Position numbers and translations under genes: made by a program | Shown here: positions 1 through 64,000 of the stretch, piece by piece | How the letters are laid out: each line of letters opens with the position of its first letter | How positions within the stretch are numbered: position 1 is the stretch's first letter | The notes under the pieces: model-generated | The model's input: only the letters and a program-made list of their open reading frames with translations | Told to the model about the DNA's origin: nothing | The model's database searches: none | Assembly (NCBI GenBank): GCA_964567185.1 | Contig: CAZMKZ010000002.1 | Span: forward strand, 4,466-68,465 | DNA from: an uncultured Thermodesulfobacteriota bacterium | GTDB lineage: Bacteria; Desulfobacterota; GWC2-55-46; JADFVP01 | Reading direction: 5' to 3' | DNA: 64,000 bases

Positions 1-135
1 TGTAACCGGCTTGGCAACGGCAACTTTTGGATGCGCCCTTTTAGGCACAAAGTTATTCGTTTCATTTGAGCCGCAGGCCATCACGAAAAGTGGCAAGAGG
101 ATTATAAATAAAATTTTCAGATACCTGAAGGCCAT
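1..135 (-). CDS. pilP: Type IV pilus assembly lipoprotein PilP, N-terminal part (gene continues past the window start)
   Basis: Reverse-strand ATG at 135-133 overlaps the pilO stop (TAATG). Its translation, MAFRYLKILFIILLPLFVMACGS..., has a lipoprotein signal with a lipobox Cys, and it sits directly downstream of pilMNO. Confidence 0.6.
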   Translation of the reverse strand, partial: MAFRYLKILFIILLPLFVMACGSNETNNFVPKRAHPKVAVAKPVT

Positions 136-734
136 TATTTCTTCTCCGCCTTTTCAAGCGCCCCGGGGATAAACCTGAAGGTAGTCGCCACGAAGTCGGC
201 CTTCAGATCAGGCATGCGGTTCTTATGCCCCCGGGAGATGATATCCATGGATGTAAGGTTGACTATACGCGGAAGATTACCAACCTTTACGCTGAAGTCA
301 AAGAGGCTCTCGAAACGGCCCTCCACTGACATATTTATCGGCAGGTCCGCGTAAAAACCTTTATTTACCTCACGTGAGGGCCTGAAGAGCAATATCTTGA
401 GACCGCTCTTTTTCGCGGCGTTGCTCACCGCGTCAATAAGGTCGGGTATCTCCTTTTCATTTGGAAGGCGCGCCACGGCCTCGGCGAGCCTTGCCTCCAT
501 TTCCTTTTTTTCCTTGAGGTACCTCGGAAGATCTGAGGCCACCCGCCTGTTTTCCTCAAGCTTTGCAGAGAGCCTCTGCATATCTCCCCTGAGAGTCTTG
601 ACTTCTTCTCTCTCGGGCCCGGTGAAGAACCAGTAGATTCCGCCTCCGATGAAAAGATTTATAACCACGAGAATGGCTATCTTCTTTGGAAGGGATAACT
701 TTAATATGGAATCGAATTTGTCTCTGAGCGCCAT
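135..734 (-). CDS. pilO: Type IV pilus assembly protein PilO
   Basis: 199-aa ORF with one N-terminal TM helix and a coiled-coil region, in the conserved pilM-pilN-pilO position. Confidence 0.8.
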   Translation of the reverse strand: MALRDKFDSILKLSLPKKIAILVVINLFIGGGIYWFFTGPEREEVKTLRGDMQRLSAKLEENRRVASDLPRYLKEKKEMEARLAEAVARLPNEKEIPDLIDAVSNAAKKSGLKILLFRPSREVNKGFYADLPINMSVEGRFESLFDFSVKVGNLPRIVNLTSMDIISRGHKNRMPDLKADFVATTFRFIPGALEKAEKK

Positions 735-751
735 ATGCCTGTACCGGAAAT

Positions 752-1291
752 TTATTTTGCGAGATTTATAACGAACTTGACAACATCCGCGCCAGTCTCT
801 TTTTCCTTTATCCTCTGGACCACATCAAGCTCCACTGCGCCCACCTTCAGCTCTCTCTGAAGCCGTCTCATATACTCGGCCACAACCTCGTCGTTGTAGG
901 CGTAGCCGTTAAGCGTGACAACACGGCCCTGGTCCTTGAAGGCGGAGAGCCATGCCTTTTGCGGTATGGCATTGCTCACGATTCTGAAAAGCGTGGTAGG
1001 CCCGGTACGGGCGGCCTCAAGGCTGTTTATTACCCTGAGTTTCTCTTCCACCACCTTCTTCTGCTGTTTTATCCGGGAGAGCTCGCCTACCTTTCTCTTG
1101 AGCTGCACGAGCTCATCCTGCCCGCTCACTATATTATCCTTGAGCATGCCGGCCTCGCTCCTCACTATAAAAAAATAGGCCAGTGAAAGGCTTATTACAA
1201 ATATGGTCACCAACCCGGCTATGGTAAGCTGAAAACGTATGAACTCCTTCTTTTTAGCGGCCCTTACGGGCAGAAGATTTATACGAATCAT
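752..1291 (-). CDS. pilN: Type IV pilus assembly protein PilN
   Basis: 179 aa with a short cytoplasmic N-terminus (MIRINLLP), a TM helix and a periplasmic domain. It overlaps pilM by 4 nt. Confidence 0.85.
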   Translation of the reverse strand: MIRINLLPVRAAKKKEFIRFQLTIAGLVTIFVISLSLAYFFIVRSEAGMLKDNIVSGQDELVQLKRKVGELSRIKQQKKVVEEKLRVINSLEAARTGPTTLFRIVSNAIPQKAWLSAFKDQGRVVTLNGYAYNDEVVAEYMRRLQRELKVGAVELDVVQRIKEKETGADVVKFVINLAK

Positions 1292-2358
1292 CTGTCTCCG
1301 GGCCTCCTTATGCCAAGCCCCACGCCTACGCCGAAAAATAGCGAGAGGCCCTTAATCTCATCTTCGCTCATCTCACTTACGGCAAGGTCCACGTTCCTGA
1401 AGGGGTCTATGAATTCCACCGGTATAGCGGTCTTGTCCTGCATAAGCTCCTTCAGTCCCTTTATTTGCGAACCGCCTCCGGACATATATATCTTGTTCAC
1501 GTTGAGGTCATGGCCTCCGGCAAGAAAAAAGTCAAGTGATCTCTTTACATCCATAATGAGGTTATTCGTCACAAGGGCGATGGCGGGCGCTGTCTCGGCC
1601 TCTCTATCAGACTCGCCGCTACTTGTCTTCAGGGCCTCGGCCTCGGCAAAACTGACGCCGAGCACACGCTGAATCTCTTCTGTAAACTGGTTTCCGCCCA
1701 TGGGGATGGACCTCGTAAAGGCCGTAACGCCGTCCACTATAACGGTAAGACTCGTTATGCTCGCCCCTATGTTTACCACGGCTATCATCTCGCCGGATAC
1801 GACAGGGTAATTTATCTCCATCATATTCTCAAGGGCAAAGGCGTCCACGTCTATGACCACCGGGTTCAGCCCGGCCTCTCGGAGGACACTGGTATAATCG
1901 CTGATAACGTCCTTCTTGACGGCAACGAGCATGACGTCCATCTGCCCCCTGCCCTCTGTGTCTGCGCCGAGTATCTGAAAATCGAGGTTAACCTCTGTAA
2001 CGGGAAAGGGTATGTACTGCTCGGCCTCCCACTGTATGGACTCGGCAAGCTCGTCTTCGGTTGCCGCCGGAAAGGTAACCTTTTTTATGATTACATAATG
2101 GCCAGTCAGCGCGGAAACGGCCTGATTTGTCTTTATATTCTCTTCCTTCAGGAGCTCCTTTACCGTATTGATAACGGTCATGGAGTCTATTATGGAACCA
2201 TCCACGATAGCCTCGGGCGGCAATTTCTTCATGCCTATCTTCTGTATCTGCCAGCCCTGCTTGCCCATGACCATCTGAACAAGCTTTATGGAGCTTGAGC
2301 CTATGTCAAGGGCAACGGTTTCTTTTGAACCGAAGATACCTGAAAGGGACAATGCCAT
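1288..2358 (-). CDS. pilM: Type IV pilus assembly ATPase-like protein PilM
   Basis: 356-aa actin-like protein (VALDIGSSSIKLV), the first gene of the pilMNOP block. Confidence 0.9.
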   Translation of the reverse strand: MALSLSGIFGSKETVALDIGSSSIKLVQMVMGKQGWQIQKIGMKKLPPEAIVDGSIIDSMTVINTVKELLKEENIKTNQAVSALTGHYVIIKKVTFPAATEDELAESIQWEAEQYIPFPVTEVNLDFQILGADTEGRGQMDVMLVAVKKDVISDYTSVLREAGLNPVVIDVDAFALENMMEINYPVVSGEMIAVVNIGASITSLTVIVDGVTAFTRSIPMGGNQFTEEIQRVLGVSFAEAEALKTSSGESDREAETAPAIALVTNNLIMDVKRSLDFFLAGGHDLNVNKIYMSGGGSQIKGLKELMQDKTAIPVEFIDPFRNVDLAVSEMSEDEIKGLSLFFGVGVGLGIRRPGDR

Positions 2359-2369
2359 TGGTTATCGCC

Positions 2370-2567
2370 TCACGTCTTGAAGACCTTATCCTTCTCGGAT
2401 ATATTGAGCCCCAGGGCCTTTATTATCTTACGCTTCGTATCGAGCCTGCAGGGAAAACCCTTTTCAATCCTGTCTATGGTCAGCGTCGATAGTCCCGCCT
2501 TTCTCGCAAGCTCAGTCTTGCTTAAAAGGATACGTTCTCTATACTCTTTTAATGTATTTTTCGACAT
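2370..2567 (-). CDS. XRE-family helix-turn-helix transcriptional regulator, 65 aa
   Basis: HTH_3 signature LSKTELARKAGLSTLTIDRIEKG. It lies 12 nt upstream of pilM on the same strand. Confidence 0.75.
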   Translation of the reverse strand: MSKNTLKEYRERILLSKTELARKAGLSTLTIDRIEKGFPCRLDTKRKIIKALGLNISEKDKVFKT

Positions 2568-2635
2568 AACTCAAGCACCTAAGTCACATGGCGGGATTTG
2601 CATGGCCCTCTTCATAATATGCCATGTCAGTGATA

Positions 2636-2664
2636 TTTTTATTGCATTTTAACTTAATTGTCAA
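2636..2664 (-). promoter_or_regulatory. Putative sigma70 promoter for the XRE gene and possibly pilMNOP
   Basis: The minus strand carries a perfect TTGACA at 2664-2659, a 17-18 nt spacer, and TAAAAAT. Confidence 0.4.
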
Positions 2665-2687
2665 CAGTTCTTTTAACTTAAAGCGAA

Positions 2688-2717
2688 TTATACGTAATTA
2701 TGTATAATTACGTATAA
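2688..2717. promoter_or_regulatory. Perfect 13-4-13 AT-rich palindrome, a candidate operator
   Basis: TTATACGTAATTA-tgta-TAATTACGTATAA. It contains TGTATAAT and lies about 25 bp upstream of the predicted -35, between the pilX-like stop and the XRE gene. Confidence 0.5.
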
Positions 2718-2824
2718 AAAAACCCTCTTTCTTATCTCCTCAGATGCCATGCTTCAGGTGATTTATCAGGGGTCAATGCGCTTATTTTTCTTCAACTCAA
2801 TGTTTCCTTTTCATCCGGGTCTCT

Positions 2825-2847
2825 CCCCGCCGGCCTTGCCGGCGGGG
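2825..2847 (-). terminator. GC-rich stem-loop, a possible terminator of the minor-pilin operon
   Basis: A 10-bp perfect stem (ccccgccggc / gccggcgggg) with a 3-nt loop, about 50 nt downstream of the pilX-like stop. It has no clear U-tract. Confidence 0.3.
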
Positions 2848-2895
2848 AGGTTCCGGCATCTTATGCATATATGAGAAAGGGCGAAGCCTCTACTC

Positions 2896-4575
2896 TCAAC
2901 TTAGCTCCCTCCATTCCCTTCTCTCAATGGTCATGGTTCCGTAGTCCTGCCACCCCTGCGGCAGGTTCGTAACTGGTGTGTAGGTAAAGTTGGCGCTGGT
3001 ATTGCCGTCTCCGCCTACGTCAAGCTCACCGGGCTCTTCCGCCTCATTGCCGACAAGAAGGGTACCGTTCATGTTGAAGGTGGCCATTGTATTTGCTCCA
3101 TGGTCGTGTTCGGCCTCCACCTCCATCTCTTCGGTGGCTATTACTACGGCGCCGTTGACGGCGGTGCCCACGTTCACGTTAATGTCGCTGTACTCGGCCT
3201 TTATTTTTACTTCCTGGGCCACTAGGGCAAGGCTGTTGGCGGGCTTGAAGTTCATGGTGCCGGCCCCGCCCACTATCTCAAACTCGCCGGCCGGCTGGGA
3301 GTTGTTGGCCGCAGTGCCCACAAGTATGCTGGCCGTTATGTCCACCGAGGCATTGGAATCCGCTGGGCCAAAGAATTTAAAGTCATCCTGCGGGTCTATG
3401 ATGTTGACAACGCTGCTCGTGTAACCCGCGCCCGTGGGGTTGGTGTAGCTGTTGAACTGGTTGGCGTTCATGAAGGGCTCATCATCCTTGAGCTCGTCGG
3501 TACTAAAGGAGTAGGAACCTGACGTGCCCGAGCATGAGCCGATTACACCGTTCCAGTTCGGGTCCGTGCACCAGTAGACCGTATGGTTATAGGTCCCGTG
3601 ATGGTCATGATGATGGTCGCCGTTACAGGTGGTGCATACGGCCTGCACCGTGGCCTGCACCGTATAACTCGTTCCCATGGTGGTTATGGCGTAGTTTATG
3701 GGCCACTGCGTGCAGTTGGACCCGCAATCCGATGTGCTTCCCACCGCGGGCGTCATCATGAAGACCTGCTGATCCGCGAAGTTGGCCTGATTCTGATAGA
3801 AGGCAAAGTCAAGGACCGGCGGCACTACCACGGCGGCCGCGTCGTCACAGGACTGGAATTTGCCGCTGTTGCAGTTCGGCGTGATTTTTTTGTTGGATTG
3901 GGCCAGGGCCGCGCCAAGGTCGAAGTTGCCCTGAAGGGCAATCTCATTGCCGCCGTACATCTTGCCCGTGAATTTGCCGGGGTTGGAGCCTACGCCTTCA
4001 CCCTCGATACTGCCGTTACTGAATGCGGCGTAATCAAAGGCCGTTATGGCGTTTCTTACGATAAGGCCCGCCTTCCGCGTAACACCGTTCACGCTTCCAG
4101 TTGCCTCTACAAGAACGTCATTGGGGCCAAGGGTGGTATACTTATCGGGACGCGTGGAGTTAACACCCCTCCCGTAAGACCCGTTGGCGTCATAGACCTG
4201 TATGGCATAGGAGCCGTTAACAGCGCCCATGGCTATGGTGCCCTGTGTCTGGGCGGCCCACTGTGCGGCGTCGTCGGCGAGATTGCCGTCCTTGTTAAGA
4301 TCAGGGGCCCAGTCCGGGTCGTTTCTTATGTAGTTAATGGCGTTGCTCATGCCTGCCTCTGCCGTATTAAGGGCCTGCATGGACCTTGTTACATTACCGG
4401 CCACCTTCACATCCGTTGTGGAGGTGGTGATAATGGCCGCGCCGATAACGGCCATTATGCCCATTATCATCAGGGTTATGGCAAGGACCACACCCCTCTC
4501 GTCGCCGAGAAACCCGGCTATGGATATGCCGGCCTTTCTTTTTTTATGCTCTCTAACAGTTCTCATCATTATCAC
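2896..4575 (-). CDS. pilX: Giant PilX-like T4P minor pilin, 559 aa, with a Cys-flanked His-rich cluster
   Basis: The N-terminus matches the PilX_N pattern (hydrophobic segment, then AGN and AEAG). The long Thr/Ser/Gly-rich C-terminal extension includes CTTCNGDHHHDHHGTYNHTVYWC. Confidence 0.65.
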   Translation of the reverse strand: MIMMRTVREHKKRKAGISIAGFLGDERGVVLAITLMIMGIMAVIGAAIITTSTTDVKVAGNVTRSMQALNTAEAGMSNAINYIRNDPDWAPDLNKDGNLADDAAQWAAQTQGTIAMGAVNGSYAIQVYDANGSYGRGVNSTRPDKYTTLGPNDVLVEATGSVNGVTRKAGLIVRNAITAFDYAAFSNGSIEGEGVGSNPGKFTGKMYGGNEIALQGNFDLGAALAQSNKKITPNCNSGKFQSCDDAAAVVVPPVLDFAFYQNQANFADQQVFMMTPAVGSTSDCGSNCTQWPINYAITTMGTSYTVQATVQAVCTTCNGDHHHDHHGTYNHTVYWCTDPNWNGVIGSCSGTSGSYSFSTDELKDDEPFMNANQFNSYTNPTGAGYTSSVVNIIDPQDDFKFFGPADSNASVDITASILVGTAANNSQPAGEFEIVGGAGTMNFKPANSLALVAQEVKIKAEYSDINVNVGTAVNGAVVIATEEMEVEAEHDHGANTMATFNMNGTLLVGNEAEEPGELDVGGDGNTSANFTYTPVTNLPQGWQDYGTMTIERREWRELS

Positions 4576-4620
4576 CTCTTCTTATGGTTACTCGTTCAAA
4601 AAAATCCATGGCTGCGTTAA

Positions 4621-7600
4621 TCAGTTACAGCTCGTAGTTGACTGGGTGGTATTCTTATCAATGCCCGTAATACCGCAGTTTGCGTCCGTAAAGGCGCTCC
4701 TTGAAGCCGTGAGGCTCACGTTGATGGTCTTGTCATGATAGAGCTGGCCGGCGGCATATGTATATGTGCCGGGGTTCTGGCTGTCCTCCACCATTGTGCC
4801 GGTCTCCACCGTAGCGGCAGGCAGGCCCGTTATCACCGCCGATATCTTGGCCCCTGAGACAGGTAGCGAGTTTTCATCGGTAAGCACCACGGTGAGGCTC
4901 ACATTCTGGCCGCCGCTTCCGGTCCTGTCAACGGTCATGGCCTCCTTGAACCTCGAGTCCTGGTCATATGTATAGATACCCACGGAGGGCTCGGGCTGGA
5001 TATCATAATTGGCGTTGCTGTCCGTCATCATTACGTAATACCAGACCCTCTTGCCCGTGAGGGTTGGGATATGACTTGATGTGCAGGCCCCTGAAGAGGC
5101 CGTCTCATATGTATTTGTACTGCCCACCTGGCACATGGTAACGGCATTCCACCCTGAGGGAGTCGAGGAATAATCCGTAGCCGGAGCGGAAAAAGTAGTC
5201 TTATCCGTTGTGCTGTAGTAGAGCGTAGCCCCGGTTACAGCTATGCCGGTATCAGGGCTCACCGTGTCCTCAACGCTCACGTCATAGGATGTCCATGTGT
5301 AATTAGGGTCCTGGGTCCCCGTCTCCACGGTTACGTTCGCCGGGTTCACATTGGATATAGTGGGTGTTACGGGCCTGTCCTGCACGCTACCCGTTATGGT
5401 GGGTCCTACGGTCACGGGCACGGTAAAGGTGCTCGAATTGCAGGCCGCGCCGTCAAGGTCATTTGTATAGTTAAGGGTTACTATTATATTTTCGGAGCGC
5501 ATGTCCACGTAACCGGTCCCCGCGGAATCCCTGAAGTCGAGGGTGAACTCGTTGAGGCCCGTCGAGCCGTTAAGCCTCCTCAGCGAGGCCGTGGGCTCAA
5601 AGGTGGCAAAATCAACTACAAAGCCCGATGCCACGTCCGTATTGTTCCAGAGCGTATTGGCGCTGCCGCCAAAGGGTTTTAATACTACCTTGTGGAGCTT
5701 TGCCGTAGCATTGGCCCAGACAAAGGTAGCCGAGTTTATGGTAACAGAGCTATTTCCCGTGTTCTGTATCCCAATGGTTACCACGTTGTGCTGACCGCCG
5801 TTCAGCGGCGGGCTCACCGTGCCCGAAGTTACTACGGTGATAGCGGGATCCCAGGTTATGTTTGTGGGCATGACCGTCACCTCGGGGGAACTTGCGACGC
5901 TCTCATTAAGGGCGCAGTCAAGGGCCTTCACCGTGTAATAATAGGTGGTGCCCGCCGTTACCGTACTGTCGGCGTAACTCGTTGCCGTTACAGGCATGGA
6001 GTTGATCTTGGTATAAGGGCCGCCCGAAGTTGTGGCCCTGTACACATAGTACCCCACCACGTCGTTCTCCGAGGCTGGATTGAAGAGGTTTCCGTTCTCA
6101 CTGCCCGCAGAGGCCGTCCAGTTAACCGTGGACGTTGAGCACGTGGCCGTGGTAAGACTCGCCGGCGCCGATGGCGGCCCATAGTGCTTGGAGCCGGGCG
6201 AGCCGTCGCCGCAGGGGGCGGCCGTGGCCAGAGACGTGGCCCCTGCGCTGAAGTTTCCGCACCTGTCGTAGGCAAAGGCCCTGTAGTAATAGGTAGTGCC
6301 GAGGTATATCCCGTACGTATCTATAAGGGGATAGGTCTGCGCGGGAACAAGGGGCTCATAGTCCTTTACGTTGTTTGGTCCCACGGCGCCGGAGTCCTGC
6401 GCGCTCACGGGATACTGGTCCGTTCTTCGCAGTATCCTCACACCCTTGAGATCCGTGTCCGTGGGCGTTGCGTCGCTCATATATATCTTGTCCGAGGCCG
6501 GAACCGCAAGAAAGGGCGTGGGGTCGGCAGGCGGCACGGTCTCAAAGGGGCTCGTATTTGTCAGGCCGCTTGTGGGCGTGTCCGTGCCGCTCTTGGAACC
6601 ATCACCATAAACACCGCTCTGCATTGACAAGTTCTTTTCATTACCGGCGCAATCCCAGGAAAGAACCCTGTATATGAAGGGATAGGAAGGACAATTCGTT
6701 ACGGTAATATCGGCGTAGGTCAGGTGAGTGGAATCCAGCTCCGCCACCTGCGCGTATGTATCCCCGCCGTCATCGCTCCTGTAGACATGGTAGCCGCCCG
6801 TGTCTACGGAGACGCTGGGGTCCCAGGTCAGGGTCACAAGGCCGTCGCCGGCCGTGGCGTCAGTATTCGTCGGCAAATCAGGGCTCGTAACGTCATTTGG
6901 CTTTGTGTCCGCGGTTCCGCCCGTACCCGATATGGGCGTGGTAAAGGAGGTGTTCACATTGCCCGATGTGTCGTAACACTTCATGGCTATGTCATATTGA
7001 GTGCCGTTGGTAAGGCCCGTAAGGGTATAGGACTCCGTGGACCCGCCCGGAATATCTATAAGGCCCGTATAAAAACCCGCTCCAGTCGGCTTGTAATACA
7101 CCTTGTACCCCGCGGCGTCGGAGCTTGAGCTCTTTGTCCACGCCAGGTTAAGCCTGCCGCAGAGACCCGGGTCTGTTGACTGAATATTGGTGGGAAGGGC
7201 GCACTCCGTAACGTCCGTGGATTGCTGTATCCCCATGCACCTTAGCGAAACACTTGTTTCGAGGTTTACGGTATCTATCTTGTTGGTAGCTGGGTTGGGG
7301 TACTCCGTGGAGGCCGTAAGGGCTATGCCCACCCTGCGTATCCTGTCCCTGTTGGCCTGCGACTGTATGGGGGCCGGGATAAGCGCGCCCGTTTCGTCGT
7401 AATAGGTAAACTGAAGCCCCGTGATGTTGCCAGCAAGGTCAACGCCTGTGCCGTAGGCCCCGTAGCTGCTGCCGCTCCATACGGCGGAACTCCTCATTAA
7501 CTCTTTTGCCGCCGCGTCAAGCTCGTACTTTATCTTCCATGGTCCCAGATTGGGGTCAGGGTCCGAGTCGGACTCGAACTCAAGGACAGTGGAGTCGGCT

Positions 7601-7839
7601 GTGTTAATGGGCGTGTCCTTGTAATAACACCCGGCGGCACGCACCTCTTTGACCACCTTCTCCATGGTTATCCTGGTCTCCTGCTGTATCTCAAGGAGCC
7701 TGTCCTGACCCGTGGAGGCTCGCAAAAAATAATTATAAAGCGAGTAAACCGCCCCTATGACGGCCACGCCTATGGCCATGGCCACGAGAAGCTCTACAAG
7801 GGTGAAGCCTTTATCTCTTTTTAAAAGACGTATGTTCAT
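4621..7839 (-). CDS. pilW: Giant PilW-like T4P minor pilin, 1072 aa, with FN3-like repeats
   Basis: The N-terminus KGFTLVELLVAMAIGVAVIG is a prepilin cleavage/methylation motif followed by PilW-like sequence. Downstream are at least three FN3-like modules and many Cys pairs. Confidence 0.7.
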   Translation of the reverse strand: MNIRLLKRDKGFTLVELLVAMAIGVAVIGAVYSLYNYFLRASTGQDRLLEIQQETRITMEKVVKEVRAAGCYYKDTPINTADSTVLEFESDSDPDPNLGPWKIKYELDAAAKELMRSSAVWSGSSYGAYGTGVDLAGNITGLQFTYYDETGALIPAPIQSQANRDRIRRVGIALTASTEYPNPATNKIDTVNLETSVSLRCMGIQQSTDVTECALPTNIQSTDPGLCGRLNLAWTKSSSSDAAGYKVYYKPTGAGFYTGLIDIPGGSTESYTLTGLTNGTQYDIAMKCYDTSGNVNTSFTTPISGTGGTADTKPNDVTSPDLPTNTDATAGDGLVTLTWDPSVSVDTGGYHVYRSDDGGDTYAQVAELDSTHLTYADITVTNCPSYPFIYRVLSWDCAGNEKNLSMQSGVYGDGSKSGTDTPTSGLTNTSPFETVPPADPTPFLAVPASDKIYMSDATPTDTDLKGVRILRRTDQYPVSAQDSGAVGPNNVKDYEPLVPAQTYPLIDTYGIYLGTTYYYRAFAYDRCGNFSAGATSLATAAPCGDGSPGSKHYGPPSAPASLTTATCSTSTVNWTASAGSENGNLFNPASENDVVGYYVYRATTSGGPYTKINSMPVTATSYADSTVTAGTTYYYTVKALDCALNESVASSPEVTVMPTNITWDPAITVVTSGTVSPPLNGGQHNVVTIGIQNTGNSSVTINSATFVWANATAKLHKVVLKPFGGSANTLWNNTDVASGFVVDFATFEPTASLRRLNGSTGLNEFTLDFRDSAGTGYVDMRSENIIVTLNYTNDLDGAACNSSTFTVPVTVGPTITGSVQDRPVTPTISNVNPANVTVETGTQDPNYTWTSYDVSVEDTVSPDTGIAVTGATLYYSTTDKTTFSAPATDYSSTPSGWNAVTMCQVGSTNTYETASSGACTSSHIPTLTGKRVWYYVMMTDSNANYDIQPEPSVGIYTYDQDSRFKEAMTVDRTGSGGQNVSLTVVLTDENSLPVSGAKISAVITGLPAATVETGTMVEDSQNPGTYTYAAGQLYHDKTINVSLTASRSAFTDANCGITGIDKNTTQSTTSCN

Positions 7840-7841
7840 CT

Positions 7842-8288
7842 CTATCTCGCTATGTAGGTCCTGAATATGGTATTGTGCGACCCTACGGCGTCATTCCATA
7901 CCACCTTTACGGCAATGTCCTTGGCGTTTACGGGAAGGGCGCTATTGGTTATATAGGTCTCTCTCCTGAAAGAGGCGTGCCCCGCGATAGTGCCGAAGTC
8001 CTCTACCTGGTCCGGATTCACGCCGGCCAGGGGGTCGCTTGCCGCCACGGAGTCTACCACGCTGTCAAAGTTCAGCGCCGCGGTGCGCTCTATGCTCTCT
8101 ATGGTCTCACGTGCGAGGTTGGCGGCCTCAGTGGCGCGCCGTCCGTAATCCGTACTCCTTATAGTGCTCGTCATAAGCCCTGAGAGCGTTATAAGGGCCA
8201 CGCTTAGGATTACTATGCTTATCATTACCTCTATGAGCGTAAAGCCTTCTTCTCCTGAAACAGCTTTTTCTTTCATTAGTTTCACCAT
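7842..8288 (-). CDS. pilV: Type IV pilus minor pilin PilV
   Basis: EEGFTLIEVMISIVILSVALITLSGL, a class III signal followed by the PilV-type hydrophobic segment. 148 aa. Confidence 0.75.
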   Translation of the reverse strand: MVKLMKEKAVSGEEGFTLIEVMISIVILSVALITLSGLMTSTIRSTDYGRRATEAANLARETIESIERTAALNFDSVVDSVAASDPLAGVNPDQVEDFGTIAGHASFRRETYITNSALPVNAKDIAVKVVWNDAVGSHNTIFRTYIAR

Positions 8289-8905
8289 GCCGTTAATATC
8301 TTCACGCGGCCGCTTGCCGATGATACGGTAACCTTGTACTTGTCCGCGCTGTTGGCAGAGCCGTTCAGCTTTATCTCGGCAAGGGTGGCCGAGCCAAAGG
8401 GGTCAAAGGCAATTACCGCCGTGGTTCCGGTAGTATATGTAACTCCCCCTACGGTGACGCTGAATATATTCACTCCAGCCTCAAGGTCTTTTGCCGCTAT
8501 CTGCGGGTCCGCTGTCCATGGGTCCGTATCAGCGGCCCTTGTTACTACAAGATACCTCTTCGGAGCGGCGTCAAGGTCAAAACGCACGCCATACTTCTGC
8601 GTTGAGTTCACCGCCTTGCTCCTTGCGTACTGGAGCATGGAAAAGATATCCCTTGATGTGCTCTTGAGTTTCATATGGGGAAAGGTGGACGTCAAGAATG
8701 TAGGCGCGGCTATGGCGATGAGGGTGCCGAATATGGCCAGGACCACGAGTATCTCAACGAGGCTGAAGCCTCTCTGTGCCTTTTTCCCCCACCGGCGCGC
8801 CCTTCCGGAGCACCTGAGGGACAAAATCCCCATGAGGCCGAAAGCCCCTTGCAGGGGCGCCGCCGGAATACCGGCCTGTCTTCTGTTATCAACTGAACTC
8901 TTCAT
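8282..8905 (-). CDS. FimT/GspH-like T4P minor pilin with an unusually long (about 45 aa) leader
   Basis: QRGFSLVEILVVLAIFGTLIAIA pilin motif. A strong SD (AAGGAG) sits 7 nt before the ATG at 8905. An alternative internal start at MGILSL cannot be excluded. Confidence 0.65.
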   Translation of the reverse strand: MKSSVDNRRQAGIPAAPLQGAFGLMGILSLRCSGRARRWGKKAQRGFSLVEILVVLAIFGTLIAIAAPTFLTSTFPHMKLKSTSRDIFSMLQYARSKAVNSTQKYGVRFDLDAAPKRYLVVTRAADTDPWTADPQIAAKDLEAGVNIFSVTVGGVTYTTGTTAVIAFDPFGSATLAEIKLNGSANSADKYKVTVSSASGRVKILTAW

Positions 8906-8947
8906 AAAATACTCCTTACCATGGGTATATTCCCGTCATATAAACAA

Positions 8948-8962
8948 GCAACACCTGTGCCA
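8948..8962 (-). promoter_or_regulatory. sigma54 (RpoN) -24/-12 promoter for the minor-pilin operon
   Basis: The minus strand reads TGGCAC-AGGTG-TTGC, an exact consensus with 5-nt spacing. The predicted TSS near 8937 is about 30 nt upstream of the 8905 start. Confidence 0.75.
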
Positions 8963-8971
8963 AAGCATAAC

Positions 8972-9017
8972 CAACTGAAAAAAAAAGAGTTTTCCCCCAT
9001 GAGAGAGGGGAAAACTC
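8972..9017 (-). terminator. Rho-independent terminator of pilS-pilR
   Basis: An 11-bp perfect stem (gagttttcccc / ggggaaaactc) with a 9-nt loop, followed on the minus strand by nine Ts. It lies just downstream of the pilR stop. Confidence 0.8.
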
Positions 9018-9079
9018 CGCAAAGTTTTCACAAGTTGATTACTTTTTATATGAATGCGCCCCCTTTTCAGGAGGCCATC

Positions 9080-10432
9080 TCAGAGACCGTAGGTCTTTAT
9101 CTTGTACAGAAGCGCCCTCTGGCTTATCTCCAGGAGCTCAGCGGCGCGGGTCTTGTTGTTCTTGGTGGCCTCAAGGGCCCTCTTTATAAAGTCCCTTTCC
9201 ATGGCCTCGTGGGCCTTTTTAATGGAAAGGCCCACTGAAGACCCATCTCCGGGGTCCACCCTCGGTGAGGATACGCCCATTGGAAGAGATGACTTTTGTA
9301 TGAGATTGGCCTCCTCAAGTATCATGGCCCTCTCAATGACGTTCTCCAACTCGCGGACATTGCCGGGCCAGCCGTACTTCAGCAGGGCCCCAAGGGCGTC
9401 CTTCGAGAGGCCCTTCACCTTTTTTCTGAACTTTTTCGCGTACTTGCCGGTAAAATACGCGGCAAGCCTCTCTATATCTCCGGGCCTCTCCCGAAGCGGA
9501 GGCAAATCTATCTCAATGACGTTAAGCCTGTAATAAAGGTCTTCCCTGAACCTGCCCTTGCGTATCTCCCCGGCAAGGTCCTTGAGCGTGGCCGCCACTA
9601 CCCGCGTATCTATCTTCACGGACTTTGTGCCGCCCACACGCCTTATCTCGCCCTCCTGCAGGACGCGCAGGAGCTTTACCTGAAGCTCCATGGGCAGTTC
9701 GCCCACCTCGTCAAGGAATATGGTGCCTCCCACGGCCTCCTCGAAGAGCCCGGCCTTGTCGCGTCTGGCGTCCGTAAAGGCGCCCTTCACATGACCGAAG
9801 AGCTCGCTCTCAAGAAGGGGGCCGGGTATGGCCCCGCAGTTGACCGCCACAAAAGGCCCTCCAACGCGCTCCCCGCAGGTATGCAGGGCACGGGCCACAA
9901 GCTCCTTGCCCGTGCCGCTCTCGCCGCTTATGAGAACGGTGGTGCTGTAACTGGCTACCTTCTTTACAAGCTCCAGTATATCAAGCATCCTCGCGTCAAC
10001 GGTTATTATGTTATTAACGTCAAAACGCCGGGCAACCTCCTTCTTGAGCCTCCTGTTCTCCCGCTTGAGCTTTTCCCTCTCCTCGGCCTTTCTGAGGGTA
10101 AGTATAATTTCATCGGACTTGAAGGGCTTGGAGACGTAATCATAGGCCCCGAGCTTCATGCACTCTATGGCCGTCTCAATAGTGCCGTAGGCGCTCATCA
10201 TGATAACGGTATGATCTCCCGTCTTGCTCTCCTTGAGGGATCTAAGAAACTCAAGGCCGTCCATCTTGGGCATGCGTATGTCGCAGAGGATAAAGTCAAA
10301 GTCATCGGAGGCCAGGGCCTTGAGGGCGCGTGAGGCGTCTGCAAAGGCAGTGGCGTCATAACCCTCCCTCTTAAGCATTAAAGAGAGCACATGGCGCAGG
10401 CTCTCCTCGTCGTCTATAATCATAACATTCAT
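9080..10432 (-). CDS. pilR: Sigma54-dependent response regulator, NtrC family, PilR-like
   Basis: Receiver domain (IIDDE...DIRMP), AAA+ sigma54 activator domain (GESGTGKELVARALH, GAFTDA), and a C-terminal Fis-type HTH. Confidence 0.85.
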   Translation of the reverse strand: MNVMIIDDEESLRHVLSLMLKREGYDATAFADASRALKALASDDFDFILCDIRMPKMDGLEFLRSLKESKTGDHTVIMMSAYGTIETAIECMKLGAYDYVSKPFKSDEIILTLRKAEEREKLKRENRRLKKEVARRFDVNNIITVDARMLDILELVKKVASYSTTVLISGESGTGKELVARALHTCGERVGGPFVAVNCGAIPGPLLESELFGHVKGAFTDARRDKAGLFEEAVGGTIFLDEVGELPMELQVKLLRVLQEGEIRRVGGTKSVKIDTRVVAATLKDLAGEIRKGRFREDLYYRLNVIEIDLPPLRERPGDIERLAAYFTGKYAKKFRKKVKGLSKDALGALLKYGWPGNVRELENVIERAMILEEANLIQKSSLPMGVSSPRVDPGDGSSVGLSIKKAHEAMERDFIKRALEATKNNKTRAAELLEISQRALLYKIKTYGL

Positions 10433-11967
10433 CTTTGTCCCCTCCCGCAGGGCAATCTTACCGTAAAGGTAGAGCCCTCTGCCACCTTTGATTCAAAATC
10501 TATCTGCCCGCCGTAGGTCTTCAGGATGCTCTCTGAGACAAAAAGACCGAGCCCCGTGCCTTTTCCCACCTCTTTGGTCGTATAAAAGGGGTCGAATATC
10601 TTTCTGGCGTCTTCCTCGCTTATGCCGGTGCCGCTGTCCTTTATCCTTACGGAGACAAAATTCCGGTAGATCTCCTCTCCGGCGCGCAGGGGTTTGTCGC
10701 CCTTGCGCCTGCGAAGATTCGCGCCCTTGACGGGCATCTTCTGGAGCTGTGACTCCACCACTATCTCTCCGGCGCCGTCGGCGGCGCTCATGGATTGAGC
10801 AGCGTTTACGAGGAGATTGATAAAAACCTGCCTCAGCTTGCCCTCGTTTATCTTTACCGCAGGAAGGCTATCGCCAAGGCTGGTCTTAAGGACAATATCC
10901 TTGAAATCGGGATGTCCCTCAAGGCCGGCGATACTCTCAAGGAGCAGGGCGTTCACGTCAACAGGCTGAAGGGGTTTTTTCTCGGCCCTTGAAAACTCCA
11001 GAAATTCCCTCAATATGGAGTCTATCCTCGTAACCTCCCTGCCCGCCCTTACTATTATATCCTTCTCATCGGCGCTATCAAGAGAGCCGCTCTCAAGTAT
11101 CTGAAGATACCCGCCCACGGCTCCCAGCGGGTTGCCTATCTCGTGTGCTATACCGGCGGCAAGCCTTCCCACGGCCGCCAGCGTCGAAGACCTAAGGACC
11201 TCTTCCTGCGCGCTCACAAGCTCGCTATTGACCCTCTCAAGGGTGTTTATCTCCTCCTCTATTTTCCCGGCCATCTTGTTAAAAGACGAGGCCATAAGAC
11301 CTATCTCGTTATCGGAGTGTATATCCACCCTCTCGCCAAATGACCCTCCGGCGATGCGTGAGGCCGCCTCGGTGAGCCTTCTGATGGGGTTTATGATGGA
11401 GCCGGAGAGAAAGAAAAACCCGAAGCCTATTATTATGGCGCTATCCAGTATGATGTAGATTATAAGGAATTTTTTCACCCCCGCGAGCTCGCCCTTGATA
11501 TCGGCAAGCGAGATGGTGAAATCGAGGCGTCCCGCAATGGGCCCGCCATCCTTGAAGACGGCGCTTACATTGAGCAGACGCCCCGGCCCGGCCAGCCATC
11601 CGCCGCCAAGACGCCTTATCCTTATGCCGTCAAGCGCGCTTAGGGCCTTGCCGCCCCCCTCGGGCAACTCACCTTCTTTTACAACAATACGGCCCGATGG
11701 CGTGGTAAGGCGGTAGTCCCTTACCCCGGCACCGCGCATGACAACGCCGAGGAGCTGTAATGCCTTGTACTCATCGAGCCAGGGGCTTAACTTCGCCATG
11801 GATTCCCTGGCGAGGCGCGCCGTCTTTTCCGCCTCGCCGACCTTCCAGTAAAGGGCCCTCTCCTCTACAATCTTAATGCTCATGAGCCCTATGAAGCCCA
11901 CACCCGCAAGGGTGATAAGGGCGATTCCAAGCCCGAGCTGGGCGCGTATGCCTATCTTGAGGTTCAC
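10429..11967 (-). CDS. pilS: Sensor histidine kinase, PilS-like
   Basis: Two TM helices, HAMP, a HisKA H-box (AHEIGNPL) and HATPase_c (GTGLGL). It overlaps pilR by 4 nt. Confidence 0.8.
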   Translation of the reverse strand: MNLKIGIRAQLGLGIALITLAGVGFIGLMSIKIVEERALYWKVGEAEKTARLARESMAKLSPWLDEYKALQLLGVVMRGAGVRDYRLTTPSGRIVVKEGELPEGGGKALSALDGIRIRRLGGGWLAGPGRLLNVSAVFKDGGPIAGRLDFTISLADIKGELAGVKKFLIIYIILDSAIIIGFGFFFLSGSIINPIRRLTEAASRIAGGSFGERVDIHSDNEIGLMASSFNKMAGKIEEEINTLERVNSELVSAQEEVLRSSTLAAVGRLAAGIAHEIGNPLGAVGGYLQILESGSLDSADEKDIIVRAGREVTRIDSILREFLEFSRAEKKPLQPVDVNALLLESIAGLEGHPDFKDIVLKTSLGDSLPAVKINEGKLRQVFINLLVNAAQSMSAADGAGEIVVESQLQKMPVKGANLRRRKGDKPLRAGEEIYRNFVSVRIKDSGTGISEEDARKIFDPFYTTKEVGKGTGLGLFVSESILKTYGGQIDFESKVAEGSTFTVRLPCGRGQR

Positions 11968-11982
11968 GGGAATAAGACCGCC

Positions 11983-12768
11983 TTAAAAACCTTGAGTCAC
12001 ACTTCTTATATACCACTCTATCAAAGAGCCGCCATAAAAAAAATAAACCGTCGCGCCTATGGCCAGAAATGGTCCGAAGGGCAAGGCGTATTTACTGTCC
12101 CTTGAAAAGAGGACCATGACGGCGACACCGGAGAGCGCCCCGATAATAGAGGCGCTAAAGAGCGTAAAGAGGACGCCCTTCCACCCGATAAAGGCGCCTA
12201 TCATGGCAAGAAATTTAATGTCCCCCACACCCATGCCCTCCTTGCCCGTAAGGTAGTGATAGACAAGGGCTATGCTTATGAGTATGCCGCCTCCGGCCAC
12301 TATGCCCGTAAGAGAGTCCACCACGCCCGGGGCGGGCATGAAAAAAGAGGCTATAAAGCCTATTACTATGCCGGGAAAAGTAATGACATTAAGGATAATC
12401 TTGTATTTCAGGTCTATGAAGGTACTTACGATAAGGGCGCAGAGGAAGAAAAACGGGATTACAATCCTCACATCCGGGCCGTAGCGGTAGTAGAGCGCGA
12501 TGGCGGCAAGACCGGTCAATGCCTCCACAAAGGGATATTGAATAGATATGGGGCTCTTGCACCGGCTGCACCTGCCGCGAAGGAGCAGATAACTGATAAT
12601 GGGTATATTACAGTAAAAGGGTATATACCTCTTGCAGACCGGGCACCTCGATGGCGGCGAAACGATGCTCAAGCCCTCGGGAAGGCGGTATATGCATACG
12701 TTAAGAAAACTGCCCACTATTGCACCGAATATGAACGGCAGGGCGAGGATAAGGTATTGCGGATACAA
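11983..12768 (-). CDS. pilD: Prepilin peptidase/N-methyltransferase PilD (A24 family)
   Basis: CPVCKRYIPFYCNIPIISY...RCSRCK zinc tetracysteine plus a polytopic membrane domain. Confidence 0.85.
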   Translation of the reverse strand: MYPQYLILALPFIFGAIVGSFLNVCIYRLPEGLSIVSPPSRCPVCKRYIPFYCNIPIISYLLLRGRCSRCKSPISIQYPFVEALTGLAAIALYYRYGPDVRIVIPFFFLCALIVSTFIDLKYKIILNVITFPGIVIGFIASFFMPAPGVVDSLTGIVAGGGILISIALVYHYLTGKEGMGVGDIKFLAMIGAFIGWKGVLFTLFSASIIGALSGVAVMVLFSRDSKYALPFGPFLAIGATVYFFYGGSLIEWYIRSVTQGF

Positions 12769-12838
12769 GGAACCTCCCTTTATTATCTCTTAAGCTCATA
12801 CCAGCCCCTGACGCGGGGCCCCGTCTGCGCGGCCCCTC

Positions 12839-13261
12839 TCACAGTGTGTCGGGGAGGTAATCCTTTCTTATCTTTTCCACCATGGCAACTATATTGGTGG
12901 CCTGTTTTATGGCGTCCCTTGAGTCCTTTTCCGAGATAACCTCGGCCGGTATTCCGCCGGGCAGGGCATCGGGAAAGCGTGAGGTCTTGTAGTAGATGTC
13001 AAGGGACGTAGTGCCGCCCACAAAGACCTTGAAGGACTCGTCATAGGTCATGGCCCTGTCAAGGAGATCGGCCACGGACCTGGTAACAAGGGCGTCCTCT
13101 CTCTGCAGGAAGAGAAAACCCCGCAGGGCCTTTGCCGCGGACTGCTGAGCCCAGAAACAGGCCGGCGCATGAAAACCGCCCTGCTGATTCCACTCCGAAA
13201 CCTTCAGGTCATACTCTGCCTGCCGCAGCCATCTGGCCGCCTCTTTAAGAAGAATCTCCAT
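12839..13261 (-). CDS. Orphan HEPN-domain protein
   Basis: Classic HEPN N-terminal pattern (AARWLRQAEYDLKVSEW...ACFWAQQSAAKALRGFLF) and C-terminal YYKTSRFPDALP. No adjacent nucleotidyltransferase gene. Confidence 0.75.
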   Translation of the reverse strand: MEILLKEAARWLRQAEYDLKVSEWNQQGGFHAPACFWAQQSAAKALRGFLFLQREDALVTRSVADLLDRAMTYDESFKVFVGGTTSLDIYYKTSRFPDALPGGIPAEVISEKDSRDAIKQATNIVAMVEKIRKDYLPDTL

Positions 13262-13309
13262 AATACCCCCATCGTCTTCAAGGTTTCAGGGTAATACCAT
13301 TACGCAGTA

Positions 13310-14533
13310 TCAGGTCCTGTACGCCGAATTTATCCTTACATAATCATAGGAGAGGTCTGTTGTCCAGAAGGTAGCGCTGCCTCGGCCCATGTTGAGGTTC
13401 ACTCTGAGGACGACGTTCTTTCTCTTCATGGCACGCGCCGCCTGCCTCTCGGCCCCTGCGTCAAGCCCTTTCAAGGCCGCTGCCACGCCGTTAAAGTATA
13501 TATCCAGAGAGGCCTCGTCCATCTTTACGCCGGCCCTGCCAATGGCCGCCGCCACCCTGCCCCAGTTGGGGTCGGCGCCGAAAAAGGCCGTCTTTACAAG
13601 GTACGAGCCGGCTATGGTACGCGCCGCCTGCCTCGCATCACCATCCGTAGCGGCCCCTTCTATGAGTATCTCTATGAAACGCGTGGCGCCCTCGCCGTCC
13701 TTTACTATCATCCTGGCAAGCCGTTTCGTTGCTTCGTTGAGTAACGAAGTAAACGCATCGTACCCCTCTGTCCCCCTCTTTATCACTGCCTCGCTCTGCC
13801 CGTTTGCGAAGATAAGCACCGTGTCGTTTGTAGATGTGTCATTATCCACCATGATGCTGTTAAAAGAGGTCCTGCAGGCAGACTTCAGGGCAGACTTCAG
13901 GGGCGCCTTTGATATCGCGGCGTCTGTCATGAAAAATGCCAGCATGGTGGCCATGTTCGGGTTTATCATGCCCGCGCCCTTGGCGATACCCAGTATGGAA
14001 ACCGGTTTTCCGTTAATTTTCTTCTTGACCAGAGCGGTCTTTGTAAAGGCATCGGTAGTGAGTATGGCCTTTGAGGCCTCGCAGAACCCCTCTTTAGAGA
14101 GCCCCTCCACCAGCCCCGGCACACCGGCCCTTATCTTATCCATGGGCAGGGGCACGCCGATAACGCCCGTGGAGGCCACGAGCATCTCACCGCCGCCGAG
14201 TCCAAGGGCCTTCTCTGCAAGCCCGGCGGTCTCGCGGGCAGACCTCAGCCCCGCCTCGCCTGTGCAGGCGTTGGCGTTGCCGCTGTTTATGATAACGCCC
14301 CTCGCCGTACCCGCGGCCGCCCTTTCCATATCCAGAAGCACAGGCGCGGCCTTCACCGCGTTGGTGGTAAAAAGCCCGGCCATTGTAGCGGGCGCATCGC
14401 TTACGATAAGGGCCATGTCAGGGGCGCCGCGCTTCTTTAAACCCGCCGAGAGGGCCGAGGCCCGAAAGCCCGGCACACGCAGTGAGCACCTTTGCTTCCC
14501 GCCCCTTGACTTTAAGACCTTCTTTAAGACCAT
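13310..14533 (-). CDS. argJ: Bifunctional glutamate N-acetyltransferase / amino-acid acetyltransferase ArgJ
   Basis: VPGFRASALSAGLKK near the N-terminus, and the C-terminus LSYDYVRINSAYRT is typical of ArgJ. Confidence 0.9.
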   Translation of the reverse strand: MVLKKVLKSRGGKQRCSLRVPGFRASALSAGLKKRGAPDMALIVSDAPATMAGLFTTNAVKAAPVLLDMERAAAGTARGVIINSGNANACTGEAGLRSARETAGLAEKALGLGGGEMLVASTGVIGVPLPMDKIRAGVPGLVEGLSKEGFCEASKAILTTDAFTKTALVKKKINGKPVSILGIAKGAGMINPNMATMLAFFMTDAAISKAPLKSALKSACRTSFNSIMVDNDTSTNDTVLIFANGQSEAVIKRGTEGYDAFTSLLNEATKRLARMIVKDGEGATRFIEILIEGAATDGDARQAARTIAGSYLVKTAFFGADPNWGRVAAAIGRAGVKMDEASLDIYFNGVAAALKGLDAGAERQAARAMKRKNVVLRVNLNMGRGSATFWTTDLSYDYVRINSAYRT

Positions 14534-14761
14534 GGGGAATATACCTTATGAAATTGAAATAACCTATGAACGCAGGTTTTGTTTAGAGCGGACTTGGTAT
14601 GCGGCTATTACAGGACTAACCCTCGGCAGGGACATATCAACGTAAAAGGAGGGTTCACTTCCCTTGCCGCTATTATCAAAGGCCCAAAAAAAACGGGCCG
14701 CTCACGGAGACACATAAAAATCTACGGGAGTAAGATACGCCGTTAAGGGAACGAGCGCACG

Positions 14762-17476
14762 CTACACGGCGGCCCCGCAGCATTTTTTGTACTTTTTGCC
14801 GCTTCCGCAGGGACAGGGGTCATTGCGCCCTATTTTTTCTCCCGTCCTTGTAACGGGCTTTGCCTTCTCCTCACCGGGCTCATCATCGCCGTGGCCGTAA
14901 CTCACATCCACGGGAGCGCTCGGCGGCGGAGGCGGCGGAGCGGAGACGTCTTCCTCCCCCTCTTCTATCTTTATCTGAACCTTGAAGAGTCTCTCCACTA
15001 TCTCGGACTTGAAGTTGAATATCATGGTGACAAAGAGGTCATAACCCTCCTTCTTGTACTCCTGAAGGGGGTCTTGCTGGCCGTAACCCCGCAGCCCTAT
15101 GCCGCCCTTGAGGTGATCCATGGAGAGCAGATGGTCCTTCCAGAGATTGTCCAACGTGTTCAGTGTGATGATACGCTCGAACTCGGAGAAATTCTCCTCG
15201 CCCGCAAGCTCCACCTTCTCCTCATAGAGAGGCCAGGCCTTTTCTATTATAAGAGCGGCGAGGGCATCGCGATTATCTACGTCCCGTGCGCTCTGCTCGG
15301 TGAGTTCACTGCCGAACTGCCCCAGTATGCCCTCGTTAAGAGACTTGATGTCCCACTCATCAGGGCGTTCTTTATCCTCGATGCGGGTGCTCACTACCTC
15401 TTCGGCCATCTCAACGGCAAACTCCTTCACCATATCGCGAAGGCCCTCTTTGGCGAGTATCTGCCTCCTGTATCCGTAGACCACCTCTCTTTGCTGGTTC
15501 ATCACATCGTCATACTCAAGCAGATGCTTTCTTATGTCAAAGTTGTGAGCCTCCACCTTTTTCTGGGCGTTTTCTATGGCCCTTGAGACAAGGCCGTGCT
15601 CAATGGGCACGTCTTCCTCAAGGCCGATCTTGCCCATTATGGAGGCTATGCGGTCGCTACCGAAGATGCGCAGGAGGTCGTCTTCAAAGGAGAGATAAAA
15701 CCTCGACGAACCCGGGTCGCCCTGACGGCCCGCCCGGCCCCTCAGCTGATTGTCTATACGCCTTGACTCGTGGCGTTCCGTACCCAGTATGTGCAGGCCG
15801 CCGAGCTCAAGGACCTTTGCTTTTTCCTCGGCGCACTGTTTGGCCGCCTTCTCGTAGGCCTCTTTATAGGCAGGCGTGGACTCGTCCTTTCCGGCAACGG
15901 ACATGGCCATGTGCTCCGGGTTTCCGCCAAGGACTATATCGGTGCCTCGCCCGGCCATGTTGGTCGAAAGCGTCACGGCTCCGAGCCTGCCGGCCTGTGC
16001 TATAATCTCGGCCTCGCGCTCGTGGTGTTTGGCGTTGAGCACGTCGTGGCGCACGCCCTGGTCCATCAGCATGCCCGACAATCTCTCGGAATCGTCAATG
16101 GAGATTGTGCCCACAAGAACGGGCCTGCCCTTCTCGATAAGCCCCTTTATCTCCTTGATTACGGCATTAAATTTTTCGTGCTTTGTCTTATAGACAAGGT
16201 CCCTGTTGTCTATCCTTATCATGGGTTTATTCGTGGGGACGACAACGACCTCGAGCTTGTAGATGGAATTAAACTCCGCGGCCTCTGTATCGGCGGTACC
16301 GGTCATACCGGCGAGTTTCTCATACATCCTGAAGTAGTTCTGAAAGGTAACGGTGGCAAGGGTCTGGTTCTCGCTCTCTATCTTGACGCCTTCCTTTGCC
16401 TCTACGGCCTGATGGAGGCCGTCGCTCCAGCGCCGCCCCTCCATGAGCCTTCCCGTAAACTCGTCAACTATAATCACGGCCCCGTCCTTGACCACGTAAT
16501 CAACATCTTTCTGAAAGAGGACATGGGCCTTGAGGGCCTGGTTCACGTGGTGGAGCGTCTCAATATTCGCTATGTCATAGAGGTTGCTTATGCCCAGAAG
16601 AGACTCCACCTTCTCCACTCCCTCGTCCGTCAAAAGGACCTGGCGGGCCTTCTCGTCAACGGTAAAGTGGGCATCTTTTTTCAACCCCGGTATGACCCCG
16701 TCAATGGAGTAGTACTTGTCCGTGGAATCCTCCGTGGCCCCGGAGATGATAAGCGGCGTCCTCGCCTCGTCTATGAGTATGGAGTCCACCTCGTCGACTA
16801 TGGCGAAATGCAGTTCGCGCTGAACATACTCCTCTATGGAAAACTTCATATTGTCGCGCAGATAATCAAAACCAAACTCATTGTTGGTTCCATAGGTAAT
16901 ATCGGCGTAATAGGCCTCGCGCCGCGCAACGGGGCGAAGATGATAATGTCCGCTCGCCTCATCCGTATAGGTGGGGTCGTAGATAAAGCTCACCTCATGC
17001 TGAATGACCCCAACGGAAAGTCCGAGCTTGTGATAGAGGGGCCCCATCCATACGGCGTCCCTTCTTGAGAGGTAATCATTGACCGTAACAAGGTGCGCGC
17101 CCTTGCCCGTAAGCGCGTTGAGATAGAGGGCGAGGGTGGCCGCGAGGGTCTTGCCCTCACCGGTCTTCATCTCCGCTATCTTGCCTTCATGGAGGACCAG
17201 GCCGCCGAGTAACTGCGTATCAAAATGACGCATCTTCAGCACCCTGCCAGAGGCCTCCCTCACGGCGGCGAAGGCCTCGGGAAGAAGCTCGTCTATTGTA
17301 ACCTTATCGTTGGCGAGGCGTTCCCTGAACCCCTCGGTAAGGGCTATGAAGCCGTCGTCGGGAACCCCCTTCATGGCCTCTTCAAAAGAATTGACCTTCT
17401 CCACAACCGGGTTCATGCGTTTTATGTCGCGTTCGTTCTTACTGCCGAAAACCTTCTTTAAGATTCCGTTAAACAT
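14762..17476 (-). CDS. secA: Preprotein translocase ATPase SecA
   Basis: 904 aa with DEAD-like motor motifs and the C-terminal zinc finger [14 protein letters not shown]. Confidence 0.95.
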
Positions 17477-17665
17477 TTTACTCCCTGTACTTTAAGACAA
17501 ATATTTTTTCAATAATTCTAACACGCCTCAAGCTCTGATTCCACATCAAAGGGATATGAGGCGTCTGTATTTGCGTGAAAAACAAAACAACGGGGGTATA
17601 ACGCTGCCATGCCTTTCGTGGTTATGGAAGGCCTTAATGAAAACTGGCACGGGTAAAGGGGATGG

Positions 17666-18652
17666 TCAGTTAAGTATATACCTTGCGGGGTTAACGAATA
17701 CACCGTTAACAGCAACGGCATAGTGCAGGTGCGAGCCAGTGGAGCGCCCTGTGTTGCCCAGCGCCCCTATCTTCTGTCCTCTCTTGACCCTCTGACCGGT
17801 CTTGACAAAGGTCCGTGATAGATGGCCGTAAACCGTCCTTATTCCATAACCATGGCTTATGCTGATAAACCTGCCGATGTTCGCGTCACGCCCTATCCTG
17901 GTGACCCTGCCGTTGGCCGTGGCCACAACGGGAGTGCCGATGCGGTTTGCTATATCAATGCCCCTGTGAGCGTGTTTAAGGCCCGTAAAGGGCGAGATCC
18001 TTGTTCCGAAAACCGAGGTGACCCATCCTTTCACAGGCCTGATGGATGGCGTTGAGGCCAGCAGACTGGACTTTTTCATGAGGCTTTCGCGCAGATCCGT
18101 AAAACTCTCTTCCTGCGAGTCGGCCTTTATCTCAAGACCCGTGAGGTCCGAGCGTATCTGTCCGATAAGCTCATCGACGCGCGCCCCCGGCGTGAGGAGA
18201 TAATCCGCGCTATCTGCTGAAGAGCCCCCGCCTATGCCCTTGACCACGGCCTTTGCGGCAAACTTGCCCTTTGGCTCGATATGGGCTATTATACGGAGCT
18301 TCTTGTCAAATATCTCAAGACGGGCCATCTGCGACTCGAGGTCCCGCACCCTTGAGGAAAAACTCTGCAGGTCTATCTTCTGAGTGGCGTTCTCCCTCTT
18401 CAATCTGTACAGCTCCATGGAGTCGCCGCGCAACTTTACATAATCATAGACCATAAAGGCCAGGGCAAGGCTCAGTATCACCGAGGCCGCGCCAAGGACC
18501 TTCGCGGCCCTCATGTTTATCTTCAGACGCCTCGGCGCCGCGCTGTCATTGGTAAGAAAAAAGACAGTAAGATACCTGCCGGCGGGCCGCCGCAACGTCA
18601 CCCCGCCTGATGTGCCCTTTCCTGATCTCCTGAACAACGAGAATAACTTCAA
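17666..18652 (-). CDS. M23 family metallopeptidase (LytM/EnvC-like) with a coiled-coil N-domain
   Basis: C-terminal HRGIDI...HLHYAV M23 motifs. The real start is probably the internal MRAAKVLG. Confidence 0.8.
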   Translation of the reverse strand: MKLFSLFRRSGKGTSGGVTLRRPAGRYLTVFFLTNDSAAPRRLKINMRAAKVLGAASVILSLALAFMVYDYVKLRGDSMELYRLKRENATQKIDLQSFSSRVRDLESQMARLEIFDKKLRIIAHIEPKGKFAAKAVVKGIGGGSSADSADYLLTPGARVDELIGQIRSDLTGLEIKADSQEESFTDLRESLMKKSSLLASTPSIRPVKGWVTSVFGTRISPFTGLKHAHRGIDIANRIGTPVVATANGRVTRIGRDANIGRFISISHGYGIRTVYGHLSRTFVKTGQRVKRGQKIGALGNTGRSTGSHLHYAVAVNGVFVNPARYILN

Positions 18653-18783
18653 GGCCGCATCCCTGTATCGAGATTATGAGTATGGGAAGATTGCATTTTT
18701 GCCCTCAAAATTAGCATAAGCCCCCTTACAAGTCAAGCACTTATACGGTCTATCATTATCAGATAAAAATATCTTGAAAAACC

Positions 18784-18797
18784 GTGATAAAGGTCAC
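18784..18797. promoter_or_regulatory. CRP/FNR-type inverted repeat GTGA-N6-TCAC
   Basis: cGTGAtaaaggTCACt, about 15 nt after the crp-family stop and about 135 nt upstream of the M23 peptidase start. Confidence 0.35.
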
Positions 18798-18810
18798 TAC
18801 CGGCGCGGTC

Positions 18811-19491
18811 CTACTGGTGCATGTAGAGGAAGATTCTCTTCTTTTCTATCTTTATATAACCCTCGCCGCTCATCTTCTTCAACGCCCTGCTCACAACCTC
18901 TCTTGAGGAGCCTATCATGGCGGCGAGCTCCTCGTGCGTGGGCCGTTCTATCTCCACTATCTCCTCATCGCCCGATGCCTTGGCCATGCCTATGAGGGTA
19001 TGGGCGATCCTTCCGCATACATCAAGGAGCGCAAGTCCGCCTATCTTCCTCGTAGCCTCCCTCAGCCTTCCCGTAAGATAGGAGAACATCGTCGTATATA
19101 CCCTGTGATGAACGCTCAGATACTGAAGAAAGGCCTCCTTCTTTACAACAAGGCACCACAGTTCTTTTACGGTCTCAACATTGGCGGACCTCGGTTTGGC
19201 GTCCATTATGGACATCTCGCCGAACATATCCCCGCCCTTGAGGACAGCGAGGACAATCTCACGGCCCTGTTCGCTGTAAAGCGTCACCTTTGCCCTGCCC
19301 GAGACGATAAAGTAGACGGCCTCGCCGCAATCTCCCTCGCATATGACCTGCCCGCCCCTTGGCCATGACTTCATATCGCCCATGGCGAGCAGGTCGTCGA
19401 TATAAAACTCCTCAAGCCCCGCAAAAAGGGGGTTTATGGAGAGCGCCTTCTTTATAACCAACAAGTCCTCTTTATCTGTTTTTTTTATCAT
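18811..19491 (-). CDS. Crp/Fnr family transcriptional regulator
   Basis: cNMP-binding fold (GDMFGEMS) plus a C-terminal HTH with a SREVVSRAL recognition helix. It overlaps tldD/pmbA by 4 nt. Confidence 0.85.
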   Translation of the reverse strand: MIKKTDKEDLLVIKKALSINPLFAGLEEFYIDDLLAMGDMKSWPRGGQVICEGDCGEAVYFIVSGRAKVTLYSEQGREIVLAVLKGGDMFGEMSIMDAKPRSANVETVKELWCLVVKKEAFLQYLSVHHRVYTTMFSYLTGRLREATRKIGGLALLDVCGRIAHTLIGMAKASGDEEIVEIERPTHEELAAMIGSSREVVSRALKKMSGEGYIKIEKKRIFLYMHQ

Positions 19492-20858
19492 GACCCGCTC
19501 GCCTCTAACTCCTTTATTAATATCCCAGGGGCTCCGATAGAGCCCAAAAACCTCATCTCCGATGAAGCGGCAATAACCCTGTTAAATAATTTCAAGAGGT
19601 TTCCGGCGATGGCCAGCCCCCTTACGGGATAGCGCAGTTTCCCGCCCTCTATCCACAACCCCGAGGCACCCAGCGAAAAATCTCCTGTAACGGGGTTTAT
19701 GGTGTGCACACCGAGGAGTTCCGTTATAAAAAGCCCGCGGCCGGCCTCGCCAAAGAGGTCCTCAATGGTCCCTGCGCCTGAGGGGACCTCCATATAAAGG
19801 TTGGTTATACCTACGCCGGGGGTATCCATATATCCCGAGCGCACCGCATTGCCCGTAGATACGGCCTTCATCTTTGCCGCCCAGTATGAATCAAAGAGAT
19901 ACCCCTGCAGGACGCCATCCTTTACAAGGGCCGTCTTCTGCACGGCAAGGCCCTCGGCGTCAGAGCTTGAAGTGGACCAGCCTCCACTCATGGAGCCGTC
20001 GTCCCATATATTCACTGCGCCGGAAAAGACCTTTTCCCCTACCTTGTCTCTCAACATGGATTTACCCTTTGCGAGATTGTCTCCAAGAAAAGAGCCTGAA
20101 AGGACCTCAAGCAGCTCGCAGACAACGGTATTTTCCAGCACTGCCGGGAGCTTTTCCGAGGTTATGGAGCGGGCGCCTAACATCCTCACCGCACGGACGG
20201 CGGCGCCTCGGCCCGCCTGATAGGGGTCTACATTCTTCCCCAGATGGTTAAGCGCCATGTCCCAGCCCATCTGCGCCTCGTCGCCGCGCTCGGCCACGGC
20301 GGTTACGTGGGCCGTATAAAAAGTCGCGCTCTGCCCTGCGTCCACCCCTTTTGAGTTAAGGACCCTTGTGCGCACCCTGCTAGCCTGATAAGAGGCCTTC
20401 CGCACCCTTGCCACCTCATCTGAATACTCCATGGCCCCCTTTTCCACGAGGATTGCCCCTTCTATGGCCGCATCGGCGAGCCCCGGCGCGTAAGAATCGT
20501 CATATACTCCCGAGGCTTCGGCAATAGTGCCGCCGCCGGCCTTTGGAATGGTCATAAAGGCGTCCCTGTCCGTGCCGAGGCTTCCCGAAAGCGCGTTTTT
20601 AACGGTTTCTTCGAGGGCTCTGGTCGAAAAATCGCTTGAAAAGGCAAAGCCCGGCCTGCCATCGAGTATTACCCTTACGCCTACGCCATGGCCGCTGTGG
20701 ACCTTAAGCGAGTCCACAACCTCGCCCCTGGACTCCGCGGACACGCCGTCATCATCCATGAAAAAGAGCTCATACTCATCGGCACGGCCCTTGAGGAGCC
20801 CCATCAGGCTATCAGCGGGACCAATAAATATCTGGTCATCAAGAGGATTTTCTTTCAT
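19488..20858 (-). CDS. TldD/PmbA family metalloprotease
   Basis: 456 aa with PmbA/TldD-type N- and C-domains. Confidence 0.8.
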   Translation of the reverse strand: MKENPLDDQIFIGPADSLMGLLKGRADEYELFFMDDDGVSAESRGEVVDSLKVHSGHGVGVRVILDGRPGFAFSSDFSTRALEETVKNALSGSLGTDRDAFMTIPKAGGGTIAEASGVYDDSYAPGLADAAIEGAILVEKGAMEYSDEVARVRKASYQASRVRTRVLNSKGVDAGQSATFYTAHVTAVAERGDEAQMGWDMALNHLGKNVDPYQAGRGAAVRAVRMLGARSITSEKLPAVLENTVVCELLEVLSGSFLGDNLAKGKSMLRDKVGEKVFSGAVNIWDDGSMSGGWSTSSSDAEGLAVQKTALVKDGVLQGYLFDSYWAAKMKAVSTGNAVRSGYMDTPGVGITNLYMEVPSGAGTIEDLFGEAGRGLFITELLGVHTINPVTGDFSLGASGLWIEGGKLRYPVRGLAIAGNLLKLFNRVIAASSEMRFLGSIGAPGILIKELEASGS

Positions 20859-20898
20859 AGCTCACCTTTTTTTCATAACGCCCATGGGCACGCGGGGC

Positions 20899-21414
20899 TC
20901 AACCCAGCACACGTTGCACAGCCGTCTCGTCACAACCGGGAAACTTTCTGCATAGTTTACAGTCTCCCCATATCTTCTGCGGCAAAAGCGACTTGTCCAC
21001 CACGCTAAAGCCCCTCTTTACAAAAAAATCAACGGCATATGTGAGGGCAAAGACCCTCTTCAGCCCGAGCGAAAGGGCTTCGCCAAGGGTGGCCTCCACA
21101 AGGGCGGACCCCGCGCCAAGACATCTAAAAGGCTCGGCCACGGCAAGGGAACGGACCTCGGCGAGGTCCTCGCCCCAGATATGAAGTGAGGCTATGCCCA
21201 CTATCGCCCCATCGCTCTCGGCTACGAAAAAATCTCTCAGCCGCGCGTATATCTCCTCAACGGGCCGTGCAAGCATCTCGTCTTTAGCGGCAAACTCCTG
21301 CACAAGGGCGAAGATGGCCCTTACGTCTCCTACCCTGGCCTTTCGCACCACTATCCCGGCAGGGGTTGCCTCTGGGCTTACGCCACGCCCTTCTCTTTTT
21401 AAGGATATTCCCAT
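20899..21414 (-). CDS. GNAT family N-acetyltransferase
   Basis: Acetyl-CoA binding motif (RCLGAGSALVEA). The start is trimmed to MGISLK at 21414, which overlaps the recN stop by 1 nt. The ORF-track start at 21501 would overlap recN. Confidence 0.7.
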   Translation of the reverse strand: MGISLKREGRGVSPEATPAGIVVRKARVGDVRAIFALVQEFAAKDEMLARPVEEIYARLRDFFVAESDGAIVGIASLHIWGEDLAEVRSLAVAEPFRCLGAGSALVEATLGEALSLGLKRVFALTYAVDFFVKRGFSVVDKSLLPQKIWGDCKLCRKFPGCDETAVQRVLG

Positions 21415-23126
21415 CAGGACAACCTCTCCCGGGCCGAGCCCATAAGCTCTCTCGCGTGCCCTCTTGTAGTATCCGTTACATTTTCGCCGCCAAGCATCCA
21501 TGCAATCTGCTCAAGACACTCTTCGTTATTCAGCCGTTGCACCGTAGCAACGGTCCTCTCGTCCACCCCGCCCTCTGCACCTTCAGCGGGAACAATCTCC
21601 TTTTTCACCACAAAGTGGTCGTCGGCAGAGGCCGCTATCTGCGGCAGATGCGTAATACATAGCACCTGATGCCCGCTTGAGAGGGCCTTGAGCTTTGCCC
21701 CCACCACATGGGCCATGGCCCCGCCGATGCCCGTATCTATCTCGTCGAATATAAGGGTAGGTACCCTTCCGGCGGAGCTGATGGTCTTGATGGCGAGCAT
21801 TATCCTTGAAAGCTCCCCGCCTGAGGCCACCTTTGAGAGGGGTTTTACCTCTTCGCCGGGGTTTGCGGAAATATAGAATGAGGCCCTCTCGGCCCCCCTT
21901 GCAGTGAGCCTCGGCTGGGCATTGTCCTGCTCCGCCCTCATGACCACCTCAAAGACGGCCCCCCTCATGCCCAGGGTGGCAAGCTCGCTCTCCATCCTTG
22001 CCTTGAGTTCCGCGGCTGTCCGGCCCCTCTTCTCCGAGAGCCTGACGGCAACCTCTCTTGCCTTCTGTTCCCTCTGTTCAAGCTCTTTGCCAAGGGCGGC
22101 CATCTTATCGTCAAGGTCTGTCATGCCCGCAAGCTCGCCGTCTATCTTTTCTTTTAATTTCGCGATGCCCTCAAGGGTGGGGGCATATTTTTTCTTAAGT
22201 TCCTCAATGCGAAAGAGCCTATCGTCAATTTGCTCAAGCCTCGCACCGTCGAACTCCACGCTATGGGCGCGGTCCCGCAGAACCGTGCCTGCGTCCTCAA
22301 GCTGATAGAGGCTTGACTCAAGGCCGGTGATGGTCCCGGCTATCCCGGCGTCAAAGGGTGCGACATCTTTCAACTCCCTTAAGACCGCTCCGAGGCGCTC
22401 CGTAATGGCGCCTGAATCCGAGTATATCACCCTCTCGGCATTAAGTGCCGCGCCCTTTATCTTTTCGGCGTTTACGAGCATATCCCTTAATTTTCCAAGC
22501 TCTTCATCCTCTCCCGGAACCAGTGCCGCCTCTTCTATCTCCTTTGACTGAAAGGCAAGAAGGTCACGACGCGCGGCCGTGCCTCCGGCACCGCGCAAAA
22601 GTGAATCACGCTCTCTCACGATAGAGAGATAATCTTCATAGGCAGAGCGCATCTCCCGCCTCAAGGGCAAAAGCCCGCCAAAGGCGTCAAGGACATCAAG
22701 GTGCTCATCAATGCGGGTAAGGCTCTGGTGCTCGCTCTGGCCGTATATGTCGATAAGGTTTCGGGTAATTTCGGTCAGGGTGACAAGGGTGGCGAGGCTC
22801 CCGTTGATGTATATCCTGTTCCTTCCGGCCCGGGCCACGATGCGTTTAACGACAAGGTCTTCGGCAGGTTCGATACCGGCCTCATTGAGGATATGGGCCA
22901 GGCCCTTTACACCGGAGACATCAAAGAGGGCCTCAACCTCGGCTGACCCGCAACCCGTGCGGACCACCTCTCCGGCGGCCCTGTCGCCGAGGACAAGGGC
23001 GATGGCGTCTATGATAATGCTCTTGCCCGCGCCGGTCTCGCCAGTAAAGACATTAAAACCCCCGCCAAAATCAATGACGAGGTTCTCTATGATAGCAAAG
23101 TCTTTTATCCTCAGTTCTACAAGCAT
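21414..23126 (-). CDS. recN: DNA repair protein RecN
   Basis: N-terminal Walker A (FTGETGAGKS), long coiled coil, and C-terminal signature/Walker B (LIFDEIDTGIGG). Confidence 0.92.
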   Translation of the reverse strand: MLVELRIKDFAIIENLVIDFGGGFNVFTGETGAGKSIIIDAIALVLGDRAAGEVVRTGCGSAEVEALFDVSGVKGLAHILNEAGIEPAEDLVVKRIVARAGRNRIYINGSLATLVTLTEITRNLIDIYGQSEHQSLTRIDEHLDVLDAFGGLLPLRREMRSAYEDYLSIVRERDSLLRGAGGTAARRDLLAFQSKEIEEAALVPGEDEELGKLRDMLVNAEKIKGAALNAERVIYSDSGAITERLGAVLRELKDVAPFDAGIAGTITGLESSLYQLEDAGTVLRDRAHSVEFDGARLEQIDDRLFRIEELKKKYAPTLEGIAKLKEKIDGELAGMTDLDDKMAALGKELEQREQKAREVAVRLSEKRGRTAAELKARMESELATLGMRGAVFEVVMRAEQDNAQPRLTARGAERASFYISANPGEEVKPLSKVASGGELSRIMLAIKTISSAGRVPTLIFDEIDTGIGGAMAHVVGAKLKALSSGHQVLCITHLPQIAASADDHFVVKKEIVPAEGAEGGVDERTVATVQRLNNEECLEQIAWMLGGENVTDTTRGHARELMGSARERLS

Positions 23127-23138
23127 CTTGAAGAGGGC

Positions 23139-24011
23139 TCAGCCCTTGTTTACCCTTGAGTCCCACATGAGTCTCTGTCTGAGTATATCAAAATAACTTT
23201 TCCCTTCATACTTAATTAAGTAGACGCTCGTCTCGGCCCGCTTGATGGTAATCACATCGCCGCACTCCAGAGAGGCGTCTTGCTCTCCGTCAAGGACGAG
23301 GACGATATTATCCTGCCCCGGACAGACGCTAATCTCAACGACCATCCAGTCAGGGATGACCACGGGGCGGTTCATGAGGTTAAATGGGCATATGGGCGCA
23401 ACCGTTATGGAATGTATGGTGGGGTAGAGTATGGGGCCTGAGGCCGATAGTGAGTATGCCGTAGACCCCGTGGGGGTGGCTACTATAAGGCCGTCGGCCC
23501 TGTATGTAGTGACATATTCCCTGTTAATGCTCGTCTCCAGCCTTATGAGGCGCACGGAAAGCCCCTTGACCACGGCCTCGTTAAGGACATTGTAAGAAGA
23601 GACGAGATCGCCTCCGCGTCTGTGTTCCACGGAAAGCATCATGCGCTGCTCTATGGAAAAGTCTCCGCTGAGGACCTTTTTCACCATGGCGCGGGCCTCT
23701 TTTACCGTAACGGAAGTAAGAAAACCAAGCCCCCCGAGGTTTATGCCCAGAACAGGGATATCCCTGCCCGCCACAAGCCTTGCCGCCCGCAGCATGGTGC
23801 CGTCTCCGCCAAGAACGATAAGCACGTCTATGGCATCGAAGAGGTCCTCCGGGGCGCCGCCTCCTGCCACAATGGAGGGGTCGATAAGGGATCCAAGCCC
23901 CTTTGTGACGTAAAGCTCGCCGCCGCACTTTTTTATCCAGCCTGCAAGCTCACAGCCAAAGCTCAGGGCCTTGGAGTTGGACTCATTGACTATCATCCCT
24001 GTTTTTTTCAC
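23139..24011 (-). CDS. nadK: NAD(+) kinase
   Basis: GGDGTML motif. The nadK-recN gene pair is a conserved arrangement. Confidence 0.9.
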   Translation of the reverse strand: MKKTGMIVNESNSKALSFGCELAGWIKKCGGELYVTKGLGSLIDPSIVAGGGAPEDLFDAIDVLIVLGGDGTMLRAARLVAGRDIPVLGINLGGLGFLTSVTVKEARAMVKKVLSGDFSIEQRMMLSVEHRRGGDLVSSYNVLNEAVVKGLSVRLIRLETSINREYVTTYRADGLIVATPTGSTAYSLSASGPILYPTIHSITVAPICPFNLMNRPVVIPDWMVVEISVCPGQDNIVLVLDGEQDASLECGDVITIKRAETSVYLIKYEGKSYFDILRQRLMWDSRVNKG

Positions 24012-24080
24012 TGGAAGCCACCTCTACAGTCAACCACACGAAGAAAAAGGACAAAAGGGCGAAGAAAAGGAACGGAAAAA

Positions 24081-25103
24081 CTACGTATTCGGCTCTATGA
24101 TTACCTTTATGGAATCATCGGCCTCGCTGACAAGGGCAAAGCCCTTTGCGGCCTCATCAATGCCGAGCCTGTGCGTAATCATATCAGATACATCAACCGC
24201 GCCCCCCTCGATAAGGTCAAGGGCCGTGAGGGTATCCGTGGGCGGTGAGGCATAGGTGTTTATCATGGTGATGTTATCGCGCCAGAGCTCGAATAGGGGC
24301 AGGGGAAAGGTCTGGCCGGGCATGCCGGGGGCAAAAAAGAGGAGCGTTCCCGCCCTCTCAACAGACCCTATGGCCTGCCTTACGGCCGCCGGGCTTCCGG
24401 CGCATATGGCCACAATGTCGGCCCCACGGCCAAAGGCCTTACTAACCATTGCGGGAACATCAAGACGGGCGTTAAAGACAAAATCCGCTCCCGCGGCCTC
24501 GGCCATCTTCAGCCTCGTATCATTTATGTCCGTAGCCGCCACGGCAGAGGCGCCGAGGGCCTTTGCGAGTTTAATATGAAGAAGCCCCGAGATGCCGCTC
24601 CCCAGGACAAGCACATTCAAGCCCGCCGTCATACCTGCCTTACGGAGGCCGCGCACCACGCACCCGAGGGGCTCGGCAAAGGTAGCGTCCTCGAAGGTCA
24701 TGTCAGGGGGAAGGATAAACGTGCCCCTCTCCACATTAATGGCGGGCACTCGGATATACTGAGCGAATCCGCCGGGATAGAAGTTCGTTGTGCGAAGGGT
24801 ATCGCATACAGAGAACTCGCCGCGAAGACAATACCTGCACGTATTGCAGGGCACATGGTGGGCCACGGTAACTCGGTCTCCGGGGACGAACTTCGTAACG
24901 CCCGCGCCGGCCTTTTCAACCACTCCGGCCACCTCGTGACCGAGCACAAGGGGGGCCTTTTTAATCCTGTACCACTCCATGACGTCGCTGCCGCAGATGC
25001 CGCTTGCCATGACCTTGACGAGCATCTCGCCGCGCCCGATTTCCGGCACGGCCATCTCCTCGACGCGCACGTCGCTGTTATTATAATAAACAGCCGCTTT
25101 CAA
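24081..25103 (-). CDS. Zinc-dependent alcohol dehydrogenase, MDR family (threonine/sorbitol dehydrogenase-like)
   Basis: GHEVAGVVEKAG with catalytic and structural zinc Cys ligands, plus a Rossmann fold (GSGISGL). Confidence 0.8.
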   Translation of the reverse strand: MKAAVYYNNSDVRVEEMAVPEIGRGEMLVKVMASGICGSDVMEWYRIKKAPLVLGHEVAGVVEKAGAGVTKFVPGDRVTVAHHVPCNTCRYCLRGEFSVCDTLRTTNFYPGGFAQYIRVPAINVERGTFILPPDMTFEDATFAEPLGCVVRGLRKAGMTAGLNVLVLGSGISGLLHIKLAKALGASAVAATDINDTRLKMAEAAGADFVFNARLDVPAMVSKAFGRGADIVAICAGSPAAVRQAIGSVERAGTLLFFAPGMPGQTFPLPLFELWRDNITMINTYASPPTDTLTALDLIEGGAVDVSDMITHRLGIDEAAKGFALVSEADDSIKVIIEPNT

Positions 25104-25117
25104 TAGTTCTTTTCCTT

Positions 25118-25918
25118 TCAGGCCCGGGCAGGGGCCTTTTCGCCTGCCAGCGTATTAAAGAGCTCAAAGGCCTTTGCCGGCTCCATGTTGTTATGCACCA
25201 CCTCGCGCACGGCCTTTATCATGGCCACGGGGTGAGTGGACTGAAAGATATTCCTGCCCATATCAACGCCGACGGCGCCGTCATTCACGGCCCTGTAGGC
25301 GATATCAAGGGCGTCGCGCTCGGCCACCTTCTTGCCCCCTGCGATGACCACGGGCACCGGGCAATTTCTGACGACCTTCTGAAAATCATCGCAGTAATAG
25401 GTCTTCACCACATTCGCCCCGAGCTCGGCGGCTATCCTGCAGGCAAGGCCAAGGTACCGCGCGTCCCTTGCCATCTCTTTACCAACGGCGGTTACGGCAA
25501 GGGTGGGGATGCCGTATGAGCCGGCAAGGTCTACAAGCTCTGCAAGGCCGAGAAGAGACTGCTTTTCAAGCTCCGAGCCCACAAAAATTGAAAGCGCCAC
25601 ACCGGCCACGTTGAGGCGCACGGCGTCTTCCATGGCCACGGTCCTGCCCTCGTTGGCAAGGTTGCCGAGTATGCTCGTGCCGCCTGATACGCGGAGCACT
25701 ATGGGCGTATCCGTCTCCGGGGAGATACAGGTGCGCAGAACGCCCCTTGTAAGCATGAGGGTATCGGCGTGCGGCATAAGAGGCGCGGCAGTTTTACCGG
25801 GCTCTTCAAGCCCTGTCGTGGGGCCGAGAAAATATCCATGGTCAATGGCAAGCATGACGGTCCTGCCCGTATCGGGCCTTATAATCCTTGATAAACGGTT
25901 CTTCATACCCCAGTCCAT
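25118..25918 (-). CDS. Class I aldolase of the DhnA/LsrF/AroA' family
   Basis: TIM-barrel DhnA-type sequence (MLAIDHG...VKT...IAGG) that aligns by eye with the archaeal ADH synthase and fructose-bisphosphate aldolase class I family. Confidence 0.7.
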   Translation of the reverse strand: MDWGMKNRLSRIIRPDTGRTVMLAIDHGYFLGPTTGLEEPGKTAAPLMPHADTLMLTRGVLRTCISPETDTPIVLRVSGGTSILGNLANEGRTVAMEDAVRLNVAGVALSIFVGSELEKQSLLGLAELVDLAGSYGIPTLAVTAVGKEMARDARYLGLACRIAAELGANVVKTYYCDDFQKVVRNCPVPVVIAGGKKVAERDALDIAYRAVNDGAVGVDMGRNIFQSTHPVAMIKAVREVVHNNMEPAKAFELFNTLAGEKAPARA

Positions 25919-26197
25919 AATGTAGTCCTCCTTGAATTAGCTGTACTGCAAAACTTGGATTATTATCAAAATAAAATATGCCGGCAGGCCCTTCATGCCG
26001 CTTTTTTTGGCGGGCAAAGCCCGCCCTGCAAGGCTATCCTGTCCGCTCCATATTCCCCATCATAAGGCAGGCAAATTATCTGCGCCTTTCCCGGTATAAT
26101 GGGGCCTCTTTATCTTAAACAGAATATCAGCACAGCGCCGCCGCGTCAAGACCGGCAGAGCCGCGCAGGCCCCTGCATCCGTAAAGACCAAAAAATA

Positions 26198-26470
26198 TCA
26201 GGCGTCTTTATCGGCAAAAAACTTTTCCTTGCACTCAGGGCCGCAAAAATACACCACACCCCGCCGGGACCTCACCTTGAGGGCCTCGCTCATGGGGACG
26301 TAGCTCTTGCAGACGGGGTCCTGCACCATCTCTTCCTCTTCTCTGGCGGGTTTCGGAGGCGCGGGCGTGGCGTGGCCCCGCCCTTGCTGAACGCGCCGTT
26401 TCGAACCGAAACGTCCCTTCAGTATCATATAGATGAGATAACCAAGGAGTATGTAAAAGAGAAATTTCAT
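26198..26470 (-). CDS. Small membrane-anchored YHS/TRASH-domain protein
   Basis: N-terminal TM helix, then DPVCKSYV...YFCGPECKEKF. It overlaps the folK stop by 4 nt. Confidence 0.6.
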   Translation of the reverse strand: MKFLFYILLGYLIYMILKGRFGSKRRVQQGRGHATPAPPKPAREEEEMVQDPVCKSYVPMSEALKVRSRRGVVYFCGPECKEKFFADKDA

Positions 26471-26973
26471 ATTTTATCCGGGATCAGCCTCTTAACCCTC
26501 GCCCCTCCCCCTGGCCCGCCAATAAGCCCCCTTATGGACTCATTAAAAAGGGGGTGAATAAAATCAGGGGCAATATCCACCATGGGGACCATGACAAAGG
26601 CCCTCTCGTGGAGACGCGGATGGGGCACCGTAAGGCACGGCCCGTCTATTACGCGTCGGCCGAAAAAAAGTATATCAAGGTCAATGACCCTTGGCCCCCA
26701 TCTCCTGCCGCGCTCCCTGCCAAGCCTTCGTTCAAGCCTCTTAAGATATGTCAGTAACCCATAGGGGCCAAGCGTTGTGCGCGCCTCGATTACGGCGTTG
26801 ATAAAGGGCCTCTGCCCGGGGAGCCCCCAGGGGGGCGTCTCGTAAAAAGGGCTCGTCCTTATGAGCCTCAGCTCAGGGGCCTCATTCAGGGACTTCATGG
26901 CGAAAAGGCAGTTCTTACGGCGAGAGCCCCTGTTGGAGCCAATGCCTATGAAGACCCTCTCTCTACTATCCAT
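26467..26973 (-). CDS. folK: 2-amino-4-hydroxy-6-hydroxymethyldihydropteridine pyrophosphokinase (HPPK)
   Basis: VFIGIGSN...ETPPWG HPPK motifs. The start is trimmed to MDSRER to avoid overlap with dapL. Confidence 0.85.
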   Translation of the reverse strand: MDSRERVFIGIGSNRGSRRKNCLFAMKSLNEAPELRLIRTSPFYETPPWGLPGQRPFINAVIEARTTLGPYGLLTYLKRLERRLGRERGRRWGPRVIDLDILFFGRRVIDGPCLTVPHPRLHERAFVMVPMVDIAPDFIHPLFNESIRGLIGGPGGGARVKRLIPDKI

Positions 26974-27001
26974 TACTTGTACTTGCAGGCCCGGTGGGCC
27001 G

Positions 27002-28237
27002 CTAAAACTCAAGGGCAAGGGCAGATAGCCTCGAGCGGAGCTCGCCCACCACCCTCTTTTCATCGGCCTCGTCAAGGGCCGCAAAGGTAGCCGAAAAACG
27101 CAGATAGGCCCCGGCGTTATCCCAGGGCACGGTGGAGATATGCGCTTTTTTAATCAAATACTCCGAGGCGTCCTCGGCACTGCCAAACCTCGCCCCATCC
27201 GCGGCGCCCACAGGGGCCTTCACATAGAGATAAAAGGTCCCGCCAGGCATTTTTGCGTTAAAACCGCAGGCACCAAGGGCCTCTGCCATATGCGCGAGCC
27301 TGCGCTTGTATTTAGCTGATATTTCTTCGGTTATTTCAGGGTTTGCCAGTGCCTCCATGCCGGCCTTCTGTATGGCCTTGAACTGGCCGGAATCATAGTT
27401 GTCCTTCACATGGGCAAAGGCGCCGATGACCTTGCTGTTGCCCGCGAGAAAGGCGAGCCTCCAGCCCGTCATGTTATAGGCCTTTGAAAGAGAATGAATC
27501 TCTACGCCAACGTCCATTGCACCCGGTGTCGAGAGAAAGCTCAGCGGCGCGCCTGTATGGCTAAGCGCCGCGTAGGCCGCGTCATGGACTACGATAATAC
27601 TGTTGGCGCGGGCAAACTCCACGACTCCGCGAAAAAATTCCTCTGTCGCCGCCGCGCCCGTGGGGTTGTTGGGATAATTGAGATAGAGGAGTTTTGCCCT
27701 CTTGAGGTCTTGCCCGCTTATGGCCTCAAGGTCAGGCAAAAAGCCGTTAGTTTCCAGTAGCGGCAGCTCTATGACAGAACCGCCGTGCCAGAGCGTGTGC
27801 GTTGCCATTACAGGGTAGCCCGGCGTGGTCATGAGCATGGCGTCGCCTTCATTTATAAAGGCGTCGGGCAGCATGGCGAGGGCGCATTTGGAACCTATGG
27901 AGTGTATGACCTCTTTATCGGGGTCAAGCCCATTTACGCCAAAGACACGCCCCATGTACTTTGCGGCCGCTCCCTTGAACTCGGCTATGCCGTTATCGGC
28001 GTAGCCCCTGTTCTCCGGCTTTTCGCATTCCCTCTTCAGGGCCTCCACCACTACGGGAAATGCCATGGCGTCAGGCTCGCCTACGCCAAAGTCAAGGAGC
28101 TCGCGCTCCGGGTCCGCGGCCATGGCCGCGGCCTTGGCCCTCTTTATCTTCTCGAACTTGTATATCTTCGTGGATTTTCCAAAGGAACTTCCGCCGAGCC
28201 TCTCGGCGATGAGCCCCTGCATGTAGTCTTCGGTCAT
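27002..28237 (-). CDS. dapL: LL-diaminopimelate aminotransferase-like class I/II aminotransferase
   Basis: 411 aa, PLP fold with SKAYNMTGWR, and a DapL-type N-terminus (LDFGVGEPD). Confidence 0.75.
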   Translation of the reverse strand: MTEDYMQGLIAERLGGSSFGKSTKIYKFEKIKRAKAAAMAADPERELLDFGVGEPDAMAFPVVVEALKRECEKPENRGYADNGIAEFKGAAAKYMGRVFGVNGLDPDKEVIHSIGSKCALAMLPDAFINEGDAMLMTTPGYPVMATHTLWHGGSVIELPLLETNGFLPDLEAISGQDLKRAKLLYLNYPNNPTGAAATEEFFRGVVEFARANSIIVVHDAAYAALSHTGAPLSFLSTPGAMDVGVEIHSLSKAYNMTGWRLAFLAGNSKVIGAFAHVKDNYDSGQFKAIQKAGMEALANPEITEEISAKYKRRLAHMAEALGACGFNAKMPGGTFYLYVKAPVGAADGARFGSAEDASEYLIKKAHISTVPWDNAGAYLRFSATFAALDEADEKRVVGELRSRLSALALEF

Positions 28238-28294
28238 CTATTTTCTCCTGAACGTATTATTACGGGGCCCAAAGAACGGCCCAGCGCCAACTCC

Positions 28295-29074
28295 TCATGC
28301 AACGGTATTTACGAGAGCGCCTATGCCCTCTACGCGTATCTCTACGGTATCACCCGATTTCATCTTGCCGACCCCGGGGGGCGTGCCAGTGGCGATTACG
28401 TCACCGGGCAGCAGTGTCATTACCTTCGAGACAAAACTCACCAGCTCAAAGACATTGAAAATCATATCAGCGGTATTGGCGCCCTGCCGTCTCTCGCCGT
28501 TCAAAAAGGCCTCAATAGTGACGGCATTCGGGTCAAGCTCTGTCTCTATCCACGGCCCCATGGGGGCGAAGGTATCAAAACTCTTTGCCCTGGTCCACTG
28601 CCCGTCCCTGCCCTGAAGGTCCCTTGCCGTAACGTCATTAAAGGCCGTGTAGCCGAGTATGCAGGACCGCGCCCCAGAGGGGCTTACGTCCTTTGCTCTC
28701 CTGCCCATAACAACTGCAAGCTCTGCCTCGTAATCCACCCTGTGAGACATATGCTTCGGGTAGATTATCTCATCCCCGGGGCCTATTACAGCGGTAGAGG
28801 GTTTTATGAAGAACAGGGGCTCACAAGGCAATTTTTGATTAAACTCCGCGGCGTGCGCCCTGTAATTAAGCCCTATGGCCGCTATCTTTGAGGGTAAGAC
28901 CGGGGCAAGAAGCCGCACATCCTCAAGTTTGAAATAATCGCCTTTCTGCGGGTTTTCAACGCCCCCTCCGAAAAAATCAACGGCGGATATTTCATAAAGC
29001 CCCTCACTCTTGCCATCATTTTCCATAACGGCGAAATGAGTTCCGTGCCCCGAAGAAAAACGCGCAAGCCTCAT
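28295..29074 (-). CDS. Fumarylacetoacetate hydrolase (FAH) family protein
   Basis: FAH fold signature in a 259-aa ORF. Confidence 0.8.
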   Translation of the reverse strand: MRLARFSSGHGTHFAVMENDGKSEGLYEISAVDFFGGGVENPQKGDYFKLEDVRLLAPVLPSKIAAIGLNYRAHAAEFNQKLPCEPLFFIKPSTAVIGPGDEIIYPKHMSHRVDYEAELAVVMGRRAKDVSPSGARSCILGYTAFNDVTARDLQGRDGQWTRAKSFDTFAPMGPWIETELDPNAVTIEAFLNGERRQGANTADMIFNVFELVSFVSKVMTLLPGDVIATGTPPGVGKMKSGDTVEIRVEGIGALVNTVA

Positions 29075-29132
29075 GTGACAGGGGCCTCAAGACCTGTGGC
29101 CATGGTCATGAAATGACCTTCACAGGCAGACA

Positions 29133-30347
29133 TCAGGAGCGTCCCTTCTTATTCATAAGGCTCTCAAGCTTGAGAGAAAGGGAGCTGATGCTTATAAAAC
29201 CCTCGGCATCGCGCTGGTCATAGACTTTATCGGCCTCAAAGGTGGCAAGCTCCGGGTTATAGAGGCTCTTATCGGCCTTTCTGCCGACTATTACGCAGTT
29301 GCCCTTGTAAAGTTTAAGACGGGCACGGCCCGTAATAACAGAGGCGGCCCTGTCAAAGAAGGCCTGCAGGGACTTTCTTTCCTCAGAGTACCAGTATCCG
29401 TAGTAGATAATCTCGGCGTAACGGGGGATAAGGGAATTTCGTAGATGCATGACATCCCTGCTCATGGTAATGGACTCCACGGCCCTTCTGCCCTGGTGCA
29501 GTATGGTGCCGCCGGGGGTCTCGTATATGCCCCGCGACTTCATGCCAACGTATCTGCTCTCCACCATATCAACCATGCCCACGGCATTGGCCCCGCCAAG
29601 GGTATTGAGCCTGGCGAGTAGCTTTGCCGGGCTCATCCTCCGCCCGTTAAGGGCCACGGCGTCGCCGCCCTCGTAATCTATCTCTATATAGGTGGCTTTG
29701 TCAGGGGCCTTTTCCAGAGGCACGGTATAACGGAACATATCCTCGGGCGGCTCCACATAGGGGTCTTCAAGGACGCCGCCCTCAAAGCTCAGGTGCAAGA
29801 GGTTTCCGTCACAGCTGTATGGCTTTTTCCTCGTAACAGGCACATGGATGCCGTGAGTCTTTGCATAGGCGATGAGGTCGCTCCGGCCCTTCAAGTCCCA
29901 CTCGCGCCACGGGGCGATTACCTTGATATCGGGGTTGATGTAATAATAGGTAAGCTCGAACCTCACCTGATCGTTGCCCTTGCCCGTTGCCCCGTGGGCA
30001 ACGGCGTCAGACCTTGTCTTTTTCGCCACTTCCATCTGCGCCTTTGCGATAAGGGGCCTCGCTATGGCCGTGCCGAGCAGATACTCACCCTCGTATACGG
30101 CCCCGGCCCTTATCATGGGGAATACAAAATCACGGGCGAACTCTTCCTTCAGGTCCAGTATATGTATGCTCTCGGCTCCCGTCTTCATGGCCTTTGCCCG
30201 AAGGCCCTTTATCTCGCCGCCCTGACCTACGTCGGCCACAAAGGCCACGACCTCGCAGCCGTAGTTTTCCTTAATCCATTTTATTATTATGGAAGTATCA
30301 AGACCGCCGGAATACGCAAGGACAACTCTTTTTACCTTCTTATCCAT
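29133..30347 (-). CDS. argG: Argininosuccinate synthase
   Basis: [11 protein letters not shown]-loop and full-length similarity. Confidence 0.95.
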
Positions 30348-30493
30348 CTCTACCCCTTTATCCCGTTTTTTTTGAATAGCCGAACCTTGAAAAGGCGGCT
30401 CCTCTCAAGCCATCAGAAGATGGCGAAATTCCTTATCCCTCGAATCACTCCCCCCCTTACCCGAAACATCACAGGGGGGCATAAGCCCCCTGC

Positions 30494-31411
30494 CTAATCG
30501 CCGGCCCCCTCACCGCAGAGAAGCCGCTCAAGGACGGCCTTCTGCATATGCAGCCTGTTCTCCGCCTGCTCCCAGACAACGGAATGGGGCCCCTCTATGA
30601 CATCATCGGTAATTTCCTCGCCCCTGTGGGCCGGAAGGCAATGGAGGACAATGGCCTCTTTATCGGCCAGAGCCAATAACTCGTCATTTATCTGATACCC
30701 CCGGAACACGGCCTCTCTCTTCACCTGCTCCTCTTCCTGCCCCATGGAGGCCCAGACATCGGTGCTTATGACGTCTGCACCGCGAACGGCCTCTTCCACG
30801 CTCTCCATTACCCTGATATTATCCCCTCCGCCGACCTCCGCAAGGAGCCTTTTATCAGGGGTGTAGCCCGAAGGACAGGCGAGCCTCAACTCGAAACCAA
30901 GCCTTGCGGCGGCCTCTATCCATGAGTTTGCCATGTTATTTCCATCGCCTACCCAGCAGGCCTTTATACCCTCATAGCTCCCCTTTTGTTCCACAACCGT
31001 AAGTATATCGGCAAGTACCTGACAGGGATGATGGGCGTCGGTAAGGCCGTTTATAACAGGCACCGTGGAGTAGCGGGCGTATTGCTCCAGTTTGTCATGG
31101 CCAAAGGTTCGTATCACCACAACATCCACATAACCTGACATGACCCGCGCCGTATCTTTAATGGGTTCGCCGCGGCCTATCTGCGAGTCCTTGGGACTTA
31201 AGAATATGGCGGAGCCCCCAAGGTGATACATGGCCGTCTCAAAAGAAACGCGCGTACGAGTCGATGATTTTTCGAAGATAAGCCCCATGACGCGGCCCCG
31301 CAGAGGCTGGTGCGGTATGCCCCTCCTGTGCCGCTCCTTGAGGCTCGCGGCCATGCTCAAGAGCTCGTCTATATCCTTTTTTTCAAGATCAAATACCCTT
31401 AATAGATGCAT
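30494..31411 (-). CDS. argF: Ornithine carbamoyltransferase
   Basis: STRTRVSFE and HCLP motifs. Confidence 0.93.
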   Translation of the reverse strand: MHLLRVFDLEKKDIDELLSMAASLKERHRRGIPHQPLRGRVMGLIFEKSSTRTRVSFETAMYHLGGSAIFLSPKDSQIGRGEPIKDTARVMSGYVDVVVIRTFGHDKLEQYARYSTVPVINGLTDAHHPCQVLADILTVVEQKGSYEGIKACWVGDGNNMANSWIEAAARLGFELRLACPSGYTPDKRLLAEVGGGDNIRVMESVEEAVRGADVISTDVWASMGQEEEQVKREAVFRGYQINDELLALADKEAIVLHCLPAHRGEEITDDVIEGPHSVVWEQAENRLHMQKAVLERLLCGEGAGD

Positions 31412-31512
31412 ATAACCTCATGGCTTTTTTTATTTTGTATTCTTGCGGCGCTTTGCGCCGATGCAATGGTGATACGTCCATGCCCAATTGGTTTTATTTG
31501 CCAGACTTTTCC

Positions 31513-32724
31513 CTAAAAAGAACCAAGAACCCTGCCGAGTATATCGGCCATCTCGTCCACCTCTTCTGATGTTATGGTAAGGGGAGGCAAAAACCGAAGG
31601 ACATTCTCTCCCGCGCCAATAACAAGAAGAGCCCCGGCAAGGCACGCGCTCACTATCACCGCCACCGGGACCTCTACCTCCATGCCGATAATAAGGCCCT
31701 TGCCCCGCACGTTTTTTATAAAAGAGTACTTTTCTTTAAGGGCCAGCAATTTCTTAAGGATATACTCACCCATCTTTACGCAGTTGGAAAGGACGTCATC
31801 GGCCAGTATGGTCTTCACGGTGGCCACCCCGGCGGCGGTTGCAAGGGGATTACCGCCAAAGGTCGATGCGTGGCTTCCCGGCCCAAAGGCCCCGGCAACT
31901 GAATCGTCCACCAGCATGGCCCCTATGGCCATGCCCCCGCCAAGGGCCTTGGCAAGGGTCATTATGTGAGGCGCGGCCCCAAAGTGCTCATAGGCGAAGA
32001 GCCTGCCCGTCCTGCCGACGCCCACCTGCACCTCGTCGAAGATAAGCAGGGCGCCGGTCTTCTCGCATATGGCCTTAAGGCCCTTCAGATACGCCGGGTC
32101 AGGCACGTTCACACCGCCCTCGCCCTGTATGGGCTCCACCATTACGGCGGCCGTATCCGCGTCAATGGCATTTTCCACGGCGGCCAGATCATTAAAAGGC
32201 AGGTAGGTAAACTTTTCAAGAAAGGGCTCGAAACCCTTCCTCACCTTGTCCTGACCCGTAGCCGAGAGCGTGGCGAATGTCCTGCCGTGAAAAGACCTCT
32301 CCATGGTAAGGACCTTGAAACGGCGCTCGCCCCTGTCGGCAAAAAACTTCCTCGCCAGCTTTATGGCCGCCTCGTTGGCCTCGGCCCCGGAGTTGCAGAA
32401 AAAGACCTTATGGGCAAAGGAATTTTCCGTAAGGAGTTTTGCCAGCTCGGCCTGCGGCTTGATGTGATAGAGGTTGGAGATATGGATAAGCCTTTCGGCC
32501 TGCTCCTGAATGGCCCGCACCACGGCGGGATGGCAGTGCCCCAGGTTGCATACGGCTATGCCGGAAGTAAAATCAAGATACTCCTTACCCGAGGCGTCCC
32601 AAACCCGCGCGCCCTTGCCGCGCACCATGGCCACGGGAAAGCGCTTATAGGTATTGAGCACATGGGCTTCAGTAATCTCTATTATATCTTCGTTCGTCAA
32701 TGAATCACGCTCCCCGGCGCGCAT
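31513..32724 (-). CDS. argD: Acetylornithine aminotransferase
   Basis: Class III aminotransferase with PLP lysine region (TLAKALGGG). Confidence 0.9.
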   Translation of the reverse strand: MRAGERDSLTNEDIIEITEAHVLNTYKRFPVAMVRGKGARVWDASGKEYLDFTSGIAVCNLGHCHPAVVRAIQEQAERLIHISNLYHIKPQAELAKLLTENSFAHKVFFCNSGAEANEAAIKLARKFFADRGERRFKVLTMERSFHGRTFATLSATGQDKVRKGFEPFLEKFTYLPFNDLAAVENAIDADTAAVMVEPIQGEGGVNVPDPAYLKGLKAICEKTGALLIFDEVQVGVGRTGRLFAYEHFGAAPHIMTLAKALGGGMAIGAMLVDDSVAGAFGPGSHASTFGGNPLATAAGVATVKTILADDVLSNCVKMGEYILKKLLALKEKYSFIKNVRGKGLIIGMEVEVPVAVIVSACLAGALLVIGAGENVLRFLPPLTITSEEVDEMADILGRVLGSF

Positions 32725-32744
32725 ATGGGCGGCACCTCCGCCGT

Positions 32745-33626
32745 TCAGGCAGGCACAATCTCTTCGAGCTCTTTTTTAAGGGCCATAACCGTGCCTATGC
32801 CCGCGTCGGTAAAGACCTCAAGAAGCACGGCGTGCTCTACCCTTCCGTCTATGATATGGGACCTCTTCACGCCATCGGCCACGGCCCCGACGCAACACCT
32901 TATCTTCGGTATCATGCCGCCCGTTGCCACGCCCGTGGTTATGAGCCTGCGCGCGTGCGCCAGAGTAAGGGTGGAATGAAGTTTTCCTGCCTTTGAAAGC
33001 ACACCTGCCACATCGGTAAGAAGTATTAGTTTCTCGGCCCCAAGGGCCGAGGCAACGCGGCCCGCCACTGTATCGGCGTTGATGTTATAACTCTTGCCGC
33101 CCTCACCACAGCCGACAGGGGCTATGACGGGTATAAAACTACTATCTTCAAGTGAGCGTATTACGGCGGGGTTGATGGACTCCACCTCGCCTACCCGCCC
33201 CATCTTCTCGCCCTTTATCTTCAGCCTCTTCGCCTTGATAAGGCCGCCGTCCTTTCCGCCTATGCCCACGGCCTTTCCGCCGTAATGGTTAATAAGCCCC
33301 ACTATCTCTTTATTAACCTTGCCCACAAGGACCATCTCCACCACATCCATGGTCTCGTCATCAGTAACACGGATGCCCTTGACAAAGCGGGTCTTCATGC
33401 CCAGCTTGCCGAGTAGCCCGCCTATCTGCGGGCCTCCTCCGTGAACAATAACGGGGTTGAGGCCCACGTACTTCATGAGTACAATGTCGCGTGCAAAGCT
33501 CTTTTTGAGGGACTCGTCCACCATGGCAGACCCGCCGTACTTGATGACAATGGTCTTGGAGCGGAACTTCCGTATATAGGGAAGGGCCTCGAAAAGTGTC
33601 TTTATCTTCGCTATCTGCGTCTTCAT
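32745..33626 (-). CDS. argB: Acetylglutamate kinase
   Basis: Amino-acid kinase fold ([15 protein letters not shown]). Confidence 0.93.
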
Positions 33627-33737
33627 TTTTTTTACAATCCGTCTGTCTTCAGCCCGGCATGGGCCTCAAGGAGGGCCGCCCATATTCCCCTCAAAATCCA
33701 TGAGCCGCCGCGCGCCTCTATCCCCCCGCCGAATGGC

Positions 33738-35093
33738 TTAAAGAATATACCTTGAGAGGTCCTCGTCCTCAACTATATCAGCGAGCCTGCTGGTTACATA
33801 CTCCTTGTCCACGACTACCTTCTCGCCGCTCATGTCTGGGGCCTTGAAGGATACCTCGTCAAAGACCCTCTCCATCACCGTATGGAGTCTTCTCGCGCCG
33901 ATGTTCTCCATCCTCTCATTTACAAGGGTGGCTATCCGGGCCATCTCCACAACGGCGTCGTCGGTGTACTCTATGGTTATGTCTTCAGTCTCAAGGAGCT
34001 CCTTGTACTGCTTGAGAAGAGCGTTTTTCGGCTCCTTGAGTATCCTTACAAACTCCTTCTCTCCAAGGGTGGTAAGCTCCACCCTTATGGGAAACCTGCC
34101 CTGAAACTCGGGTATAAGGTCCGACGGTTTTGCCACGTGAAAGGCCCCTGAGGCCACAAAGAGTATATGGTCCGTCTTCACCATGCCGTACTTGGTGTTC
34201 ACCGTGGAGCCCTCTACTATGGGCAGAAGGTCGCGTTGCACGCCCTCGCGCGAGACATCGGGGCCCTGGCCGGACTGGCGGCCCGCAATTTTATCTATCT
34301 CGTCGATAAAGACTATGCCCGACTGCTCGACCCTGTCCACGGCCTTTTTCATGACAACATCCATGTCTATGAGCCTTGCCGCCTCTTCCTGCGTAAGGAG
34401 CACAAGGGCCTCCGGGACCTTGAGCTTCCTCTTCTTGCTTTTCTTGGGAAAGATGTTCGAGAACATGTCCTTGAGGTTCATATCCATGTCATCGGCGCCT
34501 GAGGCAGAGAGAATCTCGATAACGGGCGTCTTCTGCTCCGAGGTCTCTATCTCCACGACCCTCTCGGAGAGCTTACCCTCGCGCAGAAGTTTGCGGAGCT
34601 TGTCCCTTGTCTTTCTCTGCAGGTCACGCTCCCCCTCGCGCCTCTCCTCGTCAACTTCCTGATAGGGCGGCGAAGTGGCGGGGGGCAGGAGGCAATCAAG
34701 GAGCCTCTCCTCGGCAAATTCCTCGGCCTTTGCCTGAACCTTTAGCTTTTCCTCATCTTTTACCATCTTTACCGATAGCTCCGTGAGGTCCCGTATGATG
34801 CTCTCCACGTCACGGCCCACGTAGCCCACCTCTGTGAACTTACTGGCCTCCACCTTTACAAAAGGGGCCTCGGCGAGCTTGGCGAGACGGCGCGAAATCT
34901 CAGTTTTGCCCACGCCTGTGGGGCCTATCATGATGATGTTCTTCGGGGCTATCTCGTCGCGAAGCTCCGGCCTTACCTGCTGGCGGCGCCACCTGTTGCG
35001 AAGCGCTATGGCAACGGCACGCTTGGCCTCGCCCTGCCCTATTATATATTTATCAAGCTCCGAGACTATCTCCCTCGGCGTAAAATTTTTCAT
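33738..35093 (-). CDS. hslU: ATP-dependent protease ATPase subunit HslU
   Basis: [17 protein letters not shown] Walker A and a C-terminal AAA+ lid. Confidence 0.95.
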
Positions 35094-35116
35094 CTTAACA
35101 ATCCCTTCCTATGCGA

Positions 35117-35653
35117 TTATAGTTCTTCGATTGAAATATTATTATTCGTGTAGATGCATATCTCCGAGGCCATGCCGATGGCCTCCATTGCTATGCCCTT
35201 TGCGTCGAGCTCCGTATGCTTGAGGAGCATGCGCGCCGCGGCCATGGCATATGGGCCGCCTGAGCCTATGGAGGCGATGCCGTTCTCCGGCTCGATAACA
35301 TCGCCGCTGCCGGAGATGATAAAGCTGTGGTCCTTATCGGCCACTATAAGCAGGGCCTCAAGCCTGCGGAGTATCTTGTCTGTTCTCCAGTCTTTGGCGA
35401 GCTCAACGGCGGCCCTTGCGAGGTTGCCGCGAAACTCGCCGAGCTTGGACTCGAACTTGTCATAGAGGGTCATGGCGTCGGCCGTTGAACCGGCAAAACC
35501 GGCAAGGGCCTTTCCGCTCTTCATCCTCCGTATCTTTATGGCCGAACTCTTCATCACCGTGGCGCCGAGGGTCACCTGCCCGTCACCGGCTATGGCTACC
35601 TTGCCCCCTCGCCTTACGGCTATAATAGTGGTTCCGTGAAAGCCCTTCTTCAC
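35117..35653 (-). CDS. hslV: ATP-dependent protease subunit HslV
   Basis: N-terminal Thr (after Met removal, TTIIAVRRG). 178 aa. Confidence 0.95.
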
Positions 35654-35723
35654 CTTTGACGCTCCTTATCATAAAAAAAGTTCAAATTCACCCCTCACCC
35701 CCCCCTGCCCCCGGCAGGCCCCG

Positions 35724-36686
35724 TCATTTACCGCCCTTGCCGTGCCCTCCAGCGCGCGGATGGGCCCGGTCATATACCTTCATAAGCCCCTCTATGCCCA
35801 CGCTGGTGTATCTCTGCGTGGTGGAGAGCTTGCTGTGCCCCAGCATCTCCTGAATAGACCTCAAGTCAACGCCTGCGTCAAGGAGATGGGTGGCGAAACT
35901 ATGCCTCAGCGTATGGGGCGTAGGTGTCTTGTTAATGCCGCTTGAAATGGCGTACTTTCTCACCAGCCTCTGAACCGTCCTTGGAGATATTCCCCTGCTC
36001 CCCTTCAGCCCGGCTATAAAGAGGCGCGAATCACCCCCCGAGGCTCCATCGGCACCATTGACGGCCTCGCGTGCCTCAAGATAGGCGCCAAGCGCGGCCA
36101 TGGCCCTGGCGCCGAGAAAGGCAAGCCGCGTCTTTGAGCCCTTGCCGAGGACCCGTATGACCCCGCCCTCCATGTCAAGGTCACGGAGCCTTAACCCCGT
36201 GAGCTCCCCGACGCGAATGCCCGATGAATAAAGGACCTCCAAAATGGCCGAGTCCCGCAAGGCCCTGAAGCCCCCGCCGCCCCGGGCTACGGGAACCGAG
36301 TCGATAAGAGAGCCGGCCTCCTCGGCCGTAAGGGCCGAGGGAAGAAAACTGCCCGTCCTCGGCGAGGGCACAAGCTCCGCCGGGTTGGATGTAAGATCTC
36401 CTTTTCTTACGAGAAATCGAAAAAAACTCCTTATTGATGAGAGTTTTCTCGCTATGGAGACCTTTGCGCATCTATGATAGAGGTCCTGGACAAATGCCCT
36501 CACTTCGCTGCTCGTAACGCGGAGCGCGTCAACGTCTTCAGTTCGGGGGCCTTCGGCAGTGGAGACAAGGAATGCACGAAACTGTCTTAAATCCCTCGCG
36601 TAGGCGGCCCTGGTATGAGAGGACGAGTTCCTCTCTACGGCGAGGTATGTCAAGAACCTGTCAATAGAGGATAGCATATCTGTCAT
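35724..36686 (-). CDS. xerC: Tyrosine recombinase XerC/XerD
   Basis: Catalytic R...HxxR...Y (HTLRHSFATHLL...TQRYT). The xerC-hslV-hslU gene order is conserved. Confidence 0.88.
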   Translation of the reverse strand: MTDMLSSIDRFLTYLAVERNSSSHTRAAYARDLRQFRAFLVSTAEGPRTEDVDALRVTSSEVRAFVQDLYHRCAKVSIARKLSSIRSFFRFLVRKGDLTSNPAELVPSPRTGSFLPSALTAEEAGSLIDSVPVARGGGGFRALRDSAILEVLYSSGIRVGELTGLRLRDLDMEGGVIRVLGKGSKTRLAFLGARAMAALGAYLEAREAVNGADGASGGDSRLFIAGLKGSRGISPRTVQRLVRKYAISSGINKTPTPHTLRHSFATHLLDAGVDLRSIQEMLGHSKLSTTQRYTSVGIEGLMKVYDRAHPRAGGHGKGGK

Positions 36687-36801
36687 TAGCGGCCCCGCAG
36701 TGCCTTTTGTCCGGCTATACGTAAGACCTCAATAAAGATTTTTTCATAATAACACCTGCATAAGGAACCTTCAACCGTTTTTGCCGACAACCCCTCTAAC
36801 T

Positions 36802-37518
36802 CTAATGCAGGCGTTTCATAAACCTGCGGCCCCTTAGCCAGTGAGAATTATTATCCCACGAAAAATATATTATGAAGGCCCTGCCCTTTATGTCGCGCAT
36901 GGGCAGGGTTCCCCAGAAACGCGAATCATAACTATTCTCCCTGTTGTCTCCCATGGCAAATATGCGCCCCGCCGGCACAAGGTAGGGCCCGAAGTTATCG
37001 CCCTCTTCCGTGCTGTTGCCGTACATATTTCCCTTATGAACGGCGTAAGGGTCCTTTATCGGTTCTCCGTTGATGTATATGACACGGTCACGCACCTCTA
37101 CGGTGTCTCCGGGAAGCCCTATGGCGCGCTTTATATAATCCTTTCTCCTGTCCCCGGGAAAACGGAATACTATGATATCCCCGCGCTTCACGCCGCCCCA
37201 GACGTTAACAAGCCTCGTCTCAAAAAAGGGCACCCGCATACCAAAAACAGATATCATGGCTGGCCTTGGGATCTGTATGCCATAGGCAAATTTACTCACA
37301 AGGATATGATCGCCGATAAGGAGGGTATCCTCCATGGAGGGCGAGGGAATCTTGAAGGCCTGCACAACAAACGTGCGTATAATAAGGGCAAGGACAATGG
37401 CGATGATTACGGCCTGCGACGTATCCCTGAACTGGCCCTTCTTGGGCTTTTTAGCCTTGCCCGACGGCGGTGCGCTGAACCTGCCTTTTATCTCAACATC
37501 TTCGTCTGTTTTTTTCAT
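36802..37518 (-). CDS. lepB: Signal peptidase I
   Basis: Catalytic SPSMEDTL box B and GDNRENSYDSR box E. Confidence 0.9.
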   Translation of the reverse strand: MKKTDEDVEIKGRFSAPPSGKAKKPKKGQFRDTSQAVIIAIVLALIIRTFVVQAFKIPSPSMEDTLLIGDHILVSKFAYGIQIPRPAMISVFGMRVPFFETRLVNVWGGVKRGDIIVFRFPGDRRKDYIKRAIGLPGDTVEVRDRVIYINGEPIKDPYAVHKGNMYGNSTEEGDNFGPYLVPAGRIFAMGDNRENSYDSRFWGTLPMRDIKGRAFIIYFSWDNNSHWLRGRRFMKRLH

Positions 37519-37641
37519 ATATACCTTTTTTACTACAATAAAATACCGTAAAACAACGAGAGGGCCGGATAGAAGCCGGCAATGGCGTGGTTTTCACCGG
37601 CATGGCCCTGCTTTTTTACCGACTACGCCCGCCCCCCCCTG

Positions 37642-39471
37642 CTAATCCACCTTCAATACGGCAAGAAAGGCCTCCTGCGGGATATCCACCCGGCCAACCT
37701 GTTTCATCCTCTTCTTGCCTTCTTTTTGCTTCTCAATAAGTTTTCTTTTTCGCGTAATATCACCGCCGTAGCACTTGGCCGTGACGTTCTTTCGCATGGC
37801 CTTCACCGTTTCTCTGGCGATGACACGGCTCCCGATGGAGGCCTGAATAACCACCTCGAACATCTGCCTCGGTATTATGGACCTCATCTTCTCGGCGAGG
37901 AGCCTCCCGCGCGCATAGGCCCGCTCTCTTGGTACGATTAGAGAGAGGGCGTCCACGACCTCGCCGTTAATGAGGATATCGAGCTTTATAAGGTCCGCGG
38001 GCCGTGAATCAAGGTACTCGTAATCCATGGAGGCATAACCCCTTGTGAGGGTCTTCAGTCGGTCGTAGAAGTCCAGCACCACCTCGTTAAGGGGCAACTC
38101 ATAGATGAGGAGCGCCCTTGCCGGGGTAATGTATCTTATCTCCTTCTGTATGCCGCGGCGCTCCTCGCAGAGCTTGAGCACCGCGCCGAGATACTCCGAG
38201 GGCAGGTGCACGGTGGCCTCAATAAAGGGCTCTTCAATAAAATCTATGTACTGCGGGGTGGGCAGGTTTATGGGGTTATCCACCTCCAGCACAGTGCCGT
38301 CCGTCTTCGTGACCCTGTAGCTCACCGTTGGCGCCGTGGTAATAAGCTCAAGGCCGTACTCACGCTCTAACCTCTCCTTTATTATCTCCATGTGAAATAG
38401 CCCTAAAAAACCGCACCTGAAGCCGAAACCAAGAGCAAGGGATGTTTCGGGCTCGAAGCTGAAGGACGAGTCGTTGAGGCGGAGCTTCACCATGGCCTCC
38501 TTGAGCCCCTCGTACTGGCCCGAGTCCACGGGATAGAGCCCTGAAAAGACCATGGCCTTTACGGTCTTGTAACCCTCAAGGGGGCGCTCCACGCCGCCCA
38601 CGGCACAGGTTATGGTGTCGCCTACATGGACGTCCCTTACATCCTTTATGGCCGCCGTGAAAAAACCTACCTCTCCGGGGCCGAGCTCGTCCGTGGGCGT
38701 GGCGCCCGGTGAAAAAACGCCTACGCTCTCCACGTTGAATACCTTGCCGGTGGCGTAAAACTTTATCTTCATGTCCTTTTTGATAAGACCGTCATAGACC
38801 CGAATCTGCACGATGACGCCCTGATAGGTATCATACCAGGAGTCAAAAACAAGGGCCTTCAGGGGCGCGGACTCCTCTCCCACAGGGGGAGGTATGCGCG
38901 CCACAATGGCCTCAAGGGTCTCCTCGATGCCGATGCCCTGCTTGGCGCTGGCAAGCACGGCCTCTGAGGCGTCAAGACCGAGGATATCCTCTATCTCGCC
39001 CTTCACCCGCTCGGGCTCTGCGTGAGGCAGGTCAATTTTATTCAGCACGGGGACTATCTCAAGACCCACGTCCACGGCCGTATAGAGATGGGCAAGGGTC
39101 TGGGCCTCCACGCCCTGCGAGGCGTCAACAATGAGCACGGCTCCCTCGCATGCCGAGAGCGAACGGGAGACCTCGTAGCTGAAATCCACATGGCCCGGCG
39201 TATCAATGAGGTTCAGGACGTAATCCTCTCCGTCTCTTGCGTGATAGATAAGCCGTGCGGTCTGCGCCTTTATGGTGATGCCGCGCTCCCGCTCAAGGTC
39301 CATCTTGTCAAGGAACTGATTGGCCTGCTCGCGCTCCGTAATCGTGCCCGTATGCTCAAGGAGGCGGTCAGAGAGCGTGCTCTTGCCGTGGTCTATATGG
39401 GCTATAATGGAAAAATTTCTTATCTTGTCTATATCTGTCATGCTTTTTTGCCGGCCTTCAGGCAGATTCAC
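37642..39471 (-). CDS. lepA: Elongation factor 4 (LepA)
   Basis: GTPase motifs (AHIDHGKST) and the LepA-specific C-terminal domain. Confidence 0.95.
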
Positions 39472-39619
39472 CCCTCATAGAGGGCAGGTCCTCCGCTTAC
39501 GTTATAATTTTAAAAACAAATTATCATTTTAATCCATACAGTTACTTCCTGTCAAAGTAAAAGGAAACTATCTTACGGAAGATAAAAATCTGATTAGAGA
39601 CAACGGGTATGGCGGGAAG

Positions 39620-39653
39620 AAAAAAAACGGGCCGGCAAATCATCTACCGGCCC
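39620..39653 (-). terminator. Rho-independent terminator of the SBBP gene
   Basis: A gggccgg / ccggccc stem with an 11-nt loop, followed on the minus strand by eight Ts. Confidence 0.7.
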
Positions 39654-39680
39654 TGATTCATGTATTTACAAGATAAGGAG

Positions 39681-42188
39681 TTATCTTCTGAAGCCGTTTT
39701 CCATAAGACGCCACGACCTGTTGGGACGCTTCCCGGCAGGCGCCACAAAGGCCGTCAGATTGAAGTTAAAACTTGCCGAGTTCATGACACTGGGGTAGGG
39801 AGACCCGATGAAGGCGTTAAAGGTATAGGACCCTACCGGGGCTGTAAGGGGCACGGCCTGGGTAAGATGGGCCGACCTGGTGGCATTGGCGTTAAGACAC
39901 ACGTTCATGGGGCCGAAAAGAGCGCCGCCTGGAGGATAAGTCCCGCCGCCGGGAAGCGTAACTGTCTCCCAGAAGTCAACGCACTGCTTGGCGGCCGTGG
40001 TATTTACCGCCGTCACCGTATAGCCGAGGCTCCCGCCCTGGGCTACGGTGGTGGCGTCAGGGGTTATACTCAGTGTAACGGGAGACCCCGCGCCATCGCT
40101 TATCTTCGCAACAAAAACATCGTTAAGCCCGGCGTTAGTCCCCTGAATAGGGTTAACCACGGGGAAATTAGTGGAATCAGCCCCGCCCACCACATGGATG
40201 GCTCCGGAGCCGTCAATGGCTACGCCCCTTGCCGTGTCGTTACCGAACCCGCCAAGATAGGTGGAGTAGATAATGCTTGTGCCCGTGGAGTTAATCTTTG
40301 CTATAAAGGCGTCCCTTATGCCTCCGAAGGTCCCCTGTATGGGATTGACCATGGGAAAATTAAATGACCATGTGTGACCCGCCACGTAGACGTTATCGGC
40401 GCTGTCAATGGCTATGTCCCTGCCGCTGTCGCTGTCGACGCCGCCAAGATAGGTGGAGTAGATTATACGCCTGCCCGGAGGGGCGATCTTAACCACAAAG
40501 GCATCCTGTATGCCGGCAAAGGCCCCCTGTATGGGATTGACCATGGGAAAATTAGTAGAGGTGGTCCAGCCCGTAACGTAGATACTGCCGTTGCTGTTAA
40601 GGGCTATGCCCTTACTCTTTTCAGTGGCCGCGCCCCCGATGTATGTGGAAAAAACAAGGGAATTGCCAGCGGGGGTCAGCTTGAAGAGAACAACGTCTTT
40701 TACGCCTCCGAAGGTCCCCTGAAGGGGGGTTACAAGTGGAAAATTAGAAGACCAGCTATGGCCCGTAACATAGGCGGCCCCCGTGGCGTCAATGGCTATG
40801 GCGCGGCCGCCGTCAATGTTGGTTCCGCCAAGGTATGTTGAATATACAATGGCCGATCCGGCCGAATTTAACTTTGTTACAAAGGCGTCCTGAAGGCCCG
40901 CCATGGCACCCTGCACAGGGGTGCGCACGGGAAAATTAAAGGAAGAGGTCCATCCCGTAAGGTATACGGCGCCTGCGCCGTCAAGGGCTATGTCTTTACT
41001 TTTGTCGTCGCCCGACCCACCGAGGTACGTTGAAAAAACAAGGGCGTTGCCGGCGGGGCTCAATTTGGCCACAAAACCATCTTTCAGACCACCTCCAAAG
41101 GTCCCCTGAAGGGCCTTTGCCACGGGGAAGTTAAAGGACTCCGTATCACCGGTGATATAGGCGGCCCCTGTGGAGTCGACGGCGATAGCCAGGCTGTCCT
41201 CGTCATTGGTGCCGCCGAGGTATGTGGAATAAACAACAGCCGTACCGGCCGCATTTATTTTTGTTACAAAGGCGTCGCCCGTAAGGAGCCCGCCCCTGTT
41301 GATACCCTGCACAGGAGTGACTTTGGGGAAATTAGTGGACAAGGTCCATCCCGTTATATAGACCGCCCCGGAGCCGTCGACGGCTATGTCACGGCCAAAA
41401 TCAGCGGCGCTTCCGCCAAGGTAGGTGGAGTAGTTAAGCACCGGGTCTATTACAAGGTCTTTATCCTTCTCATAGGAGCCCACGACAAAGCCGTAGGAGG
41501 CCCTACCGTCACTGCCGCTCTCTATAACCCTGTAGCCGCCCTGCACCTCCACCCTTTTTCCATCTATCTCCTGATAGATAACGGGTTTCTCCTCTACGAT
41601 AACGCCGTTGTCAAGGGCTACCTCAAGGCTGCCGGCTTTTGTTATATTGATAGCCTTCACGCCTTCATAAGAAAACCTTACATCCGCCGGGTCGCCGCCG
41701 GACTTTACGATGATGTCGTGCTCTATCTTACGGTTATTCCCGTAGAATTTTACGTCGATATTCCTGTATACGTCCCTGTAGACCACGGCTCCGTAAACCG
41801 GCACGTCGCTTTGCCAGTTTTTGGCGTCTTTGCCCGTAAAGTAATTTACCCTGGTCTTCAGAAGCCCCTCGGCGCTCAGGTCCATGTCTTTTGCGGCGCC
41901 TGCGAAAGAGAGCCTGACTGCCTTTACCTTCTTGTCCTTAACAAGGGATAAGACAACGCCCTTATCCGTAAAAAAGGTTGCATGCCTTGCGCCTTTCTCG
42001 TAAAACCTTACGGACTTATCGGTCTGACCCTCGTTTCTGACAAAGTAGAGCGGGAGCCTGCCGTAAGATTCCATGACCGCGGCCTTTTGCATGGCCGTGG
42101 CCTTCGGGGCCTCTGCCGCGTAACCCGTTAAAGGGAGTAAGACAAAAAACTGTAAAAGCAGTAAGATGAACAACCTCATGACGCACAC
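39681..42188 (-). CDS. Large secreted protein with about 11 tandem SBBP beta-propeller repeats
   Basis: N-terminal signal peptide. Repeated about 48-aa units of the form STYLGG..D.a..IAvD..G.aYvTG.T.S.NFP. A C-terminal non-repeat domain. Confidence 0.8.
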   Translation of the reverse strand: MCVMRLFILLLLQFFVLLPLTGYAAEAPKATAMQKAAVMESYGRLPLYFVRNEGQTDKSVRFYEKGARHATFFTDKGVVLSLVKDKKVKAVRLSFAGAAKDMDLSAEGLLKTRVNYFTGKDAKNWQSDVPVYGAVVYRDVYRNIDVKFYGNNRKIEHDIIVKSGGDPADVRFSYEGVKAINITKAGSLEVALDNGVIVEEKPVIYQEIDGKRVEVQGGYRVIESGSDGRASYGFVVGSYEKDKDLVIDPVLNYSTYLGGSAADFGRDIAVDGSGAVYITGWTLSTNFPKVTPVQGINRGGLLTGDAFVTKINAAGTAVVYSTYLGGTNDEDSLAIAVDSTGAAYITGDTESFNFPVAKALQGTFGGGLKDGFVAKLSPAGNALVFSTYLGGSGDDKSKDIALDGAGAVYLTGWTSSFNFPVRTPVQGAMAGLQDAFVTKLNSAGSAIVYSTYLGGTNIDGGRAIAIDATGAAYVTGHSWSSNFPLVTPLQGTFGGVKDVVLFKLTPAGNSLVFSTYIGGAATEKSKGIALNSNGSIYVTGWTTSTNFPMVNPIQGAFAGIQDAFVVKIAPPGRRIIYSTYLGGVDSDSGRDIAIDSADNVYVAGHTWSFNFPMVNPIQGTFGGIRDAFIAKINSTGTSIIYSTYLGGFGNDTARGVAIDGSGAIHVVGGADSTNFPVVNPIQGTNAGLNDVFVAKISDGAGSPVTLSITPDATTVAQGGSLGYTVTAVNTTAAKQCVDFWETVTLPGGGTYPPGGALFGPMNVCLNANATRSAHLTQAVPLTAPVGSYTFNAFIGSPYPSVMNSASFNFNLTAFVAPAGKRPNRSWRLMENGFRR

Positions 42189-42570
42189 TCCTCTTTCTTA
42201 AAGTATGTATAAACCGGCTTTGTTGTCTTTATTGCCGCAAATGACACTATCAGTTTAAATAACTTATTGCTAAACCATAAAAAAATAAGGACCCATGATT
42301 TATCAAGCCCTTTACCTGCATGTATAAATCTATCATACAGGTGAGGGTTCGTCAATCCCCCGAACGGGGGGGGAAGGACAAAAAAAATAAGGGACTCCTG
42401 TATTCTTACGGACAAAACTTGCTTTGTCTGTAACAGGAGATTTCCATGCTTGACAGAAGCATAGGCGGGTTATATCCTTATTTTATCGCTATTATCACGC
42501 TGAGTCCCCAAGCCTCGCCATGAGCGTAGGCAAGTTGACCGGATTAAACCATATTAAAGATTAAAAGACC

Positions 42571-43095
42571 ATGAGAAGAGATCTTACCCCGCTACTGAGC
42601 GCTCATGATATATCCGGCGTGGTAGAGGACCTCGCAGAGAAGATACGAGAGGACTACAACGGCAAGGTGCCCGTACTCATCGGCCTCCTCAAGGGGGCAT
42701 TCGTCTTCATGGCGGACCTTGCCAGGGCCCTTGATATGGACCTTGATGTAGAGTTCATACAGCCGTCATCGTACTCAAAGGGGAGGTCATCGGCTGAGGA
42801 AGTAGAGCTTGTGCACAGCCTGAAGGGTGATGTCAAGGGCAGGCACGTCCTTATTATCGATGGCATCGTAGACAGAGGCGCCACCTTGCGAAGGGTGGTT
42901 AAAGAGGTCTCGGCCCTGGGGCCGGCCTCCATAAGGGTGTGCAGTCTCCTTGTAAGAAAGGGAGTAGAGCACGGTGTTAAGGTAGACTACATGGGTCTGG
43001 CCATCCCCGCTGGTTTTGTCGTGGGCTACGGCATGGATTTCGGCGGAAGATACAGGCAGTTAAAGGGCATATACACTTTGCGGCAGGAGGACTAA
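42571..43095 (+). CDS. hpt: Hypoxanthine phosphoribosyltransferase
   Basis: PRPP-binding motif VLIIDGIVDRGATL. Confidence 0.9.
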   Translation: MRRDLTPLLSAHDISGVVEDLAEKIREDYNGKVPVLIGLLKGAFVFMADLARALDMDLDVEFIQPSSYSKGRSSAEEVELVHSLKGDVKGRHVLIIDGIVDRGATLRRVVKEVSALGPASIRVCSLLVRKGVEHGVKVDYMGLAIPAGFVVGYGMDFGGRYRQLKGIYTLRQED

Positions 43096-43101
43096 GGGGA
43101 T

Positions 43102-44718
43102 ATGGGCCTTGAGGGTCGTGTAGATGAGCTCCTGAAGCCAGAGGCCTACCCTGACGCCCCCGCAGGCGTAGACCTGCTCCAGACGCATATATCCTATCTC
43201 TTTCTCACCCCCTCATTTGTCTACAAGGTAAAAAAACCCGTAGACTTCGGCTTCCTTGACTTTACCACCCTTGAAAAGCGGCATCACTACTGCACAGAAG
43301 AGGTGCGCCTGAATAGAAGGCTCGCCCCTGACGTATACCTTGGCGTGGTGGAGATAAAAGAAGAGGGCGGCCGCCTCGCCATGGAGGGAAAAGAGGGGGT
43401 AACGATAGAGTACGCCGTAAAGATGCGCCGCCTTGACACGGATACCATCCTTGAGGAAAAGATAAGGCGGGGTTCCGCCTCCATAAAGGACGCCCGGAGG
43501 GTGGCCGAGGCCATAGCCCGTTTTCACGGGGGGGCCGAAAGGGGCCCTCATATCTCGGAGTTCGGGGCCCCGGAGATGATAGAAAAAAACATCAATGAGA
43601 ACTTTACACAGACAAGACCTTTTGCCGGCAATCTAATGAGCCGGGCCTCCTATGAGGCCATGAGGTCTTATGCGCTTGGGTTTATTGAAAAAAACAGGGA
43701 CCTTATCCTCGCACGCGTTGAAGGCGGCTTCATACGCGACTGTCACGGGGACATACACTCCGAGCATATATCCATTGATGGAGGCATAGAGATAATAGAC
43801 TGCATCGAGTTCAACGAACGCTTCCGCTACTGCGATACCATAAGCGACATGGCCTTTCTCTCCATGGACCTTGATTTTCATAACAGAGCCGACCTTGCCC
43901 GCGCCTTTGAGGCACGTTACCTTGAGGCCGCAGAAGACCATGCAGGAAGTGGGCTCATCAATTTTTACAAGTCTTACCGCGCCTATGTAAGGGGCAAGGT
44001 AGAGGGACTAAAGGCCGCCGAGACCGAGGTAGGCGAGGGGGAGCAGGAGGAGGCCCGCATAAAGGCGGCCCGTTACTTCGACCTTGCCCGCGCCTACGCG
44101 CAGGGCCGACCCCGCCCCCGGCTCATCGTCATATGCGGGCTCTCGGGCACGGGCAAATCCACACTTGCAAAAGAACTCGGACGCGTCCTCTGGACTGAGC
44201 CTCTGGCAACGGACATGATAAGAAGAGGGCCAGGAGCCCCAGCCGTGCCAGGCGGCCGGACTCCCTACGGAAAGGGACGCTACTCCCTTGAAGAGAGAAA
44301 AAAAACATACATAGAGCTTATCCGACGCGCCTGCGCTGATTATCTGCAAAAGGGGCGCACCGTAATACTTGACGGCACCTTCTCGAAAAACAGCTTTTTA
44401 AGGTCCGCAAAAAGCTCGGCCCTTGAGGCGGGATTGGCCCCGGAGGAGATCATCGTATTTGAATGCAGGGTGGATTTATCCATACTTGAAGAACGCGTCC
44501 GGAGCCGTGAGACCAGAGGCCCTGCCCCGGGGACGCCCCTCTCGGAGATGAGAATCGATATATTCAAGGCCCATGTAGAGGAATACGAAGAAAAACAAGG
44601 GGATATAATACCCGTTGATACGGCCTTGCCCGCAGAGGACAACCTGCCCGCCATGATAAAGGCCATAGTGGGGAAGGGAAAGAACATGGTGCCGGGGGGC
44701 GTGAAAAAATCCCTTTGA
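43102..44718 (+). CDS. Fused aminoglycoside-phosphotransferase-like kinase and P-loop (AAA_33/zeta-like) kinase
   Basis: The N-terminal half has a Brenner-type HGDIHSEHI catalytic loop. The C-terminal half has the P-loop ICGLSGTGKSTLAKELG. Confidence 0.7.
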   Translation: MGLEGRVDELLKPEAYPDAPAGVDLLQTHISYLFLTPSFVYKVKKPVDFGFLDFTTLEKRHHYCTEEVRLNRRLAPDVYLGVVEIKEEGGRLAMEGKEGVTIEYAVKMRRLDTDTILEEKIRRGSASIKDARRVAEAIARFHGGAERGPHISEFGAPEMIEKNINENFTQTRPFAGNLMSRASYEAMRSYALGFIEKNRDLILARVEGGFIRDCHGDIHSEHISIDGGIEIIDCIEFNERFRYCDTISDMAFLSMDLDFHNRADLARAFEARYLEAAEDHAGSGLINFYKSYRAYVRGKVEGLKAAETEVGEGEQEEARIKAARYFDLARAYAQGRPRPRLIVICGLSGTGKSTLAKELGRVLWTEPLATDMIRRGPGAPAVPGGRTPYGKGRYSLEERKKTYIELIRRACADYLQKGRTVILDGTFSKNSFLRSAKSSALEAGLAPEEIIVFECRVDLSILEERVRSRETRGPAPGTPLSEMRIDIFKAHVEEYEEKQGDIIPVDTALPAEDNLPAMIKAIVGKGKNMVPGGVKKSL

Positions 44719-44749
44719 GGACTCCACCTTATTATGATTTAATCTTATT

Positions 44750-45454
44750 ATGAAAGCACACTCCATAGTACTTCTAAGCGGCGGCCTTGACAGCACCGTC
44801 ACCGCGGCACTGGCCCTGCAGGAGGGCCCGGCGGCCTTTCTCCACGTGAACTACGGCCAGAGGACATGGGAAAGAGAAGAGCGGGCCTTCAACGAGATAG
44901 CCGATTACTACGGCATCCGTAAGAGGCTCACAGCTGACATTAGTTATCTCAAGGCCATAGGCGGCTCGGCCCTCATTGATACCTCCATTGAGGTCCCCGC
45001 TGGAGACCTCGCCAGAGAGGGTCTGCCCCTTACCTATGTGCCCTTCAGGAACGCCCATCTCCTCTCCATAGCCGTATCGTGGGCAGAGGTTACAGGGGCC
45101 GCTCATATATACATAGGCGCCGTGGAAGAGGACAGCTCCGGATACCCGGACTGCAGGGAAGGGTTTTTCAGGGCCTTTAACCACGTTATAGAGCTCGGCA
45201 CCGGCGCGGGGGCGGCGATTGAGATTAAGACGCCTCTCATACACAAAAACAAGTCCGAGATAGTACGGCTGGGGCTGGAGCTCAAGGCCCCGCTAAGGCT
45301 TACATGGTCCTGCTACAAGAATTCGGCAGAGGCCTGTGGAGAGTGCGACTCATGCCTGCTGAGGCTGCGGGGTTTCACGGAGGCCGGGGTGGCGGACCCC
45401 ATTCCATATGCCGCGCCCAAGGCCTTAATCAAAACATCGGGAGGTAACCTATGA
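44750..45454 (+). CDS. queC: 7-cyano-7-deazaguanine synthase
   Basis: [11 protein letters not shown]-loop and the C-terminal zinc Cys cluster (CGECDSC). Confidence 0.93.
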
Positions 45455-45591
45455 CATTTATGGAATTTCTGAAGGTAAAAAAAGATATCGACCCGGAGGG
45501 TAAGAACCTCGCCGACCTCATGGACGATTATTACGAAGAGTATCAGGAATTTCTCATGGGCATAAAAGAGGGATGCGGCACTGATAAGTAA
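45451..45591 (+). CDS. Acidic 46-aa micro-protein translationally coupled to queC
   Basis: Its ATG overlaps the queC stop as ATGA. Translation [46 protein letters not shown]. Not in the supplied ORF track (below its length cutoff). Confidence 0.35.
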
Positions 45592-45667
45592 GGGGCCCGG
45601 AGGGGGAAAGGGCAATAGAAGGTTGCGATTATGATAGATAGAGATAAGGGGCGCCCTGGATAAGCAA

Positions 45668-45689
45668 AGGGCCTCTTTATAAAGAGGCC
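45668..45689. terminator. Bidirectional stem-loop between the convergent queC unit and slp
   Basis: gggcctcttt-at-aaagaggccc, a 10-bp perfect stem. The U-tract is weak on both strands. Confidence 0.45.
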
Positions 45690-45716
45690 CGCAACTGCAA
45701 CCGGGAGGCCCTCGGC

Positions 45717-46307
45717 CTAATAGCCATGGCCGTAAAAGCCGCGGCCATAAAAGCCATAGGGGTAATAAGGCGTATAGGGGCCATAATAATAGGGCGAACC
45801 TCCGTAATAGGGGCCGCCGTAGTATGGGCCATAGTACGGGCCGTAACCATAGGGGGAGTTATAGTTATAATCCTCTGTGTAAGGCTCCGAGACCTTTAGC
45901 TCTATGGGGGTTATCACGGGATAGGCGTAATCCATCTTACCTATCTTTCTTACGCTGACGCCCTGAACGACACCGGCCACGGTAAGGCCCTTGCCCTCTT
46001 TATATACGGCGGCATCAAGAAAACCGCTTACCCTTACGATGAACCTGCCCCGTGATTTACCATCCGTGGGCACATCATTGTAGGCAAGTGCAGTCTCAAG
46101 GACCTCTATCTCCGTTACGGTCTCAAGGTTAGTCGTACTCACTATGAGGCCGCCCCAGAGGACCCTTTTATCTTTAAAGGCCTCTGGTTTTGCCTGCACA
46201 AGCTCAAGCGTGAGCCCCCTGTCCACTTCTTTCAGGACGTTACTGGACATTATGGAGGCGCAACCGGATAAGAGAGCTATCATTACCAGGAGAAGAATCT
46301 TTCTCAT
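45717..46307 (-). CDS. slp: Slp-family outer-membrane lipoprotein with a C-terminal Tyr/Gly/Pro-rich tail
   Basis: Lipobox LLSGC. The core aligns with E. coli Slp (RFGGKV.., QSGFLDP..). The about 45-aa tail is YGYGPYYGPYYGGPYYGGSPYYYGPYTPYYPYGFYGRGFYGHGY. Confidence 0.8.
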   Translation of the reverse strand: MRKILLLVMIALLSGCASIMSSNVLKEVDRGLTLELVQAKPEAFKDKRVLWGGLIVSTTNLETVTEIEVLETALAYNDVPTDGKSRGRFIVRVSGFLDAAVYKEGKGLTVAGVVQGVSVRKIGKMDYAYPVITPIELKVSEPYTEDYNYNSPYGYGPYYGPYYGGPYYGGSPYYYGPYTPYYPYGFYGRGFYGHGY

Positions 46308-46334
46308 ACCTTAATCTTAATACATAAGAGGAAT

Positions 46335-47501
46335 TTGTCAACGTTGAAAATAAAAGGATACATCGAAAGAGAGGCCGAGACGCTGGCGCCCTACGCCGCC
46401 AAGAGCGCAGGCTCAAGGGGCCGTGTCCACCCTGAAAAGGAGCACCCTTTCAGGAGCCCCTTTCAGCGCGACAGGGACCGCGTAATCCACTGTCACGCCT
46501 TCAGAAGGCTTGAGTACAAGACACAGGTCTTTGTCTACCACGAGGGCGACCATTACAGGACACGTCTTACCCACTCCATTGAGGTGGCGCAGATTTCAAG
46601 GACCATAGCCCGTGCCCTCGGTCTTAACGAGGACCTCTCCGAGGCCATCGCCCTTGCCCACGACCTCGGGCACCCGCCCTTCGGCCATTCCGGCGAAAAG
46701 GTCCTTAACAGGCTCATGAAGGACGCGGGGGGCTTTGAGCACAACGCCCACAGCCTGAGGCTTGTAGACGAGCTTGAGAAGAGATACCCCGGCTTTAACG
46801 GCCTCAACCTCACATGGGAGACAAGGGACGGCATTGCCAAACACTCCACGGAGCACGATACGCAGCTGCCCGGAAGAGACCTTGACGACGGCCTCTCCGC
46901 CTGCCTTGAGGCGCAGATAGTGGACCTTGCCGATGAGATTGCCTACAACAACCACGACATAGACGACGGGCTGAGCTCAAGGATGCTCGACCCCCTTACC
47001 CTGAACGGGCTGGAGATATGGCGGACCAACATGGAGAAGGTCCGCGCGCGTGGAGAGACAGTTGATGAAAAAATACTTACCTACCAGACCATCATAGGGA
47101 TTATAAACGCCCAAGTCACAGACCTTGTGAGCCTTGTGAGCACCCGGATAAGAGAAGAAGAGATAGTCTCCCTTGAGGATGTGCGGAGACGAAAGGGGCC
47201 CATCGCGGGGTTCAGCCCGGAGATGGCCCGCATGAACAGGGAGCTCAAGGCCTTTCTGATGAAAAACCTCTATCACCACTACCGTGTCATCAGGATGGCG
47301 GACAAGGCGGAGAGGATAATATCCGAGCTTTTCGGCGCCTACGCAAGGGAGCCCAAACTCCTTCCGCCCGGCAACTACACACGCATTGAGAGCAAAAAGG
47401 ACCCCGCAAAGCGGGTAATATGCGATTACATCGCCGGCATGACGGACAGGTTCGCCTTAAAGGAATACAGAAGACTTTTCGACCCCTTTGAGAAGGTCTG
47501 A
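46335..47501 (+). CDS. dGTP triphosphohydrolase-like HD-domain protein
   Basis: HD motif (HSIEVAQISR...HDLGHPPFGH), dgt family. Confidence 0.85.
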   Translation: MSTLKIKGYIEREAETLAPYAAKSAGSRGRVHPEKEHPFRSPFQRDRDRVIHCHAFRRLEYKTQVFVYHEGDHYRTRLTHSIEVAQISRTIARALGLNEDLSEAIALAHDLGHPPFGHSGEKVLNRLMKDAGGFEHNAHSLRLVDELEKRYPGFNGLNLTWETRDGIAKHSTEHDTQLPGRDLDDGLSACLEAQIVDLADEIAYNNHDIDDGLSSRMLDPLTLNGLEIWRTNMEKVRARGETVDEKILTYQTIIGIINAQVTDLVSLVSTRIREEEIVSLEDVRRRKGPIAGFSPEMARMNRELKAFLMKNLYHHYRVIRMADKAERIISELFGAYAREPKLLPPGNYTRIESKKDPAKRVICDYIAGMTDRFALKEYRRLFDPFEKV

Positions 47502-47622
47502 GCTTGACAGGCGGCCTATGGCCGTGCCTTCCCCGCGCCGGGCCTCACAGAGAAGGTGCGGAACCTGCGTAAAAAGACCCCTCTTTCAGAAGATAGCCCA
47601 ACCCAAAGGGCATAGAGCGGCC

Positions 47623-47650
47623 TTGACATAAATCGACGAGGGGTTATACT
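47623..47650 (+). promoter_or_regulatory. sigma70-like promoter for the DUF948-YtxH pair
   Basis: TTGACA, a 16-nt spacer, TATACT. A good SD lies 20 nt before the ATG at 47673. Confidence 0.5.
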
Positions 47651-47672
47651 GGAATGTAATAGAGGGGGTGAT

Positions 47673-48083
47673 ATGATTACAGCCAATATCTACGAAATCG
47701 TTGCCGTTATTCTCGCCCTCGCCTTCCTTATACTCATAATTTTCGCCATACCCGTCCTGCTTCAGATAAAAAAAACAGTACGCTCCGTCGAGGAGCTCTC
47801 CATTGAGAGCAAAAAGTCTCTTGAGACCTTCAATGGTCTCATGAAAAAAACCGGAGACACGGCGGGCGAGCTTGATAGGCTCGTCAAGAGGCTTAAAGAC
47901 CTTTCCGCCTCTTTTACCGGCATGAGCGAACTCATCAGCGGAAATCTCAAGAGCACCCTTATAACCCTTCTGAGCCTGATCATAGGGCTGCAGTACGGGT
48001 TGAAGTATTTCATCAACAGCTCTACCGCGGAAACGAAAGCAGAAGAAAAAAAAGGAGGAGATGATGTCAAAGGGCAAGAGTAA
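47673..48083 (+). CDS. DUF948-family membrane protein
   Basis: N-terminal TM helix plus a coiled-coil region. Typically paired with a YtxH protein. Confidence 0.65.
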   Translation: MITANIYEIVAVILALAFLILIIFAIPVLLQIKKTVRSVEELSIESKKSLETFNGLMKKTGDTAGELDRLVKRLKDLSASFTGMSELISGNLKSTLITLLSLIIGLQYGLKYFINSSTAETKAEEKKGGDDVKGQE

Positions 48084-48372
48084 TACTCTGCTGGCCTTCC
48101 TCTTGGGAGGTGTGGCCGGAGCGGCCATCGCCCTTCTCTGGGCCCCGGCCACGGGAGTGGAGACGAGGAAGAAGATTCGTGACGGCATGGACGATGCCGG
48201 CGACTGGACAAAAGACCGGTTTGAGAACGCGAAGGATAGCCTTGACTCGGGCGCGGAAAAGATACGGGATATCATGGAGGATAAAAAGGACGATCTGCGC
48301 GCGGCCTTTGACGCCGGCAGGGACGCCTTTCAGAAACGAAGAGAGAGTTTTTTGAAGAAAAAAGAGGGCTGA
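48061..48372 (+). CDS. YtxH-domain protein
   Basis: LLAFLLGGVAGAAIALLWAP followed by a charged helical region. It overlaps the DUF948 gene. Confidence 0.7.
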   Translation: MMSKGKSNTLLAFLLGGVAGAAIALLWAPATGVETRKKIRDGMDDAGDWTKDRFENAKDSLDSGAEKIRDIMEDKKDDLRAAFDAGRDAFQKRRESFLKKKEG

Positions 48373-48527
48373 GCCGTAGGCAAAGATATCCTCTCTTCCT
48401 TGCCTGCGGCCTCTGTCCATGAAAGTACGCAACGACTGGCCTGTCTCGCGCCTTGCTTTAAATGCCTGCTTTTTCCCGGCCCTTTTTTCATCAAGGCCTG
48501 CCCTGAACAGAAAGGGGGTGCCTCTTA

Positions 48528-49556
48528 GTGACGAAAAAAACCCGGCTTAAGGCCGGAAAACTGCCTTCCCCTGTACTTGAAAGACTCCTTAAAAAATACA
48601 CATCCGGCTCCGGAAGCCGCGGCGTAGTCGTGGGACCGGGCATCGGCATTGACGCCGCTGTCATCGATTTTACCGTCGGCTATCTACTTGCAAAGACAGA
48701 CCCCGTCACGCTAACCGCCGATAGCGCCGGACTCTATGCCATACATGTAAACGCCAACGACATCGCCGTCATGGGAGGGGTGCCGAGGTGGTTTCTCGCC
48801 ACCATACTCCTGCCCGAAGACGGGGCGGAAGAGGCCGATGCTGAGCGTATATTTTCGGACCTCAAGAAGGCCTGCGACGACCTTGGCGTAAGCCTCTGCG
48901 GCGGGCACACAGAGATAACGCCTGTGGTAAAGGCCCCGGTCATCGTGGGGCAGATGCTTGGCGAGGTGGCAAAAGACGGCCTTATCACCTCGACAGGGGC
49001 TTGTGGCAAAGATGTGCTCATATTAACAGAGGGCATCGCCATTGAGGGCACCAGCATCATAGCGAGGACCCTGGGGCCGGGGCTTATTAAAAAAGGCGCA
49101 TTCACGAAGACCTTTATCACAAGGTGCTCCAATCTACTTTCAAGGCCCGGCATCAGCGTCTTGAGGGCCGCGAGGATAGCCTCAGCCACGGGCCGTGTTC
49201 ACGCCATGCACGACCCCACGGAAGGCGGGCTCGCCGCGGCCATACACGAGATGGCCGCGGCCTCAAAGCACGGTATTATCATCGAGAGAGAGGCCATACC
49301 AATCCTGCCTGCCACAAAGAGGCTCTGCGATCACTTCGGTATCGACGCCATGGGGCTAATCGCCTCCGGCGCGCTACTCATATCGGCCGCCCCGAAGGGG
49401 GCCGAAGAAATTATAAAGGAGCTTACCCGCGCAGGCATACCCGCAGTGGCCATAGGCCGTATAGAGGACAAAAAAAGCGGCGTAAGAATACGCTCACATG
49501 GTGTGAGCGCGCCCCTGCCCCTGCCGGAAAGGGACGAGATTACAAAGATACTGTAA
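48528..49556 (+). CDS. AIR synthase-related protein (PurM-like superfamily)
   Basis: GIGIDAAV N-domain motif and a PurM-like C-domain. 342 aa. It lacks HypE or ThiL signatures. Confidence 0.7.
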   Translation: MTKKTRLKAGKLPSPVLERLLKKYTSGSGSRGVVVGPGIGIDAAVIDFTVGYLLAKTDPVTLTADSAGLYAIHVNANDIAVMGGVPRWFLATILLPEDGAEEADAERIFSDLKKACDDLGVSLCGGHTEITPVVKAPVIVGQMLGEVAKDGLITSTGACGKDVLILTEGIAIEGTSIIARTLGPGLIKKGAFTKTFITRCSNLLSRPGISVLRAARIASATGRVHAMHDPTEGGLAAAIHEMAAASKHGIIIEREAIPILPATKRLCDHFGIDAMGLIASGALLISAAPKGAEEIIKELTRAGIPAVAIGRIEDKKSGVRIRSHGVSAPLPLPERDEITKIL

Positions 49557-49599
49557 GCCCCCCGTGCCATGAGGGGGCCTATCAAAGACAAGAGCACAG

Positions 49600-49608
49600 T
49601 GGTATAAT
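49600..49608 (+). promoter_or_regulatory. Extended -10 promoter (TGgTATAAT) for the zinc-ribbon/radical SAM operon
   Basis: TG at 49600-49601 then TATAAT at 49603-49608. A strong SD (AAAGGAGG) precedes the ATG at 49679. Confidence 0.5.
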
Positions 49609-49678
49609 AAGGTATAGGTTAGAGGGTGTAAGTACATATTAACTACCGGGCAATCCTGCCCCGGGAAAGGAGGCACAT

Positions 49679-50176
49679 ATGAGAGTCATGAGATATGGCA
49701 GAAAAAAATCCATAGATACAGCAACAGATTCTTATCTCAACAAGATGAGCCTGAGAGATAATACGTCCTGCGGAGGTTGCGGCGCGCTTTATCATAACAA
49801 GAGATGGAGCCTCACCGTAACGGAAGTGCCTCTCCATAAAAAGACAACCATAGGCGGACTATGTCCGGCCTGCCAGAAGATCCGTGACGGCTTTGCCAGA
49901 GGTTTTGTCACTCTGGAAGGCGACTTTGTCAGGGCTCACAGCGAGGAGATCAGGCGCCTCATCCACAACAAGGAAAAACGCGCCATCTACCATAACCCCC
50001 TTGAGAGAATCATAAAGATAAAAGAGACAGAGGGGCGCATGGAGGTGACGACAACAACGGAAAAATTCGCCCAGAGGCTCGGGGCCATGATTAAAAAGGC
50101 CTATAAAGGAGAGCTTGAATACAAGTGGAGCGACGGTGTCAAGCTCGCCCGCGTAAGGTGGCACAGGGACTCGTGA
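49679..50176 (+). CDS. Zinc-ribbon protein of unknown function, 165 aa
   Basis: Two CxxC pairs (CGGCG, CPAC) then a basic helical domain. Its stop overlaps the next start as TGATG. Confidence 0.6.
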   Translation: MRVMRYGRKKSIDTATDSYLNKMSLRDNTSCGGCGALYHNKRWSLTVTEVPLHKKTTIGGLCPACQKIRDGFARGFVTLEGDFVRAHSEEIRRLIHNKEKRAIYHNPLERIIKIKETEGRMEVTTTTEKFAQRLGAMIKKAYKGELEYKWSDGVKLARVRWHRDS

Positions 50177-51186
50177 TGAGAGAGGCTCTTCTCTATAGCA
50201 AGAGGCCCGATGGAAGCGTGGACTGCGGCTTATGCGCCTTTCGCTGTCATATAAAGAAGGGCCGGCGCGGGATATGCGGCGTAAGGGAGAATAACGAGGG
50301 CGTCCTCAATACCCTTGTTTACGGTTCCCTTATTGCCAAAAACATTGACCCTGTTGAAAAAAAGCCCCTCTTCCACTTTCTTCCCGCCACCGAGACCTAC
50401 TCCATAGCCACGGCGGGGTGCAACTTCAGGTGTCTCCACTGCCAGAACTTCGAAATATCGCAGATAACCCGTGAGTCAGGGGAGATACCCGGCGTGGCGG
50501 CAACACCGGAGTCTGTGGTGAGCTCGGCCTTTAGCGCGGGGTGCGCCAGCGTCTCCTACACCTATACAGAGCCCACCATATTCTTCGAGTTTGCCCTTGA
50601 TACGGGTTTAAAGGCAAAGGAGGCAGGGCTGAAGAATATCTTCGTCACCAACGGATACATGACAGGTGAGTGCCTTGGCGCCTTGAAGGGCGTTCTGGAC
50701 GCCGCCAACGTGGATATAAAATCTTTTTCCGATGATTTTTACCGAAAGGTATGCGGGGCAAGGCTCGCACCTGTGCTTGACAGCATCGTAGAGATGCGGA
50801 GGCTCGGGATATGGGTGGAGGTGACTACCCTTATTATCCCAGGAAAAAACAGCTCCACTGAAGAGCTTCGCGAGATTGCGCGCTGGATATACAAGACAGA
50901 CAAGGCCATGCCCTGGCATATAAGCGCCTTTTATCCTACATATAAACTTCTGGACGCCCCGCCAACGAGCGCGCAAGACCTTGTAAGGGCCCGTGAGATA
51001 GGGCTGGCCGAGGGCCTCCGGTATGTATACACAGGCAATATACCCGGCCTCAAGGGCGAGTCCACATACTGCTACAACTGCCGCGCCCCCCTTATAGAGA
51101 GAAGGGGCTTCGGCATAGGCGAGGTCAGGCTTGAAGGCGCAAAGTGCCCGGATTGCGGCACCCTTATCGACGGGGTCTGGTCCTGA
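50176..51186 (+). CDS. AmmeMemoRadiSam-type radical SAM enzyme (PFL-activase-like)
   Basis: CNFRCLHCQN (a CxxxCxxC radical-SAM cluster), a characteristic N-terminus (RPDGSVDCGLCAFRC) and C-terminal CPDCG. The start was moved to the internal ATG at 50176. Confidence 0.8.
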   Translation: MREALLYSKRPDGSVDCGLCAFRCHIKKGRRGICGVRENNEGVLNTLVYGSLIAKNIDPVEKKPLFHFLPATETYSIATAGCNFRCLHCQNFEISQITRESGEIPGVAATPESVVSSAFSAGCASVSYTYTEPTIFFEFALDTGLKAKEAGLKNIFVTNGYMTGECLGALKGVLDAANVDIKSFSDDFYRKVCGARLAPVLDSIVEMRRLGIWVEVTTLIIPGKNSSTEELREIARWIYKTDKAMPWHISAFYPTYKLLDAPPTSAQDLVRAREIGLAEGLRYVYTGNIPGLKGESTYCYNCRAPLIERRGFGIGEVRLEGAKCPDCGTLIDGVWS

Positions 51187-51277
51187 TGCTCAAAAAACCA
51201 ACGTGGGCAGGCCACTTACCGCTTAAAAGGCCCCCCGCGCCTCGCGGCAAAACAAAAAAAACAAGGGAGGGGCCATA

Positions 51278-51586
51278 GTGATAGCCCAGTTCAGCGTCAT
51301 ACCCATTGGGGCCGGAGAGAGCCTTGGAGAATTTGTGGCCCTTATCCTGAAAAAAGTAGAGTGTAGCGGCCTGCCTTACAGCCTCAACGCCATGGGCACA
51401 GTGGTGGAGGGCCAATGGGACGAGGTAATGGCCCTTGTAAAGGAGTGCCGCGCCGAGGCCCTTAAAAAGACAGGACGCGTCTTTATCAATATGACAATTG
51501 ACGAGAGGCCCGCTAAACCCATGGACCGCATGACTGAAAAGGTGTGTTCCGTGAAAAAAAGGCTGGGAGGTGCGCTTAAGGCATAA
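51278..51586 (+). CDS. MTH1187/YkoF-family (DUF77) protein
   Basis: 102 aa, starting at GTG. Family pattern FSVIPIG...MGTVVEG. Confidence 0.75.
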   Translation: MIAQFSVIPIGAGESLGEFVALILKKVECSGLPYSLNAMGTVVEGQWDEVMALVKECRAEALKKTGRVFINMTIDERPAKPMDRMTEKVCSVKKRLGGALKA

Positions 51587-51635
51587 GCCCCTTTCATCCC
51601 CTGCCGCCCCCATTCAACTCATTCAACTACCCGAC

Positions 51636-51670
51636 AAAAAAAAGGGCCCCCATATGGGGGCCCTTTCGTA
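51636..51670. terminator. Bidirectional rho-independent terminator
   Basis: A gggccccc-atat-gggggccc stem, flanked by eight As on the 5' side and TTTCGT on the 3' side. It serves the plus-strand MTH1187 gene and the minus-strand carbonic anhydrase gene. Confidence 0.8.
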
Positions 51671-51696
51671 GTGCATATCATCTGAAGTTCTTTATT

Positions 51697-52497
51697 CTAT
51701 AACCCGGATGTGGTGATAACCCTGCCGTTAAGGGGCTGAACAGGCCTGTTATCGCCGTGCATTATCTCAGCGAATTCCTTGAGCTGATGACCTGAGAGAT
51801 GTACCTTATTCTTCATTACAAACCACTTTACCTCTTCGGTGCACGGAGGCGTGGTAAAAGAACCCGTGTAGTTGTAAAAAGACTTATTACGGGGCAGAAG
51901 GTCTTTTACGTTGACGGTGGCGCTGAGTTCCTTTTCCTCACCGGCCTCTTCGGGTAGATTCTTCCACATACCGGAGAATGCCTTGTTCTTTGCGCCCTTT
52001 TCTATGAGCACGCCCACAACGGCATAGCCGCCGTCTTTACTCTTATGGACAAGGTGCATCTCCATGGCAGAGTGCTTGCCGTTGACGGTGTGCTCGCTGG
52101 GGCCGTGAAAATGGAACTGCGCAAGGTCGTAACGCTTGCCGTTGACCTTTATGTAACTACCCTTGTCATAGACAACCTCGATGCTGTGCCCGTTATTTTC
52201 GATATTTATCTTCGTATCTCCGTAGTGCATCTCCAGCTTGTTCCGTGAGGTCCCGTGGGCGCCCTTTATGTCAATGGGAGACTGCATCTTGCCTTCTCCA
52301 CAGGCCTTGAACTTTTTACTCATCTCGCCCCAGTGCGCCGGGCCGTGCTCGCCCACGTAGCCCCAGTGCGCCTTATGCTTGGCGTGATGTCCCTCCTCGT
52401 GATGCTCTCCGGCAAAAGCCGGGACCGCCACAAGGGAGGCGACAAAGAACATCACGAGTAAAGCCGTCCAGTTAAAAAATCTCTTCTCGCCGTTCAT
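51697..52497 (-). CDS. Alpha-class carbonic anhydrase, secreted
   Basis: Signal peptide. Zinc His triad context (HFHGPSEHTVNGK...EMHLVH) and the SQSPIDI-like motif. Confidence 0.9.
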   Translation of the reverse strand: MNGEKRFFNWTALLVMFFVASLVAVPAFAGEHHEEGHHAKHKAHWGYVGEHGPAHWGEMSKKFKACGEGKMQSPIDIKGAHGTSRNKLEMHYGDTKINIENNGHSIEVVYDKGSYIKVNGKRYDLAQFHFHGPSEHTVNGKHSAMEMHLVHKSKDGGYAVVGVLIEKGAKNKAFSGMWKNLPEEAGEEKELSATVNVKDLLPRNKSFYNYTGSFTTPPCTEEVKWFVMKNKVHLSGHQLKEFAEIMHGDNRPVQPLNGRVITTSGL

Positions 52498-52579
52498 GTC
52501 AGACTCCTTGATAGTGGTTTAACTGCTTTCAGGGCGCCACGATAACCGGGGGCCGCTTTACATGCCGGGATACCTTCTC

Positions 52580-53068
52580 TTACCCGTCACCCTCTTTGAG
52601 AAGATCGTGGAGGGTCTTAAAACCCGTAATAACATACTCCTTAAGCCCGGTGGGGAGCTTTACCGTTACCTCATCTTCTACCTTCTTGCCCATCATGGCC
52701 CTCCCGATAGGGCTTGCCACGGAAATCTTTCCGTTACGCGCGTCAACCTCCTCGGGGGTGACGAGATAGTAGGTCTTAAGCTCGCCGGAGTTCATATCCT
52801 CAAGCTCTACGCGCGATCCGAAGCCAACGGAATGAGCGGGGATGCTGGAAATCTTAAGGGCGGAGAGGGAATTTATCCTGTCCGCAAGATGCGCGGCCCT
52901 TGCCTCCAGAAAGACCTTGCGCTCCTTTGCCGCGTCGTACTCGGCGTTCTCGCTGAGGTCGCCGTGGGCCGCGGCAATGCGAAGCTCCCTGGGGACATCG
53001 AAGCGCAGCTCCCTCTCAACCTTCTTGAGCTCTTCCTCCAACTCTTTTACAATGGGCAAATTACGCAT
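52580..53068 (-). CDS. greA: Transcription elongation factor GreA
   Basis: Coiled-coil N-domain and FKBP-like C-domain. 162 aa. Confidence 0.93.
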   Translation of the reverse strand: MRNLPIVKELEEELKKVERELRFDVPRELRIAAAHGDLSENAEYDAAKERKVFLEARAAHLADRINSLSALKISSIPAHSVGFGSRVELEDMNSGELKTYYLVTPEEVDARNGKISVASPIGRAMMGKKVEDEVTVKLPTGLKEYVITGFKTLHDLLKEGDG

Positions 53069-53087
53069 AGGCTTATCCTTACCGGTG

Positions 53088-53193
53088 TGCTTTGTCTTGG
53101 TTTCTTTATCAGGGGACTACGTGGGCGCAAGGTGCAAGTTCAAAGGTCTTGAGCCTTATCCCCCTACTGGTTTTCTTTGTCTTGGTTTCTTTT
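53088..53193. repeat. Two copies of the 18-nt direct repeat ctttgtcttggtttcttt, about 85 nt apart
   Basis: Copies at 53090-53107 and 53175-53192, spanning the greA 5' region and the rlmD 3' end. Confidence 0.6.
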
Positions 53194-54493
53194 TTCCAAA
53201 AGAAAGTAAGGCCACACCCTCAATATGACCGGTCTGGGGGAATAAATCTATCATAGAGGCCCGCATGACCTCATACCCGGCCCCTGCGAGTATCTTCATA
53301 TCTCTGGCCATTGTGGGAGGAGCGCACGAGACATATACTATACGCCTCGGCCTCAACCTGCCAAGCCATTCAATGGCCACACTGTCGCCTCCACGCGGGG
53401 GGTCTAATACTACCATATCAATAGAAGCGGTTTCAAGGGTTTTGAAGTTCTCCTCAAGCCACTTCCCGGCCTCCATGGTAAAGAACTCTACGCCGTCAAG
53501 GGCCTCGCCATGAGACTTTGCCGAGCGCATGGCAGAGGCTATGGCCGCCCTGTCCGAGTCCACGGCAAATACACGTCCCGCGGCACGTCCAAGGTGAAGG
53601 GTAAGGTTGCCGGCGCCGGAAAAAAGCTCCACTACGGTCTCACTGCCCTTTAAGGAGGCGTACTCAAGGACCCGCTCTATGAGCCTCTCATTTTGCCCCC
53701 TGTTTATCTGAGAAAAGGAACTTACCTGTGAACTCATACTTACCCCGGCGGTATCATAACAGAGCTCCGTCTCACCGACGCGGTAATCCTTCCGGCCCCT
53801 TGCCCGCCCCGGGACATAAGAGACCTCAAGGCCCTTTAGCCCATCTACGGCATCAAGGAGGGCCTTCCACGGCACCCCCTTGCAGGGGCGCCTTAAGACA
53901 AAAGATGCCACAACACGATTGTCCGCAGTGCTAACCCCTAACTCAAGCGAACTTAGCGCCCCCTGCAGTGGATGCATCACCTCTTCATCCGCCATAAGGG
54001 CCCTTATCCGGGCAAAGGCCCTGTTGATAAGAGGGTCCACGATGGGGCACTCGGATATATCCACGACATCCACGCTGTGTCTCCTGAAAAAACCCCACCT
54101 CCCGCCCTTTATCTGAAACCTCGCCTTTGAGCGGTAATGGTATTGCTTCGCGCAGGGCTGGGGCGGGTCCAGCGGCGGTAGACTGAGCCCGCCTATCCTC
54201 TTTAGGGTCTCGCGGAATATCTCTTGCTTCCAGAATACCTGGTCATCATAGCGGATATGCTGGAGGTCACAGCCCCCGCAGGTCCCGTAAACAGCGCATG
54301 GGGGCTCAACGCGAAGAGCAGAGGGCTCTATGATACCCGCGAGCCTGCCATCGGCGTAGCGTTTTTTCTCTTTCAGGATTTCCACCTCCACAACATCGCC
54401 GGGCGCGGTAAAGGGGACAAAGACCACGTGGCCCGAATCCCGGCCAAGGCCGGCCCCGCCATAGGCAAGAGCGGTTATCTCGATGGTAATCAC
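53156..54493 (-). CDS. rlmD: 23S rRNA (uracil-C5)-methyltransferase RlmD/RumA
   Basis: TRAM domain, 4Fe-4S Cys cluster (CAVYGTCGGCDLQH), and a SAM MTase fold. Confidence 0.88.
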   Translation of the reverse strand: MITIEITALAYGGAGLGRDSGHVVFVPFTAPGDVVEVEILKEKKRYADGRLAGIIEPSALRVEPPCAVYGTCGGCDLQHIRYDDQVFWKQEIFRETLKRIGGLSLPPLDPPQPCAKQYHYRSKARFQIKGGRWGFFRRHSVDVVDISECPIVDPLINRAFARIRALMADEEVMHPLQGALSSLELGVSTADNRVVASFVLRRPCKGVPWKALLDAVDGLKGLEVSYVPGRARGRKDYRVGETELCYDTAGVSMSSQVSSFSQINRGQNERLIERVLEYASLKGSETVVELFSGAGNLTLHLGRAAGRVFAVDSDRAAIASAMRSAKSHGEALDGVEFFTMEAGKWLEENFKTLETASIDMVVLDPPRGGDSVAIEWLGRLRPRRIVYVSCAPPTMARDMKILAGAGYEVMRASMIDLFPQTGHIEGVALLSFGKKKPRQRKPVGG

Positions 54494-55092
54494 CTGTTGA
54501 CCTCGCGTGAGAGGCCCTCAAGGGCCATCTCGTGAATTCTTTTGAGGAGGTCTGCCTTGCCAAGGCCGCTTGCGGCCGAAAAGACCACGGGGTTATGGCC
54601 GGGCAGAAGCGTCCCTATCTCGCGCGCCTTAACCGCCCTGCGCGAGCGGGAGAACTTATCGGCCTTGGTAAGGACCGTAAGAAGGGGTATCTTAAGGGCC
54701 GTGAGCCAGTTGTAGAGCCCCTGCTCCGCATCACCGGGGGTCCGCCTTATATCAAGGACAATGATGGCCCCGGCCACATTACGGCCCGAATCCATGTACT
54801 GCTCCACCATGGGACCCCAGGCCTTTTTCACATCGCGGGGCACCTTTGCGTAGCCGAAACCCGGCAGGTCCACGAGAAAAAAACCGTTGTTAATCCTGTA
54901 AAAGTTCACGGTCTGCGTCTTACCCGGCGTAGAGCTTGTGCGGGCGAGCTTTTTCCTGTTTACCAGCTTGTTTATGAGGGAAGATTTACCTACGTTGCTT
55001 CTTCCGATAAGGACTATCTCAGGCAAACCCGCCGCTGGGTAGTCTTTTTTCCCCACAGCCGAGGCCGTAAACTCGGCCTTTGTAATTTTCAT
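54490..55092 (-). CDS. engB: Ribosome biogenesis GTPase EngB/YihA
   Basis: GRSNVGKSSLIN G1 motif. 200 aa. Confidence 0.92.
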   Translation of the reverse strand: MKITKAEFTASAVGKKDYPAAGLPEIVLIGRSNVGKSSLINKLVNRKKLARTSSTPGKTQTVNFYRINNGFFLVDLPGFGYAKVPRDVKKAWGPMVEQYMDSGRNVAGAIIVLDIRRTPGDAEQGLYNWLTALKIPLLTVLTKADKFSRSRRAVKAREIGTLLPGHNPVVFSAASGLGKADLLKRIHEMALEGLSREVNR

Positions 55093-55143
55093 GATTTTTT
55101 CTTCAGCTCTTCAGGGTGTAATGGGCGCAGACGTCTGGAAAAA

Positions 55144-55503
55144 TTAAAAGTCACGAGGCTCGTCATCTATGGTCTTTATCTCCGGCAGGTCCCTTTCCCT
55201 CACAACCCTCTCCCCGTTAGTCTCCATCATCTTTTCAAGCAGGGCGTTCGTTTTTTTCTGTTCGGCGATGCATTGCCTGAGCAGTCTTTTAAGGCCGAAG
55301 ACGGAGAAGGGCATGATTATCCAGAGCACAAAGACGAGGGCCCCAAGGGCCAGGACAAAAAATACGAATATCGTGAGAAGGACGGGTATGCTCTCACCCT
55401 GAGAGTATAGAAAATAGGCGCCCTGATCGTGAGTCCAGAGGGCGGGCATGATGTTTGAAAGGGCCTTAATCACCACGGCAGAACCTCTCATAAAGCCCCT
55501 CAA
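55144..55503 (-). CDS. Small membrane protein of unknown function
   Basis: One strongly hydrophobic TM segment. The ORF overlaps the hisS 3' end, so the real start is probably the internal Met. Confidence 0.4.
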   Translation of the reverse strand: MRGFMRGSAVVIKALSNIMPALWTHDQGAYFLYSQGESIPVLLTIFVFFVLALGALVFVLWIIMPFSVFGLKRLLRQCIAEQKKTNALLEKMMETNGERVVRERDLPEIKTIDDEPRDF

Positions 55504-56710
55504 GGGGCACCTTTTCCTGAATGGCGGAGGCCATGTCCTTTACGGCGGCCACGCCATCTGTAAGCTCGTCGTCGCCGATGATGACAGTCCAGCGCGCCCC
55601 GAGCTTATCGGCCCTCTTCATCCTCTTTTTAAGGGCAGTCTCGGAAAAGTCCTCTATCACCCTCATGCCCTTCTCACGAAGTCCACTGATAAGCCCAAGG
55701 GCGCGCGCCCTCGCCTCGGCGCCAAGGGTTAAAAAAACCACAAGGGGAGCGGGGCTAAGAACACCGGCGTCTTTTATGAGCATGACAAGCCTCTCAAGGC
55801 CGATGGCAAAACCGATGCAGGGCGTATCAGGGCCGCCAAGCTCCTTTACAAGAGCGTCATAACGGCCCCCGGCGGCAACGGTATTTTGCGAGCCAAGGCC
55901 CTCGGCCACTATCTCAAAGGTAGTCTTCGTGTAATAATCAAGGCCCCGCACCATGCGGGGGTTGATCGTAAAGGGGACCTTCAGCATGGAAAGAGCTACG
56001 CGCACCTCCTCGAAGTGAGCGGAGCAAGACCCGCAGAGCGAGTCCACTATGGAGGGGGCCTCCCCTGTGGCGGTAACGCATCCAGGGACCTTGCAGTCAA
56101 GGGCACGTAGCGGGTTAAACTCCATGCGCCTTACACAGTCAGAGCAGAGCGTTGGTTTTTTTTCAAGGAGGAATGAGTAAAGGCTATCCCTGTACCCGGG
56201 CCTGCACTCCGCACAGCCAAGGGAGTTTATCTGAAGGGAGACGTGCTTCAGGCCGAGGCGGGCAAGATAGCGCGTAAGCATCTCGAGCATCTCGGCCTCG
56301 GCGCGGGGGCTCGCATCGCCGAGCACCTCGGCCCCTATCTGATAAAATTGTCTGTATCTGCCCTTCTGCGGCCTCTCATAACGAAACATGGGCCCCATGT
56401 AGTATATCTTCTGCAGGGGCACATCAGAAAGCCTGCGCTCTATGTAGGCCCTTACCACCGATGCCGTGCCCTCCGGGCGCAGCGTTAGTGAAGAGCCCCG
56501 CCTGTCGGCGAAGGTATACATCTCCTTCTCAACTATGTCCGTTGTCTGCCCTATTGAACGGGAGAAGAGCTCCGTCCTCTCCACCACGGGTATCTTCATG
56601 AGTTCAAAGCCGTAGGCAGCAAAGAGGCTTGCGGCCTCGTCCTCCACGGCCCTCCAGAGAAAGCCCTCAGAGGGCAGTATGTCATTAAAACCCCTAACCG
56701 CCTTTATCAT
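55466..56710 (-). CDS. hisS: Histidine--tRNA ligase
   Basis: Class II aaRS motifs and a HisRS anticodon-binding C-domain. Confidence 0.93.
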
Positions 56711-56889
56711 TATTATCAGCGCCCCTAAATAGTATTTTGATAAAAATTTTTAACATATCCACTGCCTTTATGCAAGGACGCCCCGCCCCGGCGGCAGAGG
56801 CTTCATGCTTAGCAGAGAGCTTTTCTGTTGACTTGAAAGCCCCTATAAAGTATTTTTTTACGATAACCCTTCAAAAAGGAGACCTTCCG

Positions 56890-58896
56890 ATGAGTGAAGA
56901 CAAGACAATGCAAGACGAAGGTATAGACGTTCTTTCGCATGAAAAGAGGCTTTTTCCGCCGACTCGGGCCATCTCTGAAAAGGCATACATAAAAGGCCCC
57001 GAAGAGTACGAGGCCCTTTACAACGAATCCATATCAGACCCCGAGGGCTTCTGGGCGAGGATGGCCGAAGAGCACCTTCACTGGGATAAAAAGTGGGATA
57101 AGGTCCTTGAGTATGACTTTAATGAACCGAGCGTAAAGTGGTTTATTAACGGCCGGCTTAACGCCTCGTACAACTGCCTTGACAGGCATCTTTCGTCATG
57201 GAGGCGCAACAAGGCCGCCATAATATGGGAGGGCGACGACGGCTCGTACAAGACATACACGTATCAGGAGCTACACTTTGAAGTAAACCGCTTTGCCAAT
57301 GTCCTGCAGGCCAAGGGCATAAAAAAAGGCGACCGTATCACCATATATCTGCCAATGATACCGGAGCTCGCCATAGCCATGCTCGCCGCGGCGAGGATCG
57401 GGGCCGTGCATAGCGTGGTCTTCGGCGGTTTCAGCGCGTCTTCGCTTGCCGAGAGGATTATTGATTCCGGCTCGTCTCTACTTATAACCTCTGATGAGGG
57501 GGTTCGCGGCGGAAAGCACATAGCCATGAAAAAACACGCCGATGAGGCCCTTCTTTCCTCTCACAATGTAAAAGACGTCATAGTGGTAAGAAGGACGGGC
57601 GGCGAGGTCCCCATGCAGGAAGGCCGCGACACGTGGTGGCATGACGAGGTCTCGGCACCGGGCATGAGACGCGCCTGCGCCCCCCTTGCCATGGACTCCG
57701 AAGACACCCTCTTCATACTCTACACGAGCGGCTCCACGGGAAAACCCAAGGGCGTGATTCACACAACGGGCGGGTACCTCCTCTACACGTCCCTCACCTT
57801 CAAGTGGATATTCGACTACAAGGAAGAGGACATATTCTTCTGCACCGCCGACATCGGCTGGATAACGGGGCACAGCTACATCGTATACGGCCCCCTTGCC
57901 TGCGGCGCAACGACGCTCATGTTCGAGGGTGTTCCCACATACCCCGGACCCGACAGGTTCTGGGAGATAGTGGAAAAATTCAAGATAAACATCTTCTACA
58001 CGGCCCCTACGGCCATAAGGGCGCTAATGAGGCACGGCTCCGCCCCGGTTGAGGCTCATGATCTATCGAGCCTCAAGCTCCTGGGCTCCGTGGGCGAGCC
58101 CATCAACCCCGAGGCATGGATGTGGTATCACAGCGTTGTGGGCGCCTCGAAGATACCCGTAATCGACACCTGGTGGCAGACCGAGACGGGCGGTATACTA
58201 ATAACTCCTCTACCCGGGGCCACGACGCTTAAGCCGGGTTCGGCGACAAGGCCCTTTTTCGGCGTACTGCCAAAGGCCCTTAAGGCAGACGGGACCGCGG
58301 CCAAGACCAACGAGGGCGGATGGCTTGTCATAGAAAAACCCTGGCCGGGCATGCTCCGGGGCATGTATGGAGACGAGGATAACAAACGCTTCAAGGATAC
58401 CTATTTTTCCATGTTTCCGGGCTGTTATCTAAGCGGCGACGGCGCGCGGCAGGACGAGGACGGGGACTGGTGGCTCATGGGCAGGATAGACGACGTGCTT
58501 AACGTCTCCGGGCACAGGCTCGGCACGGCGGAGATAGAGAGCGCGCTGGTATCTCACCCTCTGGTGGCCGAGGCCGCCGTGGTGGGCTACACTCACGAGG
58601 TAAAAGGCGAAGGCATATACGCCTTCGTAGTCCTTACAGAAGATGCCGATGGAGATGAGGGGCTGAAGAAGGAGCTTATAAAACATGTGGGGATAGAGAT
58701 AAGCCCCATCGCGAGACCGGATAAACTCCAGTTCGCGTTGGGGCTACCTAAGACCAGAAGCGGTAAGATAATGAGAAGGATACTGAGACAGATTGCGAGG
58801 GGCCGCACAGATGACCTTGGCGATACATCCACTCTTGCTGACCCGAGTATCGTTACAACGCTTGTTGAGGGCTCGCAGGCCGCTCAATCAAAATGA
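56890..58896 (+). CDS. acs: Acetyl-CoA synthetase (AMP-forming)
   Basis: [14 protein letters not shown]-binding motif and the acs-type N-terminus. The start was trimmed to MSEDKT. Confidence 0.93.
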
Positions 58897-59090
58897 CGCC
58901 TTGATGACTTTTTCAGGGCCTTGGCGCGGCGCTTTGCCGCTTCCTGACGCTTTCTCTTTTTCTTTACGCTTGGTTTTTCATAAAACCTTCTCTTCTTTAT
59001 CTCCTTGAAGGTTCCGTCCTGGGCCAGTTTGCGCTTGAGTATCCTGATGGCTTTTTCAAGCTGGCCTTCATAAACCTTAACCTCTGACAA
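58884..59090 (-). CDS. rpsU: 30S ribosomal protein S21
   Basis: 68 aa with a highly basic C-terminus and a typical S21 sequence. Confidence 0.92.
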
Positions 59091-59454
59091 GAAATAACAC
59101 CCCCTCTACAAAAAAATTTTCTTTTTACCATATATTGTTCGGTCCCTCTGCCGCACCTTACGCAGCGGACCCGAGACCGCTAAATCAAAACAATCTTATC
59201 GTCCGAGTGGCCCAAAAAAGACCTGCACCCCGCCTTCCACCCGACAATTGCTCTACAACAGACCTTATCACTGTTGGCGTTGATAAGCCCCATTCGCCCG
59301 GCTCATACCCACTGCCCGGCCCCGGGGAAAGATGGTGATTATAACAGAAAAAGGTTATAAGTCAAAATATTTAAAGGTTCTGTTACCTGAATCCTCAAAA
59401 AAGCAGATAACAGAGCAAGACCCTGCTGTCGAAGCGTAAGACATGCTCTACGGG

Positions 59455-59494
59455 GGTATAAAAAGACCTGCCCTGTTTTTCATAAGGCAGGTCT
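59455..59494 (-). terminator. Rho-independent terminator of the cytochrome gene
   Basis: A 9-bp stem (agacctgcc / ggcaggtct) with a 13-nt loop, followed on the minus strand by TTTTTAT. Confidence 0.75.
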
Positions 59495-59525
59495 TGATTC
59501 AATCACCCTCAGGGGTGAATAATTT

Positions 59526-60551
59526 TTATTTATCGTGACAGGTTCTGCAGACTCCGCTACCGGTATTGCCGCCAACCCTTCTAAGGAAAAAGCCGTCAAC
59601 GCAATCCTCGCCGCTGCACCAGAACTGAAAAGAGGCTCCGTTCGAGTGATTGGCATACTGGTATGTGCTGTCCACCTCATCGTAGCTGAGGTTACGGAAG
59701 TGCGGGTCGTGGCATGAACTGCACTCCACCTTGTTGTTCCTCAAGAGAGAGCCTATGGTAGCCGTGCTTGAGATAAAGCCCGATACGGCCCAACGGTTCT
59801 GCGAGAGGTTGTTAACAAAAAAAGGCGTTGTATTAAGAAGGCCGGCAGAGAGGTCGATATTGCCTATTACTGTGCTCGTAGGCCTGAGGCTCGCCTTTGA
59901 TGAGGCCGAGTAAGGTATGGAAACGGGGTGGTCGTTTGAAAGGTCAACTCCAATATTGAGGCTCTGCACCGTATCTCCGGTGGCAAACGACGGACTTGCG
60001 CCATGGCATGTAAGACAACTGGTGGGGCTTGTAGGTGTATTAGTATTAAAATGGTCAAAATCAGTGCTTTGATAAGTAGTACCCGGCATGCTGAAGGACC
60101 AGTTCTGGTCTGCGCCTCCCGGCACAACGCCGCCCTTACCCGGGGCGTTTACAAGGCTATCGAAGGTAGTGACGCCGTCATGACAGCTCAGGCAGGCCAG
60201 TGTTGCCCCTCCGAGGTCGGCGCTATTAACGTTGGTTCCGGCTATGGTGGAACCATAGCCGATATAGCTTGATGAGTTGGCAGTAGACCTGTTCCAGAGA
60301 GGGGCTGCCGTTGTATTGGAATGATGGGGAGTATGACAAAAGATACATACCTGAGTAGTGGCGCCTGTCCTTAAAACCCTGCCGAATTTGCCAAGGTTGT
60401 GCCTTGACATCAGGATGCCATTGGCCACTACGCCATCCGGATAATCGGACACCGTGGTAGCCGCCGATGAGATACCCGGCCCTAAAAACACTACGGCCGT
60501 AAGCACCGCTATGGTTGTCAATAATAATCTTTTCATAATATTATCCCCCAC
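59526..60551 (-). CDS. Secreted pentahaem c-type cytochrome
   Basis: Signal peptide plus five CxxCH motifs (CIFCH, CLSCH, CLTCH, CSSCH, CRTCH). Confidence 0.85.
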   Translation of the reverse strand: MGDNIMKRLLLTTIAVLTAVVFLGPGISSAATTVSDYPDGVVANGILMSRHNLGKFGRVLRTGATTQVCIFCHTPHHSNTTAAPLWNRSTANSSSYIGYGSTIAGTNVNSADLGGATLACLSCHDGVTTFDSLVNAPGKGGVVPGGADQNWSFSMPGTTYQSTDFDHFNTNTPTSPTSCLTCHGASPSFATGDTVQSLNIGVDLSNDHPVSIPYSASSKASLRPTSTVIGNIDLSAGLLNTTPFFVNNLSQNRWAVSGFISSTATIGSLLRNNKVECSSCHDPHFRNLSYDEVDSTYQYANHSNGASFQFWCSGEDCVDGFFLRRVGGNTGSGVCRTCHDK

Positions 60552-60853
60552 CCATACACTAACAGCCGCCCTACTTTTTTATCGGGTTTCCACAACGCCT
60601 GATCTCTGAAAAAATAAAAAAGCCATCCTTACGACCTGTGCGGCTCGTAGAATGGCATTCATTACCCCGCGCCCTTAAGCCCTCCATGAGCGTAAGGATC
60701 TTTATGTACAAACACTATCTTAATTAACATTTTAATGATTTGAGGTCAAAAGTCAAGACAAATTTATCTTTTTTTAATAAAAATTATAAATTATTTTAAA
60801 AAAACCGCCCAACCACCCTTTTTTTGAAAGAAAAGTGTAATCAGCGGTAGCCC

Positions 60854-62380
60854 TCATGAAAAGGACTTTAATTTTCTGCATCTCTTCGGATGTCTCAGCT
60901 TTCGGAGCGCCTTTGCCTCTATCTGGCGTATCCTCTCCCTTGTTACCTCAAAATAGGCGCCCACCTCCTCAAGCGTATGGTCCCTTGTCTCGCCTATGCC
61001 GAACCTCATCCTCAGGACCTTTTCCTCTCTTGGCGTAAGCGTTGAGAGGACCTCGTTCATGCGTCCCGTAAGGTCATTGAGCATCATCTCGTCATGGGGG
61101 ACAGAGGCGTCCTTATCCTCTATGAAGTCTCCGAGAAGGCTGTCCCCGTCTTCTCCCACAGGCGTCTCAAGAGAGATGGGCTCCTTGGCCATCTTTAGGA
61201 TCTTTCTCACCTTATCCACGGGCAGGAGCAGGGACTCTCCGAGCTCTTCCACGGTTGGCTCCCTGCCGCGGTTCTGCACAAAATAATGAACCGTGCGAAG
61301 GAGTTTATTTATGGTCTCTATCATATGGACCGGTATGCGTATGGTCCTTGCCTGATCCGCTATGGCGCGCGAGATGGCCTGACGTATCCACCATGTGGCG
61401 TATGTGGAAAACTTGTACCCGCGCCTGTACTCGAACTTCTCTACGGCGCGCATCAGGCCTATATTGCCTTCCTGGATAAGGTCCATGAACTGCAGGCCCC
61501 TGTTCAGATACCTTCTCGCTATGCTCACCACAAGGCGGAGATTGGACTTTATGAGCAGTTCCCTTGCCGCCCCTATCTCGTGTTCATGAAGACATATGGC
61601 AGTAAGCGTATTCCCCAGGCCCTCATAGTCAAGGCCCACCCTGGCGGCAAGCTCCTCTTCTCTCTTATGGTTCTGCCGGGCCTCACACATCACATCCTTA
61701 ATGGTCCTGCCGCGCAACAGCGGCCCTGCCGGACCCTTGCCGCCTTTTTCGGCGCGGGCCACCATGTTCTCAAGGCGCCGTATCTTTCTCCTTATCCTCT
61801 TGAAATCCCCCTCATATCCCGTAAGCCTCTCAATGGACGCTCCGAAGATATTACTGCGTTTATCTATGTCAAGGAGAAGGTTAAGGCACTTCTCTGTCGG
61901 TCTCTTGCCGGCCTTCCAACTTGCCGCGGACCTGCCGTAAATCTTCTTTATATTATCTATCTTATGGAATACATCCTGAAGGTCTGACTCCGCCTCGCTT
62001 AAAATCCTCTCATCGTCGTCATATTCTATTACCTCACGGCCCTCGGAGCTTTTCCCCCGTAGCCTCTCCTTAAGCGAATCAAGTTCTTCTATTATCACCT
62101 TCGTCTTCAGCAACTCTATGGCCACGCCGAACATGCCCTGCTCAACGGTCCTGGCAAGACGCACCTCTTCGTCCCGCGTAAGGAGCCGTACGGCACCCAT
62201 CTCTTTCAAGTAGGCCCTTACAGGGTCTTTGACGGCGCTGGGCTGCGCCACGGCAAGGGGCGGGGCGGACTGAATGGGTTCGGAGGCCACAGGCCTTGCG
62301 GGCATGGCCTTGACTGCCTTCTTATCCCCCTGCATATCTCTTGATCTAGCCATAATAAAAGTATCGAACCATACAGGCAA
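60854..62380 (-). CDS. rpoD: RNA polymerase sigma factor RpoD (sigma70)
   Basis: Regions 1.2 through 4 are present. Confidence 0.95.
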
Positions 62381-62395
62381 AAGATGAAGGAAAAC

Positions 62396-64000
62396 TTAGC
62401 GGCCTTTTTTCTCTATCCTCTTCTTTATCTCTTGTGCAAGCTCAGCCTGCCCCGAGTCTGCAAGCCTGCCGAGCATCTCCTTTGTAGCCTTCTTAAGTTT
62501 ACCCCTGTTCAGTATCTTTTTCAAACTATCTTTGAGCATCTTCTCCGGGTCCCCTATAAAGTCGTCATCGTCCCTTAAGAGCCCTGTCTTTATAAAACCG
62601 TCAATCTCAGCCCCGTGCAGGGCCTCGGCTATCTCATCAATCCTTACGGGGCCGGGACCCTCCATGGCCTCGCATATAATGGCCCCCGCCTTTTTAAGGC
62701 CATTGTCCCTGAACGCGGCCACGGCCTCACGGGCCTCAAGACAGTATAGATCAGGCCGGTTAACGAGAACCTTCAATACCGTAAACTCCACGAGGGTCGA
62801 GCCCCTTAGCGAGGCGATGCTGGCGGCCCGTGGCGCGGCATGGGCCTTTGCCTTTACCCCGGGACGCGCCGCGCCGGAACGCAGGGCCTCGTAGACCGAG
62901 GCGGGCGGCATCTGCAGAAGAGAGGCCACATAAGAGGCGTAGTGGTCCCTCTCCGCCACATTCGCCAACCTTGATATATACTGCAACGCGCCCTCAAAAA
63001 AAGCGGCCTTACCCTCGGGGCCTGTAATATCAAGGCTTGACTCCAGCCTCTTGAGATAAAACTCCAGTATGGGCACGGCGGACTTCAAGACCTTTTTCAT
63101 CTCCCCGGGGCCTTTATTCAGCAAAAATTCATCGGGGTCCTTGGCCCCTGTAAGGGCGACAACACGGCATCTCATATCCTCATCAATAAAGAGCTCCATA
63201 CTCCTCAGGGCCGCCTTTACCCCGGCCTCATCGGCGTCAAAAAGGGTATAAATGCTCCCGGCATATCCACGCAGTATCCTTATATGCCCCTTTGTAAGCG
63301 CCGTTCCAAGGGTGGCCACCGTGTTGGTGAACCCCGCGGAATGCATGGCCAGCAAGTCAAAATACCCCTCAACAACGATGGCAGAGCCAAGCTCCTTTAT
63401 GGCCGGGCCGGCCTGCGATAACCCGAAAAGGGTCTCGCCCTTCTTGAAAAGCTCTGTCTCCGGCGAGTTCAGATACTTTGGCCCACGCTCTCCAAGCTCC
63501 CTGCCGCCAAAACCTATAATCCTCTCTCTAATATCTGTTATGGGAAAGATGAGCCTCTCTCTGAACCTGTCGTAATAGCCCTTATCCCCCCTGCTTACAA
63601 GCCCTGCCTTTGCGGCGAGCCCCGCTGGATATCCTGCCCTCTCAAGATAACGGACGAGGCCGCTCCACCCCGGCGGGGCGTAGCCAAGGGCAAAACGCTC
63701 AAGAAGCCCCCTGTCCTTAAAACCCCTTTTTTGGAGATATTTCCTTGCATTCGCGCCCTCGCCGGAAAAAAGCCTCTTTACAAAGTAATCCCTTGCCGCA
63801 CTGTTAACCTGATAGAGAGAATCCTTTTGGCCGCCTCTTTTTCCCCTATCCTCCTTTATGGTGACGCCGCAACGCGAGGCCAACTCCCTCACGGCATCGG
63901 GAAAGGGCAGGCCGTCTTTTTTCATAAGAAAGGTGATGGCGCTTCCTGTCTCATGACAGCCGAAACAGTGAAATATCTTCTTATCCTCATTAACGGAAAA
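62396..64000 (-). CDS. dnaG: DNA primase DnaG (N-terminus runs off the window end)
   Basis: TOPRIM domain. The in-frame extension to the window edge encodes the zinc finger FSVNEDKKIFHCFGCHETGSAITF. Confidence 0.9.
   Translation of the reverse strand, partial: FSVNEDKKIFHCFGCHETGSAITFLMKKDGLPFPDAVRELASRCGVTIKEDRGKRGGQKDSLYQVNSAARDYFVKRLFSGEGANARKYLQKRGFKDRGLLERFALGYAPPGWSGLVRYLERAGYPAGLAAKAGLVSRGDKGYYDRFRERLIFPITDIRERIIGFGGRELGERGPKYLNSPETELFKKGETLFGLSQAGPAIKELGSAIVVEGYFDLLAMHSAGFTNTVATLGTALTKGHIRILRGYAGSIYTLFDADEAGVKAALRSMELFIDEDMRCRVVALTGAKDPDEFLLNKGPGEMKKVLKSAVPILEFYLKRLESSLDITGPEGKAAFFEGALQYISRLANVAERDHYASYVASLLQMPPASVYEALRSGAARPGVKAKAHAAPRAASIASLRGSTLVEFTVLKVLVNRPDLYCLEAREAVAAFRDNGLKKAGAIICEAMEGPGPVRIDEIAEALHGAEIDGFIKTGLLRDDDDFIGDPEKMLKDSLKKILNRGKLKKATKEMLGRLADSGQAELAQEIKKRIEKKGR

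Follow-up and report, generated by a model that had tools for sequence, protein, structure and literature searches.

What is understood of type IV pilus regulation concerns mostly the pilin gene (PilS/PilR, sigma-54) and the minor-pilin operon, and to our knowledge dedicated transcriptional control of pilMNOPQ is poorly described. Small HTH autoregulators with a palindromic operator are an already known type of system. The operators of the phage 434 Cro and repressor proteins are 14 bp long (ACAA-N6-TTGT), and in them the outer bases are conserved and the central spacer is free; the controller (C) proteins of restriction-modification systems control their own gene from a pair of dyads a short way upstream of it, of which the distal is strong and the proximal weak; and CylR2 is a preformed dimer that sits on an inverted repeat of ~22 bp. 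CylR2 is a repressor and binds the cytolysin PL promoter (PMC3709268).

Here we analysed a 64,000-nucleotide stretch of DNA from an uncultured Thermodesulfobacteriota bacterium (the window), in which a perfect 30-bp palindrome lies upstream of a small XRE gene and pilM. As judged by comparison with related loci, the palindrome is a locally extended form of a conserved, apparently cis-regulatory dyad in the promoter region of XRE-pilMNOPQ. The core of this dyad is most likely a binding site of a dimeric regulator, and we put at about one half the probability that it is the operator through which an XRE dimer autoregulates XRE-pilMNOPQ. Together, the dyad and the XRE protein point to an undescribed, widely conserved control point of pilMNOPQ, and an autoregulatory switch, if real, would provide a testable handle on the dosage of the pilus machinery in sulfate-reducer and myxobacterial lineages that are mostly uncultured. 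No description of the XRE-dyad pair was found in the literature searched, the coverage of which was incomplete, and novelty is not proven.

The closest described systems each share features with this locus and differ from it in others. CylR2, from Enterococcus faecalis, is the best structural match to the XRE protein, with 65-66 amino acids, five helices and pairing of the terminal strands. However, it belongs to an unrelated lantibiotic toxin system of Firmicutes, its sequence similarity to XRE is not significant, and it has a membrane-protein partner, CylR1, of a kind not seen at the XRE locus. The 434 Cro and repressor proteins are HTH_3 family members with a matching fold and a 14-bp dyad whose central spacer is not conserved. 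Their half-site sequence is different, and their operators overlap the promoter, whereas the dyad at the XRE locus is centred near -74; there are also three spaced operators in 434, compared with one candidate strong site and a weak phased array here. The C proteins C.BclI, C.AhdI and C.Esp1396I are small HTH_3 dimers and among the top fold matches, but the C-box consensus (of the GACT-N3-AGTC type) is unrelated, there are no restriction-modification genes at the XRE locus, and the proximal 'site' there is only a match with 2-3 mismatches.

The palindrome and its promoter context

The genes around the dyad all lie on the minus strand:

135-734, minus strand: pilO (ORF and domain annotation)
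752-1291, minus strand: pilN (ORF and domain annotation)
1288-2358, minus strand: pilM, with its ATG at 2358, 11 nt after the XRE gene
2370-2567, minus strand: XRE/HTH_3 gene of 65 amino acids and the 'RIEKGF' subtype (Pfam HTH_3, 3.1e-07; predicted CylR2-like fold)
2896-4575, minus strand: gene for a PilX_N protein (pilX-like)
4621-7839, minus strand: pilin-like protein of 1072 amino acids with N-methyl and fn3 regions
7842-8288, minus strand: PilV-like gene
8282-8905, minus strand: GspH/FimT-like gene

In L001, one of the related loci that were fetched for comparison, the gene run continues after pilO with pilP and pilQ. Between the XRE gene and the PilX_N gene is an intergenic region of 328 nt, with the following elements:

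2571-2591, minus strand: almost invariant 5'-UTR block CCATGTGACTTAGGTGCTTGA, including the Shine-Dalgarno sequence AGGTG
2635-2641, minus strand: -10 region, either TAAAAA with a 17-nt spacer or AAAAAT with an 18-nt spacer (the scan reports AAAAAT, ending at 2635); the relatives have AATAGAAATAT
2647-2657, minus strand: second copy of TTAAGTTAAAA, between -35 and -10, in this lineage only and not conserved in the alignment
2664-2659, minus strand: -35 hexamer TTGACA from the promoter scan; TTGACAA is invariant in 14 of 14 relatives
2671-2681, minus strand: TTAAGTTAAAA box at about -53 to -43, conserved in relatives
2685-2699, no strand: third hexamer, GAATTA (2685-2690), which with the middle hexamer forms a second exact AATTA-N4-TAATT (2686-2699)
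2688-2717, no strand: perfect 30-bp palindrome, the lineage-specific extended form of the conserved dyad (repeat scan and comparison of relatives)
2695-2710, no strand: core and proposed operator O1, TAATTA (2695-2700), N4, TAATTA (2705-2710), in which the 14-mer AATTA-N4-TAATT occupies 2696-2709
2716-2722, minus strand: T7 run that directly precedes the dyad on the coding strand and shares 2 nt with it, at a conserved fixed distance from the promoter and following a weak stem
2823-2849, minus strand: strong 12-3-12 hairpin, GC-rich and without a U-tail, beyond the pilX-like gene; it is conserved, and its pairing survives changes in both arms among relatives

A preliminary description of this DNA, made from the sequence alone, had reported a perfect palindrome with 13-nt arms around 4 nt, and this was exact as stated: positions 2688-2717 read TTATACGTAATTA-tgta-TAATTACGTATAA (in full, TTATACGTAATTATGTATAATTACGTATAA), and the symmetry even extends by one further pair, to 14-2-14 (TTATACGTAATTAT-GT-ATAATTACGTATAA). 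The palindrome occurs once in the 64-kb window, even with up to three mismatches allowed, and 100 dinucleotide-preserving shuffles gave no match at all. L001, L002, L004 and L005 carry it unchanged, whereas L003 has diverged. The same description placed it in an AT-rich island within a GC-rich genome. The island is there (32-34% GC over 2501-2800), but the DNA around it has ~50-60% GC, and the genome is therefore only moderately GC-rich. The position given for the palindrome, upstream of a minus-strand TTGACA/-10 promoter for the XRE gene, agrees with the promoter scan, which finds this promoter, and with the comparison of 14 distinct related loci, all of which retain TTGACAA and the -10 region. 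The XRE gene does lie directly before pilM, with a gap of 11 nt rather than the 12 nt first reported.

For the XRE-pilM promoter we infer a transcription start near 2628. The dyad lies on the upstream side of the -35, ending 23 nt from it, and the centre of the core, at 2702.5, is 38.5 nt upstream of the -35 and at about -74 from this start. In the window, the dyad thus neither overlaps nor abuts the core promoter.

The GAATTA hexamer is a member of an array, phased at 10 bp, that runs towards the -35. Box offsets of -55, -45, -35 and -25 are common to all close relatives, and in the window the mismatches to the core, at offsets counted from the T of TTGACA, are 0 at -45, 0 at -35 and 2 at -25 (AATTCGCTTTAAGT). 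The TTAAGTTAAAA box could be either a weak proximal half-site (AATTC-GCTT-TAAGT, with 2 mismatches to the core) or a UP-like element. At the other end of the dyad, the weak stem upstream of it ends in the T7 run, which is possibly a terminator tail or a part of the A/T-tract array.

Conservation of the core dyad in close relatives

The footprint was derived from 14 distinct promoter sequences with an XRE identity of 78-100%, aligned both freely and anchored on the -35. Read along the coding strand, the conserved elements are, in order, the T-run, AATTA-N4-TAATTA, TTAAGTTAAAA, TTGACAAnTA, AATAGAAATAT and then CCATGTGACYTAGGTGCTTGA, the 5'-UTR block, which is almost invariant in this alignment; the remainder of the intergenic region is mostly unalignable among the 14 relatives. 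Conservation of the CCATGTGACTTAGGTGCTTGA block in the 5' UTR is far above what a ribosome-binding site would need.

Within the palindrome, conservation is limited to the centre, that is, to two TAATTA hexamers spaced 10 bp apart, centre to centre. Of the 14 sequences, 13 have TAATTA at 2695-2700, and the partner hexamer at 2705-2710 is nAATTA; the core as a whole keeps its offset, with 0-1 mismatch, in 13 of these 14 relatives. The 4 bp between the hexamers differ among relatives (TACA, AGCA, TGCT, AACA, TGCA, TATG, GACA and CATA), and the outer arms are not conserved in the 13 other distinct relatives. Full complementarity of the outer seven or eight pairs is found in this lineage only; it is partial in L003 (13/15) and L174 (12/15) and falls to 6-9 of 15 in the remaining relatives.

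A pairing test of the whole dyad gave 70.1% paired cells where shuffles average 70.2%, and 98 of 500 shuffles attained the same covariation score, which is thus not significant. As both pairing and covariation are at the level of shuffled alignments, they provide no evidence of selection for base pairing. The whole 30-bp palindrome was accordingly rejected as the functional unit, since its outer arms are unconserved and apparent compensatory changes (in L174, L086 and L003) failed the shuffle control. To judge from the alignment, the functional unit is the 14-16-bp centre, TAATTA-N4-TAATTA, rather than the 30-bp palindrome, and the perfect symmetry of the outer arms appears to be specific to this lineage and not required. 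A layout of two half-sites with a variable 4-bp spacer is that of operators for Cro/CI-type HTH dimers: as in those, the symmetric half-sites are about one helical turn apart and are kept, while spacer and flanks drift.

The same comparisons bear on the idea that the palindrome is a hairpin, whether it closes the pilX-like operon as a terminator or 3'-end structure, serves as a small RNA element or is extruded from the DNA as a cruciform. Its arms do fold, at -11.7 kcal/mol (z of about -4.5 to -5) on either strand, and it stands after the pilX-like gene and beside the T7 run. On the coding strand, however, that run (2722-2716) precedes the stem, and the other strand has A7 after the stem, so that neither gives a U-tail; pairing and covariation do not exceed shuffles, as described above, and what the relatives keep is the hexamers only. 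The terminator scan found nothing at the palindrome, and Rfam matches in the window were at chance level only, while six related loci gave none that reached the gathering thresholds. An intrinsic terminator or RNA hairpin was rejected on these grounds, with a stem that is almost all A-T, and we consider a hairpin of any of these kinds very improbable.

Less probable still is a divergent or antisense promoter on the plus strand. The TGTATAAT that the preliminary description saw embedded in the palindrome is present, at 2701-2708 on the plus strand, and includes a perfect TATAAT at 2703-2708. However, its TG adjoins the hexamer and is out of register for an extended -10 (TGnTATAAT), it has no -35, the scan does not report it, and relatives do not conserve the second, critical base of its hexamer, which is part of the variable spacer. 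No plus-strand gene was found downstream of the TATAAT. For these reasons the plus-strand promoter was rejected, and we do not regard the embedded element as one.

Association of the dyad with one XRE subtype

The exact XRE protein is also encoded on JGI metagenome contigs, with identical gene order, and among named records the closest are metagenome-assembled genomes of uncultured Thermodesulfobacteriota. A protein search returned 2221 XRE homologues. Of the 173 metagenome and genome loci fetched, 166 have a PilM homologue after the XRE match, and XRE (58-75% identity) is more conserved than PilM (~33-53%). Two XRE subtypes are distinguished at the end of the recognition helix, LTIDR(I/V)EKG(F/Y/M), which includes the window (EKG), versus LTIDR(V/I/L)EAGRP (EAG).

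We scanned the 700 nt upstream of each XRE domain for AATTA-N4-TAATT, allowing up to one mismatch. The core dyad was found upstream of 34 of the 35 loci of the R(I/V)EKG type, and the sole exception, L009, is a locus with no more than 219 nt of sequence upstream; with the same range and threshold, it was found in none of 134 loci of the EAG, ESG or EGG type. Beyond the close clade, the EKG set comprises L064, L058, L085/L164, the Myxococcota loci L109 and L146, L169 from Polyangiales and L171 from Sandaracinaceae. Thus the dyad occurs with the EKG subtype in at least eight lineages (at least seven besides the close clade), over an upstream GC content of 34-72%. Shuffling shows how seldom it would arise by chance in individual loci: 0 of 2000 shuffles in L169, at 72% GC upstream; P=0.0055 in L171, at 58% GC; P=0.015 in L085; and P=0.027 in L109.

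At all of these loci the XRE-containing gene has a TTGAC-type promoter with the dyad inside it or a short way upstream, at a distance that varies. The centre of the dyad precedes the -35 by 38.5 nt in the clade of the window and by ~16-20 nt in L085, L169 and L171, and in L109 and L146 dyad and -35 directly adjoin. The dyad of L058 is found just before the start codon, on the downstream side of a putative TTGACA-type promoter, and that of L064 takes the form of an array of four hexamers. The position relative to the promoter is therefore constant in the close clade and shifts in deeper lineages. Such variation in the distance to the -35 fits a diffusible, site-specific binder better than it fits curvature, a UP element or a phase-dependent activator.

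In a neighbour-joining tree of PilM, the EKG loci fall on at least four deep branches and the EAG loci form a large group. The EKG branches are about as distant from one another as from the EAG loci (BLOSUM62-based PilM similarity of ~0.36-0.59). On the simplest history, EKG and the dyad would be ancestral and one radiation would have lost both together. As a single switch of this kind is possible, the association of subtype and dyad, striking as it is, may reflect one evolutionary event and is weak as statistics.

EAG-type loci have features of their own. A CRP-like dyad, TGTGA-N6-ACACA, is present 27-28 nt upstream of a conserved promoter motif in ~51 of 121 loci, and a de novo search of the EAG clade found no universal dyad. 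A broader scenario, which we hold only tentatively and think somewhat unlikely as a whole, is that XRE and AATTA-N4-TAATT form an ancient, so far uncharacterised autoregulatory switch for pilMNOPQ, the genes for pilus alignment and the secretin, in Thermodesulfobacteriota and several Myxococcota, and that a large Myxococcota radiation replaced this switch; in that radiation XRE would have acquired K36A/F38R, the dyad would have been lost, and a sigma-28-like promoter (CTCAAGTC-N13-GCCGATA) and the CRP-like site would have been gained.

As a separate observation, the motif YAAGTY (TTAAGTT, CTAAGTC or CTCAAGTC), which we considered as another possible XRE half-site common to both subtypes but did not adopt, shows a mild enrichment here, with 3 copies versus 0.48 expected (P ~0.012), and no dyad partner.

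Candidate binders and the reach of the proposed regulation

A model of the XRE protein built with 43 homologues has a pLDDT of 89.6 and shows five helices and a short contact between N- and C-terminal strands. The top Foldseek match in the PDB is CylR2, over the full length (TM 0.87, 32% identity), followed in order by HipB, C.BclI, 434 Cro, DdrO, SinR, C.AhdI and C.Esp1396I; a sequence search of solved structures with XRE gave only sub-significant matches, to HipB and 434. The predicted fold is thus that of dimeric repressors that bind inverted repeats. The preliminary description had called the palindrome a likely operator for the XRE protein or another dimeric regulator. Much of this stands, as the core behaves as a selected dyad and tracks the XRE subtype, and XRE has a repressor-like predicted fold; the unit, however, is the 14-16-bp centre and is centred near -74. 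Among possible binders, XRE appears the likeliest because it is the sole known companion of the site in all lineages, because the site is gone where the protein changes and because the fold fits.

The recognition residues complicate this assignment. By sequence alignment to the 434 repressor, the positions predicted to contact bases are K17, T28, L29 and R33, all of which are identical in the EAG subtype; the only consistent differences between EKG and EAG are K36 and F38. Sharing of the contact residues with the dyad-less EAG proteins could mean that EAG proteins do not autoregulate, that K36 and F38 matter, or that another factor binds the dyad. In addition, the half-site contains no G or C, which is unusual for major-groove readout by Arg or Lys. 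The argument that XRE is unable to bind the dyad, as GC-rich relatives are without it, is no longer decisive, since the presence of the dyad follows the XRE subtype, but it remains counter-evidence.

It is possible, although clearly less probable than autoregulation by XRE, that the dyad is the operator or architectural site of a different protein, such as a dimeric activator that works from a position near -74 or a protein that binds paired A/T tracts in the minor groove, and that XRE acts elsewhere. The shared contact residues of the EAG subtype, whose promoters are without the dyad, and the half-sites made of A and T only both count in favour of this; a centre near -74 is also a typical position for an upstream activator, and the CRP-like dyad of the EAG relatives makes an upstream dimer site a recurring feature. 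Such a factor, however, would have to persist in Thermodesulfobacteriota and several Myxococcota and to vanish exactly at the change of XRE subtype, and the varied distance to the -35 between lineages speaks against a phase-dependent activator. The preliminary description had proposed a genome-wide search for further copies of the dyad. In the 64-kb window and ~600 kb of DNA from the fetched loci, the motif is confined to the XRE promoter of each locus, except for one extra match in L146, and there is no sign of a wider regulon. By-eye comparison of the dyad with the Fur, IHF, Fis and LytTR consensus sequences gave no convincing match.

Alternatively, there may be no dedicated binder at all: the phased array of AATT and T tracts would be curved, UP-like DNA that aids RNA polymerase, and the palindrome a by-product of repeating a self-complementary hexamer every 10 bp. 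Between the T7 run and the -35, TAATT or TAAGT boxes do follow one another at 10-bp intervals, and A/T tracts in 10-bp phase upstream of a sigma-70-type -35, with high predicted curvature, are a likeness to phased A-tract and UP-element DNA. In a wedge model, the ranking of which is to be taken as indicative, the 63-bp segment centred at 2712 ranks second in the 64 kb (top 0.1%). AT-rich curved DNA upstream may be a general promoter feature, as the top-ranked site illustrates: at ~60778, in DNA that follows rpoD and precedes a multihaem cytochrome gene, it has a T-run, an AT-rich tract and TTGACT, without a TAATTA pair. (The sole near match to the dyad in the 64 kb, at 60782, was rejected as a second copy, being a different AT-rich promoter.) Curvature does not explain the exact conservation of the hexamers, the retention of an A/T-only dyad at 58-72% upstream GC or dyad positions that range from the 5' UTR to -74, and the dyad lies beyond the usual UP-element range of -40 to -60. 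Unlike phased A-tract or UP-element DNA, the dyad hexamers are sequence-specific and kept even in GC-rich genomes, and their distance from the promoter varies by lineage; thus, although phased A/T tracts are present upstream of the -35, the sequence-independence expected of a UP element is contradicted by the retention of exact hexamers. We regard this explanation as unlikely.

If autoregulation by XRE is correct, a dimer of the CylR2-like protein would bind the core dyad beside its own gene and thereby control both that gene and the co-transcribed pilMNOPQ. The matches that continue in the same register towards the promoter suggest a strong distal site with weaker proximal ones: O1 near -74 would be the strong site, weaker sites would follow in the same 10-bp register to about -48, and dimers nucleated at O1 could extend cooperatively towards the -35. 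We lean slightly towards negative rather than positive autoregulation, because elsewhere the dyad abuts the promoter (L109 and L146) or lies downstream of it (L058). The site in the window, near -74, is clear of the core promoter, and simple repression by occlusion therefore does not follow.

The preliminary description had further suggested that the XRE protein or another regulator couples pilMNOP to the minor-pilin operon. This was not borne out: the 64 kb contain no second dyad, none was found at the minor-pilin operon, and that operon has its own sigma-54 promoter, next to regulatory genes:

8962-8947, minus strand: perfect sigma-54 promoter TGGCACAGGTGTTGCT of the minor-pilin operon
9080-10432: NtrC-type response regulator gene, directly before the sigma-54 promoter
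10429-11967: histidine kinase gene, before the NtrC-type regulator

In the EAG-type relatives inspected, a reading of the raw sequence indicates that the gene upstream of XRE is apparently a divergent response regulator gene rather than a minor-pilin gene.

Pairing of a small XRE gene with pilM

Among the 173 related metagenome and genome loci that were fetched (L006-L173 in our numbering), 166 have a small XRE gene directly preceding pilM. Across these loci the XRE protein is more strongly conserved than PilM itself (58-75% versus about 33-53% identity), and its core, SKxELARKAGLSTLTIDRxExGxxCRLDTKRK, hardly varies. The literature searched, coverage of which was incomplete, yielded no account of this XRE-pilM pairing. 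In four Myxococcota loci (L109, L146, L169 and L171), a longer ORF encodes the XRE domain as its C-terminal portion, preceded by an extension of about 80-150 residues that appears charged and of low complexity. Here the dyad, the proposed operator containing two TAATTA hexamers, precedes the longer ORF rather than the XRE domain itself.

Sequences upstream of the XRE gene and a predicted curved region near rpoD

Most GC-rich upstream regions of loci with the EAG-type XRE subtype share a motif. CTCAAGT was present in 117 of 121 such regions (for example, L007 at about 1560-1680, L015 and L016), followed at fixed spacing by GCCGATA, with the consensus CTCAAGTCCCcG.AAc.gCggGCCGATAc, about 90 nt ahead of the XRE start. 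Promoters of the sigma-28/FliA type have the form TAAAGTTT-N11-GCCGATAA, which the EAG-type motif resembles. In about 51 of the 121 loci the motif is preceded, 27-28 nt upstream, by a CRP-like TGTGA-N6-ACACA.

In the window, two further elements lie upstream of the XRE gene:

2571-2591, minus strand: 5'-UTR block, CCATGTGACYTAGGTGCTTGA
2647-2657 and 2671-2681, minus strand: 11-nt exact direct repeat, TTAAGTTAAAA, with copies 24 nt apart flanking the -35 element

The 5'-UTR block is almost invariant in 14 relatives, a degree of conservation that far exceeds what a Shine-Dalgarno element requires. Its reverse complement, CTCAAGCAC-CTAAGTCAC, recalls the EAG-clade motif CTCAAGTC, and predictions give a 7-bp long-range stem (ACAUGGC/GCCAUGU) for which covariation is weak. 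Conservation of the direct repeat in relatives is limited to the upstream copy (2671-2681); TTAAGT-type repeats also occur near the XRE promoters of L085/L164, L058 and L146.

The highest curvature of any 63-bp window in the 64 kb, according to an indicative wedge-model calculation, falls at about 60700-60830 on the minus strand, between rpoD (60854-62380; upstream) and a multihaem cytochrome gene (59526-60551; downstream). This region runs from a T-run through a long A/T tract to TTGACT/TTGACC, a general promoter layout like that of the dyad site but without the TAATTA hexamers.

The minor-pilin operon and its flanks

The first gene of the minor-pilin operon is FimT/GspH-like and has a perfect sigma-54 promoter about 40 nt ahead of it, with three further genes lying directly upstream of that promoter:

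8947-8962, minus strand: sigma-54 promoter, TGGCAC-N5-TTGCT
9080-10432: NtrC-type sigma-54 activator (Response_reg, Sigma54_activat and HTH_8 domains)
10429-11967: HAMP histidine kinase
11983-12768: prepilin peptidase

Two of the encoded minor pilins are unusually big:

4621-7839, minus strand: N-methyl pilin-like protein of 1072 aa with an fn3 domain
2896-4575, minus strand: PilX_N protein of 559 aa with a His-rich stretch, DHHHDHHGTYNH

A GC hairpin follows 3' of the pilX-like gene:

2823-2849: 12-3-12 hairpin, CTCCCCGCCGGC-AAG-GCCGGCGGGGAG

A U-tail is absent from this hairpin on both strands. In relatives (for example, L003, L087 and L091) both arms have changed, yet pairing is kept, and the hairpin may act as a 3'-end stabiliser.

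Follow-up and report, generated by a model that had tools for sequence, protein, structure and literature searches.

The window, that is the whole 64,000-nucleotide stretch of DNA analysed here from an uncultured Thermodesulfobacteriota bacterium, carries a conserved operon of four minor-pilin genes. It is probably a self-contained unit under sigma-54 control whose products form the core set that primes a type IVa pilus and sits at its tip, where modular forms of PilW and PilX would replace PilY1. The cassette is an unusually large case within a design that has already been described (modular pilins, solenoid PilX), and it does not call for a new category of system.

Results

The minor-pilin operon and its neighbourhood

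The four genes occupy positions 2896-8905 of the minus strand and encode a GspH/FimU-like protein of 207 aa, a PilV-like protein of 148 aa, a PilW-like protein of 1072 aa and a PilX_N protein of 559 aa. The canonical gene order H-V-W-X (FimT/GspH-like, PilV, PilW, PilX), which an earlier note on this DNA had recognised, was thus confirmed. Matches to Pfam, all above the curated cut-offs, were N_methyl and GspH for the first gene, N_methyl for the second, N_methyl and fn3 for the third and PilX_N for the fourth. Genes 1 and 2 overlap and the gap between genes 2 and 3 is 2 nt, and the genes are therefore assigned to one operon. Class III signal peptides are present in the first three products, with the prepilin motifs RG↓FSLVE, EG↓FTLIE and KG↓FTLVE, respectively.

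The GspH/FimU-type minor pilin (8282-8905, minus strand) has 207 aa when read from an ATG preceded by an SD sequence, the length of its leader being uncertain. It scored 35.7 bits against N_methyl and, over residues 84-197, 33.7 bits against GspH (PF12019; cut-off 21), while its score against the NCBIfam GspH equivalog was under the cut-off. The second gene (7842-8288, minus strand) can be called PilV-like, of the PilV/GspI type, on the grounds of its size, its second position in the operon and a score of 35.2 bits against PilV TIGR02523, which lies below the cut-off of 52.2 and was obtained from an alignment of only the N-terminal 57 residues.

The cassette is flanked by pilus machine genes, with pilD and a pilS/pilR-like pair upstream and XRE-pilMNOPQ downstream. 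PilM was identified by TIGR01175 (275 bits), and PilN, PilO, PilP, PilQ and PilD were recognised by Pfam; on these assignments the neighbourhood, PilM-PilN-PilO-PilP-PilQ with a prepilin peptidase, is that of a type IVa pilus system. PilQ is unusually long (1243 aa) and contains AMIN domains. Neither a major pilin nor pilB, pilT or pilC was found in the 64-kb window, and it holds no fifth pilin or any further GFxxxE prepilin.

An intrinsic terminator 3' of the pilR-like gene (8986-9018, minus strand; 13-bp stem followed by T8) divides pilSR from the cassette. A perfect -24/-12 sigma-54 box, TGGCAC-N5-TTGCT, lies at 8947-8962 on the minus strand, 42 nt 5' of the first ATG, and is the sole match with zero mismatches in 64 kb. 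Of 11 related loci, 9 have the box ahead of the cassette, one of these in a different genomic context. Since the cassette, with a promoter of its own, lies directly behind the PilS/PilR-like pair, we infer from this adjacency and from the sigma-54 box that the pair controls it. The PilS-like protein differs from Pseudomonas PilS in its two transmembrane segments and its periplasmic domain. The 3' end of the operon is probably marked by a GC-rich hairpin about 45 nt past the PilX-like stop (2823-2849, minus strand; -35.8 kcal/mol, z -5.5), which has no U-run.

The PilW-like protein

The third gene (4621-7839, minus strand; 1072 aa, N_methyl and fn3) begins with a PilW-type pilin module, residues 1-205 (7225-7839), made up of the KG↓FTLVE site, an alpha-1 helix, a beta-sheet and the cysteines C71 and C201. 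In Pfam, with E values up to 1 admitted, neither the query nor any of 16 members of its family directly matched PilW (PF16074/PF27121) or T2SSJ/GspJ; likewise, Pfam and NCBIfam searches with the whole protein and with the isolated module did not match PilW or GspJ, and the match of a profile of the module to PDB sequences was confined to the N-terminal helix. In a large protein collection the profile of residues 1-205 retrieved proteins of 199-363 aa, named PilW or carrying PF16074/PF27121, with E values of 1e-23 to 1e-9 and a coverage of 80-99%. In the alignment, normal PilW proteins of 199-250 aa stop at ...CRNMGL, level with module residue ~205. The J-type subunit can thus be described as a complete PilW module with a chain of about 870 residues grafted at its exact C-terminal end. 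With N_methyl and fn3 recognised in one polypeptide, it is a modular pilin in the sense of Raynaud et al. 2021. Its giant size, pointed out in the earlier note, makes it a true outlier, as the 118 nearest relatives of the PilW module are 122-363 aa long.

According to the predicted structure, the grafted chain consists of seven beta-sandwich domains, three to four of them FN3 and three others. FN3-1 and FN3-2 occupy residues 206-413 (6601-7224, minus strand); residues 441-658 (5866-6519, minus strand) comprise FN3-4 (553-658) and, before it, a domain (441-552) that resembles a diverged FN3 and was modelled with lower confidence; residues 659-1072 (4624-5865, minus strand) form three more beta-sandwich domains, of which the last, 963-1072, is Ig-like. 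Profile comparison showed FN3-1, FN3-2 and FN3-4 to be mutually related (E 6.5e-9, 7.8e-16 and 4e-4), with domain 441-552 appearing as a weak, diverged FN3 (E 0.001-0.004), in agreement with the previous count of at least three FN3 modules. Pfam searches with the seven isolated domains gave weak sub-threshold hints only (DUF4352, Big_1, YtkA), those to DUF4352 and Big_1 in 659-1072. The structure was predicted with a pLDDT of 80-94 for residues 659-1072 and of 55-70, a modest confidence, for the pilin module and the third FN3-like domain; the pTM of 0.45 makes the inter-domain arrangement unreliable.

The many Cys pairs noticed earlier were also substantiated: the protein contains 16 Cys, all invariant in 22 homologues, 14 of them in the grafted chain and the remaining two being C71 and C201 of the pilin module. 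The last domain is the most variable part, with 46% identity to the query versus 61-72% elsewhere. Neither the PilW-like nor the PilX-like protein has a recognisable ligand-binding domain whose specificity is known.

The PilX-like protein

The fourth gene (2896-4575, minus strand) encodes 559 aa, or 556 according to public gene callers. Residues 1-175 (4051-4575) contain a leader, a hydrophobic helix without Glu5 (ERG↓VVLAI) and a pilin sheet of the GspK/PilX type; by the presence of PilX_N (PF14341) and the absence of Glu5, the protein is recognisable as a GspK/PilX-type cap pilin. The model joins to this pilin fold a triangular, ice-binding-protein-like beta-solenoid, which together with an invariant C-terminal RREWREL and the stop codon makes up residues 176-559 (2896-4050, minus strand). 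In the type represented by ComZ and cyanobacterial PilX, the solenoid is an insertion between the penultimate and the last beta-strand of the pilin sheet; in the present model the C-terminal 16 residues, including RREWREL, through which the chain would return to the sheet, have a pLDDT <50. A PilX profile gave no significant match to PDB sequences. Fold comparison detected similarity to ComZ and GspK, the best matches being ice-binding and adhesin solenoids, not ComZ. The solenoid region is acidic (pI 4.1, 40 Asp/Glu vs 10 Lys/Arg), as is the whole protein (pI 4.3). Its length, which had been considered exceptional, proved not to be so: 144 remote PilX_N relatives have a median of 378 aa, and 11 of them reach at least 500 aa. 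A second, orphan PilX-like paralogue with 40% identity was noticed on another contig of the metagenome-assembled genome OFTM14.

Conservation of the cassette

Homologues were drawn from more than 20 independent assemblies (NCBI, JGI, ENA, Logan). Each large ORF retains its full length across more than 20 protein clusters (46-100% identity). The PilW-like protein was compared in 22 sequences of 1054-1111 aa and the PilX-like protein in 25 sequences of 533-571 aa, with identities of 46-80%, and the cassette is found as a unit in three genomic contexts. A distant lineage shows the same layout (PilS-PilR-163-171-1494-467 aa-XRE), with a PilW of 1494 aa. These comparisons show that a clade of uncultured Thermodesulfobacteriota has retained both the giant PilW and the solenoid PilX.

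The earlier note had named frameshift fusion of normal-sized minor pilins to separate adhesins as something that would overturn its reading, and an assembly error with the same effect was considered alongside it. In favour of such an artefact we found nothing apart from one low-quality assembly (L018) with a homologue split into 722 + 375 aa. Uninterrupted ORFs throughout the assemblies, an identical large ORF on two separate JGI contigs and even conservation over the whole length reduce its likelihood to practically nil, and full-length conservation leads us to reject it.

PilY1 and the XRE gene

PilY1 was not found in the 64-kb window. Its beta-propeller (PF05567) is absent from the four cassette proteins and from another 20 large ORFs in the window, from the Pfam annotation of 7 related loci, and from the neighbours of the orphan paralogues. 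In about 17 loci no PilY1 lies in or adjoins the cassette, which in every related locus examined ends at the PilX-like gene. The observation that no pilY1 or pilE follows therefore holds for the window and for the related loci, and the PilY1-like propeller whose presence in the operon continuation would have spoken against the initial reading was not found there. Two candidates were set aside: an SBBP beta-propeller protein (39681-42188), which belongs to another Pfam family and lies 31 kb off with housekeeping genes between, and a 1487-aa protein beside an orphan PilX paralogue (locus L019), which is without a PilY1 domain.

The XRE gene, which the earlier note placed in the position of pilY1, is separated from the cassette by a strong hairpin and a sigma-70-like promoter of its own; it lies 11 nt from pilM and is kept there in 14 loci. 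These features identify it as the first gene of the next operon, XRE-pilMNOPQ, so that neither the proposed position nor a role as a functional stand-in for PilY1 could be upheld.

Discussion

In type IVa pili, the roles of adhesin, plug and mechanosensor are usually ascribed to PilY1; many lineages are without it, and PilW in Myxococcus is reportedly PilY1-dependent. In the operon described here, cleavage by PilD would be followed by assembly of the four proteins into a priming complex in the inner membrane. The bulk of the PilX solenoid could then cap or 'plug' the tip, and the PilW stalk could project its distal binding domain, enabling the tip to act as an adhesin without a separate PilY1; the neighbouring PilR-like activator would turn on expression through sigma-54. 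The lack of PilY1 at about 17 loci, together with pilins that bear bulky non-pilin modules in conserved single polypeptides, fits the earlier suggestion that tip and adhesin functions are built into the giant pilins. This part of the suggestion is plausible; the novelty claimed for it and the replacement by XRE did not stand.

A more far-reaching version, which we put forward only tentatively, would have the type IVa pilus of this clade obligately PilY1-free, with the PilX solenoid as the plug, a disulfide-stapled PilW stalk with its fast-evolving distal domain as adhesin or sensor, and the tip complex, not the major pilin, as the direct target of the PilS/PilR-like sigma-54 control. If true, it would make tip composition, and not filament supply, the regulated step, and would provide a PilW-anchored counterpart of PilY1.

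Alternatively, the giant pilins could have been added without replacing anything: PilY1, encoded elsewhere, would still cap the pilus, and PilW and PilX would contribute binding specificity or constitute one alternative tip set. Other Thermodesulfobacteriota do possess PilY1 homologues (PMC13190605), our view of the source genome spans about 68 kb, and the orphan paralogue in OFTM14 may mean that more than one tip set exists. However, our searches for PF05567 found no such protein in the window or among the neighbours of any cassette or orphan paralogue, every locus has the PilX-like gene as the last of the cassette, and a comparable solenoid-bearing pilin is known from the PilY1-free precedents of Thermus ComZ and cyanobacterial PilX; we therefore regard simple addition as rather unlikely.

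Replacement of PilY1 at the tip of a type IVa pilus also has to be weighed against a complex which stays in the cell. In this reading a short pseudopilus, or a priming complex in the periplasm, would use its bulky domains to gate or plug the very large secretin, in the manner of a type II secretion piston and not of a surface adhesin. An H-I-J-K quartet without PilY1 is the arrangement of type II secretion, no major pilin is nearby, and PilQ is unusually long; nevertheless, the neighbours PilM/N/O/P/Q are of the type IVa kind, not GspC/L/M, and a chain of seven FN3/Ig-type modules that bear disulfides and end in a variable domain is typical of surface-exposed adhesins, which makes a complex confined to the cell improbable. 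The precedent of ComZ, which binds DNA and has a proposed tip location (PMC6561018), raises the thought that the cassette primes a competence (DNA-uptake) pilus with the solenoid PilX as a ComZ-like DNA receptor. We consider this very improbable, as the solenoid is strongly acidic whereas DNA binding by ComZ is lysine-dependent, its best structural matches are not to ComZ, and the window yielded no competence genes.

Among known systems, the type IVa priming and tip complexes of Pseudomonas aeruginosa (fimU-pilVWXY1Y2E) and Myxococcus xanthus (minor-pilin/PilY1 clusters) share with the cassette the gene order, the prepilin motifs, the linkage to pilMNOPQ and, as cap subunit, a PilX_N protein that lacks Glu5 (PMC5979040, PMC7541494). 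The cassette differs from them in being without PilY1 and PilE, in a PilW that is 3-5x longer owing to its C-terminal beta-sandwich chain, in the beta-solenoid on PilX, and in a promoter of the sigma-54 type behind a PilS/PilR-like pair instead of FimS-AlgR control. The type II secretion tip GspH-GspI-GspJ-GspK (PDB 3ci0), in contrast, has Gsp machinery neighbours, and there the extra domain of GspK is alpha-helical and GspJ has no extension.

The architecture, which the earlier note held to be not well described, has published parallels for both large proteins. ComZ of Thermus thermophilus, whose structure is solved (PDB 6qvi; PMC6561018), is a putative tip pilin and, like the cassette PilX, has a bulky beta-solenoid joined to its pilin fold. 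Cyanobacterial PilX, whose solenoid was proposed to take the PilY1 'plug' role (bioRxiv 10.64898/2026.02.12.705559), likewise has a triangular ice-binding-protein-like solenoid, and the structures nearest to it are again ice-binding proteins and adhesive solenoids; its cassettes are PilY1-free too, and the functional hypothesis is the one reached for the present DNA in the earlier note. It differs in belonging to another phylum, in a sequence relationship found only over the PilX_N helix, and in that a giant PilW was not reported for the cyanobacterial sets. The present cassette is a third independent case, after Thermus and cyanobacteria, of a cap pilin with a solenoid.

As for PilW, modular pilins are widespread, FN3 (IPR003961) is among the 15 commonest add-ons, and the parallel to PilY1 was drawn explicitly (PMC8179133). 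A small complete pilin followed by C-terminal modules is found in PilB (vWA) and PilC (lectin) of Streptococcus sanguinis and in CofB of ETEC (PMC8179133, PMC9934059), as here, although unlike in PilB and PilC no binding module of known specificity was recognised. In contrast to these, our carrier is a PilW-type core priming pilin and belongs to the type IVa system of a diderm. The cassette demonstrates that a PilW subunit can carry a very long adhesin-like stalk. Its graft point, cleanly at the end of the module, recommends it as a natural system in which to study how a core priming pilin carries bulky cargo and how the cargo gets through the secretin, and to follow the evolution of tip specificity. 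With its seven-domain add-on, the protein (1072 aa, and up to 1494 aa in relatives) exceeds the extreme of 860 residues quoted in that survey (PMC8179133).

Organization of the cassette

The cassette has a promoter of the sigma-54 type and encodes four core minor pilins, one each of types H, I, J and K (GspH/FimU, GspI/PilV, GspJ/PilW and GspK/PilX classes), two of which bear module grafts. Its closely packed ORFs, all on the minus strand, encode a GspH-like protein of 207 aa (8282-8905; Pfam N_methyl and GspH), a PilV-like protein of 148 aa (7842-8288; N_methyl), a PilW-like protein of 1072 aa (4621-7839; N_methyl and fn3) and a PilX-like protein of 559 aa (2896-4575; PilX_N). These Pfam matches exceed the curated cut-offs; NCBIfam similarities to PilV, GspK and a prepilin-peptidase-dependent protein were all sub-threshold. 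The 5' neighbours encode a prepilin peptidase, a HAMP histidine kinase and a sigma-54 response regulator, and the 3' neighbours a 65-aa XRE protein, PilM, PilN and PilO; in JGI Ga0256747_1000021, a public contig containing the window sequence, PilP and a 1243-aa PilQ come next. ORF calls, Pfam and flanking genes confirmed the sizes, the gene order and the lack of pilY1 and pilE reported in the earlier note.

A terminator with a 13-bp stem and T8 tail (9018-8986, minus strand) lies 3' of the pilR-like gene, and a perfect sigma-54 box, TGGCACAGGTGTTGCT (8962-8947, minus strand), 42 nt 5' of the first ATG. This box is the sole zero-mismatch match within 64 kb. Of 11 related loci, 9 also have it 5' of their cassette, among them L004, a locus with a different neighbourhood where only the four genes travel together, as a unit. 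Elsewhere in the clade the order is ArgJ-HEPN-PilD-PilS-PilR-(four genes)-XRE-PilMNO. A more distant lineage (locus L020) has PilS-PilR-163 aa-171 aa-1494 aa (N_methyl + fn3)-467 aa (PilX_N)-XRE, and locus L021 has 167-165-1484 aa.

The slot directly behind the PilS/PilR-like pair, terminator and perfect sigma-54 box (8947-10432, 10429-11967), taken here by the cassette, is in many bacteria occupied by the major pilin gene (pilA). Neither a major pilin nor pilB, pilT or pilC was found within the 64-kb window. The kinase differs from Pseudomonas PilS in having two transmembrane segments and a periplasmic domain. The GspH-like prepilin leader (8771-8905, minus strand) would measure 45 residues if translation starts at the ATG preceded by a Shine-Dalgarno sequence, or 21 if it starts at the next Met; relatives have leaders of about 15-17 residues and do not conserve the additional N-terminal part.

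A hairpin of very high stability (-35.8 kcal/mol, z -5.5) comes after the PilX-like stop codon. The AT-rich stretch between it and the XRE gene contains a sigma-70-like promoter (2664-2635), and pilM lies beyond. It had been proposed that the XRE gene occupies the place of pilY1. This was not borne out, since the gene (XRE/HTH_3; 2370-2567, minus strand) has its own promoter, pilM begins 11 nt further on, and its place is conserved in 14 loci, L020 included (identity down to 62% in the distant lineage); it is therefore the first gene of the pilMNOPQ unit, and its product may be a dedicated regulator of that unit.

The two large proteins

A frameshift fusion as the source of the giant ORFs was excluded because both proteins have full-length relatives, evenly conserved from end to end. 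Those of the 1072-aa protein measure 1054-1111 aa and fall into 24 clusters (48-100% identity; NCBI, JGI, ENA and Logan assemblies), with 16 of 16 cysteines invariant; the 559-aa protein has 31 relatives, almost all of 533-571 aa (46-100% identity). All named sources are MAGs of uncultured Thermodesulfobacteriota or 'Deltaproteobacteria'.

Direct HMMs recognized no PilW or GspJ domain in the giant protein. A profile of residues 1-205, on the other hand, finds ordinary proteins of 199-363 aa, named PilW by JGI/NCBI or bearing PF16074/PF27121 (E down to 1e-23, module coverage 80-99%). As these end, in the alignment, at a conserved ...CRNMGL terminus exactly level with residue ~205, the giant protein is a complete PilW module with the remainder grafted onto its C-terminal end. 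Its AlphaFold model (pLDDT 78, pTM 0.45) comprises a long alpha-1 helix, a small sheet and seven all-beta domains. Residues 441-552 form a weak, diverged FN3, and residues 659-812, 813-962 and 963-1072 are modelled as beta-sandwiches with no significant Pfam match. Variability is highest in the last domain (mean identity 46% vs 61-72% in the others). The mature protein has 112 kDa and pI 4.4. An acidic loop, ESDxDPDPxxGPW (residues 89-100; 7540-7575, minus strand), is invariant; ordinary PilW proteins carry there a DxDxDG-type, calcium-site-like motif, and model confidence at this site is low in the giant protein.

The PilX-like protein begins with a PilX_N/GspK-type helix, and position 5, counted from the predicted cleavage site (ERG|VVLAI), has Ile instead of Glu; missing Glu5 is the feature of the cap subunit (summarised in bioRxiv 10.64898/2026.02.12.705559). 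Its architecture, a pilin part with a beta-solenoid, is that published for Thermus ComZ (PMC6561018). When 1.8 billion representatives were searched exhaustively with a profile, only six proteins scored below 1e-30, which makes the full-length family a narrow one; 4427 proteins share the PilX_N end. The best 144 of the remote matches have a median length of 378 aa, with 11 longer than 500 aa; large PilX_N proteins are thus common, and the 559-aa size, thought exceptional before, is not remarkable in itself.

A loop rich in His, CTTCNGDHHHDHHG, with two extra Cys (residues 314-327; 3595-3636, minus strand) occurs in the closest relatives only, is replaced by a Lys/Asp-rich loop in one relative and is missing from more distant ones; it could bind metal at the protein surface. 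The C-terminal RREWREL (residues 553-559; 2899-2919, minus strand), invariant in 25 of 25 homologues and modelled at pLDDT <50, may serve to dock on a partner pilin or to complete the pilin sheet. Two MAGs (contigs L019, 6957-14768, and L015, 8378-10027) encode orphan PilX-like paralogues (40% identity) with no H/V/W genes beside them. In L019 the paralogue contains a long poly-Asp/Glu/Ser insertion; on its 3' side are encoded a 218-aa protein and a secreted protein of 1487 aa (SdrD_B-like fragment only, no PilY1 domain), and on its 5' side a LuxR-type two-component pair.

Possible role of the cassette

PF05567 is absent from the four cassette proteins, from 20 further large ORFs in the window, all housekeeping genes, and from the cassette surroundings in related loci, in agreement with the claim that no pilY1 adjoins the cassette. 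The window holds no further GFxxxE prepilin. An 835-aa SBBP protein with DUF7948 and four beta-propeller repeats (39681-42188, minus strand) belongs to a family other than PilY1 and lies unlinked, 31 kb off.

We consider it probable that the giant minor pilins take over tip functions. From what is known of type IVa and type II systems (PMC7541494, PMC5979040), the four proteins would be cleaved by PilD and assembled as a priming complex, with PilX, lacking Glu5, on top. The PilX solenoid would then form a bulky cap, elsewhere provided by PilY1, and the seven beta-sandwich domains of PilW, stabilised by conserved cysteines, a stalk showing its variable last domain outward as adhesin. The main competing explanation, that PilY1 is encoded elsewhere and the modules are additions, is appreciably less probable; PilY1 is present in other Thermodesulfobacteriota (PMC13190605). 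A periplasmic pseudopilus role for the cassette seems unlikely. Slightly less likely still is a DNA receptor of ComZ type: the solenoid here is strongly acidic (pI 4.1), which argues against a function that in ComZ is lysine-dependent.

The tip architecture had also been called not well described, a view that the literature does not sustain. Modular pilins are widespread and number >1,200 proteins in 264 architectures; FN3 (IPR003961) is one of the top 15 modules, and Raynaud et al. liken them explicitly to modular PilY1 (PMC8179133); the structure of a solenoid-bearing tip pilin has been solved for ComZ (PMC6561018), and in cyanobacteria such pilins were proposed to replace the PilY1 plug (bioRxiv 10.64898/2026.02.12.705559). 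What is specific here is that a core subunit, PilW, carries the add-on in a diderm type IVa system, that the add-on is unusually long (1072-1494 aa vs the 860-residue extreme quoted in the PMC8179133 survey), and that it is combined with a PilX of the solenoid kind within a sigma-54 cassette at the slot where pilA usually follows pilSR.

A 140-aa HEPN-domain protein (12839-13261, minus strand) is encoded between argJ and pilD, a position kept clade-wide (58-95% identity). The PilQ secretin on the window's own contig (L001, 18296-22027; AMIN, STN, Secretin_N and Secretin) is, at 1243 aa, far above the usual length, and a relative (L005) has 969 aa.

Follow-up and report, generated by a model that had tools for sequence, protein, structure and literature searches.

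A clade-restricted, histidine-rich insertion in the large head of a PilX-like minor pilin from an uncultured Thermodesulfobacteriota bacterium

The minor-pilin cluster

The window, i.e., the whole stretch of 64,000 nucleotides that was analysed (GCA_964567185.1 CAZMKZ010000002.1:4466-68465), contains a set of type IV pilus genes, all of them on the minus strand. In the order of transcription these are a FimT/GspH-like minor pilin (8282..8905) and a PilV-like minor pilin (7842..8288), both recognized by profile matches, followed by a giant PilW-like minor pilin of 1072 aa (4621..7839), taken from the ORF list and its profile matches, which carries a prepilin N-methylation motif and an FN3 domain. 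The last gene of the set encodes the PilX-like protein described here (2896..4575; 559 aa when counted from a GTG). Downstream of it come a small HTH gene (2370-2567) and, beside it, the assembly platform genes pilM (1288-2358), pilN (752-1291) and pilO (135-734). In the longer contig pilO is followed by pilP, while pilD and a sigma54 two-component pair are found upstream of the minor-pilin cluster. A FimU/T-PilV-PilW-PilX operon beside the assembly genes is the arrangement of a type IVa core minor pilin set. The same neighbor genes surround the PilX-like gene in the homolog loci, where the PilW-like gene is the conserved upstream neighbor. No PilY1-like gene was found in the minor-pilin cluster and, given this absence, the head of the PilX-like protein may itself be an adhesin. 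The neighborhood of the cluster showed no genes for competence.

The PilX-like protein and its relatives

The probable start of the PilX-like gene is an ATG at 4566 (aa 4), where the database copies begin, and not the GTG of the ORF call. The protein consists of an N-terminal hydrophobic helix and a large beta-rich head. The PilX_N domain (PF14341) was detected at aa 27-76 (4348..4497) with 32.3 bits, above the Pfam gathering threshold of 25.5, and most homologs give the same match, which bears out the PilX-like label proposed by an earlier, sequence-only reading of this DNA. A candidate prepilin cleavage site would lie after the near-invariant G28, between ERG and VVLAI; this glycine is conserved in at least 90% of the family sequences and there is no Glu at position +5 of the putative mature N terminus. 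The AF2 model, obtained from the alignment of the 31 family sequences (mean pLDDT 81, pTM 0.67), has a long N-terminal helix (aa 26-85), a pilin-like sheet and the large beta-rich head. Two further loops deserve mention. One is an EF-hand-like loop, DLNKDGNLADD (aa 92-102; 4270..4302), located between two helices of the model, which is a candidate Ca2+ site and widely conserved. The other one, AEHDHGANT (aa 488-496; 3088..3114), is a second variable, acidic loop that contains H490 and H492.

Classical PilX proteins are about one third the size of this one. The GspK equivalog profile (NCBIfam NF037980) gave only 26.8 bits, far below its cut-off of 130, and matched along profile positions 1-99 only. 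The only significant PDB match of the model in a Foldseek search was ComZ of Thermus thermophilus (6QVI; E-value 8e-5, probability 0.99), with a TM-score of 0.23-0.25. In sequence, neither ComZ nor any other solved protein proved similar, and the predicted resemblance is one of fold only. ComZ itself resembles GspK, with a beta-solenoid inserted into the pilin, and its authors argue structurally for a position at the tip only (PMC6561018). The N-terminal pilin part is GspK/PilX-like in ComZ and in our protein as modelled, and the beta-rich (solenoid) heads of the two are very large and similar in size. The ComZ solenoid breaks at one end into antiparallel strand pairs (PMC6561018) that can be likened to those of our protein. 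ComZ differs in that it binds DNA through inter-domain lysines. The gene studied here lies in a pilVWX-pilMNO cluster and not in a competence locus. In addition, the text of the ComZ report (PMC6561018) mentions neither disulfide nor metal, and by this account ComZ lacks a His-rich or Cys-stapled loop. The core minor (pseudo)pilins PilX and GspK, which cap the priming complex, share with our protein the PilX_N domain, the last place in a fimT-pilV-pilW-pilX set and the lack of Glu at +5. Taken together, the PilX_N domain, the minor-pilin cluster, the beta-rich head and the fold match to ComZ support a minor pilin of the PilX/GspK class with a large beta-rich head, a kind that has been placed at pilus tips (PMC6561018, PMC7541494), and in this the suggestion of a pilus-tip protein made by the sequence-only reading stands.

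A search of 5.8 billion clustered proteins retrieved 31 sequences, and a repeat word-indexed search with alignment gave the same 31. The exhaustive HMM search of 1.84 billion representatives found about five full-length representatives at 50% identity, all other matches being to the N-terminal pilin part only. The full-length family is therefore very small. All of its named sources are MAGs of Thermodesulfobacteriota/Deltaproteobacteria; the host is an uncultured relative of sulfate reducers. Scans of metagenome contigs by protein patterns and by a degenerate DNA pattern for NHTVYWC[ST]DPNWNG gave no matches.

The histidine motif

The motif that drew attention to this protein, CTTC-NGDHHHDHHGTYNH-TVYWC, occupies aa 314-336 of the minus-strand ORF (window 3568-3636), exactly where it had been placed before; the full stretch reads CTTCNGDHHHDHHGTYNHTVYWC. 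Its parts are the Cys pair CTTC (C314 and C317; 3625..3636), the His/Asp/Gly-rich segment NGDHHHDHHGT (aa 318-328; 3592..3624) and the strand YNHTVYWC (aa 329-336; 3568..3591). Six of the nine histidines of the protein are packed into 11 residues (aa 321-331), a density that none of 200,000 composition-preserving shuffles attained (the maximum was five, reached in five shuffles), and no other protein encoded in the window has a stronger His cluster. The existence and location of the motif are thus confirmed. Since the identical protein recurs on three contigs, from at least two JGI metagenome samples, an assembly artefact can be ruled out as its origin. Neither is such a cluster a generic property of PilX_N proteins, as only one of 149 other representatives has four or more His within 12 residues.

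Hairpin structure and cysteine pairing

In the AF2 model the motif belongs to a beta-hairpin (aa 302-336; 3568..3672) with strands at 302-314 and 329-336 and a connecting loop of 14 residues (315-328), where the pLDDT falls below 50 at aa 320-323. As a control we used the model of P0008, a homolog free of the insertion, which has the same hairpin in a short, KVGNKK form (strands 313-326 and 330-338) closed by a three-residue turn with pLDDT of at least 90. By this comparison, the motif is an insertion at the tip of an otherwise tight hairpin.

To the sequence-only reading the loop looked as if it were framed by a disulfide. As a description of the linear sequence "Cys-bracketed" is correct, but as a structural claim it is contradicted by two observations. 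On the one hand, in both models the C314 position sits at the hairpin tip while C336 is located seven to eight residues down the return strand, i.e., at the opposite end of the hairpin. On the other hand, C336 goes with C348 (CTDPNWNGVIGSC; 3532..3570): both are invariant in the 31 aligned sequences, including the 21 that have neither C314 nor C317. A C314-C336 disulfide was accordingly rejected. The cysteines of the family are arranged as sequence-local pairs, namely the invariant C235-C243 (3847..3873), the near-invariant C284-C288 (CGSNC; 3712..3726), C314-C317 and C336-C348, and the pairing of the last two pairs is likely to follow this arrangement, judging from the alignment and the models. 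CGSNC, which the model places at another hairpin turn, sets a precedent within this fold for short staples of the Cys-x(n)-Cys kind. The loop would then be anchored on one side only by CxxC or CxxxC, acting either as a local disulfide staple or as the Cys2 half of a Cys2His2 site. Of these, the staple is favored because the Lys/Asp-rich variant described below retains CxxC with no His in the loop.

Distribution and history of the insertion

Around the motif, only H331, C336 and C348 are conserved family-wide (H331 in at least 90% of the sequences), together with the invariant W335 of the return strand. C314, C317 and the His run are not. Most family members read QAVKxG-xxYNHTV(Y/S)WC, with a short turn and no Cys. 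The insertion is limited to one clade, with about 75% identity to the window protein, and was found in ten distinct sequences (the window protein, P0002-P0007, P0009, L007 and L012). The cysteine pair accompanies it strictly: it is present in 10/10 of the sequences with the insertion and in none of those without it, the two Cys always occurring together, as CxxC or, in P0006 and P0007, as CxxxC. Nine of the ten loops are His-rich, with two to six His and variable length and register (NGDHHHDHHGT, SEHEHDHHGT, GGEHHHGHGT, SGHEHGHHGT, NGNEHDQHGT, GGHDHHHNNGT, TGHGHSGT, SGGDHHHHGHDHGT and GGDGGDHHHGHHGQNNT). P0009/L011 has the Lys/Asp-rich GNDGKDKEKDKKKDKKGT behind the same CTTC and no loop His, KDKEKDKKKDKK taking the place of the His run. 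A frameshift of the His tract was considered as the origin of the Lys-rich variant and rejected, since the other two frames give hydrophobic residues or a stop, and the unrelated AAG, AAA and GAC codons contradict it as well.

Three homologs, P0008, P0010 and P0011, have neither the insertion nor either Cys, yet they are nested within the insertion clade in a neighbor-joining tree built without the loop columns. One of them, P0010, shares its JGI sample with the window protein, so alleles with and without the loop co-occur. Given these nested loop-less sequences and the one Lys/Asp-rich loop, the simplest history would be a single gain, then two or three losses or replacements at the least, and a single switch in the chemistry of the loop. 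Near the loop, P0008 becomes less similar to L007, its closest relative (nucleotide identity down from about 90% to 78%), and more similar to P0010 (up to 87-88%), a modest signal that hints at recombinational exchange of the hairpin allele. Conservation of the His and Cys positions among orthologs, on which the sequence-only reading had made its proposal depend, was thus not found: about three quarters of the family lack the His run and CxxC, as do three orthologs inside the clade, and in one more the His run is replaced. Judged by these alignments, the motif is a recently acquired, dispensable and exchangeable lineage-specific insertion.

Composition of the loop

A way to ask what maintains the histidines is to compare the loops with the remainder of the same proteins. 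In the nine His-type loops, His accounts for 36 of the 101 residues (36%) versus 0.6% elsewhere, and the rest of each loop is drawn from G, T, D, N, E, S and Q alone. Tyr, Arg, Pro and Leu, which are single-nucleotide neighbors of the His codons, were never found in them. All nine share the skeleton C-x2-3-C-x2-6-H-x1-2-H. At aligned His positions, CAT and CAC differ synonymously between orthologs, and the gene-wide dS within the insertion clade is 0.5-1.4, with dN/dS of 0.08-0.21. A neutral tract would have lost its histidines at such a dS, so the His-richness is shown, by these comparisons, to be compositionally constrained, persisting within one clade over a dS of about 0.5-1.4. Slippage also shapes the tract, as is seen from its runs of identical codons (CAT CAT CAT, CAC CAC CAC) and from the length of the inserted segment, which varies between 8 and 18 residues. 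Within the clade, only two other segments of the protein are more variable than the loop.

Possible function of the loop

By composition the loop belongs with the His-rich metal loops of extracytoplasmic proteins, having 36% His, polar and acidic companions and pLDDT below 50. Such low confidence is what is expected of an apo metal loop in a disordered state, and the His-rich loops of periplasmic proteins are disordered until zinc binds and contribute to zinc binding (PMC8561739). We tentatively propose, as a reading that could well be right, that the insertion forms an exposed and flexible loop whose His and Asp bind divalent transition metals in the manner of ZnuA-type loops, and that it tunes adhesion by the pilus tip. 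The 8-18 residues, acquired together with CxxC/CxxxC at the hairpin tip of a ComZ-like head, would be flexible and solvent-exposed on the tip minor pilin of a type IVa pilus. Their imidazoles and Asp carboxylates would bind Zn2+, Ni2+, Co2+, Cu or Fe2+, with C314/C317 serving as a small local disulfide staple or contributing two ligands of a Cys2His2 site. At the tip, the loop might then modulate attachment to metal-bearing mineral surfaces or metal-bridged contacts, and it would have no part in pilus assembly. Neither His nor metal binding can be required for the core role of the protein, as orthologs without the loop and the Lys/Asp variant exist, and the variable number (2-6) and register of the His speak against a single well-defined site of high affinity. 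Sulfidic habitats offer few free transition-metal ions, which also counts against metal binding. What is left of the metal-binding loop of the sequence-only reading is its D/H/G-rich, low-confidence character and the retention of His within one clade; the disulfide frame and the family-wide conservation are not.

The main rival to metal binding, which we consider somewhat unlikely, is that no particular ligand is bound and that the loop is a hypervariable surface segment of low complexity. On this view, a slippage-prone hydrophilic tract at an exposed hairpin tip is maintained by selection as polar and disordered, its His are incidental, and it is swapped or diversified, perhaps as an escape from phages or grazers recognizing the pilus tip. 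Much of what has been described above would be expected of it: the rank of the segment among the most variable of the clade, its length range and codon runs, the Lys/Asp-rich replacement and the three loop-less orthologs, the identity pattern suggesting recombinational swapping, the two kinds of allele within one sample and, in a distant homolog, a poly-Asp insertion at another loop. It does not account as easily for the convergence of nine of the ten loops on His, which drift at a dS of about 1 would have erased, for substitutions confined to the metal-compatible D, E, N, Q and G and never reaching the equally accessible Y, R, P and L, or for the strict co-inheritance of CxxC with the insertion. 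These cysteines are at the center of another explanation, a structural zinc clip in which C314 and C317, as a zinc-knuckle-like CxxC, and two loop His would hold one Zn2+ and stiffen the elongated hairpin, with no ligand-binding or surface role. CxxC or CxxxC with at least two His occurs in nine of the ten members, all of which have the skeleton given above, the model puts CxxC at the strand exit, and an anaerobic host could perhaps keep extracytoplasmic thiols reduced. Against this, P0009/L011 has CxxC with no loop His, the spacing is variable and the His are in excess (up to six), every other Cys of the family has its partner close by in the sequence, as is typical of disulfides (CGSNC at another turn included), and the orthologs with short hairpins fold confidently without any loop. 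The clip is improbable.

Little credence can be given either to a loop that binds DNA, exopolysaccharide or other anionic polymers by charge or in a pH-dependent manner, through a cationic patch that protonated His, or Lys in the variant, would supply to a tip receptor like ComZ. In its favor, ComZ is a receptor for DNA (PMC6561018) and the sole relative by structure, and the net positive charge calculated for the His and Lys variants is similar if His is protonated. However, the DNA-contacting K98 and K233 of ComZ are situated between its two domains and not in the antiparallel-strand region, the loops also hold two to five acidic residues, leaving the His loop net negative at neutral pH, and the genes flanking the cluster include none for competence. 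Hardly credible is the remaining alternative, a redox or electron-transfer element, in which heme or metal would act as a relay at the tip of a pilus that is conductive or respires metals. The sequence-only reading had raised a link to metal respiration or extracellular electron transfer, of which the sole hint in the window is a pentaheme c-type cytochrome gene (59526-60551). This gene is 55 kb away and unlinked, and the loop is missing from most relatives. We know of no mechanism by which electrons are transferred through a disordered His loop of a minor pilin. Attachment of heme by the loop is excluded, since neither our protein nor any ortholog contains CxxCH (the second Cys being followed by N, S, G or T), and the suggested link is not borne out.

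The loop could also be part of a wider theme. The distant homolog P0033/L015 has a Cys-flanked poly-Asp insertion at the second variable loop (aa 488-496 in the window protein). Given this insertion and the Lys/Asp variant, charged low-complexity loops on the head may act as exchangeable specificity elements. A bolder version, which we regard as distinctly unlikely, is that interchangeable Cys-anchored charged cassette loops (His-rich, Lys/Asp-rich or poly-Asp) set the metal or mineral specificity of a retractile pilus, making it a modular adhesin, possibly a metal-harvesting one, with cassettes exchanged by recombination among co-occurring populations.

Comparison with described loops and pilins

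The His-rich loops of the ZnuA, PA4063 and ZinT type are like the one described here in being rich in D, H, G and E, extracytoplasmic, predicted to be disordered and variable in length among orthologs. There is no homology, though, with these loops, which are carried by another host fold, that of a solute-binding protein or chaperone and not of a filament tip protein. The coupling of the loop to a CxxC pair sets it apart from them, and metal binding is putative here. A pilin scaffold whose added module lends the filament a binding function, sometimes a metal-dependent one, is also known from modular type IV pilins such as PilB of Streptococcus sanguinis, which is reported to have a vWA module with a metal-dependent site (bioRxiv 10.1101/2021.01.27.428410). 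In the PilB type the addition is a folded domain with a MIDAS site, whereas ours is a short low-complexity loop recognized from sequence and model.

A full-text literature search for histidine-rich or metal-binding minor pilins found nothing, and the combination of a His-rich loop with a tip minor pilin appears to be undescribed in the literature searched, each of the ingredients being known. To our knowledge, there is no earlier case of a type IV pilus tip pilin with a His-rich metal loop. If the loop does bind metal, it would be the first known and would provide a testable handle on mineral attachment by uncultured relatives of sulfate reducers. The pattern of gain, loss and replacement would show tip specificity evolving by small loop swaps. 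If it is merely a variable surface loop, the finding is an ordinary one, and the ComZ-like giant PilX with no PilY1 nearby is the more solid result. Elsewhere in the 64 kb of the window, a true His cluster occurs only in a secreted carbonic anhydrase, whose N-terminal tail is rich in His, an observation that we counted on the side of a metal loop.

A candidate calcium site and other regions of the PilX-like protein

Within the PilX-like protein, an EF-hand-like loop, DLNKDGNLADD (aa 92-102, window 4270-4302, reverse strand), is a candidate metal (Ca2+) site that is conserved much better than the clade-specific His loop. The loop is flanked by helices 26-85 and 100-110, and most of the family members (the aligned full-length homologs) keep the pattern D-x-[DN]-x-[DN]-G-x-x-x-D-D at this position. 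Three of the homologs, P0005, P0009 and P0012, carry a canonical 12-residue EF loop, DADNDGTITQAE, at the same site.

The second variable acidic loop, AEHDHGANT (aa 488-496, window 3088-3114, reverse strand), contains two histidines, H490 and H492. At the site of this loop a distant homolog (P0033/L015) has an insertion of 72 aa that contains a poly-Asp run, DDEDDDEDDDDDKDKDDDDDK, and is flanked by two cysteines. The C-terminal motif RREWREL (window 2899-2919, reverse strand) is invariant or nearly invariant in all 31 members of the family. Despite this conservation, the confidence of the predicted structure (AF2) is low at this end of the protein, where the motif may be the strand leading back to the pilin domain or touching a partner pilin.

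The neighboring PilW-like gene

The PilW-like minor pilin (window 4621-7839, reverse strand) is unusually large, at 1072 aa; it has the N-terminus of a prepilin and contains one or more FN3 domains. Its gene adjoins the PilX-like gene in the homolog loci as well, an arrangement that is conserved. No PilY1 gene was found in the pilus cluster.

His clusters and other genes in the window

Besides the His loop, the only real His cluster within the window is a His-rich tail, AGEHHEEGHHAKHKAH, located directly after the signal peptide of a secreted alpha-type carbonic anhydrase (window 51697-52497, reverse strand; Pfam Carb_anhydrase, E 1.6e-50). Among 149 PilX_N-type representatives, a His cluster is otherwise present only in P0057, a distant PilX_N protein (YIHVHHEHEHENEY, at aa ~260-275).

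A multiheme cytochrome c of 341 aa with five CxxCH motifs and weak matches to c7 and MtrC/MtrF domains is encoded at window 59526-60551 (reverse strand), unlinked to the pilus cluster. The window also codes for a secreted protein of 835 aa (39681-42188, reverse strand) that combines a DUF7948 domain with seven SBBP beta-propeller repeats.

Follow-up and report, generated by a model that had tools for sequence, protein, structure and literature searches.

A probable sigma-54 promoter of a minor-pilin operon next to an NtrC-type two-component system in an uncultured Thermodesulfobacteriota bacterium

Minor pilins prime the assembly of the pilus, occupy its tip, and determine what the pilus binds. 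In the genome stretch analysed here (64,000 nt, "the window"), a minor-pilin operon lies directly behind the genes of a two-component system with an NtrC-type regulator, which raises the question of which promoter drives the operon and which activator acts on it. We estimate a probability of about 70% that a functional sigma-54 promoter drives the four-gene operon and that the adjacent regulator is its most likely activator, a reading derived from the sequences of the window and of its relatives. For comparison, 16 related loci were used, i.e. nine of clade A, the clade of the window, and seven of clade B. All are from one lineage of Thermodesulfobacteriota MAGs, and one of them, L021, is a locus of the complete genome CP129479.1. 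The features of the locus are summarized in Table 1.

Table 1. Coordinates of genes and of proposed regulatory elements in the window
Feature	Position	Strand	Characteristics
Large PilX/GspK-like protein, 559 aa, last gene of the operon	2896..4575	minus	PilX N-terminal domain
Giant PilW/GspJ-like minor pilin, 1072 aa	4621..7839	minus	N-terminal methylation motif, then fibronectin type III repeats
PilV/GspI-like minor pilin, 148 aa	7842..8288	minus	N_methyl (PilV)
GspH/FimT-like minor pilin, 207 aa, first gene of the operon	8282..8905	minus	45-aa leader before G/FSLVE
Predicted sigma-54 promoter core	8948..8962	minus	TGGCAC (-26 to -21)-N5-TTGC (-15 to -12); motif and 16/16 related loci
TTTCAGTTGGTTA, weak match to the IHF consensus (WATCAR-N4-TTR)	8968..8980	minus	read by eye
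Intrinsic terminator of the pilD / kinase / regulator transcript	8978..9018	minus	hairpin 9018-8986, T9 8986-8978
Conserved block ATAAAAAGTAATCAACTTGTGAAAACTTTGCGGAGTTTT, candidate upstream activator sequence	9011..9049	minus	about -113 to -75, roughly 40 nt
Candidate 21-bp site CTTGTGAA-aactt-TGCGGAGT	9034-9014	minus	centred at -88
NtrC-type response regulator, 450 aa, presumed activator	9080..10432	minus	receiver, sigma-54 AAA+, Fis-type HTH
Sensor histidine kinase	10429..11967	minus	two membrane segments, periplasmic domain, HAMP, HisKA, HATPase
Prepilin peptidase PilD, first pilus gene of the upstream transcription unit	11983..12768	minus	domain search

The minor-pilin operon and its promoter motif

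The domains encoded by the four genes are N_methyl plus GspH, N_methyl (PilV), N_methyl, and PilX_N, i.e. they follow a GspH/I/J/K-like order. The first gene has an ATG at 8905 and a strong Shine-Dalgarno sequence, AAGGAG, at 8917-8912, and a GC hairpin (2849-2823) follows the last gene. Downstream of the operon are pilM, pilN, and pilO, and pilP and pilQ are next on the contig. With pilD and pilMNOPQ as neighbours, the four genes have the composition of a type IVa minor-pilin (priming/tip) set. A six-frame scan of the 64-kb window for prepilin motifs yielded just the three pilin-like genes of the operon, and pilA was not found. An earlier note on this DNA had remarked that no pilA is nearby, which holds, and that the operon encodes giant tip proteins. 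The two proteins are indeed large, with 1072 aa for the one with fibronectin type III repeats and 559 aa for that with the PilX N-terminal domain. PDB sequence searches with them yielded nothing beyond fibronectin type III matches and noise. From general knowledge on minor pilins, both would sit at the tip of the pilus. A PilY1 domain was not found in the operon of the window; the relatives L019 and L022 carry PilY1 together with small PilW and PilX proteins.

The same note had described a consensus sigma-54 promoter ahead of the operon, TGGCAC-N5-TTGC on the minus strand (8962-8948), and both its sequence and its coordinates are correct. TGGCAC (8962-8957) is followed by aggtg, TTGC (8951-8948), and a T, which fits TTGCW. 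In TGGCACaggtgTTGCT (8962-8947) the GG and the GC are exactly 10 nt apart, within TGGCAC-N5-TTGCW. The motif is on the correct strand of an intergenic gap of 174 nt, 42 nt separate the -12 C from the ATG of the GspH/FimT-like gene, and the transcription start is predicted at about 8936-8937. On the two strands of the 64-kb window we found 1 exact match versus 0.13 expected, and at least one exact match was present in 12 of 100 shuffled windows. When one mismatch was allowed, 4 matches were found versus 3.85 expected. The exact motif by itself is therefore weak and not significant. The one-mismatch matches at 2991, 26373, and 52065 lie within genes or distant from starts; as their number is also at chance level, they were rejected as promoters.

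Placement and conservation argue that the motif is more than a chance match. It adjoins the gene of the only sigma-54 activator in the window, and all 16 syntenic loci have TGGyAy-N5-TTGC in the corresponding position, even where the regulator is 65-72% identical and the spacer is otherwise unalignable. In six clade-B loci, exactly 65 nt separate the regulator stop codon from the -24 element. In L022, other genes have been inserted after the regulator gene, and the promoter, the IHF-like site, and a CATAGTT element remain with the pilin operon. The proposal of a consensus promoter ahead of the minor pilins is thus borne out by the exact motif and its presence in all 16 loci, a conservation that partly reflects shared ancestry because the loci come from one lineage. 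A comparable promoter was not found in the distant GspH-like loci L010-L015 (about 30% identity), two of which (L011 and L015) have TGGCAC-N5-TTGT, i.e. a motif without the -12 GC.

The IHF-like sequence TTTCAGTTGGTTA, which lies between the candidate enhancer and the promoter, has one mismatch in the core of the consensus, as judged by eye and without statistics. Its TTA ends 5 nt ahead of TGGCAC and is invariant at the same offset in 16 loci. Perfect matches to WATCAR-N4-TTR, again read by eye, are present in L016, L021, and L024, and also in L022 at a different offset.

The terminator and the conserved upstream block

The terminator hairpin begins 61 nt past the regulator stop codon (9080-9082) and has the form GGAGTTTTCCCCT/loop/GGGGGAAAACTCT. 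Our scan counted 13 pairs including G-U pairs, 6 of them G-C; the "11-bp stem plus nine Us" of the earlier description is correct. Among 8 sequences, compensatory changes were found at 4 of the 13 pairs, and no pair was broken. In the nine clade-A loci the folding energies range from -19.5 to -23.7 kcal/mol (about -22 in the window), with a run of 6-9 T. A hairpin with a T-run was not found in the seven clade-B loci. The comparison of the clades indicates that the terminator is confined to the clade of the window and that it arose within a spacer of fixed length. It is genuine and ends the two-component operon, as had been proposed; the name pilS-pilR given to this operon is one by context only, because the kinase is not PilS-like.

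The block upstream of the promoter is near-invariant in nine loci, and the flanking intergenic sequence diverges. The 8 nt at its 3′ end make up the terminator's left arm, and its 5′ part, ATAAAAAGTAATCA, lies outside the hairpin and is near-invariant as well. In clade B, the block is collinear, within 1 nt, with the 3′ end of the regulator gene, the stop codon, and the first 16 nt of the spacer. The clade-B counterpart is ACTATGmA-N5-TkCATAGT, a 21-bp dyad that overlaps the regulator stop codon. Five of the seven clade-B loci have a dyad symmetry of 7-8 of 8, with the centre at -88/-89; the symmetry of the window's own site at -88 is poor, only 3 of 8. In addition, L023 independently retains a non-coding copy with a perfect dyad, and the dyad of L016 is perfect as well. 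Coding constraint fails to explain the block, because it is retained in the window clade and in L023 although it is non-coding there. Since the copy of the relatives overlaps the 3′ end and the stop codon of the regulator gene and forms a dyad at -88, the block is the best enhancer candidate, and we infer that it is the binding site of the regulator. The earlier note had advised looking for upstream activator sequences in the 3′ part of pilR, and this proved productive.

Loci with the half-site TGCGGAGT encode a regulator with the recognition helix ISQR, and those with TkCATAGT one with ISHR, a correlation that rests on a single evolutionary event.

Several further searches characterized the block and its surroundings. 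Synonymous-site conservation along the regulator gene revealed no outlier and no excess at the 3′ end. Rfam gave nothing credible, either for the whole window at gathering thresholds or for 8700-9300 with E-values up to 5, so that the block does not represent a known RNA family. As to further copies of the block in the window, GAAAASTTTGCGGAG occurs only at chance frequency. Matches to AAAAAGTAATCA are in excess, yet they are located in the Lys-rich rpsU coding region and in other A-rich sequence, and are therefore not regarded as regulatory. A 7-mer, AAAAAGT, is common to three lineages (2% of shuffles); this observation was superseded by the collinear alignment of the clades.

Among the alternatives, the one that survives best is that the block is not an enhancer, and is instead a decaying duplicate of the regulator 3′ end that was kept as the left arm of the terminator, or an RNA 3′-end element. 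The activator site would then be elsewhere, or the activator would need no specific site, and some activators do work from solution. The homology of the block to the ancestral regulator 3′ end, the 8 nt shared with the terminator, and the lack of good dyad symmetry in the window clade are compatible with this explanation. It does not account well, however, for the near-invariance of ATAAAAAGTAATCA in nine loci while the 35 nt that separate it from the stop codon diverge, nor for the independent non-coding copy with its perfect dyad in L023. In L022, moreover, the CATAGTT half has stayed by the pilin promoter, far from the regulator gene, and no Rfam family matched. We consider the explanation unlikely, but it deserves more weight than the other alternatives.

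The two-component system and the proposed regulation

The regulator has Pfam matches to Response_reg (7e-31), Sigma54_activat (2e-69), and HTH_8 (3e-10), and the acceptor D51 and the Walker A motif GESGTGKE are seen in its sequence. The sigma-54 contact loop is GAFTDA, not the canonical GAFTGA, in 16 of 16 regulator orthologues, and GAFTDA has been listed with the loop variants that activators of D. vulgaris tolerate without loss of activity (PMC4641369). The best NCBIfam matches are AtoC/NtrC models, below the cut-offs, and the names in the sources are AtoC or a generic sigma-54 regulator. The kinase gene overlaps the start of the regulator gene by 4 nt, and the periplasmic domain of the kinase comprises about 130 aa. 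Neither a second sigma-54 activator gene nor rpoN nor IHF genes were found in the 64-kb window.

We infer that sigma-54 uses the motif and that the adjacent regulator is the activator. The kinase, via its periplasmic sensor domain, would phosphorylate the regulator, which would bind the block at about -113 to -75, with the core site centred at -88. DNA looping, aided by the T9 tract or the IHF-like site, would bring the regulator to the closed sigma-54 holoenzyme, where it would use ATP to open the promoter. Read-through from the pilD / kinase / regulator operon would be stopped by the terminator, which lies between enhancer and promoter; we therefore propose that the minor pilins of the window clade are expressed only on activation. 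The GspH/FimT-, PilV-, PilW-, and PilX-like products would together prime a type IV pilus and make up its tip.

A second alternative accepts the sigma-54 promoter, but places the gene of its activator elsewhere, so that the adjacent regulator controls other genes, e.g. an unlinked pilA. An activator can be encoded far from the promoter on which it acts, the window site at -88 is only weakly symmetric, and the classical target of PilR is pilA (PMC6058289; PMC2725144). On the other hand, the regulator gene, the block, and the promoter are linked in 15 of the 16 loci, in clade B the putative site extends over the stop codon of the regulator gene at a constant 65 nt from the promoter, the half-site change matches the change in the recognition helix, and there is no other activator within 64 kb. 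In Geobacter, it is the rule that activator genes adjoin their own sigma-54 targets, e.g. pilR-pilA (PMC2725144). This alternative is thus improbable, though the adjacent regulator might have other or additional targets, including an unlinked pilA.

Finally, it is very improbable that the motif is a non-functional chance match and that the operon is read via read-through, which is possible in clade B as no terminator is present there, or from a sigma-70 promoter: an exact match per window is not rare, but the motif keeps a fixed position in all 16 loci amid a spacer unalignable between the clades, a strong terminator with covariation lies directly upstream of it in the window clade, and the sole sigma-70-like match near the operon start (8757-8730, 9/12) sits inside the first gene.

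Comparison with known systems and implications

The locus resembles PilS-PilR/pilA in having an NtrC-type sigma-54-dependent two-component regulator within a type IV pilus cluster and a -24/-12 promoter directly 3′ of the regulator gene, which in that system drives the pilin gene (PMC2725144; PMC6058289). It differs in the adjacent target, which is a GspH / PilV / PilW / PilX-like set here, with pilA absent within 64 kb. The kinase is different as well, with two hydrophobic segments, a periplasmic domain, and HAMP in contrast to the six membrane segments of PilS.

AlgR is a member of the LytTR family and, unlike the regulator of this locus, not a sigma-54 activator. Nevertheless, AlgZ(FimS)-AlgR and Vfr of P. 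aeruginosa, which act on fimU-pilVWXY1Y2E, are a similar case of two-component control of a minor-pilin operon that is separate from the major pilin (PMC8787478). Binding sites of AlgR and Vfr have been described at the fimU promoter in that source, and RpoN and PilR are never mentioned there (PMC8787478). The effect of PilR on the minor pilins of P. aeruginosa was judged to be indirect (PMC6058289).

In Xanthomonas oryzae pv. oryzae, GG-N10-GC has been reported upstream of most pilus units, including a fimT-led one, and most of the units are down-regulated in rpoN2 and pilRX mutants (PMC7170775). Direct binding of RpoN2 was shown only at the pilR, pilA, and pilC promoters, and the effect on the fimT unit may be indirect (PMC7170775). 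In contrast, the full consensus is found at the minor-pilin promoter described here, and the cluster has no other sigma-54 site. In a related phylum, DVU2114 of Desulfovibrio vulgaris is likewise a two-component sigma-54 activator for pilin genes, and its binding motif is conserved ahead of operons for pilins and for pilus assembly (PMC3333781; PMC4641369). However, its targets resemble Tad/Flp (Cpa-type) pili rather than a type IVa minor-pilin set, and its loop is GAFTGA rather than GAFTDA. The closest solved structures are NtrC1 and NtrC4 of Aquifex aeolicus, which share the full-length receiver / AAA+ / HTH architecture (E-values 7e-106 to 7e-93); their targets are unrelated, and the similarity is uninformative on DNA specificity.

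A broader reading, to which we give slightly less than even odds, is that in this lineage the priming/tip complex, and not the major subunit, is the regulated step of pilus formation, and that a module of fixed geometry precedes an exchangeable minor-pilin cassette. The module would comprise the 21-bp dyad at -88 over the activator's stop codon, the IHF-like site, and the -24/-12 promoter 65 nt from the stop. The cassette would be of the PilY1 type in some genomes and would consist of giant PilW and PilX proteins without PilY1 in others. The window clade would have turned the enhancer-promoter spacer into a terminator in place, with its length unchanged. With the module ahead of an exchangeable cassette, one periplasmically sensed signal would set both the start of the pilus and its tip adhesin.

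Control of pilus genes by sigma-54 and two-component systems is already known, and the direct control of a minor-pilin operon would be a modest new variant. Because all components are of known kinds, the advance is incremental and will not surprise specialists. For an uncultured group, the locus provides concrete enhancer and promoter sequences that can be tested as a pair, and it is a case of a terminator that arose inside an enhancer-promoter spacer, the geometry remaining undisturbed. If the minor pilins, and not the major pilin, are the direct target of sigma-54 and the two-component system, the initiation of the pilus and the identity of its tip would be the controlled step in this lineage, and the periplasmic domain of the kinase would be the place to look for the signal.

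The sigma-54 motif and its conservation

An earlier note had proposed a sigma-54 promoter for the minor-pilin operon behind a "pilS-pilR" terminator, and rereading of the minus-strand sequence confirmed all of its coordinates for the promoter region. The exact TGGCAC-N5-TTGC motif occurs once in the window (0.13 matches expected; at least one match in 12 of 100 shuffles), and the four one-mismatch matches are at chance level (3.85 expected). The motif alone is therefore little proof, and the case for the promoter stands on context and conservation.

Via homologues of the first pilin gene and of the regulator, 16 further syntenic loci were reached, from MAGs labelled Thermodesulfobacteriota or "Deltaproteobacteria"; the window contig stems from a metagenome (JGI 3300023444). 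Clade A consists of the window, L003-L009, and L018, with regulators that are 83-89% identical at a synonymous identity of only about 0.55. Clade B consists of L016, L017 (final 23 nt of the regulator gene only), and L019-L024 (regulators 65-72% identical). The motif TGGyAy-N5-TTGC precedes the first pilin gene in 16 of 16 loci, and in six clade-B loci the distance from the regulator stop codon to the start of the -24 element is exactly 65 nt. Apart from the upstream block, the dyad, and the TTA elements, the spacers of the two clades are unalignable.

The L022 regulator is followed by an insertion of two unrelated genes, and the promoter lies 1.6 kb downstream, immediately before the pilins. 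Next to it are a perfect WATCAA-N4-TTA at a different offset (IHF consensus TATCAAGCAGTTA) and a TTCATAGT element. The putative enhancer half-site, the IHF consensus, and the sigma-54 promoter were kept at the pilin operon with altered spacing, which assigns the promoter module to that operon. The conservation footprint across the loci makes it very likely, with a probability of about 0.9, that the minor-pilin operon has a functional sigma-54 promoter here.

L007 carries an insertion of ~150 nt right behind the regulator stop codon (5592-5740). Within this insertion, ahead of the conserved block, is a further sigma-54-like motif, TGGCAGgtctcTTGC.

Features of the minor-pilin locus and its surroundings (window positions unless stated otherwise)
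Feature	Position	Strand	Remarks
secA, argJ, HEPN-domain gene, pilD		minus	start of the gene order
HEPN-domain gene, 140 aa	12839-13261	minus	
Histidine kinase, NtrC-type regulator, terminator, sigma-54 motif		minus	next in order
Histidine kinase		minus	two membrane segments, periplasmic domain, HAMP, HisKA, HATPase
TTGATA-16-TATAAT (11/12), sigma-70-like	11054-11081	minus	within kinase gene
Stop codon TGA	9082-9080	minus	NtrC-type regulator gene (9080-10432)
Conserved block ATAAAAAGTAATCA..TTGTGAAAAsTTTGCGGAGTTTT	9049-9011	minus	near-invariant in clade A
Hairpin GGAGTTTTCCCCT-ctctcat-GGGGGAAAACTCT	9018-8986	minus	61 nt past regulator stop codon
Nine T	8986-8978	minus	after hairpin
Predicted sigma-54 promoter TGGCACaggtgTTGCT	8962-8947	minus	read from sequence
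AAGGAG	8917-8912	minus	before first pilin gene
ATG	8905	minus	first pilin gene
GspH/FimT-like pilin, 207 aa		minus	first gene 3' of sigma-54 motif
PilV-like pilin, 148 aa		minus	second gene
N-methyl pilin, 1072 aa		minus	after PilV-like pilin; fibronectin type III repeats
PilX_N protein, 559 aa	2896-4575	minus	after 1072-aa pilin
Hairpin CTCCCCGCCGG-caagg-CCGGCGGGGAG, 11 bp, G+C-rich	2823-2849	minus	47 nt past PilX-like stop codon
Perfect palindrome TATACGTAATTAT-ac-ATAATTACGTATA, 28 nt	2716-2689	minus	between minor-pilin operon and pilM
TTGACA, sigma-70-like	2664-2659	minus	TAAAAA(T) 17 nt further; between minor-pilin operon and pilM
65-aa HTH gene, pilM, pilN, pilO, pilP, pilQ		minus	after PilX_N protein gene
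dnaG-rpoD-...-rpsU region	58884-63925	minus	
Multihaem c-type cytochrome gene, 341 aa	59526-60551	minus	inserted between rpoD and rpsU, within this region
Uma2-family gene and unknown 169-aa gene	7360-9000 of L022		insertion in L022

Elsewhere in the 64 kb lie housekeeping genes (for arginine synthesis, hslUV, xerC, lepA, lepB, hisS, rpoD, dnaG, and others). Neither rpoN, nor a second sigma-54 activator, nor pilB, pilT, or pilC was found within the 64-kb window, and a six-frame scan for prepilin N-termini detected only the three pilin-like genes of the minor-pilin operon. Every relative retains the HEPN-domain gene between argJ and pilD, with 90-95% identity within clade A; a partner nucleotidyltransferase gene was not evident.

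The regulator and its candidate binding site

The regulator has a receiver domain with D51, the Walker A motif GESGTGKE, and a Fis-type HTH; its nearest solved structures are Aquifex NtrC1 and NtrC4. The sigma-54 contact loop reads GAFTDA in 16 of 16 orthologues, a sequence listed among the D. vulgaris activator variants expected to retain activity (PMC4641369). For the kinase/regulator pair the nearest NCBIfam models are AtoS/AtoC, with scores below the cut-offs, and the kinase has two membrane segments instead of the six that are a defining feature of PilS. Thus, while placement and conservation bear out the promoter claim of the earlier note, its name "PilS-PilR" is a label by genomic context. 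The near-consensus sigma-70-like match within the kinase gene could reflect a separate transcript of the kinase 3' part and the regulator, or chance.

Around the near-invariant block, clade A diverges in the 35 nt between block and stop codon, the hairpin loop, the inner stem, and the sequence 3' of the -12 element. When all loci were aligned leftwards from the promoter without gaps, the block was collinear within 1 nt with clade-B gATAAAAAGTTACGGACTATGA and AAAAAGTGCATAGTTT, which comprise the regulator's last seven codons, the stop codon, and the 16 nt of spacer directly after it. Clade B has a dyad, ACTATGmA-N5-TkCATAGT, centred at -88/-89. L016 and L023 have it in perfect form, and L019, L021, and L024 match at 7/8; among 5100 random 90-nt windows, only 23 reached 12/16 matches to it. 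The regulator end has shifted upstream in clade A and, as a separate event, in L023. The homologous stretch there is non-coding yet retained, so its conservation needs an explanation other than coding constraint. The block is read as a candidate activator-binding site, with poor dyad symmetry (3/8) in the window itself. All clade-A regulators have the recognition helix ISQR, with the half-site TGCGGAGT, and clade B has ISHR, with TkCATAGT in six of seven loci. This match may support activator binding at the block; the correspondence represents a single evolutionary event and is thus a lead only.

The candidate enhancer is only ~60 nt from the promoter, and over so short a distance the DNA would have to bend sharply; an IHF site or a T-tract with intrinsic curvature would fit this. 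All 16 loci with standard spacing share a TTA whose end lies 5 nt ahead of TGGCAC, and this TTA closes a perfect WATCAA-N4-TTA in L016, L021, and L024 (sites identified by eye). In the window, the IHF-like sequence is TTTCAGTTGGTTA, preceded by the T9 run. Taken as a whole, the model that the adjacent regulator drives the minor-pilin promoter via the conserved block is likely.

The terminator

The clade-A hairpins have folding energies of -19.5 to -23.7 kcal/mol and are followed by T9, except that the run in L007 is broken (longest run 6). Compensatory changes affect four of 13 pairs, and no pair is broken. In clade B, folding and a T-run check revealed no terminator at the homologous spacer (-2 to -6 kcal/mol; the exception, L020, has a hairpin but no T-run after it). 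This makes the terminator an innovation of clade A: there, the minor-pilin operon is insulated, and outside clade A transcripts of the regulator gene could run on into the pilins. The left terminator arm is the 3' part of the conserved block (GGAGTTTT). The hairpin evidently arose in situ, within a spacer of unchanged length, which also explains why the outer stem is invariant and the inner stem covaries.

Known pilus regulation and the pilin cassettes

In the classical arrangement, sigma-54 and a PilR-type regulator drive pilA. In Geobacter, a sigma-54-dependent pilA lies directly downstream of pilR (PMC2725144). Judged by genes and sequence, the present locus would work similarly, but with a minor-pilin set where Geobacter has pilA and with another type of sensor. 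Control of the P. aeruginosa minor-pilin operon lies with AlgZR and Vfr (PMC8787478), and the effect of PilR on it is considered indirect (PMC6058289). In Xanthomonas oryzae, GG-N10-GC motifs were noted at the majority of pilus units, that of fimT among them; for RpoN2, direct binding was demonstrated at no promoters other than those of pilR, pilA, and pilC (PMC7170775). The D. vulgaris sigma-54 regulator DVU2114 serves Tad-type pilin genes (PMC3333781).

The GspH/FimT-like pilin has an unusually long leader (8771-8905, minus strand), with 45 aa ahead of the G/FSLVE cleavage motif. Leaders have 35-49 aa of variable sequence in most clade-A relatives and just 9-15 aa in L016 and L017 (alignment A1). 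The long form is supported by the conserved distance of 41-43 nt from the -12 element to the ATG and by AAGGAG.

Downstream of the operon, the G+C-rich hairpin lacks a subsequent T-run; it is possibly the end of the sigma-54 transcript, though non-canonical as an intrinsic terminator. The palindrome, the sigma-70-like motif, and the 65-aa HTH_3 gene (2630-2720 and 2370-2567, minus strand), the latter present in every relative extending far enough, look like the operator and promoter of a small repressor gene that shares its transcript with pilMNOPQ. Within the 559-aa PilX_N protein, a Cys/His-rich stretch, CTTCNGDHHHDHHGTYNH, may be a metal site; for this protein no homologue was detectable among known structures.

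Behind one regulator and promoter module, the minor-pilin genes vary among relatives. L019 and L022 encode small PilV, PilW, and PilX together with PilY1. The window clade, L016, and L017 have PilW-like (~1070 aa) and PilX-like (~550 aa) proteins without PilY1. In L020, L021, L023, and L024, a 1418-1492-aa protein is paired with a PilX-like one of ~420 aa. Across the cassettes without PilY1 (window, L016-L018, L020-L024), the giant PilW-like proteins span 1066-1492 aa, and fibronectin type III repeats are their only recognisable feature. In view of the established role of minor pilins, they are plausible substitutes for PilY1 as the tip adhesin.
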